Shown: positions 1-20,000, counted from the stretch's first letter. The stretch is DNA of 20,000 nt from an uncultured virus (IMG/VR IMGVR_UViG_3300027793_000064) (IMGVR_UViG_3300027793_000064), one strand, 5' to 3'. Numbers and translations are program-made. Notes: generated from the sequence alone by a model not told the origin.

Positions 1-290
1 TTGCCGATGTTTTCATAATAGATCTCCACAGCTTTCTGCGGATAATTGACGCACAATTCTTCGAACTTCTCTTCCTGTTCTACATCATCGAACTCTAGTT
101 CGGTTTCTGTGATGTTAGCACTAGGCAATCCGTTAGGATACTTGGCTGCCAGCAGTGCTTCATAGAAAGCAACATAGCTAGCGTTACCATCGGCTTTAAT
201 GTAACCGCAGCCGATCACAATATCGGTACGGCTTGCAGGAGTGGCCTGCAGCTCGGTGACCTTGGCCAGCAGTTCGGTTCCGGTGAGCAT
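1..290 (-). CDS. cyanobacterial AbrB-like N-terminal domain protein with acidic extension (3' end truncated by the window)
   Basis: Manual translation MLTGTELLAKVTELQATPASRTDIVIGCGYIKADGNASYVAFYEALLAAK resembles the cyAbrB N-terminus (LTG..LL.KV.EL...CGY...FY.ALLAAK); -10 box CATACT at 316-321. Confidence 0.75.
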   Translation of the reverse strand, partial: MLTGTELLAKVTELQATPASRTDIVIGCGYIKADGNASYVAFYEALLAAKYPNGLPSANITETELEFDDVEQEEKFEELCVNYPQKAVEIYYENIG

Positions 291-437
291 CGATCGATCC
301 GTTTGGGACTCACCTAGTATGGGTCCAGCGACCGCACTAGAACAGCCGCCTTGTGCCAGTGGTCGAACTGGTTTTTTCTGGTCAGAATCGGTTGAAATGG
401 CCCCATAACCTGCTAGACTATGGGAACAAGAGAAGAA

Positions 438-484
438 GAGAGCAAGAAGCTCGATGACGAGAAGTAAGCCACAGCCACCCTGCC
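438..484 (+). ncRNA. dispersed two-hairpin repeat, copy 1 (putative small RNA)
   Basis: GAGAGC-AAGAA-GCTC-GATGACGA-GAA-GTAAGC-CACA-GCCAC-CCTGCC; upstream TTGAAA(392)-16 bp-TAGACT(414). Confidence 0.6.
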
Positions 485-511
485 ATGAAATAGTTAAGTA
501 TAAAGAATAAG

Positions 512-540
512 AAAAAGAGTTAGAATAACTAACTCTTCTG
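512..540 (-). terminator. intrinsic terminator
   Basis: AAGAGTTAG-aataa-CTAACTCTT stem followed by a U tract on the minus strand, just after the ORF ending at 554. Confidence 0.75.
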
Positions 541-553
541 AAGTTTGTGTTAC

Positions 554-715
554 TTAGTAACGATCCATCAGCACCTTAAGGTCGCGCAGCGCAGTAACCT
601 TTCTAGAGTCGGGATCGCTTAGCCTTTGCTGGGACCACAGATGGTGAGCGATGGCATCCTGCAGCGCCAGCAGTTGCGAGTTGGTGAGGTTCAAGACGAC
701 AGGAGTGATCTGCAT
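554..715 (-). CDS. hypothetical phage protein
   Basis: ORF; start moved to MQITP, downstream of the predicted -10 box at 742-747. Confidence 0.6.
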   Translation of the reverse strand: MQITPVVLNLTNSQLLALQDAIAHHLWSQQRLSDPDSRKVTALRDLKVLMDRY

Positions 716-778
716 GGGGTGGAATCCCTTTCGACTCCCATAGTCTCTCATGCCTTATGGGGAAGATCAAGTGGGTCT

Positions 779-801
779 TGTGCCAGAAAATAAGTGGCAC
801 A
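779..801. promoter_or_regulatory. dyad operator TGTGCCA-N9-TGGCACA between divergent promoters
   Basis: Inverted repeat lying 31 bp from GAGACT (742-747, minus) and 31 bp from TAGACT (833-838, plus). Confidence 0.7.
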
Positions 802-855
802 CTCCACCCCCATGAGGCGGTAGTGGATGCAGTAGACTATGGGAACAAGAGAAGA

Positions 856-903
856 GGAGGCTAAGAAGGCCAGTGACGACAAGTAAGCCACAGCCACCCT
901 GCC
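856..903 (+). ncRNA. dispersed two-hairpin repeat, copy 2
   Basis: GGAGGCT-AAGAA-GGCC-AGTGACGA-CAA-GTAAGC-CACA-GCCAC-CCTGCC; -10 box TAGACT at 833. Confidence 0.6.
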
Positions 904-964
904 ACAAAATAATACGAAATACGAAATTAAAAAAACGAATTTTTATAATTTTTGTAAAAATCTA

Positions 965-997
965 CAGGAGCCAGTGATACCTTCTCACCAGCTCCTG
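965..997 (-). terminator. hairpin of the GGAGCCWGTGAWAC family, probable terminator
   Basis: CAGGAGC..GTGA/TCAC..GCTCCTG stem followed by U-rich sequence on the minus strand. Confidence 0.55.
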
Positions 998-1007
998 ATA
1001 CTGTATC

Positions 1008-1337
1008 TTATGGACGCCAAGTATCAGGGAACACATCTTTAATATAATTCTTCACAACATCTTGTTCTTCTTTTGTATCCAGATCTTCATATTGTGTCCA
1101 CCATGATTCACCAATGAACCACATCTCATTAGGATCAAAGCTACCAACACCATGCTGATAGTCACCATCACGCTCAATGTGCCATTCTCGCTCAAAGATA
1201 GAATCTTCTATCTCATTGGCTGCACTAATGTATGATTTTGTGTCATAAGAGTTATGATAAACAAACTTCATACACTCATCAACAAAAACCTGACCAAGTT
1301 CTTCGAGATAAGATTTGCTGGTGGTGACGGTAGGCAT
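1008..1337 (-). CDS. hypothetical acidic phage protein
   Basis: ORF; likely start MPTVTT, since the upstream extension is a low-complexity AT tract. Confidence 0.7.
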   Translation of the reverse strand: MPTVTTSKSYLEELGQVFVDECMKFVYHNSYDTKSYISAANEIEDSIFEREWHIERDGDYQHGVGSFDPNEMWFIGESWWTQYEDLDTKEEQDVVKNYIKDVFPDTWRP

Positions 1338-1488
1338 GATGAAAAAAAAACGAAAAACGAAATCGAAAAAACGAAAATTAACAAAAATTGTTAATTTCTG
1401 TGGGAGCCAGTGAAACCGGCTCACCAGCCCATCATACCACAGACTCAGCCTCAGCTGTGATCACGATCTCAAGCCAGGTGTGGCAGTT

Positions 1489-1764
1489 CTAGAACTGTGT
1501 GGTTTTCATGGTCTCTTCTGCAAGATCATTACCTACAACACCGGCAATGAACTCTTGTGTAGAATCCTCATCCTCACCTTCTGCGACCCAGATGTCTTCA
1601 ATTAGCATTGCAATATCAGTATCACTCTGACCAGGATTTTGGTCAAAGGATTGTATCATCATTTGCATTGCATAAGAGAACAGATCATCACTGCTCATGT
1701 TATCAATGACACGATAGCAATGTGCAGTCAGCAGTTCGGAAACTTGTTCAGTGGTGAGAGCCAT
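1489..1764 (-). CDS. hypothetical acidic phage protein
   Basis: ORF from MALTTEQ; -10 box TACCTT at 1790-1795, dyad at 1826-1849. Confidence 0.75.
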   Translation of the reverse strand: MALTTEQVSELLTAHCYRVIDNMSSDDLFSYAMQMMIQSFDQNPGQSDTDIAMLIEDIWVAEGEDEDSTQEFIAGVVGNDLAEETMKTTQF

Positions 1765-1902
1765 GAGAAGAAATGTCCTCGACTCCCATAAGGTACTGCC
1801 ACCACCAGCACCAGAGCAACCGCCTTGTGCCAGTGGTTCTTCTGTCCCATCAGTGCCCCACCAGCTGGTTCTCATGCCTTATAGTTGTATCAACAACAAG
1901 GG

Positions 1903-1949
1903 GAGAGCACGAAGCTCGATGACGAACAGTAAGCCACGCTAACCCTGCC
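1903..1949 (+). ncRNA. dispersed two-hairpin repeat, copy 3
   Basis: GAGAGC-ACGAA-GCTC-GATGACGA-ACA-GTAAGC-CAC-GCTAAC-CCTGCC; -10 box TATAGT at 1880. Confidence 0.6.
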
Positions 1950-1973
1950 TTGAAATAATAAGATATAAAGAAT

Positions 1974-1994
1974 AAAAAAGGGATTGCTCCCTTT
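1974..1994 (-). terminator. intrinsic terminator
   Basis: AAAGGGA-ttgc-TCCCTTT stem with a U tract on the minus strand, after the ORF ending at 2000. Confidence 0.7.
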
Positions 1995-1999
1995 ATGTT

Positions 2000-2209
2000 T
2001 TAGATAGCAATCTCTACCCAATAACAATCAGGAGACTCCTCATCTTGATAACTTGTAACAAGACCTTTTGTGATAAGTTGTCCTAAGACTCCTGCTGTAA
2101 TGTGACTGTTATCGAATGGAGAAACCTCATGGAGCCAACCACAACCAGGCTGATCCATACCCTCTTTGATAGAATCAAGAAGCATTTGCTCTTTATCAGT
2201 CAGAGTCAT
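2000..2209 (-). CDS. hypothetical protein, possibly a winged-helix-like DNA-binding protein
   Basis: ORF from MTLTDKEQMLL; the segment AGVLGQLITKGLV weakly resembles a wHTH recognition helix. Confidence 0.65.
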   Translation of the reverse strand: MTLTDKEQMLLDSIKEGMDQPGCGWLHEVSPFDNSHITAGVLGQLITKGLVTSYQDEESPDCYWVEIAI

Positions 2210-2270
2210 GAGAAGAATTGATCTCAACTCCCATAAGATACAGCCGATTCCAGGTCAGTGGTGTGGTTCT

Positions 2271-2294
2271 TGTGCCAGTGATCTTAGTGGCACA
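2271..2294. promoter_or_regulatory. perfect dyad operator TGTGCCA-N10-TGGCACA between divergent promoters
   Basis: 30 bp from TATCTT (2235-2240, minus) and 30 bp from TATGAT (2325-2330, plus). Confidence 0.75.
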
Positions 2295-2344
2295 GTAGTG
2301 GGGTTCTTATGGGGTTCTGGGTCTTATGATAGTATCAAATCAAA

Positions 2345-2392
2345 CGAGGCTAAGAAGGCCGATGACGATCAGTGAGCCACGCTCACCCTGCG
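2345..2392 (+). ncRNA. dispersed two-hairpin repeat, copy 4
   Basis: GAGGCT-AAGAA-GGCC-GATGACGA-TCA-GTGAGC-CAC-GCTCAC-CCTGCG. Confidence 0.6.
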
Positions 2393-2450
2393 AAAAAATA
2401 CGAAATACGAAATTAAATTATTAAGAAATCATAAAAATATAAAAATCTCA

Positions 2451-2479
2451 TGGGAGCCTGTGATACTGTCAGGCTCCCA
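2451..2479 (-). terminator. hairpin of the GGAGCCWGTGAWAC family, probable terminator
   Basis: TGGGAGCCTG-9 nt-CAGGCTCCCA perfect 10-bp stem after the ORF ending at 2487. Confidence 0.65.
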
Positions 2480-2486
2480 CTATACT

Positions 2487-2849
2487 TCAACCTAGGTAAA
2501 AATCATCACGATTCCCATACATGAGATGATACCATTGCTCCTCTGTATCTACCTCTACCTCACGATGTTGTTCATCTAGTTCTACATCATATCTTCCACC
2601 ACCTTCACCAGCATCCACTGCCTCATGATATGGTGCATTAAGCTCACGATATACATGATCCACTGCAATCTTGTAAGCTTTATCTACTGCATCAGCCCAG
2701 ACATAAAACCTATCAGTTTCGATAGTATTCTCCTGGATGTTGTATGCTTTCCAGGTTTGGAAACAATAGCGAAATGCTGTTTGATCCTTATACTTAAAAG
2801 TATCAGTGCCGATCAGCTCGATACCACCAAGACCCAGATACTTTTCCAT
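2487..2849 (-). CDS. hypothetical phage protein
   Basis: ORF from MEKYLG; -10 box TAGATT at 2878-2883 and dyad at 2912-2935. Confidence 0.7.
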   Translation of the reverse strand: MEKYLGLGGIELIGTDTFKYKDQTAFRYCFQTWKAYNIQENTIETDRFYVWADAVDKAYKIAVDHVYRELNAPYHEAVDAGEGGGRYDVELDEQHREVEVDTEEQWYHLMYGNRDDFYLG

Positions 2850-2919
2850 GAGAAGAAAACGGTTTTTGAACAATTCAAATCTACAGGAGATTCCGCGAGA
2901 AATCCCCTGCAGTAGCCAG

Positions 2920-3105
2920 TTAAACGATTGGCACATCCTCCACCAGTTCGGGATAGTATTCTTGACATTCAGTGATCAATTCTTCGTCCGAATACTTATC
3001 ATAACCCTCGTCCAGGTAATCATAACAGAGTTGGGTCATTGTCTTAAGGTCCATGTCATCCAACATCTGCTGAATGAGTTGGTCTTGAAGTTCAGTGCGG
3101 TTCAT
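2920..3105 (-). CDS. small acidic cyanophage-type hypothetical protein
   Basis: ORF MNRTELQDQLIQQMLDDMDLKT...YSDEELITECQEYYPEL. Confidence 0.8.
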   Translation of the reverse strand: MNRTELQDQLIQQMLDDMDLKTMTQLCYDYLDEGYDKYSDEELITECQEYYPELVEDVPIV

Positions 3106-3254
3106 AATCAGAGGAGTTGAGTGAAGTTGTCATCGACTCCCAAACAATACGATGCCCACCACTACCTGTCAATCCCTCCACCGATCAGTGATCCTTATGA
3201 GTCAAACCCCCCCACAGCCCCCATCACATGCTAGAATTAACTCAACAACCAAAC

Positions 3255-3301
3255 GAGAGCAAGAAGCTCGATGACGATAAGTGAGCCACGCTTACCCTGC
3301 C
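3255..3301 (+). ncRNA. dispersed two-hairpin repeat, copy 5
   Basis: GAGAGC-AAGAA-GCTC-GATGACGA-TAA-GTGAGC-CAC-GCTTAC-CCTGCC; extended -10 box TGcTAGAAT at 3229-3237. Confidence 0.6.
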
Positions 3302-3505
3302 ATAAAATAATCGCCTCATAAGAATCTGATATATTTGATATTCTTATGAGCTAGTGTGATTCTCATAAGTATCTGATATATTTGAATGTTTTATGGATGG
3401 GGGTGGGGGCGATGAGTATTTGTGATATTTGTGATTCTTATGGGTCGGTGTGGGTCTTATGAGTCTTATGGGGGGTGTACCAGAAAAAAATCTGGTCGCG
3501 CCCCT

Positions 3506-3534
3506 TTGACAAAATCGAGCGAGCGTGTTATAAT
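3506..3534 (+). promoter_or_regulatory. consensus sigma70 promoter
   Basis: TTGACA (3506-3511), 17-bp spacer, TATAAT (3529-3534), with TG extended -10; no ORF downstream. Confidence 0.85.
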
Positions 3535-3604
3535 GGGACGGCCTAAACGGCAAGGTCTCATAAGGATTAAATGGTATTAAATGACATAAAAAACAAAAAA
3601 ATAT

Positions 3605-3765
3605 CACAAGAACTCATAAGAACACAAGAACTCATAAGAACACAAGAACTCATAAGAACATCAAATATAAGAAGAAATCATAAGAACACAAGAACTCATA
3701 AGAACATCAAATATAAGAAGAAATCATAAGAACACAAGAACTCATAAGAACATCAAATATAAGAA
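3605..3765. repeat. tandem repeat array: 18-bp CACAAGAACTCATAAGAA x5 within a 46-bp higher-order unit
   Basis: 18-mers at 3605, 3623, 3641, 3687, 3733; 46-bp units at 3641-3686, 3687-3732 and partial 3733-3765. Confidence 0.95.
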
Positions 3766-3949
3766 CAAAATAACACAATAAGATACGAATTCATATCATA
3801 AGAAGAACTAATATAAACAAGTATCAACAGTAACAAAACAATAAAAAACAATTAAAAAAAGCTTTTTAATTGAAATTTAAACAAAAATACGATATTTTAA
3901 ACAAAAATCATAAGATTTTAACCATTTTCTAGGAGAGCCTGTGATACTG

Positions 3950-4303
3950 TTATCCTGGGTGTTTGATCATCGTATCAGAGATGGATTGATCTTTATTCTT
4001 ACTGAACCCATGCTTCTTATAGAAACGATCTAATGCCTGTTTCTTTCCTTTATCTGGTTCTGGTGTTAATGTGACTGATGTATTATTTCTCTTTGCAACA
4101 TTGGATATTCCTTTCATAACTCTTGATCCTATACCTTGTCCTTGTTGTTCATCAGGAACACGGATATTGTTTACTCTTATTGTATTAGATCTTGGAGAAT
4201 GAGAAAACGATAATTTCATACCTGGATATCTTCTTTGGTAATTCTTCTCAATCGTTGAGAGAGCCTGTGATACATCTTCTAGAAATTGTGAATAAGATTT
4301 CAT
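3950..4303 (-). CDS. GNAT-family acetyltransferase with a putative capsid-targeting N-terminus
   Basis: Acetyl-CoA motif A V.DEQQGQGIGS and FYKKHGF; N-terminus MKSYSQFLED. Confidence 0.85.
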   Translation of the reverse strand: MKSYSQFLEDVSQALSTIEKNYQRRYPGMKLSFSHSPRSNTIRVNNIRVPDEQQGQGIGSRVMKGISNVAKRNNTSVTLTPEPDKGKKQALDRFYKKHGFSKNKDQSISDTMIKHPG

Positions 4304-4851
4304 GAGGAGTATTTCTTTATAAGATACTGTATGTATTCTTCTGGTGCATCACCTAGATCTGTTTCTGGGACTTCTGTATAGTGACCGAATTTTGCTAGTT
4401 TTCTTCCTGGTGGGTCATTATCACAAACGGTAATGATTGGGCGGTTTAAGAGGAGGAGAAAGTTGATGTAGTCTTTTGGTGGATCATTGGTTAGAGTGGC
4501 CAGTGCAGAAAAGTTTAGGGATGTCATTCTTGCTGCATCGAAAATACCTTCTGTAAGGAATACTGGTTGGTGTGGTGAATTAAGACTTTCAATGCCCCAT
4601 AAGGTTACAGTGGGATAATGCTTGTTTCGATATGTGTAATACTTGGAATGGAGTTTGTCCTGGAAAATCTTTTTGGAACCTTGAGGATTGTAGAACTGAT
4701 AACCTGTTAATTGACCTGATAGATTGTATAAGAGAAAAGTGGCAGTGTTTGTGTTTGAATCAATAATTGTTGGGTGGAGGTTGATGTTTAAGTGCCTTTG
4801 TTTCAGATGGGTTTTTATGTTCATAAAAAAAGTCCACTGAGAAGTGGACAC
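4300..4851 (-). CDS. small TOPRIM-domain primase-like protein (start may be 4824)
   Basis: VFLTEGIFDA and VCDNDPPG TOPRIM motifs; no zinc-binding domain seen. Confidence 0.8.
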   Translation of the reverse strand: MSTSQWTFFMNIKTHLKQRHLNINLHPTIIDSNTNTATFLLYNLSGQLTGYQFYNPQGSKKIFQDKLHSKYYTYRNKHYPTVTLWGIESLNSPHQPVFLTEGIFDAARMTSLNFSALATLTNDPPKDYINFLLLLNRPIITVCDNDPPGRKLAKFGHYTEVPETDLGDAPEEYIQYLIKKYSS

Positions 4852-4856
4852 ATGGT

Positions 4857-6329
4857 TTAATCGTTGACCGATACCATCGTAAGATGGTTCATTGCACGAG
4901 TGACCTGAACATACAATAGATTATTTTCTTGTTCAAGTTCCCATTCTTTTCTTGCCCACTTAGATGGAGAATACTTATCCATTCCCAGTGCAAATACTCT
5001 GGGGAACTCACGACCTTTTGATTTGTGAATAGTGGAAAGAACAAGAATTTGTTTATTCTCTGTATCATCAAAGATTTCTTTGATTTTATTTGTCAGAGTA
5101 GTGATGGTATCAGTTGGTCTACACTGATCAACAAAAACGAAAAGAGTTTCAACCTGATCCTCAATTACCTGACACAATGCCTCATTGCCTTTCTCCTTAT
5201 TCTTTTTGATCTCATCTTCTTTATAACCTTCTAACTTTGAAATAAGATCAGAAACATTCTTACTCTTCCATTTCGTTGCAAGTTTAATGAGTCCTTCACC
5301 AATTTTTCTTCCTTCGATCTTACAAGGGATTTTCTTGCGAATCAGATCATAAGCAACTTCAACTAATGGTTTCGTATTTCTACAAATGATGGCATCATTC
5401 TGTGTTACAAGATTTGGAAGTTCTTTGATAGTACATGCATCGACAATTCCTTCTGGTGAATTTTCATGAGATTGAATATGTGACACATAATTCTGTGCAA
5501 CTTTGACTACATTTTTGGGACAACGAAATGTCACGGAAAGTGGCATTTCTTTTGCATTAAATTCTTCTTTGATCAGACCCAGTGCATTATAATCTGCACC
5601 AGTGAAACCATAGATTGCCTGATGATTATCACCAACCGCAACGAGTTGTCCATTTGTTTTGAGCATCATTTTCACAAGTTGACGCCTTGTGGCATTGGTG
5701 TCTTGTGCCTCATCAAGAAAGATATGATCATATTGCCAGAGCTTCAGTCCACAATGAATAGGAAGATAGATCATATCAGAAAAATCAACCACATTCTTAA
5801 TCTTATTCGATTCATTTAACAAATACTGAGAAGCCTCAACTGCATTCTCATCAGAAACATCTTTGGGTAAAATATCCCACAGATTATAATGATCGAACAT
5901 ATCAATCCAATGATTATACTCATCATCTACTACTGCTCCGATACCAACTTCTTTTGCCATTGCAACAGAACTGATCACGAACTGCCTGAGATGTGCAGAC
6001 TTTCCATTGAAATGATCATCCGCAATTGTCCTTAGTTTGTTTCCATCAACTTTCACATTAGAAAATGCTCTCCTTACGGCACCAAAACCAAAGGAATGGA
6101 CAGTTCCGACATTTACATCTTTTTTAATCTTACTCTTTTGGATTTTAACTTCAATCTCCTTTGCAATTGCCTTATTGAATGCACAAAATGCAACAGAACC
6201 TTTTGTTGCAGAAAGCATTTCAATCAGTGTACTGGTCTTTCCTGCACCAGCAACAGCAGAAAGAATGATCGAATGATTGCTGTTTTTGACTGCATTGATA
6301 GCAGCAGCTTGTTGTGATGAGAGTTTCAT
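4857..6329 (-). CDS. UvrD/Rep-like SF1 DNA helicase
   Basis: AVAGAGKT (I), DEAQD (II), VGDNHQAIYGF (III), TFRCP (IV), STIHKSKGREF (V), LYVQVTRA (VI). Confidence 0.95.
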   Translation of the reverse strand: MKLSSQQAAAINAVKNSNHSIILSAVAGAGKTSTLIEMLSATKGSVAFCAFNKAIAKEIEVKIQKSKIKKDVNVGTVHSFGFGAVRRAFSNVKVDGNKLRTIADDHFNGKSAHLRQFVISSVAMAKEVGIGAVVDDEYNHWIDMFDHYNLWDILPKDVSDENAVEASQYLLNESNKIKNVVDFSDMIYLPIHCGLKLWQYDHIFLDEAQDTNATRRQLVKMMLKTNGQLVAVGDNHQAIYGFTGADYNALGLIKEEFNAKEMPLSVTFRCPKNVVKVAQNYVSHIQSHENSPEGIVDACTIKELPNLVTQNDAIICRNTKPLVEVAYDLIRKKIPCKIEGRKIGEGLIKLATKWKSKNVSDLISKLEGYKEDEIKKNKEKGNEALCQVIEDQVETLFVFVDQCRPTDTITTLTNKIKEIFDDTENKQILVLSTIHKSKGREFPRVFALGMDKYSPSKWARKEWELEQENNLLYVQVTRAMNHLTMVSVND

Positions 6330-6352
6330 AGGGGTTTCCCTGAACTGAGATT

Positions 6353-6412
6353 ATTGTAGCTCATACTATGAGGTGATGGAGATGGTCAGTGGACAATGCT
6401 GGGACTGTCCAT
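6353..6412 (-). promoter_or_regulatory. early promoter with dyad, upstream of the helicase
   Basis: -10 box TACAAT (6353-6358); GTGGACA-N10-TGTCCAT at 6389-6412, 30 bp upstream. Confidence 0.7.
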
Positions 6413-6465
6413 CAGTCTCCCCAGTATTCATACATAAAACCCTGTGGCGTGGAATACAGATGTTC

Positions 6466-7212
6466 CTACTTTCTGCCCGATCTCCAACCTTCGCCTGGAC
6501 ATTCTATAGAACGAGTGGTATTTCCGCAACCATCATTCCACCATTTCATACTACTCATTAGTCTTTCAATTTCTTGGCCACGACCAAGAACCCAACCTTC
6601 ACCTGGGCACTCTACAGAAAGAATGCAATTTCCACATCCATCATTCCAAAATTTTTTCCCATAATTATGATTATCTTCTCCCACATATTTACCTTTTTTT
6701 AGTTCGCTCAACATTCTCTTAGTTTCTTCAGAATGTTTTTTGCCTTTTCTTTTTTTACTCCAATTTTGTTTAGTTTCTTCAGAATGTTTTTTGCCGTAGA
6801 AAGGATTATTTTTGCCACTCAAAATTTCACTTCGTTTCCCTCTGGTTTCATCTGAAAATGATTTACCATACCTATGATTGTTTTCTCCTTTCATTGCTTC
6901 ACTTCTTTCTCTTTTCCATTCTTCACTTCTTATAAGACCAGAAAACCCTTCACCTCCATTAGTCCTATTCCTTAATATCCCAGTTCCCAAATCTTTTCTG
7001 CCAAAGACCGCAATCATATATTCCTCGTGCTTAAATGCGTCTTCTTCCAGGAGATTTTGTTTGAGAAATATTATTCTGGATTTGTCTTTTGGGAGTTGTA
7101 TTTCATTTTTGCGTTTATAATATGCTCTATTTCCTTCTCCTTTTCCAATGTAATAAGGACTTCCATCTTCACGCAAATATGCGTAAGTATAAAACCTTTT
7201 TGGGTCTTTCAT
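6466..7212 (-). CDS. free-standing GIY-YIG-like homing endonuclease with NUMOD3 repeats
   Basis: FYTYAY...YYIGKG...R...E...LRN.T.GGEG nuclease module; KHSEETK NUMOD3 repeats; two C-terminal WNDGCGN...ECPGEGW repeats. Confidence 0.85.
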   Translation of the reverse strand: MKDPKRFYTYAYLREDGSPYYIGKGEGNRAYYKRKNEIQLPKDKSRIIFLKQNLLEEDAFKHEEYMIAVFGRKDLGTGILRNRTNGGEGFSGLIRSEEWKRERSEAMKGENNHRYGKSFSDETRGKRSEILSGKNNPFYGKKHSEETKQNWSKKRKGKKHSEETKRMLSELKKGKYVGEDNHNYGKKFWNDGCGNCILSVECPGEGWVLGRGQEIERLMSSMKWWNDGCGNTTRSIECPGEGWRSGRK

Positions 7213-7237
7213 GCTGCTCTTAAGTTGGGTGCATTAT

Positions 7238-7245
7238 TATTTATA
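7238..7245 (-). promoter_or_regulatory. T4-type late promoter TATAAATA
   Basis: Exact match 25 nt upstream of the endonuclease start codon. Confidence 0.75.
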
Positions 7246-7326
7246 AAAATTCACAATAGAAAAGGTGCCCCAAAGAGCACCTAATCTATTGCCTGCGAAG
7301 ATTGCACCCAACTCAGGCAGTTTTAT

Positions 7327-7767
7327 TTATTGAATCTTCGTATAGACAAATTCCTGATCATTAGTGCTCCAATGAATTTCCTTGATTGTTGGACAGTTCC
7401 TTATGATATAATTGTAACAAATTACACAAGGTCTGCTTTCTCGTAATTCTTTCCCACCATGACCGCCAATTCTACAGATCACGATCTTATGTCCAGGTTT
7501 CCTTGCCTTCAAAAGACAATTTATTTCACAATGAAGATATTGCTTCTGCATAAGACTAGGTTCGTTATACTTATTCGCTGCCATAACAGCAGCATAAAAC
7601 TGTTGAGTATGCGTGATCACATAAGAATTAACTCCAGTTGCAATCACACGATTCCTCTTATCAAGTAAAATAGCTCCCATTTTCTTGGGAGCATCAGATG
7701 CCAGAGCAACGGCAATTGCCTGTTGTAAGATGTGTTTTTTCAGTGGCGATCGAGTTGGCATTGTCAA
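7327..7767 (-). CDS. cytidine/dCMP deaminase-like Zn-dependent protein
   Basis: MGAILL...IATGVN, HCE and PCVIC zinc motifs. Confidence 0.85.
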   Translation of the reverse strand: MTMPTRSPLKKHILQQAIAVALASDAPKKMGAILLDKRNRVIATGVNSYVITHTQQFYAAVMAANKYNEPSLMQKQYLHCEINCLLKARKPGHKIVICRIGGHGGKELRESRPCVICYNYIIRNCPTIKEIHWSTNDQEFVYTKIQ

Positions 7768-8084
7768 ACTTTAAGTTGATAAAAATCATCCCATTCACGA
7801 TCTGTCCATGCGATCATGTCATCTGTACATTGTTGTACATCACCAGAGAATGCAATCCACATTTCTTCATCATCACCAAAATCTTTCATTACTTCATCGG
7901 TTTCCATTTGCTCTAGCAATTCATCATACTGAGTAAGATCATCATCATTGTAGGCACTTTGAATTTCTTTGAACTTATCCTTTGAAATTACAATTTCACT
8001 ATAAACAATTTGCCTACGAACTAGAGTGACATTATCACTATCTGAGTCCTCCATTAGATTTGCAATTTGACTTAGAGTTTTCAT
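7764..8084 (-). CDS. hypothetical acidic protein
   Basis: ORF; start at MKTLSQ abuts the upstream stop codon. Confidence 0.7.
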   Translation of the reverse strand: MKTLSQIANLMEDSDSDNVTLVRRQIVYSEIVISKDKFKEIQSAYNDDDLTQYDELLEQMETDEVMKDFGDDEEMWIAFSGDVQQCTDDMIAWTDREWDDFYQLKV

Positions 8085-8085
8085 T

Positions 8086-8310
8086 TCAATAAACTCCAAA
8101 TAATTCATCTTTAACCCATTCCTCGGCATAAGATCGTCCCTTTACAATCAAATACGAAATACCCATAAAGGCAATATATGCACACATGCAAGTAATATAT
8201 GCAGCACCAAATAGGACTGCAACCAACATGAAAGGAATTGCAAATAGATTCTTTAGTATGACATACCATGGCAACAGATTGTTGGACCAGTTCCGGTTGA
8301 TTTTTTTCAT
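8086..8310 (-). CDS. small membrane protein
   Basis: ORF with a long hydrophobic segment. Confidence 0.7.
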   Translation of the reverse strand: MKKINRNWSNNLLPWYVILKNLFAIPFMLVAVLFGAAYITCMCAYIAFMGISYLIVKGRSYAEEWVKDELFGVY

Positions 8311-8337
8311 TGTGTTTATAGTATTAGTATTACTTAA

Positions 8338-8637
8338 TCAACGACGAATGAGAAGATAACGATTACCGATCTTTTCTTGTGCTCGGCCAGTACGAATACC
8401 ACGCTCATGCAAAAGTTTAATTTCGGCCTTTAGGGCAGGATCGGTCACAGAGACGGTTCTACGGCCATTGCAGACGGTCACAGAGCCTTCTGGGACGCTG
8501 ATCTTGGTCTTTTCGGCAGCATCCATGATACTCATCAGTTCCTGCTCGGCAGCAACAAGCTCTGCAAGAATGGAATCACGCTGCTTTTTGATTGCAGCGA
8601 TCTTCAGAATTGCAACGGAAATGTTGGTGGTGTTCAT
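8338..8637 (-). CDS. hypothetical coiled-coil phage protein
   Basis: ORF with its own promoter (TAGACT at 8659-8664; dyad at 8695-8718). Confidence 0.75.
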   Translation of the reverse strand: MNTTNISVAILKIAAIKKQRDSILAELVAAEQELMSIMDAAEKTKISVPEGSVTVCNGRRTVSVTDPALKAEIKLLHERGIRTGRAQEKIGNRYLLIRR

Positions 8638-8706
8638 GGTGTTGTTTGAACTGAGATCAGTCTAGTGGATGGTGCTGGTTCTGATGGCTGGGCTTGTGCC
8701 GGTTGT

Positions 8707-8859
8707 TCAGGTGTCCATCAGTTGATCAATCTGGTTCTGATAATAGCGAATATCATCAGTGATCGAATTTTGAATGTTTTGATGTGGAGTTGATTCTCGT
8801 TCCTTTTTGAACTTTTGAATCTGTTGCTCCAGTAATCGAATCGTTTCCTCTTTATTCAT
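8707..8859 (-). CDS. small hypothetical protein
   Basis: Manual ORF MNKEETIRLLEQQIQKF..., overlapping the upstream stop codon. Confidence 0.55.
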   Translation of the reverse strand: MNKEETIRLLEQQIQKFKKERESTPHQNIQNSITDDIRYYQNQIDQLMDT

Positions 8860-9010
8860 CACCAAAATGATTTACGACAAAATCTTCGAGTTCTGCATAC
8901 TTTTCTGCACTCATATTCAGAACATATTCCTCAATGATTGTTTGGAGAAGAAAAGGCTCGGTTCTGACCTTTTCTTCCAGAAGATCAATCATTTCGACTC
9001 GTGAATTCAT
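8852..9010 (-). CDS. small hypothetical protein
   Basis: Manual ORF MNSRVEMIDLLEE...; -10 box TATAGT at 9036-9041, dyad at 9071-9094. Confidence 0.6.
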   Translation of the reverse strand: MNSRVEMIDLLEEKVRTEPFLLQTIIEEYVLNMSAEKYAELEDFVVNHFGDE

Positions 9011-9093
9011 GAGAATGATTTGTTTGGGCATTCCTACTATAAAGCCCCCAGTGGAGTGCTGGGGGCATGAGTGGACAGTTTTTAAATTGTCTA

Positions 9094-10122
9094 TTATCCT
9101 TTTGCTCTGCGTCTGAGAGCACGATAGTCTGTGGGCAATTCATCTCTTTCGTCTGCTCTGAGAGCACTACCTGGAGTAAAATCAGTGCGATCACTTCTAT
9201 TTGTTGCTCTCTCAATTCCTCTTCTATTGGCAGCATCTAATCTTGCAGCATTTTGTGCCTCTTTTTTACTCTTTTCCCTTGCTTCTCTTCCTTGTCTTTC
9301 ACGAGCAGCAGCATTTTGTGCTTTTAATACATTAGGATTGATCATATGTCTTAATCCACCTGGACCAGAAACAGACATAATTTGTGCCTCATCAAGAATT
9401 CCATCAATCCATGCCTCTGACATATTTGCCATAATGGTGATGGCATTCTCTTCGGTATCGGCATAACCTTCATCGAGAAGATGTTCGAGAACTACATCAT
9501 AAAGATCTACGGTTTCATTTACCTTTTTGGTCATGTGATCAAATACTTTTTGTGCTCTTGGATCTTTGAGTTTTTGGCCTTTGTTCCATTTTGCACCTTT
9601 TTCTTGTTTTTTGTCGTTCTCTTCAAAAATACTATCAATCCATTCTTCACTCATGTTTGCCATAATGGCCAGAGCATCTTCTTCGGTATTGGCATAACCT
9701 TCATCGAGAAGATGATCGAGAACTACATCATAAAGATCAAATTCTTCTTCCATTCCATATGATGTAGTCTTAGTTGGCTTGGTTGCTGTTGCTTTAGTTG
9801 GTTTCGTTGGTTTAGTTGCAGAAGTTGAAGATGTGGGTGTAATTATTCTAGATCCGCCATTTGGCTTTGAATCCCTGATATATCTACCCTCACTATCAAT
9901 TCTTTCATTGAGTTCATCATAAGATTCAGGAAGACTTGGAGTTACTTTTGGTCCTTTTCTACCTGGATACCTAGTTGCCTTCTTTACTGCCTTGGTGGCT
10001 TTTTGGAGTGCATCAGCATCACCATAATCGCCATGTCTTTGATGATCAACTGCTGCCTTTGCTATTGATTTGATGTCACTATCTTCATAAACAGATAGAT
10101 AAGCTTCGATTAAATCTTCCAT
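9094..10122 (-). CDS. putative late/internal head protein with two LLDEGYA...MSE.W repeats
   Basis: Duplicated domain; ATAAATA late-type box at 10144-10150. Confidence 0.75.
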   Translation of the reverse strand: MEDLIEAYLSVYEDSDIKSIAKAAVDHQRHGDYGDADALQKATKAVKKATRYPGRKGPKVTPSLPESYDELNERIDSEGRYIRDSKPNGGSRIITPTSSTSATKPTKPTKATATKPTKTTSYGMEEEFDLYDVVLDHLLDEGYANTEEDALAIMANMSEEWIDSIFEENDKKQEKGAKWNKGQKLKDPRAQKVFDHMTKKVNETVDLYDVVLEHLLDEGYADTEENAITIMANMSEAWIDGILDEAQIMSVSGPGGLRHMINPNVLKAQNAAARERQGREAREKSKKEAQNAARLDAANRRGIERATNRSDRTDFTPGSALRADERDELPTDYRALRRRAKG

Positions 10123-10146
10123 AAGAATTGGTATATTTTTGATTAT

Positions 10147-10419
10147 TTATTTCTTGAATTGTTTTGCACCGTGGCGTTCAATTTCTTTTGTTTGAATTCT
10201 TCTTTCTGGTGAGCCTGGTTTAGTAGGAACTGGTCTTGGACTATTACTCAAATTGTAAGTTTTTGTTCCATCTGGATCTATCTGCAAATCTTTTGGTTCT
10301 TTAACGACAATTCCTTTTGTGAGTTCTTTTTGTTGTTTTTTGCTGAATTTGGGTTCTTTGTCTTTTTTGTCTTTTTTCTTTTCTGAAAGAATTTGTAGAA
10401 ACTGTTTGAATGTTTTCAT
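10147..10419 (-). CDS. basic protein with capsid-targeting-like N-terminus
   Basis: N-terminus MKTFKQFLQILSE; Lys-rich. Confidence 0.75.
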   Translation of the reverse strand: MKTFKQFLQILSEKKKDKKDKEPKFSKKQQKELTKGIVVKEPKDLQIDPDGTKTYNLSNSPRPVPTKPGSPERRIQTKEIERHGAKQFKK

Positions 10420-10829
10420 TTTGCTTTTGGTTGTGTTTTTGTTCTTCTTTTAAATGGAGAAAACTCCTGATATTTCTTTGGAACTTTTGGTGCAGGAATT
10501 GTTGGGGATTTTGTGATATGCTTGGATGCATATTCTGGACTCATCACAACAGAATGGTGTTTTCTTCCCCAGGCATCAATACCTTGTTGTCCCTGAGTTC
10601 TTTCTACATTCTTTGATTTGGAAGGAACACGAATTGAAATGGTTCTCGTGTCTTTTCCATATCTTTTGCCAAATGCATCTGCAGTTCGAGCAGATGTGGA
10701 GGCATGAACCTCAGATCCTTTGAAACCTGATTTATGAATTTCATCAGCAGAAGATTCTGGTGTTCCATGATAATATCTTTTCATTCGAATTATTTTTGTT
10801 TCTTCAAGAAATTGTGAGAATGTTTTCAT
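10416..10829 (-). CDS. ADP-ribosyltransferase-fold-like protein with capsid-targeting-like N-terminus
   Basis: N-terminus MKTFSQFLEE; YYHGT...I.KSGF...VHASTS..TA.AFG resembles H-type ART/PARP-like motifs. Confidence 0.6.
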   Translation of the reverse strand: MKTFSQFLEETKIIRMKRYYHGTPESSADEIHKSGFKGSEVHASTSARTADAFGKRYGKDTRTISIRVPSKSKNVERTQGQQGIDAWGRKHHSVVMSPEYASKHITKSPTIPAPKVPKKYQEFSPFKRRTKTQPKAK

Positions 10830-11023
10830 GATCTACGATCCTCGATATCCTTAATATCATGCTGTTGTTCTTTATCATAAGCACTTGCACCTTTGATTGT
10901 ACTCTTTACAATATTCGAATGTCTTGTTCTTTTGGAACGATCTAACTGTCTTGCAACAACTTGTTGATTTGGTGTTTGATGTGTGTGCCCAACTTGTTCT
11001 AGAAACTGTGAGAATGTTTTCAT
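10826..11023 (-). CDS. small protein with capsid-targeting-like N-terminus
   Basis: N-terminus MKTFSQFLEQ; ATGA overlaps with both neighbours. Confidence 0.75.
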   Translation of the reverse strand: MKTFSQFLEQVGHTHQTPNQQVVARQLDRSKRTRHSNIVKSTIKGASAYDKEQQHDIKDIEDRRS

Positions 11024-11298
11024 TGTGCTTCCCCATTCATAACTTCTAAAATTTCTTCGATGGGAACGCGAGCCATGATGGCTAGGACATCCTGCTCATC
11101 CAAATTCTCGGAAATAAAGAAATCATAAACAAGATCAAAAAGATTGTCCTCTGTCTGAGATTGTTTAAGTGCCTTTGCGGTTGGAGCACCTTCCGAACCT
11201 GGCTCTCGCATTCTTTCTCCTGAACCGGCTTTTATTCTTTTTCTTTTAGCATGAATGTTATCCCACAATCCTCTCTTTTCGTTAATTGGAAATGTCAT
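11020..11298 (-). CDS. hypothetical late protein with a basic GLWDNIHAKRKRIKAGSGE peptide
   Basis: ORF directly downstream of a late-type box at 11317-11323. Confidence 0.75.
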   Translation of the reverse strand: MTFPINEKRGLWDNIHAKRKRIKAGSGERMREPGSEGAPTAKALKQSQTEDNLFDLVYDFFISENLDEQDVLAIMARVPIEEILEVMNGEAQ

Positions 11299-11316
11299 GG
11301 TTTTATCTGTTTTAGG

Positions 11317-11333
11317 TATTTATTTTCTAAATA
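11317..11333. promoter_or_regulatory. back-to-back late-type promoters
   Basis: ATAAATA on minus (11317-11323) and CTAAATA on plus (11327-11333), between divergent ORFs. Confidence 0.6.
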
Positions 11334-11358
11334 CTTCTATTGTAAAAACAAAACTTTT

Positions 11359-12075
11359 ATGGAAGATCTAACAGAAGCTTATTTGTCAATTTATGATAAT
11401 ATCAATGAAGTCAAAGGATTTGGTGGTAGAGTTGATCCTAATACTGGGAAATTCACTGGTGAAGTATCGAGCCCAAGCCAAAAGGTCTTCCAGCAATATA
11501 CCAAAGATGGCCAACATCTTGCAAGATCTAGATCCATTACACATGGTGAACCAAGCGAATCTGGCGTAGTAAGATCACAAGCAAGAGGCGTAGATGTCAC
11601 CAAGAAAGATCCTGGTCTTGCCATGACTCCAGCAAAAAGAATGGAAACTAGAGCAACTGCATTGAGAGCAAGAGGCCAAGGAAGGAGAGCAAATAAAATT
11701 GATGCAATTAGAACTCGTCCACCTATGGAAGAAGCTTACATGAATGAGAAGCGTCTATATCCTGGTGCACCTGATCTTACACACTCATTTCCTCTTTCCG
11801 ACGAAGAAAAGCAATCAGTGGAAAATATCAGAAATGCTGCAGAGAAAAAAGCAAAAAAACAGGCAGCTGAATCTCCAACCAGGTCTGCGGCAAGAATAAA
11901 AAGAACAACAGATATGAGTAAAGTTAGAGTTGGCGAAACATTTGATGCTTATGATCTCGTTCTCACTCATCTTCTTGATGAAGGATATTGCGATTCACAA
12001 GACTCTGCAGTTAAAATGATGGCTGCAATGTCACAAGATTGGATTGATTCAATCATTGAACAATCTGAACAGTAA
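11359..12075 (+). CDS. putative late/internal head protein, paralog of 9094..10122
   Basis: MEDLTEAYLSIYD N-terminus and C-terminal YDLVLTHLLDEGY...MSQDWIDSI domain. Confidence 0.8.
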   Translation: MEDLTEAYLSIYDNINEVKGFGGRVDPNTGKFTGEVSSPSQKVFQQYTKDGQHLARSRSITHGEPSESGVVRSQARGVDVTKKDPGLAMTPAKRMETRATALRARGQGRRANKIDAIRTRPPMEEAYMNEKRLYPGAPDLTHSFPLSDEEKQSVENIRNAAEKKAKKQAAESPTRSAARIKRTTDMSKVRVGETFDAYDLVLTHLLDEGYCDSQDSAVKMMAAMSQDWIDSIIEQSEQ

Positions 12076-12097
12076 ACTTCTAAATAAAACTAAAACA

Positions 12098-12126
12098 AAA
12101 AAAGGAGCCGCAAGGCTCCTTTCTTA
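12098..12126. terminator. bidirectional intrinsic terminator
   Basis: AAAGGAGCC-GCAA-GGCTCCTTT between convergent ORFs. Confidence 0.85.
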
Positions 12127-12144
12127 TTATGTGATTAAATTAAA

Positions 12145-12726
12145 TCACTTTTTGAGACCAACTGACAGTAGATCATCAACCAGAGAGCTAGCAACTTCAC
12201 CACAATCAGGGCAGGCAGTCGCATACTTTACAATCGAGCGATCTTTGCTGCGTGCAGCTTCAGTTGAATCCTCAACATAATTCTTGACATTCAGACGATA
12301 CATGGCACAGATTGCCTTCATCAGTTCACGATTAGAAGGAGAATCGCTGTACAGATCATAAATGGAACGCATGTAGTTGAAGTCGTTGATACGACGACAG
12401 AAGTTCAGTTTCTCCATAATCATGTCAACTTCTTGGTTGTGGAAGTAATCTGCCAGAACAAGCTCAAAAGATACATTGATCTTTTCGATTGATTGGATAC
12501 GCTGACGATACTCATCAGACATACGATCAATTCGTGCCTGAGTTACTTCACCAATCAGAGAAGTTAGTTCAGGATTGATTTGAACCGTTGCTTGGATTTC
12601 TTCTTGTTCCTGTGGGGCAGCATCTGCAATAGTGGTGCCAATTTGAATTAGCATGTTCTGTGCCTGATCTACACCAGCCTGAAGCTCGGTGATGGTCTGT
12701 TGCAGCTGTTGGATTTGGTTGGTCAC
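12145..12726 (-). CDS. hypothetical protein with an N-terminal coiled coil
   Basis: ORF; probable GTG start at 12726. Confidence 0.7.
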   Translation of the reverse strand: MTNQIQQLQQTITELQAGVDQAQNMLIQIGTTIADAAPQEQEEIQATVQINPELTSLIGEVTQARIDRMSDEYRQRIQSIEKINVSFELVLADYFHNQEVDMIMEKLNFCRRINDFNYMRSIYDLYSDSPSNRELMKAICAMYRLNVKNYVEDSTEAARSKDRSIVKYATACPDCGEVASSLVDDLLSVGLKK

Positions 12727-12790
12727 GATCTGTGAGAAAAAAGAAAAGGAACAGTGTGTAACTTTTAGGGCAAACACATTCCCATAAGAA

Positions 12791-12979
12791 TCAGATAGAA
12801 ATGATCCAGTTTGGATCATTATTCAAGTCTACCCAGAAAAAGTATTTTCTGTTAGTAGAGGCAAGAAAGACCTTTTGGTCCTTCTGTTGTTCGACAATAC
12901 AGGTTGCATTCCCACCCATAGTATTGACAAGCCGGTTCTTGGCTTTGCTGGATTTGGGAGTGACGATGGCGGTTTGCAT
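12791..12979 (-). CDS. small cyanophage-type hypothetical protein, similar to 17150..17350
   Basis: V.P.SS.AK.R...M...C.......L.S.N..Y.F.V..NNDPNW pattern is shared with 17150..17350. Confidence 0.8.
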   Translation of the reverse strand: MQTAIVTPKSSKAKNRLVNTMGGNATCIVEQQKDQKVFLASTNRKYFFWVDLNNDPNWIISI

Positions 12980-13045
12980 TGCCTTGTTGTCGATGAACTT
13001 AGTATAAGGCTTGAGGTTGGGCGGTGGAGTGGTGCTTGTGCCAGT

Positions 13046-13231
13046 TTAGAGATCGAACACCTTGTACTCTCGGTCCTCTTCTTTGTCCATGATCAGCCAA
13101 GTGCTGTCAGGATACCAGCGTTCATCAAATGACATTGATTTTGCAAGAAGTTGTCGAATTGACAAGCTGATCTCAATTAGTGCATCAGAACAATTTGCAC
13201 CACGGTAGACCTTGAATGCGTCGAGAATCAT
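13046..13231 (-). CDS. hypothetical protein
   Basis: ORF in an operon-like arrangement. Confidence 0.65.
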   Translation of the reverse strand: MILDAFKVYRGANCSDALIEISLSIRQLLAKSMSFDERWYPDSTWLIMDKEEDREYKVFDL

Positions 13232-13234
13232 GAT

Positions 13235-13513
13235 TCAAACCTTACGAACTTTGTTTTGGTAGGAATAGGTGTTTGTCTTTAAGTAATACTGGCGGCTGAC
13301 TTCTTTATTGCCGCCAATTTGAAAGTCAGGATCTTCTGGATTATAAGAATCCACATAATTGAAGCCAGCATACTGATCTGTATCGTGAAGAATGCGATCG
13401 AGAACAATGTACATTCCTTTCTTTTCATCGGCACTCCAATGATCGCAACGAAGTTGTGTATTCACAAAGTTAAGAACTTGCTCAACTTGGATGGTTTTGC
13501 GTGGAGTTGCCAT
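13235..13513 (-). CDS. hypothetical protein
   Basis: ORF with dyad at 13574-13597 upstream. Confidence 0.75.
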   Translation of the reverse strand: MATPRKTIQVEQVLNFVNTQLRCDHWSADEKKGMYIVLDRILHDTDQYAGFNYVDSYNPEDPDFQIGGNKEVSRQYYLKTNTYSYQNKVRKV

Positions 13514-13581
13514 TGGAGCTGTCCGATCAACAAAGTCATTATTGCAGGGATTGGGGGATGGCGCAATCCCCCTTGTGCCAC

Positions 13582-13767
13582 TTAGTTGGGTGTCACAGCA
13601 AATTTGCTGTTCGGTCCATACTCTTCCACATAATCAGGAAATGCTCCAATGATTCGTTGTTTGTTATAAGAATCCGCACAACGAATTGCTTTAGATAGAG
13701 CAACCACGAATGAACCACCAAACTGTTCCATTCGTTCGGTCATTTCAAAAATTTCAGTTTGATTCAT
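13582..13767 (-). CDS. small phage hypothetical protein (GGSFVVAL...AD..N...I..AFP motif)
   Basis: ORF from MNQTEIF. Confidence 0.75.
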   Translation of the reverse strand: MNQTEIFEMTERMEQFGGSFVVALSKAIRCADSYNKQRIIGAFPDYVEEYGPNSKFAVTPN

Positions 13768-13772
13768 GATGT

Positions 13773-14243
13773 TCACCAAGATGCCTGATAGTAGAGTTCC
13801 CATTCTTTCTTATAATTCTTGATTATTTTTTCAAGAATGGGAATTGTGTACTCAATGTCTTCGTAATACCAATGATCATAATCTGTTGCCCCAAAAAAGA
13901 ATCCAGATTGAGTTGGCAGCAATTCTCTTGCGACACTACGATCTTTTAGTACAGACTCACAAAGATCTTTGAGTTTTTTAATATCATCCAACTCAACATA
14001 GATTCTTTGGCATTCATCTTTGCCACCACCACATTTGTCCACAAAGAATTTGTGAATGTGATTAGACTTACGCCAGTAACCAATTTGTAATTGCATTTCA
14101 CCAAACTGTAGATCATCTTCATCCACAAATTTGGTTGCCTTGAGCATCCTTGCAATTGACTTTACTTTTTTGCGTTCATCTTCTTTGCCCCAAGATGCAG
14201 AAGTAAAAGTCTGCTTGGCATAAAGATAAGAATCGAGTCCCAT
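13773..14243 (-). CDS. conserved phage hypothetical protein (MGLD...YWRK.N.IH...GFFFG type)
   Basis: Motif pattern recognised from many phage proteins; function unknown. Confidence 0.85.
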   Translation of the reverse strand: MGLDSYLYAKQTFTSASWGKEDERKKVKSIARMLKATKFVDEDDLQFGEMQLQIGYWRKSNHIHKFFVDKCGGGKDECQRIYVELDDIKKLKDLCESVLKDRSVARELLPTQSGFFFGATDYDHWYYEDIEYTIPILEKIIKNYKKEWELYYQASW

Positions 14244-14323
14244 GATTGTGATTTGGACTTACTTGAGTAGTTTAGGTGAAATTGGTTCTTGTGGAGTGAA
14301 TTGTGTGTCAGTTTGGGAATTGG

Positions 14324-14470
14324 TCAATCCTTGTAACACTCGCCAGGAAATGCAGAGGCATAAGATGCACTGAAACAAGAATCTCTTAGTGTAGTGAACA
14401 CAAAAATTCCAGTGATCAAAGAGCAAACTGATGCAATCAAAATCACTGATCCAAGAGAAAAGTGTTTCAT
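14324..14470 (-). CDS. small membrane protein
   Basis: Manual ORF MKHFSLGSVILIASVCSLITGIFVF...; dyad at 14527-14550 upstream. Confidence 0.55.
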   Translation of the reverse strand: MKHFSLGSVILIASVCSLITGIFVFTTLRDSCFSASYASAFPGECYKD

Positions 14471-14558
14471 TTGGATTGGATGAACTGTAGATACAATAGG
14501 GCAGTCTGGTGCTCGTGGAGAAAATGGTGGACGGAAATCGAACCGTCCACCACCAAAT

Positions 14559-15296
14559 TCATGCTGCTACCTTTTGTTTGGCAGAATAGCCACTGAATTG
14601 ACCATTGATTCTACGATTACGAATAGCCTTGCCCCATTTAGACCCTTTTGGTTGAGTATTATGAACCAACAGCGCAAATGGCTTGTCACCAAGGCAATGC
14701 GAATCATCATGATCTACTTCAAGACCAAGTGCCTGTGCATCCTCCTCGTACATCACAACTTTAGCATAACGAGGGAAATATCCTTCATCAATCAGATAAT
14801 CCCACTTACCACCATAAGATGCAGTCATATAGAAATTCTCTGGCAACTTGAAGTTAAGAAACAACTGCAGACTCTTAGAGTAGCAATAGAAGATCAGATC
14901 AGGATTGCGGATTGCGACTTCAATCCAGGCATCCAGATAAACACCAGAGAAAAAATCTCCAGATTCGTGAATGCGAACCTTCTTTGTATTGCGAGTGCGA
15001 TGATGCTGAATGGAATCGTGAATCAAATCAGCTGTAGAACCATCACGAATAGCATCAACGACCATCTGAAAGTTGTTGGCACGATTATAAAATGCAGAAT
15101 CGTACTGAACTTCACCAGAAGCGGCAAAGCAACGAAATTCAGTATGTTCTCCATCTTGAATGTGTCGCTTGCCATTCTCTCCGACTACGGCAAAGGATTT
15201 ACACAGAAGTGCTCCGGGACAAGTCTTCCCGGCAGGAAGATTAAAAATAAGAGTGTTCTTAGAGAGCTTGCCGTTGCCTTTGGTGAAGTTGAGCAT
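14559..15296 (-). CDS. GP88-like Cys-rich phage protein
   Basis: GNGKL...FNLPAGKTCPGA..C...C, RIHESGDFFS and YCYSKS motifs; -10 box TATAGT at 15322-15327 favours the 15296 start. Confidence 0.8.
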   Translation of the reverse strand: MLNFTKGNGKLSKNTLIFNLPAGKTCPGALLCKSFAVVGENGKRHIQDGEHTEFRCFAASGEVQYDSAFYNRANNFQMVVDAIRDGSTADLIHDSIQHHRTRNTKKVRIHESGDFFSGVYLDAWIEVAIRNPDLIFYCYSKSLQLFLNFKLPENFYMTASYGGKWDYLIDEGYFPRYAKVVMYEEDAQALGLEVDHDDSHCLGDKPFALLVHNTQPKGSKWGKAIRNRRINGQFSGYSAKQKVAA

Positions 15297-15376
15297 TGGA
15301 CTGCCTGTGTTCGACAAGCTCACTATAAGCCCACCAGATGCCCCAGGAAGCGGCTTCTAGGACAGTTTCCGTGGTG

Positions 15377-15598
15377 TCACACCAGATTGTTAATTATTTC
15401 CAAAAATTCCTTAAATGTTCTTTCTCTTGGATTGTAATTTGGATTTACATCAGAAGAATATGTTTGACCACCAACATTTCTTCCTAGATTTTGTCTTCTC
15501 TTTTTTTCAAACTCATATCTATTTCCAGGAGACAATCTTCTTCTTGGAATTGGTTTTCCAGTAATTCCAATTTCAGTTTCGTCCTTTTTTCTTGCCAT
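15377..15598 (-). CDS. small basic late protein
   Basis: CTAAATA at 15617-15623 upstream; C-terminal RTFKEFLE. Confidence 0.7.
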   Translation of the reverse strand: MARKKDETEIGITGKPIPRRRLSPGNRYEFEKKRRQNLGRNVGGQTYSSDVNPNYNPRERTFKEFLEIINNLV

Positions 15599-15623
15599 TT
15601 CTAATATCTTTTTAGATATTTAG

Positions 15624-15652
15624 AAAAAAGCGCCTCTTTGATTGAGGCGCTT
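15624..15652 (-). terminator. intrinsic terminator
   Basis: AAGCGCCTC-7 nt-GAGGCGCTT stem with a U tract on the minus strand. Confidence 0.8.
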
Positions 15653-15828
15653 CTTATGACTTCCAATTTTTAACTCAATTTAGTATTGCTCAATCACATC
15701 ATTAGTACGATTATCGACGATATATGCAGAACCAAACTCTTCTGCCATGGAGTAGGCTACATCTCGTGCTTCATCAAGATCTTCGAAATCTTCATGTTCA
15801 GTGTCAGAATGGACGGAATAAGTCATAA

Positions 15829-15975
15829 TCAAATGAATTCGTAGATGTAATAATCAACGGTAATTTCAAGCTCAGCAGCTTTCTTTTCGAGATCAGCTTC
15901 AAAAGGATCGAAATCTTCCAGAAGTTCACTAAATGTCATTTTTTCCATGAGATGAAATACGGTTTCTTCTTTCAT
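15829..15975 (-). CDS. small hypothetical protein (AAELEITVDYY.YEF)
   Basis: Manual ORF; ATGA overlap with the upstream ORF. Confidence 0.6.
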   Translation of the reverse strand: MKEETVFHLMEKMTFSELLEDFDPFEADLEKKAAELEITVDYYIYEFI

Positions 15976-16127
15976 GATTCGGTTTCAGTGTTGTTTTTTA
16001 CGGAAATATTGTAAGGACTATTGAAAAAACGGCGGAAAGCAGTAATAATGATAATAGCCGTGGAAACCACGCCAATAAGACCAAGGAAGGTGGTAACATC
16101 TCCCGCAAAATTCAGTTGTTCAGGCAT
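15972..16127 (-). CDS. small single-pass membrane protein
   Basis: Manual ORF MPEQLNFAGDVTTFLGLIGVVSTAIIIITAFRRFFNSPYN. Confidence 0.65.
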   Translation of the reverse strand: MPEQLNFAGDVTTFLGLIGVVSTAIIIITAFRRFFNSPYNISVKNNTETES

Positions 16128-16350
16128 TTGTTTTTTATAAATTAACCACGAGTCAAATATACATGGTATACTGACTCGTGGGACAAAGAGTGGACAGTTT
16201 TTAAACCGAACTCAAAATTTGATTTCTTCTAGAGTTGGTTCGTTTTCTGTCGGATCACAGAGCTGAGAGGCAACTTTATCGAGCATGTTCAGAAGATTGT
16301 CACCACTGCCAGAATCACGCAGTAGTTTGATTGCTTCTTGTGTTGTCATT

Positions 16351-16692
16351 TCAGTTTACCAGAACGAGTTGATTGGACTTTAGCAGTTGATTGTACACAC
16401 TACCAACAGATGCAGTGGCAGTAGCATCACCAACTACATTTGCTGCACCAGATAGAACTACACGAACAGTTTCCAGTAGTTCATTGACTGCGATGGATTT
16501 TGCAGTATAAGCATATGGATCACTGCTATTAGATCCACGACGGAAGGTAACTTCTAGATATTCACCATTCCAATCAATTGCAGAAATGGCGTCAGAACCT
16601 TCTTTTGTAAGTGTGGCACTCCAAACATTGTCGGAGACAAATAGCTCACCTAGTTGGTTAGAAATGGTGGGTTGTGTTGAAGTAGCGGTCAT
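16351..16692 (-). CDS. KTSC-like domain protein
   Basis: SDAISAIDW...LEVTFR...YAY...SVGSVYN resembles the KTSC pattern. Confidence 0.6.
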   Translation of the reverse strand: MTATSTQPTISNQLGELFVSDNVWSATLTKEGSDAISAIDWNGEYLEVTFRRGSNSSDPYAYTAKSIAVNELLETVRVVLSGAANVVGDATATASVGSVYNQLLKSNQLVLVN

Positions 16693-16886
16693 GATCAAAA
16701 ATCCTCCAGTAGTTTCATTGTTTCGGGATCAAGTTCCTCTCGAATAGAGGAACCAAAGATTCCATCGTCAAGCAAATCGTCGATGAAATCAAGATCGTTG
16801 TCTTCCATAAGGAAGGTGTTCTTTTGTGTGAACTCGTTCATCATAGCATGAGAAGTGTGTGGTGTGTCAAGAGAATGGACAGTTTT

Positions 16887-17153
16887 TCAATCGTCACAGT
16901 CCGAGTTGTCTACTTGTTTCCAAATGAGATCCAAGTCCTCAAAAAACATTTCAAGTTCGGTCTCATCTTCTGGGATTTCCTCGTCGTCTCCCAGAGTAAA
17001 GTTTGCTTCGCCTAATCCAGGACCATATTCCTCTGGAAATTCATAAGTTGCAGGATAACGAATGAGAAAATCATCGAGCATTGCAACAACAATACCTGAC
17101 TTAGTTTCTGGATCGTAACTGTAATTTACGATCTCCATCACAAACTGGCTCAT
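16887..17153 (-). CDS. hypothetical acidic protein (P.EYGPGL motif)
   Basis: ORF; ATGA overlap with the upstream ORF. Confidence 0.75.
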   Translation of the reverse strand: MSQFVMEIVNYSYDPETKSGIVVAMLDDFLIRYPATYEFPEEYGPGLGEANFTLGDDEEIPEDETELEMFFEDLDLIWKQVDNSDCDD

Positions 17154-17350
17154 TTCAGAATTTTCCAATTAGGATCATTGTTTTTTTGAACTACAAAATA
17201 GTAGTTCTCATTTGCAGATTGTAAATAGAATTCACAATCAGACTCAAAATCAATTTTACAAGTGTGAATGTTGTTCATGAGCTCATCAAAACGATCTTTT
17301 GCATGAGATGAAATTGGCTCAACAAGAACTCTGGTTTTCTGTTTGGACAT
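17150..17350 (-). CDS. small hypothetical protein, similar to 12791..12979
   Basis: Shared V.P.SS.AK.R...NNDPNW pattern. Confidence 0.8.
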   Translation of the reverse strand: MSKQKTRVLVEPISSHAKDRFDELMNNIHTCKIDFESDCEFYLQSANENYYFVVQKNNDPNWKILK

Positions 17351-17564
17351 TTGTCAGACTAATATTATTTTGAATTGCGCATGAAATTTCAACCGCAAGA
17401 TCAGAATCAATTTGATTTCCTAGTTTTTTATAAACATAGGAAAGAGAAGACTTTGCCAGAAACTCAAAGAATTTATAATTAAATTCTTCATCATCCATGA
17501 CAAATTCGGGAAAAGATTCTGCCAGAAGTTGACCTAATTTTTCAATAGCATCTTGTGATAACAT
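17319..17564 (-). CDS. hypothetical protein
   Basis: ORF in operon. Confidence 0.65.
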   Translation of the reverse strand: MLSQDAIEKLGQLLAESFPEFVMDDEEFNYKFFEFLAKSSLSYVYKKLGNQIDSDLAVEISCAIQNNISLTNVQTENQSSC

Positions 17565-17570
17565 GGTAAT

Positions 17571-17705
17571 TCAGCGAGAGTAATCATCAAAATCTACAGA
17601 TTGTTCTTCCTCTTCATCTCGAAGTTGCTCAGCAAAGACACTGAGCAACTCATCTTCTTTGTCTGCGGCAAAATCTACTAGATCTGCAATGAAACTCTGT
17701 GGCAT
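17571..17705 (-). CDS. small acidic protein
   Basis: Start MPQSF preceded by AAGGAG Shine-Dalgarno; -10 box TACCAT at 17731-17736; dyad at 17765-17788. Confidence 0.65.
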   Translation of the reverse strand: MPQSFIADLVDFAADKEDELLSVFAEQLRDEEEEQSVDFDDYSR

Positions 17706-17801
17706 GATGGAAACTCCTTTGAACAGTCCTATGGTAGCAACTGAATGTACTGTTGTGAGTGTCAATGGACGGATTTTAAACCGTCCACTGGCAAAAAAAC
17801 T

Positions 17802-17987
17802 TTACATTTCAAGTGCTTCCTGTCTTGTCGAATATGGCCCAAAGGTATCGTATGATCCATCATTGTACTCTAGATCTACATAAAAGCCAACTTCATCATG
17901 AAAGTCCGAAACATCATTCTTTGAGATAAAATAGATCCTTTTTTCGGTAATCTGTACTTGACTCTGTGGATTTGCTAGTGAAATCAT
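17802..17987 (-). CDS. hypothetical protein
   Basis: ORF with C-terminal GPY.TR.EA motif. Confidence 0.65.
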   Translation of the reverse strand: MISLANPQSQVQITEKRIYFISKNDVSDFHDEVGFYVDLEYNDGSYDTFGPYSTRQEALEM

Positions 17988-18187
17988 GGTACGAAAGCTC
18001 CGTTGTGCTATTTAGTGGTTTTTTGTTTAAAAATCGGTTAAAAGTCAGCAAACGACAATTTTAACATCAGTCGCTCCTTGTTTTAATACATGCTCCTCCC
18101 ACATGCTCGCATCTTCTACCTTAAAAAATGTTGCTTGTTGTTGGGAATACCCTTTTTTCTTGGGTTGTTGGTAGGTCACTGTAAACC

Positions 18188-18370
18188 TCATTTGTCGGAC
18201 TCCTTTAAAAGACGAAGATGTTTGAAATTGTCACAATGAATCACAATGCAGACATCTCTGTTTCTTTCTTTAAATTGACTGATACAGAGTGTTGCATACT
18301 GCTCATCAACAAATCGAATGGTGCCGATGTGATCTTTGTAGATGACTTCGAGACCAACTGTGGGAATCAT
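18188..18370 (-). CDS. small cyanophage-type hypothetical protein
   Basis: ORF, G..V.Y....G.I.FV...Y.T.CI pattern. Confidence 0.7.
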   Translation of the reverse strand: MIPTVGLEVIYKDHIGTIRFVDEQYATLCISQFKERNRDVCIVIHCDNFKHLRLLKESDK

Positions 18371-18566
18371 AGATTTTCTTGATGTTCTTTCATTTTTTCA
18401 ATCAAATCCTGCATTTTTTCGGCAGCAACATTCTCATATCCAAAATCAAATTGAATGTCATCTAGAATTACCTCAAGATCGTTGATCAGATCGAAAATAA
18501 ATTGTTCTTGGTCGCTCATTAGTCCTCAATAGGTGGTCTGAATTTTACTGCAGAAGCTGAGAATTG

Positions 18567-19904
18567 TCAAGTGACCTCAGCTTCCTCTGATTCTTGTGTT
18601 TCTAAATCTACTTCTCCAGCATCCAGTTGTTTCGTTTCCCATTCAAAGAATCGGAAGCTCTTGTGTTTGTATACATCAATGTCAAAAACTTCCCGACGAA
18701 TACAAATACCTTCAGCAGGAACTTGACTGACGCACATATCACAATCAAGTTCTAGATAATGTTCTGAAAGTTTTTGGACAAAATTAGATGTCCAATCATC
18801 ATCAACAATAATATCAAAGAGATCTTTTGCTCTACCATAGTAAATTTCTGGGACACATTTCATTCCAAATTTATAGCAATATTCTTTGACTTGTTGTGTA
18901 GAAAACTCAAACACCTTACCATCCGCATTAGTGAAAGTAATACGATAAATGTAAGTATCAAATTTTCCAGGTTCACACCCATAATCATATCCATTCTGGA
19001 TATATGCACCTGTTTTAAGATAGCCTACAGCTTCACCATAAAGAGTAATACCAGCTGTTAGATTTTCTTCAAGTGATTTTGCAATATCACCCCAAACATC
19101 ATAAGAGTAAAAATGATTTTGAGTTTTTTCGAGATCACTATTCTTAATAACCTTACGACTAGAATAAACCAAATCGTAATGAGTATCTACGATGTTTACT
19201 CCTAATTTTTTGAGAACTTTCTCATGCCATTGTAAAGGCTTCTTACAAAGAACTTTACTCACAACAAATGAAGTTCCATGTAGTTTTTTCGTGATCGAGA
19301 TCAGATCATTAGGATGAATGTTTTCTGCACACTTTTTCAAAGGAGAAGTGTCAATATGAAATCTGAACTGATTATCAATCAGTTTTGTTTCTTTTGCTAC
19401 TTTCTTTTGGTTTTTCTTTTCAGAGTTACGAAGTTTGAGTGCTTCTCGATTAACATACTTTTCACATAGTTGAATGTCAAAAATACAATCAAATTCTTGG
19501 TTTACATGCTCAGATGTAATCTTAAAATTCTTACCTGTAGCAATAAAAATCCAATCCGACACTGATTGGACAGGAACAATATAACCTTCGGACCGTTCTC
19601 CACGCAAACGAATTGCACGAACACGACCTTTTTTGTTGAAGAATCCCTTTACTTCTTTGTTTTGGTTAAGTTCTTTATCTTCAAAACAATTACCCCAAGA
19701 AAGAAACTCTTTGTTGATTGCAGATTCTAAGGGAAAATAAACATAAAGTGATCCATTTTGTGCATCAAGACCAGTAATTACATTGTTACCATCAATAGCC
19801 ACACATTGCAGACGATCTGCATTCTCGTGTTTACGAAGATTAGTCAATTCAACTACCTTGGCAAGATAGTTGTGATTTGCCTTTTCAGAAATTTTAAGAG
19901 TCAT
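18567..19904 (-). CDS. RNA ligase, DRB0094/Rnl2-like, with N-terminal OB-fold-like domain
   Basis: H.NADRL N-terminus, IRLRGERSEG, motif I KKLHGTS, LYGE, motif IV EGICI, motif V K.KS..F. Confidence 0.85.
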   Translation of the reverse strand: MTLKISEKANHNYLAKVVELTNLRKHENADRLQCVAIDGNNVITGLDAQNGSLYVYFPLESAINKEFLSWGNCFEDKELNQNKEVKGFFNKKGRVRAIRLRGERSEGYIVPVQSVSDWIFIATGKNFKITSEHVNQEFDCIFDIQLCEKYVNREALKLRNSEKKNQKKVAKETKLIDNQFRFHIDTSPLKKCAENIHPNDLISITKKLHGTSFVVSKVLCKKPLQWHEKVLKKLGVNIVDTHYDLVYSSRKVIKNSDLEKTQNHFYSYDVWGDIAKSLEENLTAGITLYGEAVGYLKTGAYIQNGYDYGCEPGKFDTYIYRITFTNADGKVFEFSTQQVKEYCYKFGMKCVPEIYYGRAKDLFDIIVDDDWTSNFVQKLSEHYLELDCDMCVSQVPAEGICIRREVFDIDVYKHKSFRFFEWETKQLDAGEVDLETQESEEAEVT

Positions 19905-20000
19905 GATCAGTTAGAAGAAACACGAGTGCTACCAAAAAGCATCCCAATTAGAACTACAACTACTACACTTTTCCAAAATCCCAATATGATGCCAAACCAA

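Follow-up and report, generated by a model that had tools for sequence, protein, structure and literature searches.

Linkers between small gene cassettes in an uncultured virus carry a repeat family of constant layout, in which a short hairpin covaries on the + strand behind a conserved, promoter-like hexamer, and related genomes form a mosaic of cassettes around these linkers. The DNA is that of a freshwater T4-like cyanophage and comes from its hyperplastic region; the T4-like context shows in the baseplate genes gp25/gp6 nearby and in a Kyanoviridae relative, Synechococcus phage B3. Our best reading, to which we give an even chance, is that the repeat constitutes a new RNA module, early, non-coding and multicopy, housed in linkers of the PeSL type. 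The conserved -10 hexamer, a leader without U, a hairpin that covaries on one strand and the absence of an Rfam match together support a multicopy, separately promoted, non-coding unit on the + strand, new to Rfam. We infer transcription of the + strand, the end of the RNA and its function from sequence.

Five copies in the window

The window is the whole stretch of DNA that was analysed (20,000 nucleotides; IMG/VR IMGVR_UViG_3300027793_000064). The pattern TGACGANNNGTRAGCCAC matches its + strand five times, at 455, 874, 1920, 2363 and 3272, against a chance expectation of 0.06 matches, and five matches were reached in 0/200 shuffles. The same copies were returned by a repeat-family search, and covariance model R1, run over the 20 kb, reported exactly five copies at 76-88 bits; the five + strand copies described in an earlier note on this DNA are therefore real by all three methods.

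Copy 1 (411..493, 83.8 bits, also recovered by the pattern and the repeat search) opens with a TG at 411-412 and a -10 hexamer, TAGACT, at 414-419, and is preceded by a -35-like TTGAAA at 392-397; the promoter scan scored 392-419 at 9/12, with TG. A U-free leader (approximately 426-439), hairpin 1 (440-452) and a conserved core (453-484) follow, the core reading GATGACGA nnn GTAAGCCAC nnnn ACCCTGCC before a ATGAAATAG tail. The remaining copies, also on the + strand, each have a -10 hexamer and leader before the hairpin: copy 2 (833..911, 78.4 bits) has TAGACT at 833-838, hairpin 1 at 859-871 and core at 872-903; copy 3 (1880..1957, 87.8 bits) has TATAGT at 1880-1885, hairpin 1 at 1905-1917 and core at 1918-1949; copy 4 (2325..2400, 76.4 bits) has TATGAT at 2325-2330, hairpin 1 at 2348-2360 and core at 2361-2391; and copy 5 (3229..3309, 82.7 bits) has TG at 3229-3230, TAGAAT at 3232-3237, hairpin 1 at 3257-3269 and core at 3270-3301. 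These -10 boxes lie where the earlier note had placed them (414, 833, 1880, 2325 and 3232), although the gap from hexamer to hairpin is 17-20 nt, the 15-18 nt originally given running to slightly earlier start points.

Hairpin 1 is GAGC AAGAA GCTC in copies 1 and 5, GAGC ACGAA GCTC in copy 3, and GGCT AAGAA GGCC in copies 2 (with a U-G pair) and 4. A second hairpin folds within the core of only two copies, perfectly in copy 4 alone (2372-2386) and with one G-U pair in copy 5 (3281-3295). The genes around the copies lie on the - strand, opposite to the element as had been claimed, and two of them match DUF7326 / phrog_1352.

The wider family and its secondary structure

Searches that fixed only the core, leaving hairpin 1 and the promoter free, assembled a set of 61 different copies, drawn from the window and from viral contigs of uncultured freshwater phages, and of 183 when metagenome contigs were added; a search of 185,579 bacterial species genomes returned none. 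In 183/183 copies hairpin 1 (4-bp stem, NNGAA loop) is fully paired despite a varied stem (GAGC/GCTC, GGCT/GGCC, GGCC/GGCC, GGCC/GGCT, GGGC/GCCC, GGGT/GCCC, GGCT/GGCT, GGGT/GCCT and GAGC/GCTT). Five positions that the search pattern did not fix never vary among the 183: the A preceding the stem, the G that opens it, the two A's at the end of the loop, and the G with which the 3' arm begins. Among the 61 members, 100% of alignment cells pair in this stem; at two pairs both partners are exchanged (30 and 27 cells), and two pairs toggle to G-U. The covariation score is 0.289, compared with 0.163 in shuffles, and the observed value was reached in 0/500 shuffles. As the earlier note had proposed from an A(A/C)GAA loop and two stem types, hairpin 1 switches by compensatory changes, in the window and in both sets of members. 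Because the U-G and G-U pairs of hairpin 1 would be C-A mismatches on the - strand, selection acts on the + strand.

The 'two-hairpin element' of the earlier note must be abandoned, since there is only one conserved hairpin. RNAalifold, applied to the 61-member alignment, predicts hairpin 1 alone and omits hairpin 2, for which 72.7% of cells pair in the 61 copies, the central pair is open in 57/61, and each of the two pairs that close the loop is missing from 17-18; the complete set of six pairs occurs in 12/183 copies. Within the window, hairpin 2 is a local fold of copies 4 and 5, and the element is best described as a single small hairpin that covaries, with 32 nt of conserved, largely unpaired sequence behind it. 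Mutual information revealed no pairing beyond hairpin 1, and the folding of the five window RNAs is not clearly superior to that of their shuffles (z from 0.00 to -2.06). When the core was paired with the 42 translation start regions of the window, the values fell within the range given by shuffled cores, excepting one region, located upstream of the predicted start of a transcript, and a search for a host site produced none that was convincing. The element belongs to no known RNA family in Rfam 15, as the earlier note had suspected: no copy matches at E up to 1 across the whole 20 kb, and the + strand elements in 400-1010 and 1870-2490 have no match at E up to 10.

Synechococcus phage B3, a relative belonging to the Kyanoviridae, whose UvrD helicase shares 67% amino-acid identity with that of the window virus, carries seven diverged copies at 114.1-120.7 kb, all antisense to annotated genes. 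These keep the order of parts seen in the family and have stems of their own (AGAGC/GCTCT, GCGC/GCGT, AGGT/ACCT, AGAGCC/GGCTTT and GCGG/CCGC). Four related contigs contain arrays of 5, 6, 10 and 12 copies, each in one orientation, and the array copies in related genomes are antisense to small gene cassettes. Three of the four have one further copy, in the opposite orientation and back to back with the array; in the two contigs examined, this copy lies approximately 75 nt upstream of a gene of 230-233 amino acids and is oriented with the downstream gene run, and the one such gene tested matches DUF6011. In contig G003, and probably in G001, the DUF6011 gene has a promoter-like TAnnnT-ATGGGAGTC site of its own downstream of the module. 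Parts of the array region also occur in RNA-library contigs from three studies, which are strandless and possibly reflect DNA carry-over.

Putative promoters, terminators and the linkers

A TAnnnT hexamer lies 16-21 nt upstream of hairpin 1 in 182/183 copies and is accompanied by TG in 119 of the 182. Its variants (TAGACT, TAGAAT, TAGGAT, TATGAT, TATTCT, TATAGT and TATTAT) all keep T1, A2 and T6, the positions expected to stay constant in a -10 box, and each copy probably has its own promoter. The leader is purine-rich (A 55%, G 28%) and effectively U-free, having 0.7% T (16/2400) compared with 32% T in the window.

A stem-loop is present downstream of the element in 61/61 copies, but a + strand T-run of at least 5 in 8 nt follows it in only 4/61, which leaves termination of the + strand RNA uncertain. 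At least 5 A in the 8 nt before the stem-loop, equivalent to a U-tract on the - strand, occur in 33/61. In the window, the stem-loop after copy 1 (513..539) is the putative intrinsic terminator of the - strand gene 554-715, with a T-run on the - strand only; that after copy 2 (965..997) would terminate the - strand gene 1008-1337, and that after copy 4 (2451..2479, - strand) lies just past the end of gene 2487-2849. The stem-loop after copy 3 (1977..1994), which serves the - strand gene 2000-2209, is the only one with a + strand terminator score, and may be bidirectional since both strands scan as terminator-like. Overall, the scan placed - strand terminator-like sites after four small genes. 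An RNA ending at the hairpin shared with the convergent gene would measure approximately 100-125 nt, longer than the 65-100 nt that had been claimed.

The - strand genes have candidate promoters that stand back to back with the element. A putative -10 GAGACT at 742..747 (gene 554-715) lies approximately 91 bp from the copy 2 promoter, and the conserved ATGGGAGTCGA after it would be the start of the 5' UTR. Putative -10 boxes TACCTT at 1790..1795 (gene 1489-1764) and TATCTT at 2235..2240 (gene 2000-2209) are each 90 bp from the -10 boxes of copies 3 and 4 respectively, and a promoter-like TTGACA-17-TATTGT, scoring 10/12, at 3144..3172 (gene 2920-3105) is 88 bp from that of copy 5. Promoter-like sites occur on both strands of each linker, and the window scan assigns a promoter-like site and a terminator to each of the small genes. 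When window positions 1-4300 were compared with related loci by blastn, cassettes were present, absent or reordered, with breakpoints in the linkers; in relative L114, for example, window segments 1-518, 717-932 and 2352-2866 adjoin without the cassettes that separate them here. In one orthologous comparison, cores were 98% and 87% identical, compared with 84-92% for genes, and recombination between linkers may account for much of the resemblance among copies.

PeSLs (promoter-early stem-loops) of T4-type phages are conserved motifs of about 100 bp, composed of promoter and stem-loop, that mediate cassette shuffling (PMC2839356, PMC4122927). The linkers here, whose PeSL-like setting the earlier note had missed, share with them a sigma-70-like promoter in the repeat, an adjacent terminator-like stem-loop and breakpoints at the repeat. 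The agreement fails for orientation: PeSL promoters and stem-loops point with the genes, and the word 'antisense' is absent from PMC2839356, whereas the -10 box, hairpin and boxes of our element read opposite to the array genes.

Interpretation and comparison with known systems

We favour an RNA module in which each copy would be a small opposite-strand transcription unit inside linkers of about 250 bp between small early gene cassettes. A host RNA polymerase of the sigma-70 type would start at an extended -10 promoter, TGnTAnnnT, and the transcript would comprise a leader of 10-15 nt almost without U, the 4-bp NNGAA hairpin, about 32 nt of mostly unpaired sequence with the conserved boxes GAUGACGA, GURAGCCAC and AYCCUGCC, and an A-rich tract, before reaching the terminator stem-loop of the convergent gene. 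The conserved 5' module would be the working part, most likely as RNA, serving as a protein-binding platform or a pairing seed, with near-identical sibling copies supplying dosage early in infection; as with PeSLs, the linkers are also DNA-level sites at which cassettes are gained, lost and swapped. Of the multicopy sRNA in the earlier note, the promoted, non-coding unit probably survives and its purely antisense character does not: because 3/4 contigs have an opposite copy, upstream of a DUF6011 gene in the one tested, the module is better seen as an RNA element close to a promoter than as an sRNA that is antisense throughout. A more specific and tentative proposal is that in T4-like freshwater cyanophages an array of 5-12 sibling RNAs, made from strong host-type promoters at the very start of infection, captures, by way of the shared tiny hairpin and unpaired boxes, a host RNA-binding factor or defence sensor, perhaps a ribonuclease or translation factor, and that the opposite-facing copy places the DUF6011-led gene run under the same factor. 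If so, no conserved sRNA family of this multicopy kind would have preceded it in cyanophages, and the linkers of hyperplastic regions would be carrying a function of their own in a new way.

It is rather unlikely that the repeat is solely a DNA-level linker of the PeSL type, serving cassette shuffling and gene-strand regulation and kept similar by recombination, with a promoter look-alike and a hairpin that have no function in RNA. The T4-like hyperplastic context with gp25/gp6 nearby, the promoter-like site and terminator of each small gene, the mosaic with linker breakpoints exemplified by L114, and the description of PeSLs as shuffling motifs (PMC2839356, PMC4122927) all favour it; but recombination alone leaves unexplained the compensated pairing in 183/183 copies with G-U on one strand, the hexamer that keeps T1, A2 and T6, the T-free leader, and the retained order of parts in phage B3 with different sequence. 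Furthermore, PeSL parts, as described in PMC2839356, point with the genes.

Somewhat less probable again is a cis-acting, promoter-proximal RNA that works on nascent transcripts, whether as an antitermination loading site of the nut/put kind, a 5' stabiliser or an operator, in which case the array copies would launch antisense transcription through neighbouring cassettes and shut them off. The module always lies about 14 nt from the predicted start, the opposite copy found in 3/4 contigs shares the direction of its downstream gene run in the two examined, and read-through into the cassettes is possible since most + strand stem-loops lack a U-tract. Lambdoid boxB/boxA and rrn leader sites have a short stem, a purine-rich five-base loop and adjacent conserved single-stranded boxes, which hairpin 1 and its boxes resemble; the lambdoid nut (boxA and boxB) and HK022 put sites share with our element a promoter-proximal short hairpin, a purine-rich loop and a conserved single-stranded neighbour. 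However, boxB has a 5-bp stem and a GNRA-like pentaloop, and acts with boxA and a cognate N protein, so the 4-bp stem and NNGAA loop depart from its consensus in length and sequence, and no boxA-like sequence was seen by eye in the element. The many copies, most of them aimed against genes, are also unlike nut/put; a promoter before each cassette would be redundant if transcripts were processive, and the DUF6011 gene of G003, and probably that of G001, comes with a promoter-like site of its own downstream of the module.

We regard as very unlikely that the copies make origin or primer transcripts, whose purine-rich RNA would form a persistent R-loop in the downstream A/T-rich tract and prime DNA synthesis. 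At T4 oriF/oriG and the T7 primary origin a promoter-made RNA primes DNA synthesis, and T4-type R-loop origins pair a promoter with a downstream A/T-rich unwinding element, where a persistent RNA-DNA hybrid is retained. The U-free, purine-rich leader and the A-rich tract seen in 33/61 copies recall this arrangement, the array borders a non-coding region of 640 bp with iteron-like repeats, and the array and single opposite copy point away from each other; yet an origin needs neither 5-12 copies in 5-10 kb nor a conserved hairpin or three sequence boxes, and the A-rich tract is already accounted for, being complementary to the U-tract of the convergent terminator. A tiny leader peptide starting at the (A/G/T)TG of RRTGACGA is scarcely credible: NTG is present in 173/183 copies (ATG 124, GTG 28, TTG 21) behind purine-rich sequence, but is replaced by ACG, GCG, CCG or GAG in the other 10, the stop comes after 7 to >30 codons in the window copies alone, conserved positions span all three codon positions without third-position variation, the variable triplet straddles two codons, and the B3 copies have no common reading frame. 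The family thus lacks a conserved ORF, in keeping with the earlier view that the element holds no credible ORF.

The RNA module that we prefer has a parallel in multicopy sibling sRNAs such as the Yfr2 family of cyanobacteria, which also occur as several near-identical copies per genome at varying loci, each with its own promoter, and combine a first stem-loop with a conserved motif left unpaired close to the 5' end (PMC6778093); it differs in having no Rfam match and in copies that are phage-borne, clustered and antisense to neighbouring genes. Opposite-strand transcription, predicted here, has been described for the early cis-antisense RNAs of PAK_P3/PAK_P4 (PMC5563952) and for antisense protection from RNase E during cyanophage infection (PMC3113571), where it is proposed to tune phage expression or RNA stability. 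Those RNAs overlap coding regions and are not known to share a conserved module, whereas here a conserved 5' module is repeated and the overlap with genes would comprise the terminator only, unless there is read-through. In its setting the element resembles PeSLs (Arbiol et al. 2010, PMC2839356; Comeau et al. 2014, PMC4122927), which are likewise conserved, composite intergenic repeats of T4-like hyperplastic regions, with sigma-70-type promoters and stem-loop terminators flanking small orphan genes, and which coincide with cassette gain, loss and replacement among relatives. Where the PeSL papers describe components in gene direction and no opposite-strand transcript, the core here would have a separate opposite-strand promoter, a covarying hairpin and conserved boxes, and backs onto the gene promoter at approximately 88-100 bp.

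The repeated element and its hairpins

Five plus-strand copies of one element, with hairpin 1 at 440-452, 859-871, 1905-1917, 2348-2360 and 3257-3269 (copies 1-5), were recovered by each search of the window. An 18-nt pattern gave five matches against 0.06 expected, a total reached in 0/200 shuffles; the copies reappeared as repeat family D3 in a repeat search of the window, and a covariance model reported exactly these five across 20 kb, at 76-88 bits. The -10 hexamers lay where the earlier note had placed them (414, 833, 1880, 2325 and 3232), the gap from hexamer to the start of hairpin 1 being 17-20 nt. Among viral contigs 112 stretches matched the pattern, most single matches being due to chance, and a filter on the full core left 61 distinct copies, five from the window and 56 from related loci. 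A further 113 stretches from metagenome contigs matched a 21-base core pattern, and the combined set of 185 distinct 93-nt copies, less two unrelated GC-rich chance matches, came to 183. These searches constrained the core only, leaving hairpin 1, leader and promoter region free to vary.

The covariation proposed for hairpin 1 from five copies was upheld in this family. RNAalifold on the 61 copies predicted it as the sole helix, with four pairs, none broken and two changed on both sides. Pairing held in 100% of cells; one pair was divided between A-U and G-C (30:31) and another between G-C and C-G (34:27), while the outer pair was G-U in six copies and the inner pair U-G in 24. Such wobbles are C-A mismatches on the minus strand, and thus the constraint lies on the plus strand. 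The covariation score was 0.289 against 0.163 when shuffled, with 0/500 shuffles attaining 0.289, and shifting the 3' partner along reduced pairing to 22-37%. In the larger set hairpin 1 was paired in 183/183 copies, in nine stem types and with the loops ACGAA, AAGAA, CCGAA or CCTAA. The A preceding the stem, the first G of the stem, the last two A's of the loop and the first G of the 3' arm were invariant in all 183, and none of these five positions falls within the search pattern.

The two-hairpin description of the element was wrong. Only 72.7% of cells in hairpin 2 were paired among the 61 copies, its central pair being unpaired in 57 and its two loop-closing pairs lost in 17-18; all six pairs formed in 12/183 copies, and 64/183 had four or fewer. 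Mutual information revealed no pairing besides hairpin 1. The five window RNAs folded no better than their shuffles (z 0.00 to -2.06), with hairpin 2 appearing in the folds of copies 4 and 5 only. As hairpin 2 is not conserved, the element comes down to a single small hairpin and, downstream of it, a conserved stretch of ~32 nt that is mostly unpaired.

Genes, linkers and cassettes of the window

All credible genes of the window lie on the minus strand, and their products include a UvrD-type helicase, a NUMOD3 endonuclease, an RNA ligase, a GP88-family protein, a dCMP deaminase-like protein and a GNAT acetyltransferase. Synechococcus phages B3 and B23, which are 245-kb myoviruses classed in Kyanoviridae, encode helicases with 67.2% identity to this one, and DNA near-identical to the window is present in many freshwater, lake-water and wetland metagenome runs. 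Seven small minus-strand genes occupy positions 1-3300 (3-290, 554-715, 1008-1337, 1489-1764, 2000-2209, 2487-2849 and 2920-3105). Their strand assignment is sound because two match DUF7326 and phrog_1352, and relatives of one occur in marine and freshwater cyanomyoviruses. Elsewhere, internal direct repeats were seen in a 342-aa ORF at 9094-10122 (9388-9507 and 9619-9738, 120 nt, 85% identity) and in the NUMOD3 endonuclease gene at 6466-7212 (6484-6546 and 6592-6654; also 6688-6789).

Every linker between the small genes follows a common plan, running on the gene strand from gene through a stem-loop with U-tract, the complement of the element and a GC-richer spacer of ~90 bp to a -10-like hexamer, ATGGGAGTCGA and the next gene. 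With gene-strand hexamers as we assigned them, the back-to-back hexamers stand 91, 90, 90, 88 and 100 bp apart. The spacer frequently contains CTTGTGCCAG or a TGTGCCA-N9-10-TGGCACA inverted repeat. CTTGTGCCAG sites (346-380, 776-801, 1822-1836, 2267-2294 and 13019-13045), two of them in that inverted-repeat form, lie midway between back-to-back promoters and recur in B3 linkers; the motif may be an operator. The promoter-proximal motif TAnnnT-ATGGGAGTCGA is common to the small minus-strand genes (742-760, 1781-1795, 2224-2240, 3130-3149 and 305-319, minus strand), and B3 genes have a related GGGAGTC or GGGACT at the equivalent place. A start region, TTCTTCTCATG, is common to three genes and complementary to GAGAAGAA, which only copies 1 and 2 have in their leaders. 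Short words of the form CTTATGRG / CTCATAAG (750-763, 2303-2333, 3193-3204 and 3440-3480) recur at scattered points in the linkers and in the large non-coding region, at times overlapping the plus-strand -10 box (CTTATGAT, CTTATAGT). A further motif, GAGTGGACAGTTTTTAAA, occurs four times (9060-9091, 16179-16210, 16873-16895 and 17754-17785; repeat families D12 and D17) and resembles GTGGACAGTT of B3 linkers, and may serve as a promoter of a different temporal class.

On the plus strand, an A-run precedes the stem-loop downstream of the element in 33/61 copies and a T-run follows it in only 4/61, which argues that this stem-loop is mainly the terminator of the convergent gene. Were the predicted plus-strand RNA to stop there, its length would be ~100-125 nt; measured from the start of the extracted stretch, the stem-loop ends at a median of 140 nt, which is ~130 nt from the -10 hexamer.

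Comparison of window 1-4300 with related loci by blastn revealed common cassettes in differing combinations. In the related locus L114, matches to window 1-518, 717-932 and 2352-2866 adjoin, without the three intervening window cassettes, and the cassettes at 554-715 and 2920-3105 had no counterpart in the related loci. The most widely shared segments are the linkers. A reading of the element as a DNA linker and nothing more has this mosaic on its side and the plus-strand constraint on hairpin 1 against it, and we hold it unlikely.

Between the array and the GNAT gene lies a 640-bp non-coding region (3310-3949). It holds three 47-bp units, each with an inverted repeat CTCATAAGAAT...ATTCTTATGAG (3315-3442), a G-rich run, and on the plus strand a perfect consensus sigma-70 promoter, TTGACA-17-TATAAT with TG (3506-3534), after which come 13 overlapping 18/28-bp repeat copies built on ACAAGAACTCATAAGAAC (3586-3805). 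The region could function as an origin or encode a repeat-rich RNA; a comparable iteron-like region lies beside tRNA-Leu in B3.

Promoter-like box, predicted transcription and possible function

A TAnnnT hexamer stands 16-21 nt upstream of hairpin 1 in 182/183 copies, preceded by TG in 119 of the 182. It takes seven forms in which T1, A2 and T6 are kept, and this conservation pattern, judged from sequence, is that of a functional -10 box. From the predicted start to hairpin 1, the leader is 55% A, 28% G, 16% C and 0.6-0.7% T (window T, 32%); a purine-rich initial transcribed region helps polymerase to clear strong phage promoters, T5 N25 among them. Contigs from RNA libraries (four runs, three studies; unstranded, without starts, ends or levels) cover parts of 218-3828, one loose end running into sequence of the opposite-facing subtype, and are a weak hint of expression, DNA carry-over being possible.

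We regard the repeat, its strand, the promoter-like box and hairpin 1 as solid, and consider it likely that the plus strand is transcribed into a functional RNA module. It is an even call whether the sibling RNAs act in trans, through the unpaired boxes and the small hairpin, with the linkers also serving a shuffling like that of PeSL (promoter-early stem-loop) cassettes. We judge a cis-acting, promoter-proximal element, for instance an antitermination or operator site, decidedly unlikely, and origin transcripts forming R-loops highly unlikely. A micro-ORF is scarcely credible, as the earlier note had also concluded: although a start-like NTG is present in 173/183 copies, the stop position is variable, conserved positions span all codon positions and the B3 copies have no common frame. 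A minus-strand reading frame across the element was rejected too, being interrupted by stops in copies 2 and 5.

Novelty relative to Rfam was sustained, since scans at permissive thresholds gave 0 matches on the elements, and no description of the element was found in the literature searched. The core was present in none of the isolated phages, where blastn of the whole unit aligned the A-rich tail only. The full core pattern had 0 matches in bacterial species genomes; a shorter core pattern had at least 120 scattered matches in bacterial genomes, roughly the chance number by our estimate. One exact GTAAGCCAC-N4-ACCCTGCC match, with ACGA directly before and CATGAA directly after, lies in a Cyanobium MAG contig (L249, 1499-1521), either upstream of a high-light-inducible-like gene of the other strand or within that gene's 5' end. 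This stretch was not found in 120 other genomes of the family, and as a host copy or mimic it was therefore set aside as probably a chance match. Allowing one mismatch, 201 genomes of the family (that of G005) gave 40 core matches against 17 for the reversed control; several of these near-matches repeat as the same sequences across several genomes (GTATGCCACCTGCACCCTGC, GNAAGCCACCNNCACCCTGC) and probably derive from a single conserved GC-rich gene. The core did not pair clearly better than shuffled cores with 42 translation start regions in the window, and its best site, at gene 1489-1764, is located upstream of the start predicted for the transcript of that gene. Neither an RNA target nor a mimicked host site was found among the window start regions and bacterial genomes.

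Arrays in related phages and comparison with T4-type cassettes

The covariance model found similar arrays on four related phage contigs, with five copies on one strand and one on the other in G001, six and one in G002, ten and one in G003, and 12 and none in G004. Each array spans 5-10 kb, its copies antisense to small genes, and the lone copy of opposite orientation is placed back to back with the array. This opposite copy is a distinct subtype, TGGTAGGAT then GGCAGAGG, accounting for 15/183 copies; in G001 and G003 it lies ~75 nt upstream of a gene of 230-233 aa in the same direction, which in G001 matches DUF6011 and is followed by baseplate gp25 and gp6 genes. The DUF6011 gene of G003 has its own promoter-like site between module and start codon, and that of G001 probably likewise. 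The window ends before the expected site of such a copy. Downstream of the opposite-facing copy is a conserved stretch, GTGTGACGGNTTGTTACGGTTTGGCGATYYGAGCC (L114 4480-4556, and the tails of related loci L063, L076, L084 and L030), which may be part of the DUF6011 gene leader.

In B3 the covariance model gave weak matches (E 0.006-0.28) that required inspection by eye. These matches are intergenic and run opposite to the genes, and their parts follow the order of the window element: TGnTAGACT or TAGAAT, a U-poor leader rich in CAA/GAA, a short GC-rich hairpin, (A/G)UGAU, ~20 nt, CCUGC, an A/U-rich tract and the stem-loop of the convergent gene. A profile from six B3 copies found seven in B3 at 114.1-120.7 kb, all antisense, and their stems, although different in sequence, are all pairable (AGAGC/GCTCT, GCGC/GCGT, AGGT/ACCT, AGAGCC/GGCTTT and GCGG/CCGC). 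The layout is therefore conserved across a split of 67% helicase identity, while the primary sequence mostly is not. No opposite-facing copy was found in B3 by nhmmer, and tblastn of the G001 DUF6011 protein gave 0 matches there. The seventh copy (B3 locus L113, 24074-24190) lies beneath B3 gp252, annotated on the other strand as a hypothetical protein of 38 aa, and that CDS call may be spurious.

In T4-like phages, a hyperplastic region is usually taken to consist of orphan genes with promoter-terminator linkers between them. Here the linker has a further conserved unit of its own on the opposite strand, with a strand-specific covarying hairpin, and this unit is common to a whole lineage of abundant freshwater cyanophages, with a diverged form in the cultured B3 and B23. 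If transcribed, it would constitute a new phage RNA family, made in many copies early in infection. B3 and B23 came from a subarctic lake, and their announcement does not mention the element; since they were isolated and grow on cultured strains of the Synechococcus-Cyanobium complex, the prediction is directly testable (PMC7171214). The cassette mosaic agrees with the behaviour of PeSL cassettes in T4-type phages in two published accounts (PMC2839356; PMC4122927). Both accounts, however, orient promoter and stem-loop along the genes and describe no unit on the opposite strand (PMC2839356; PMC4122927). Even without an RNA function the linkers extend the PeSL idea to cyanophages and add a new back-to-back promoter layout.
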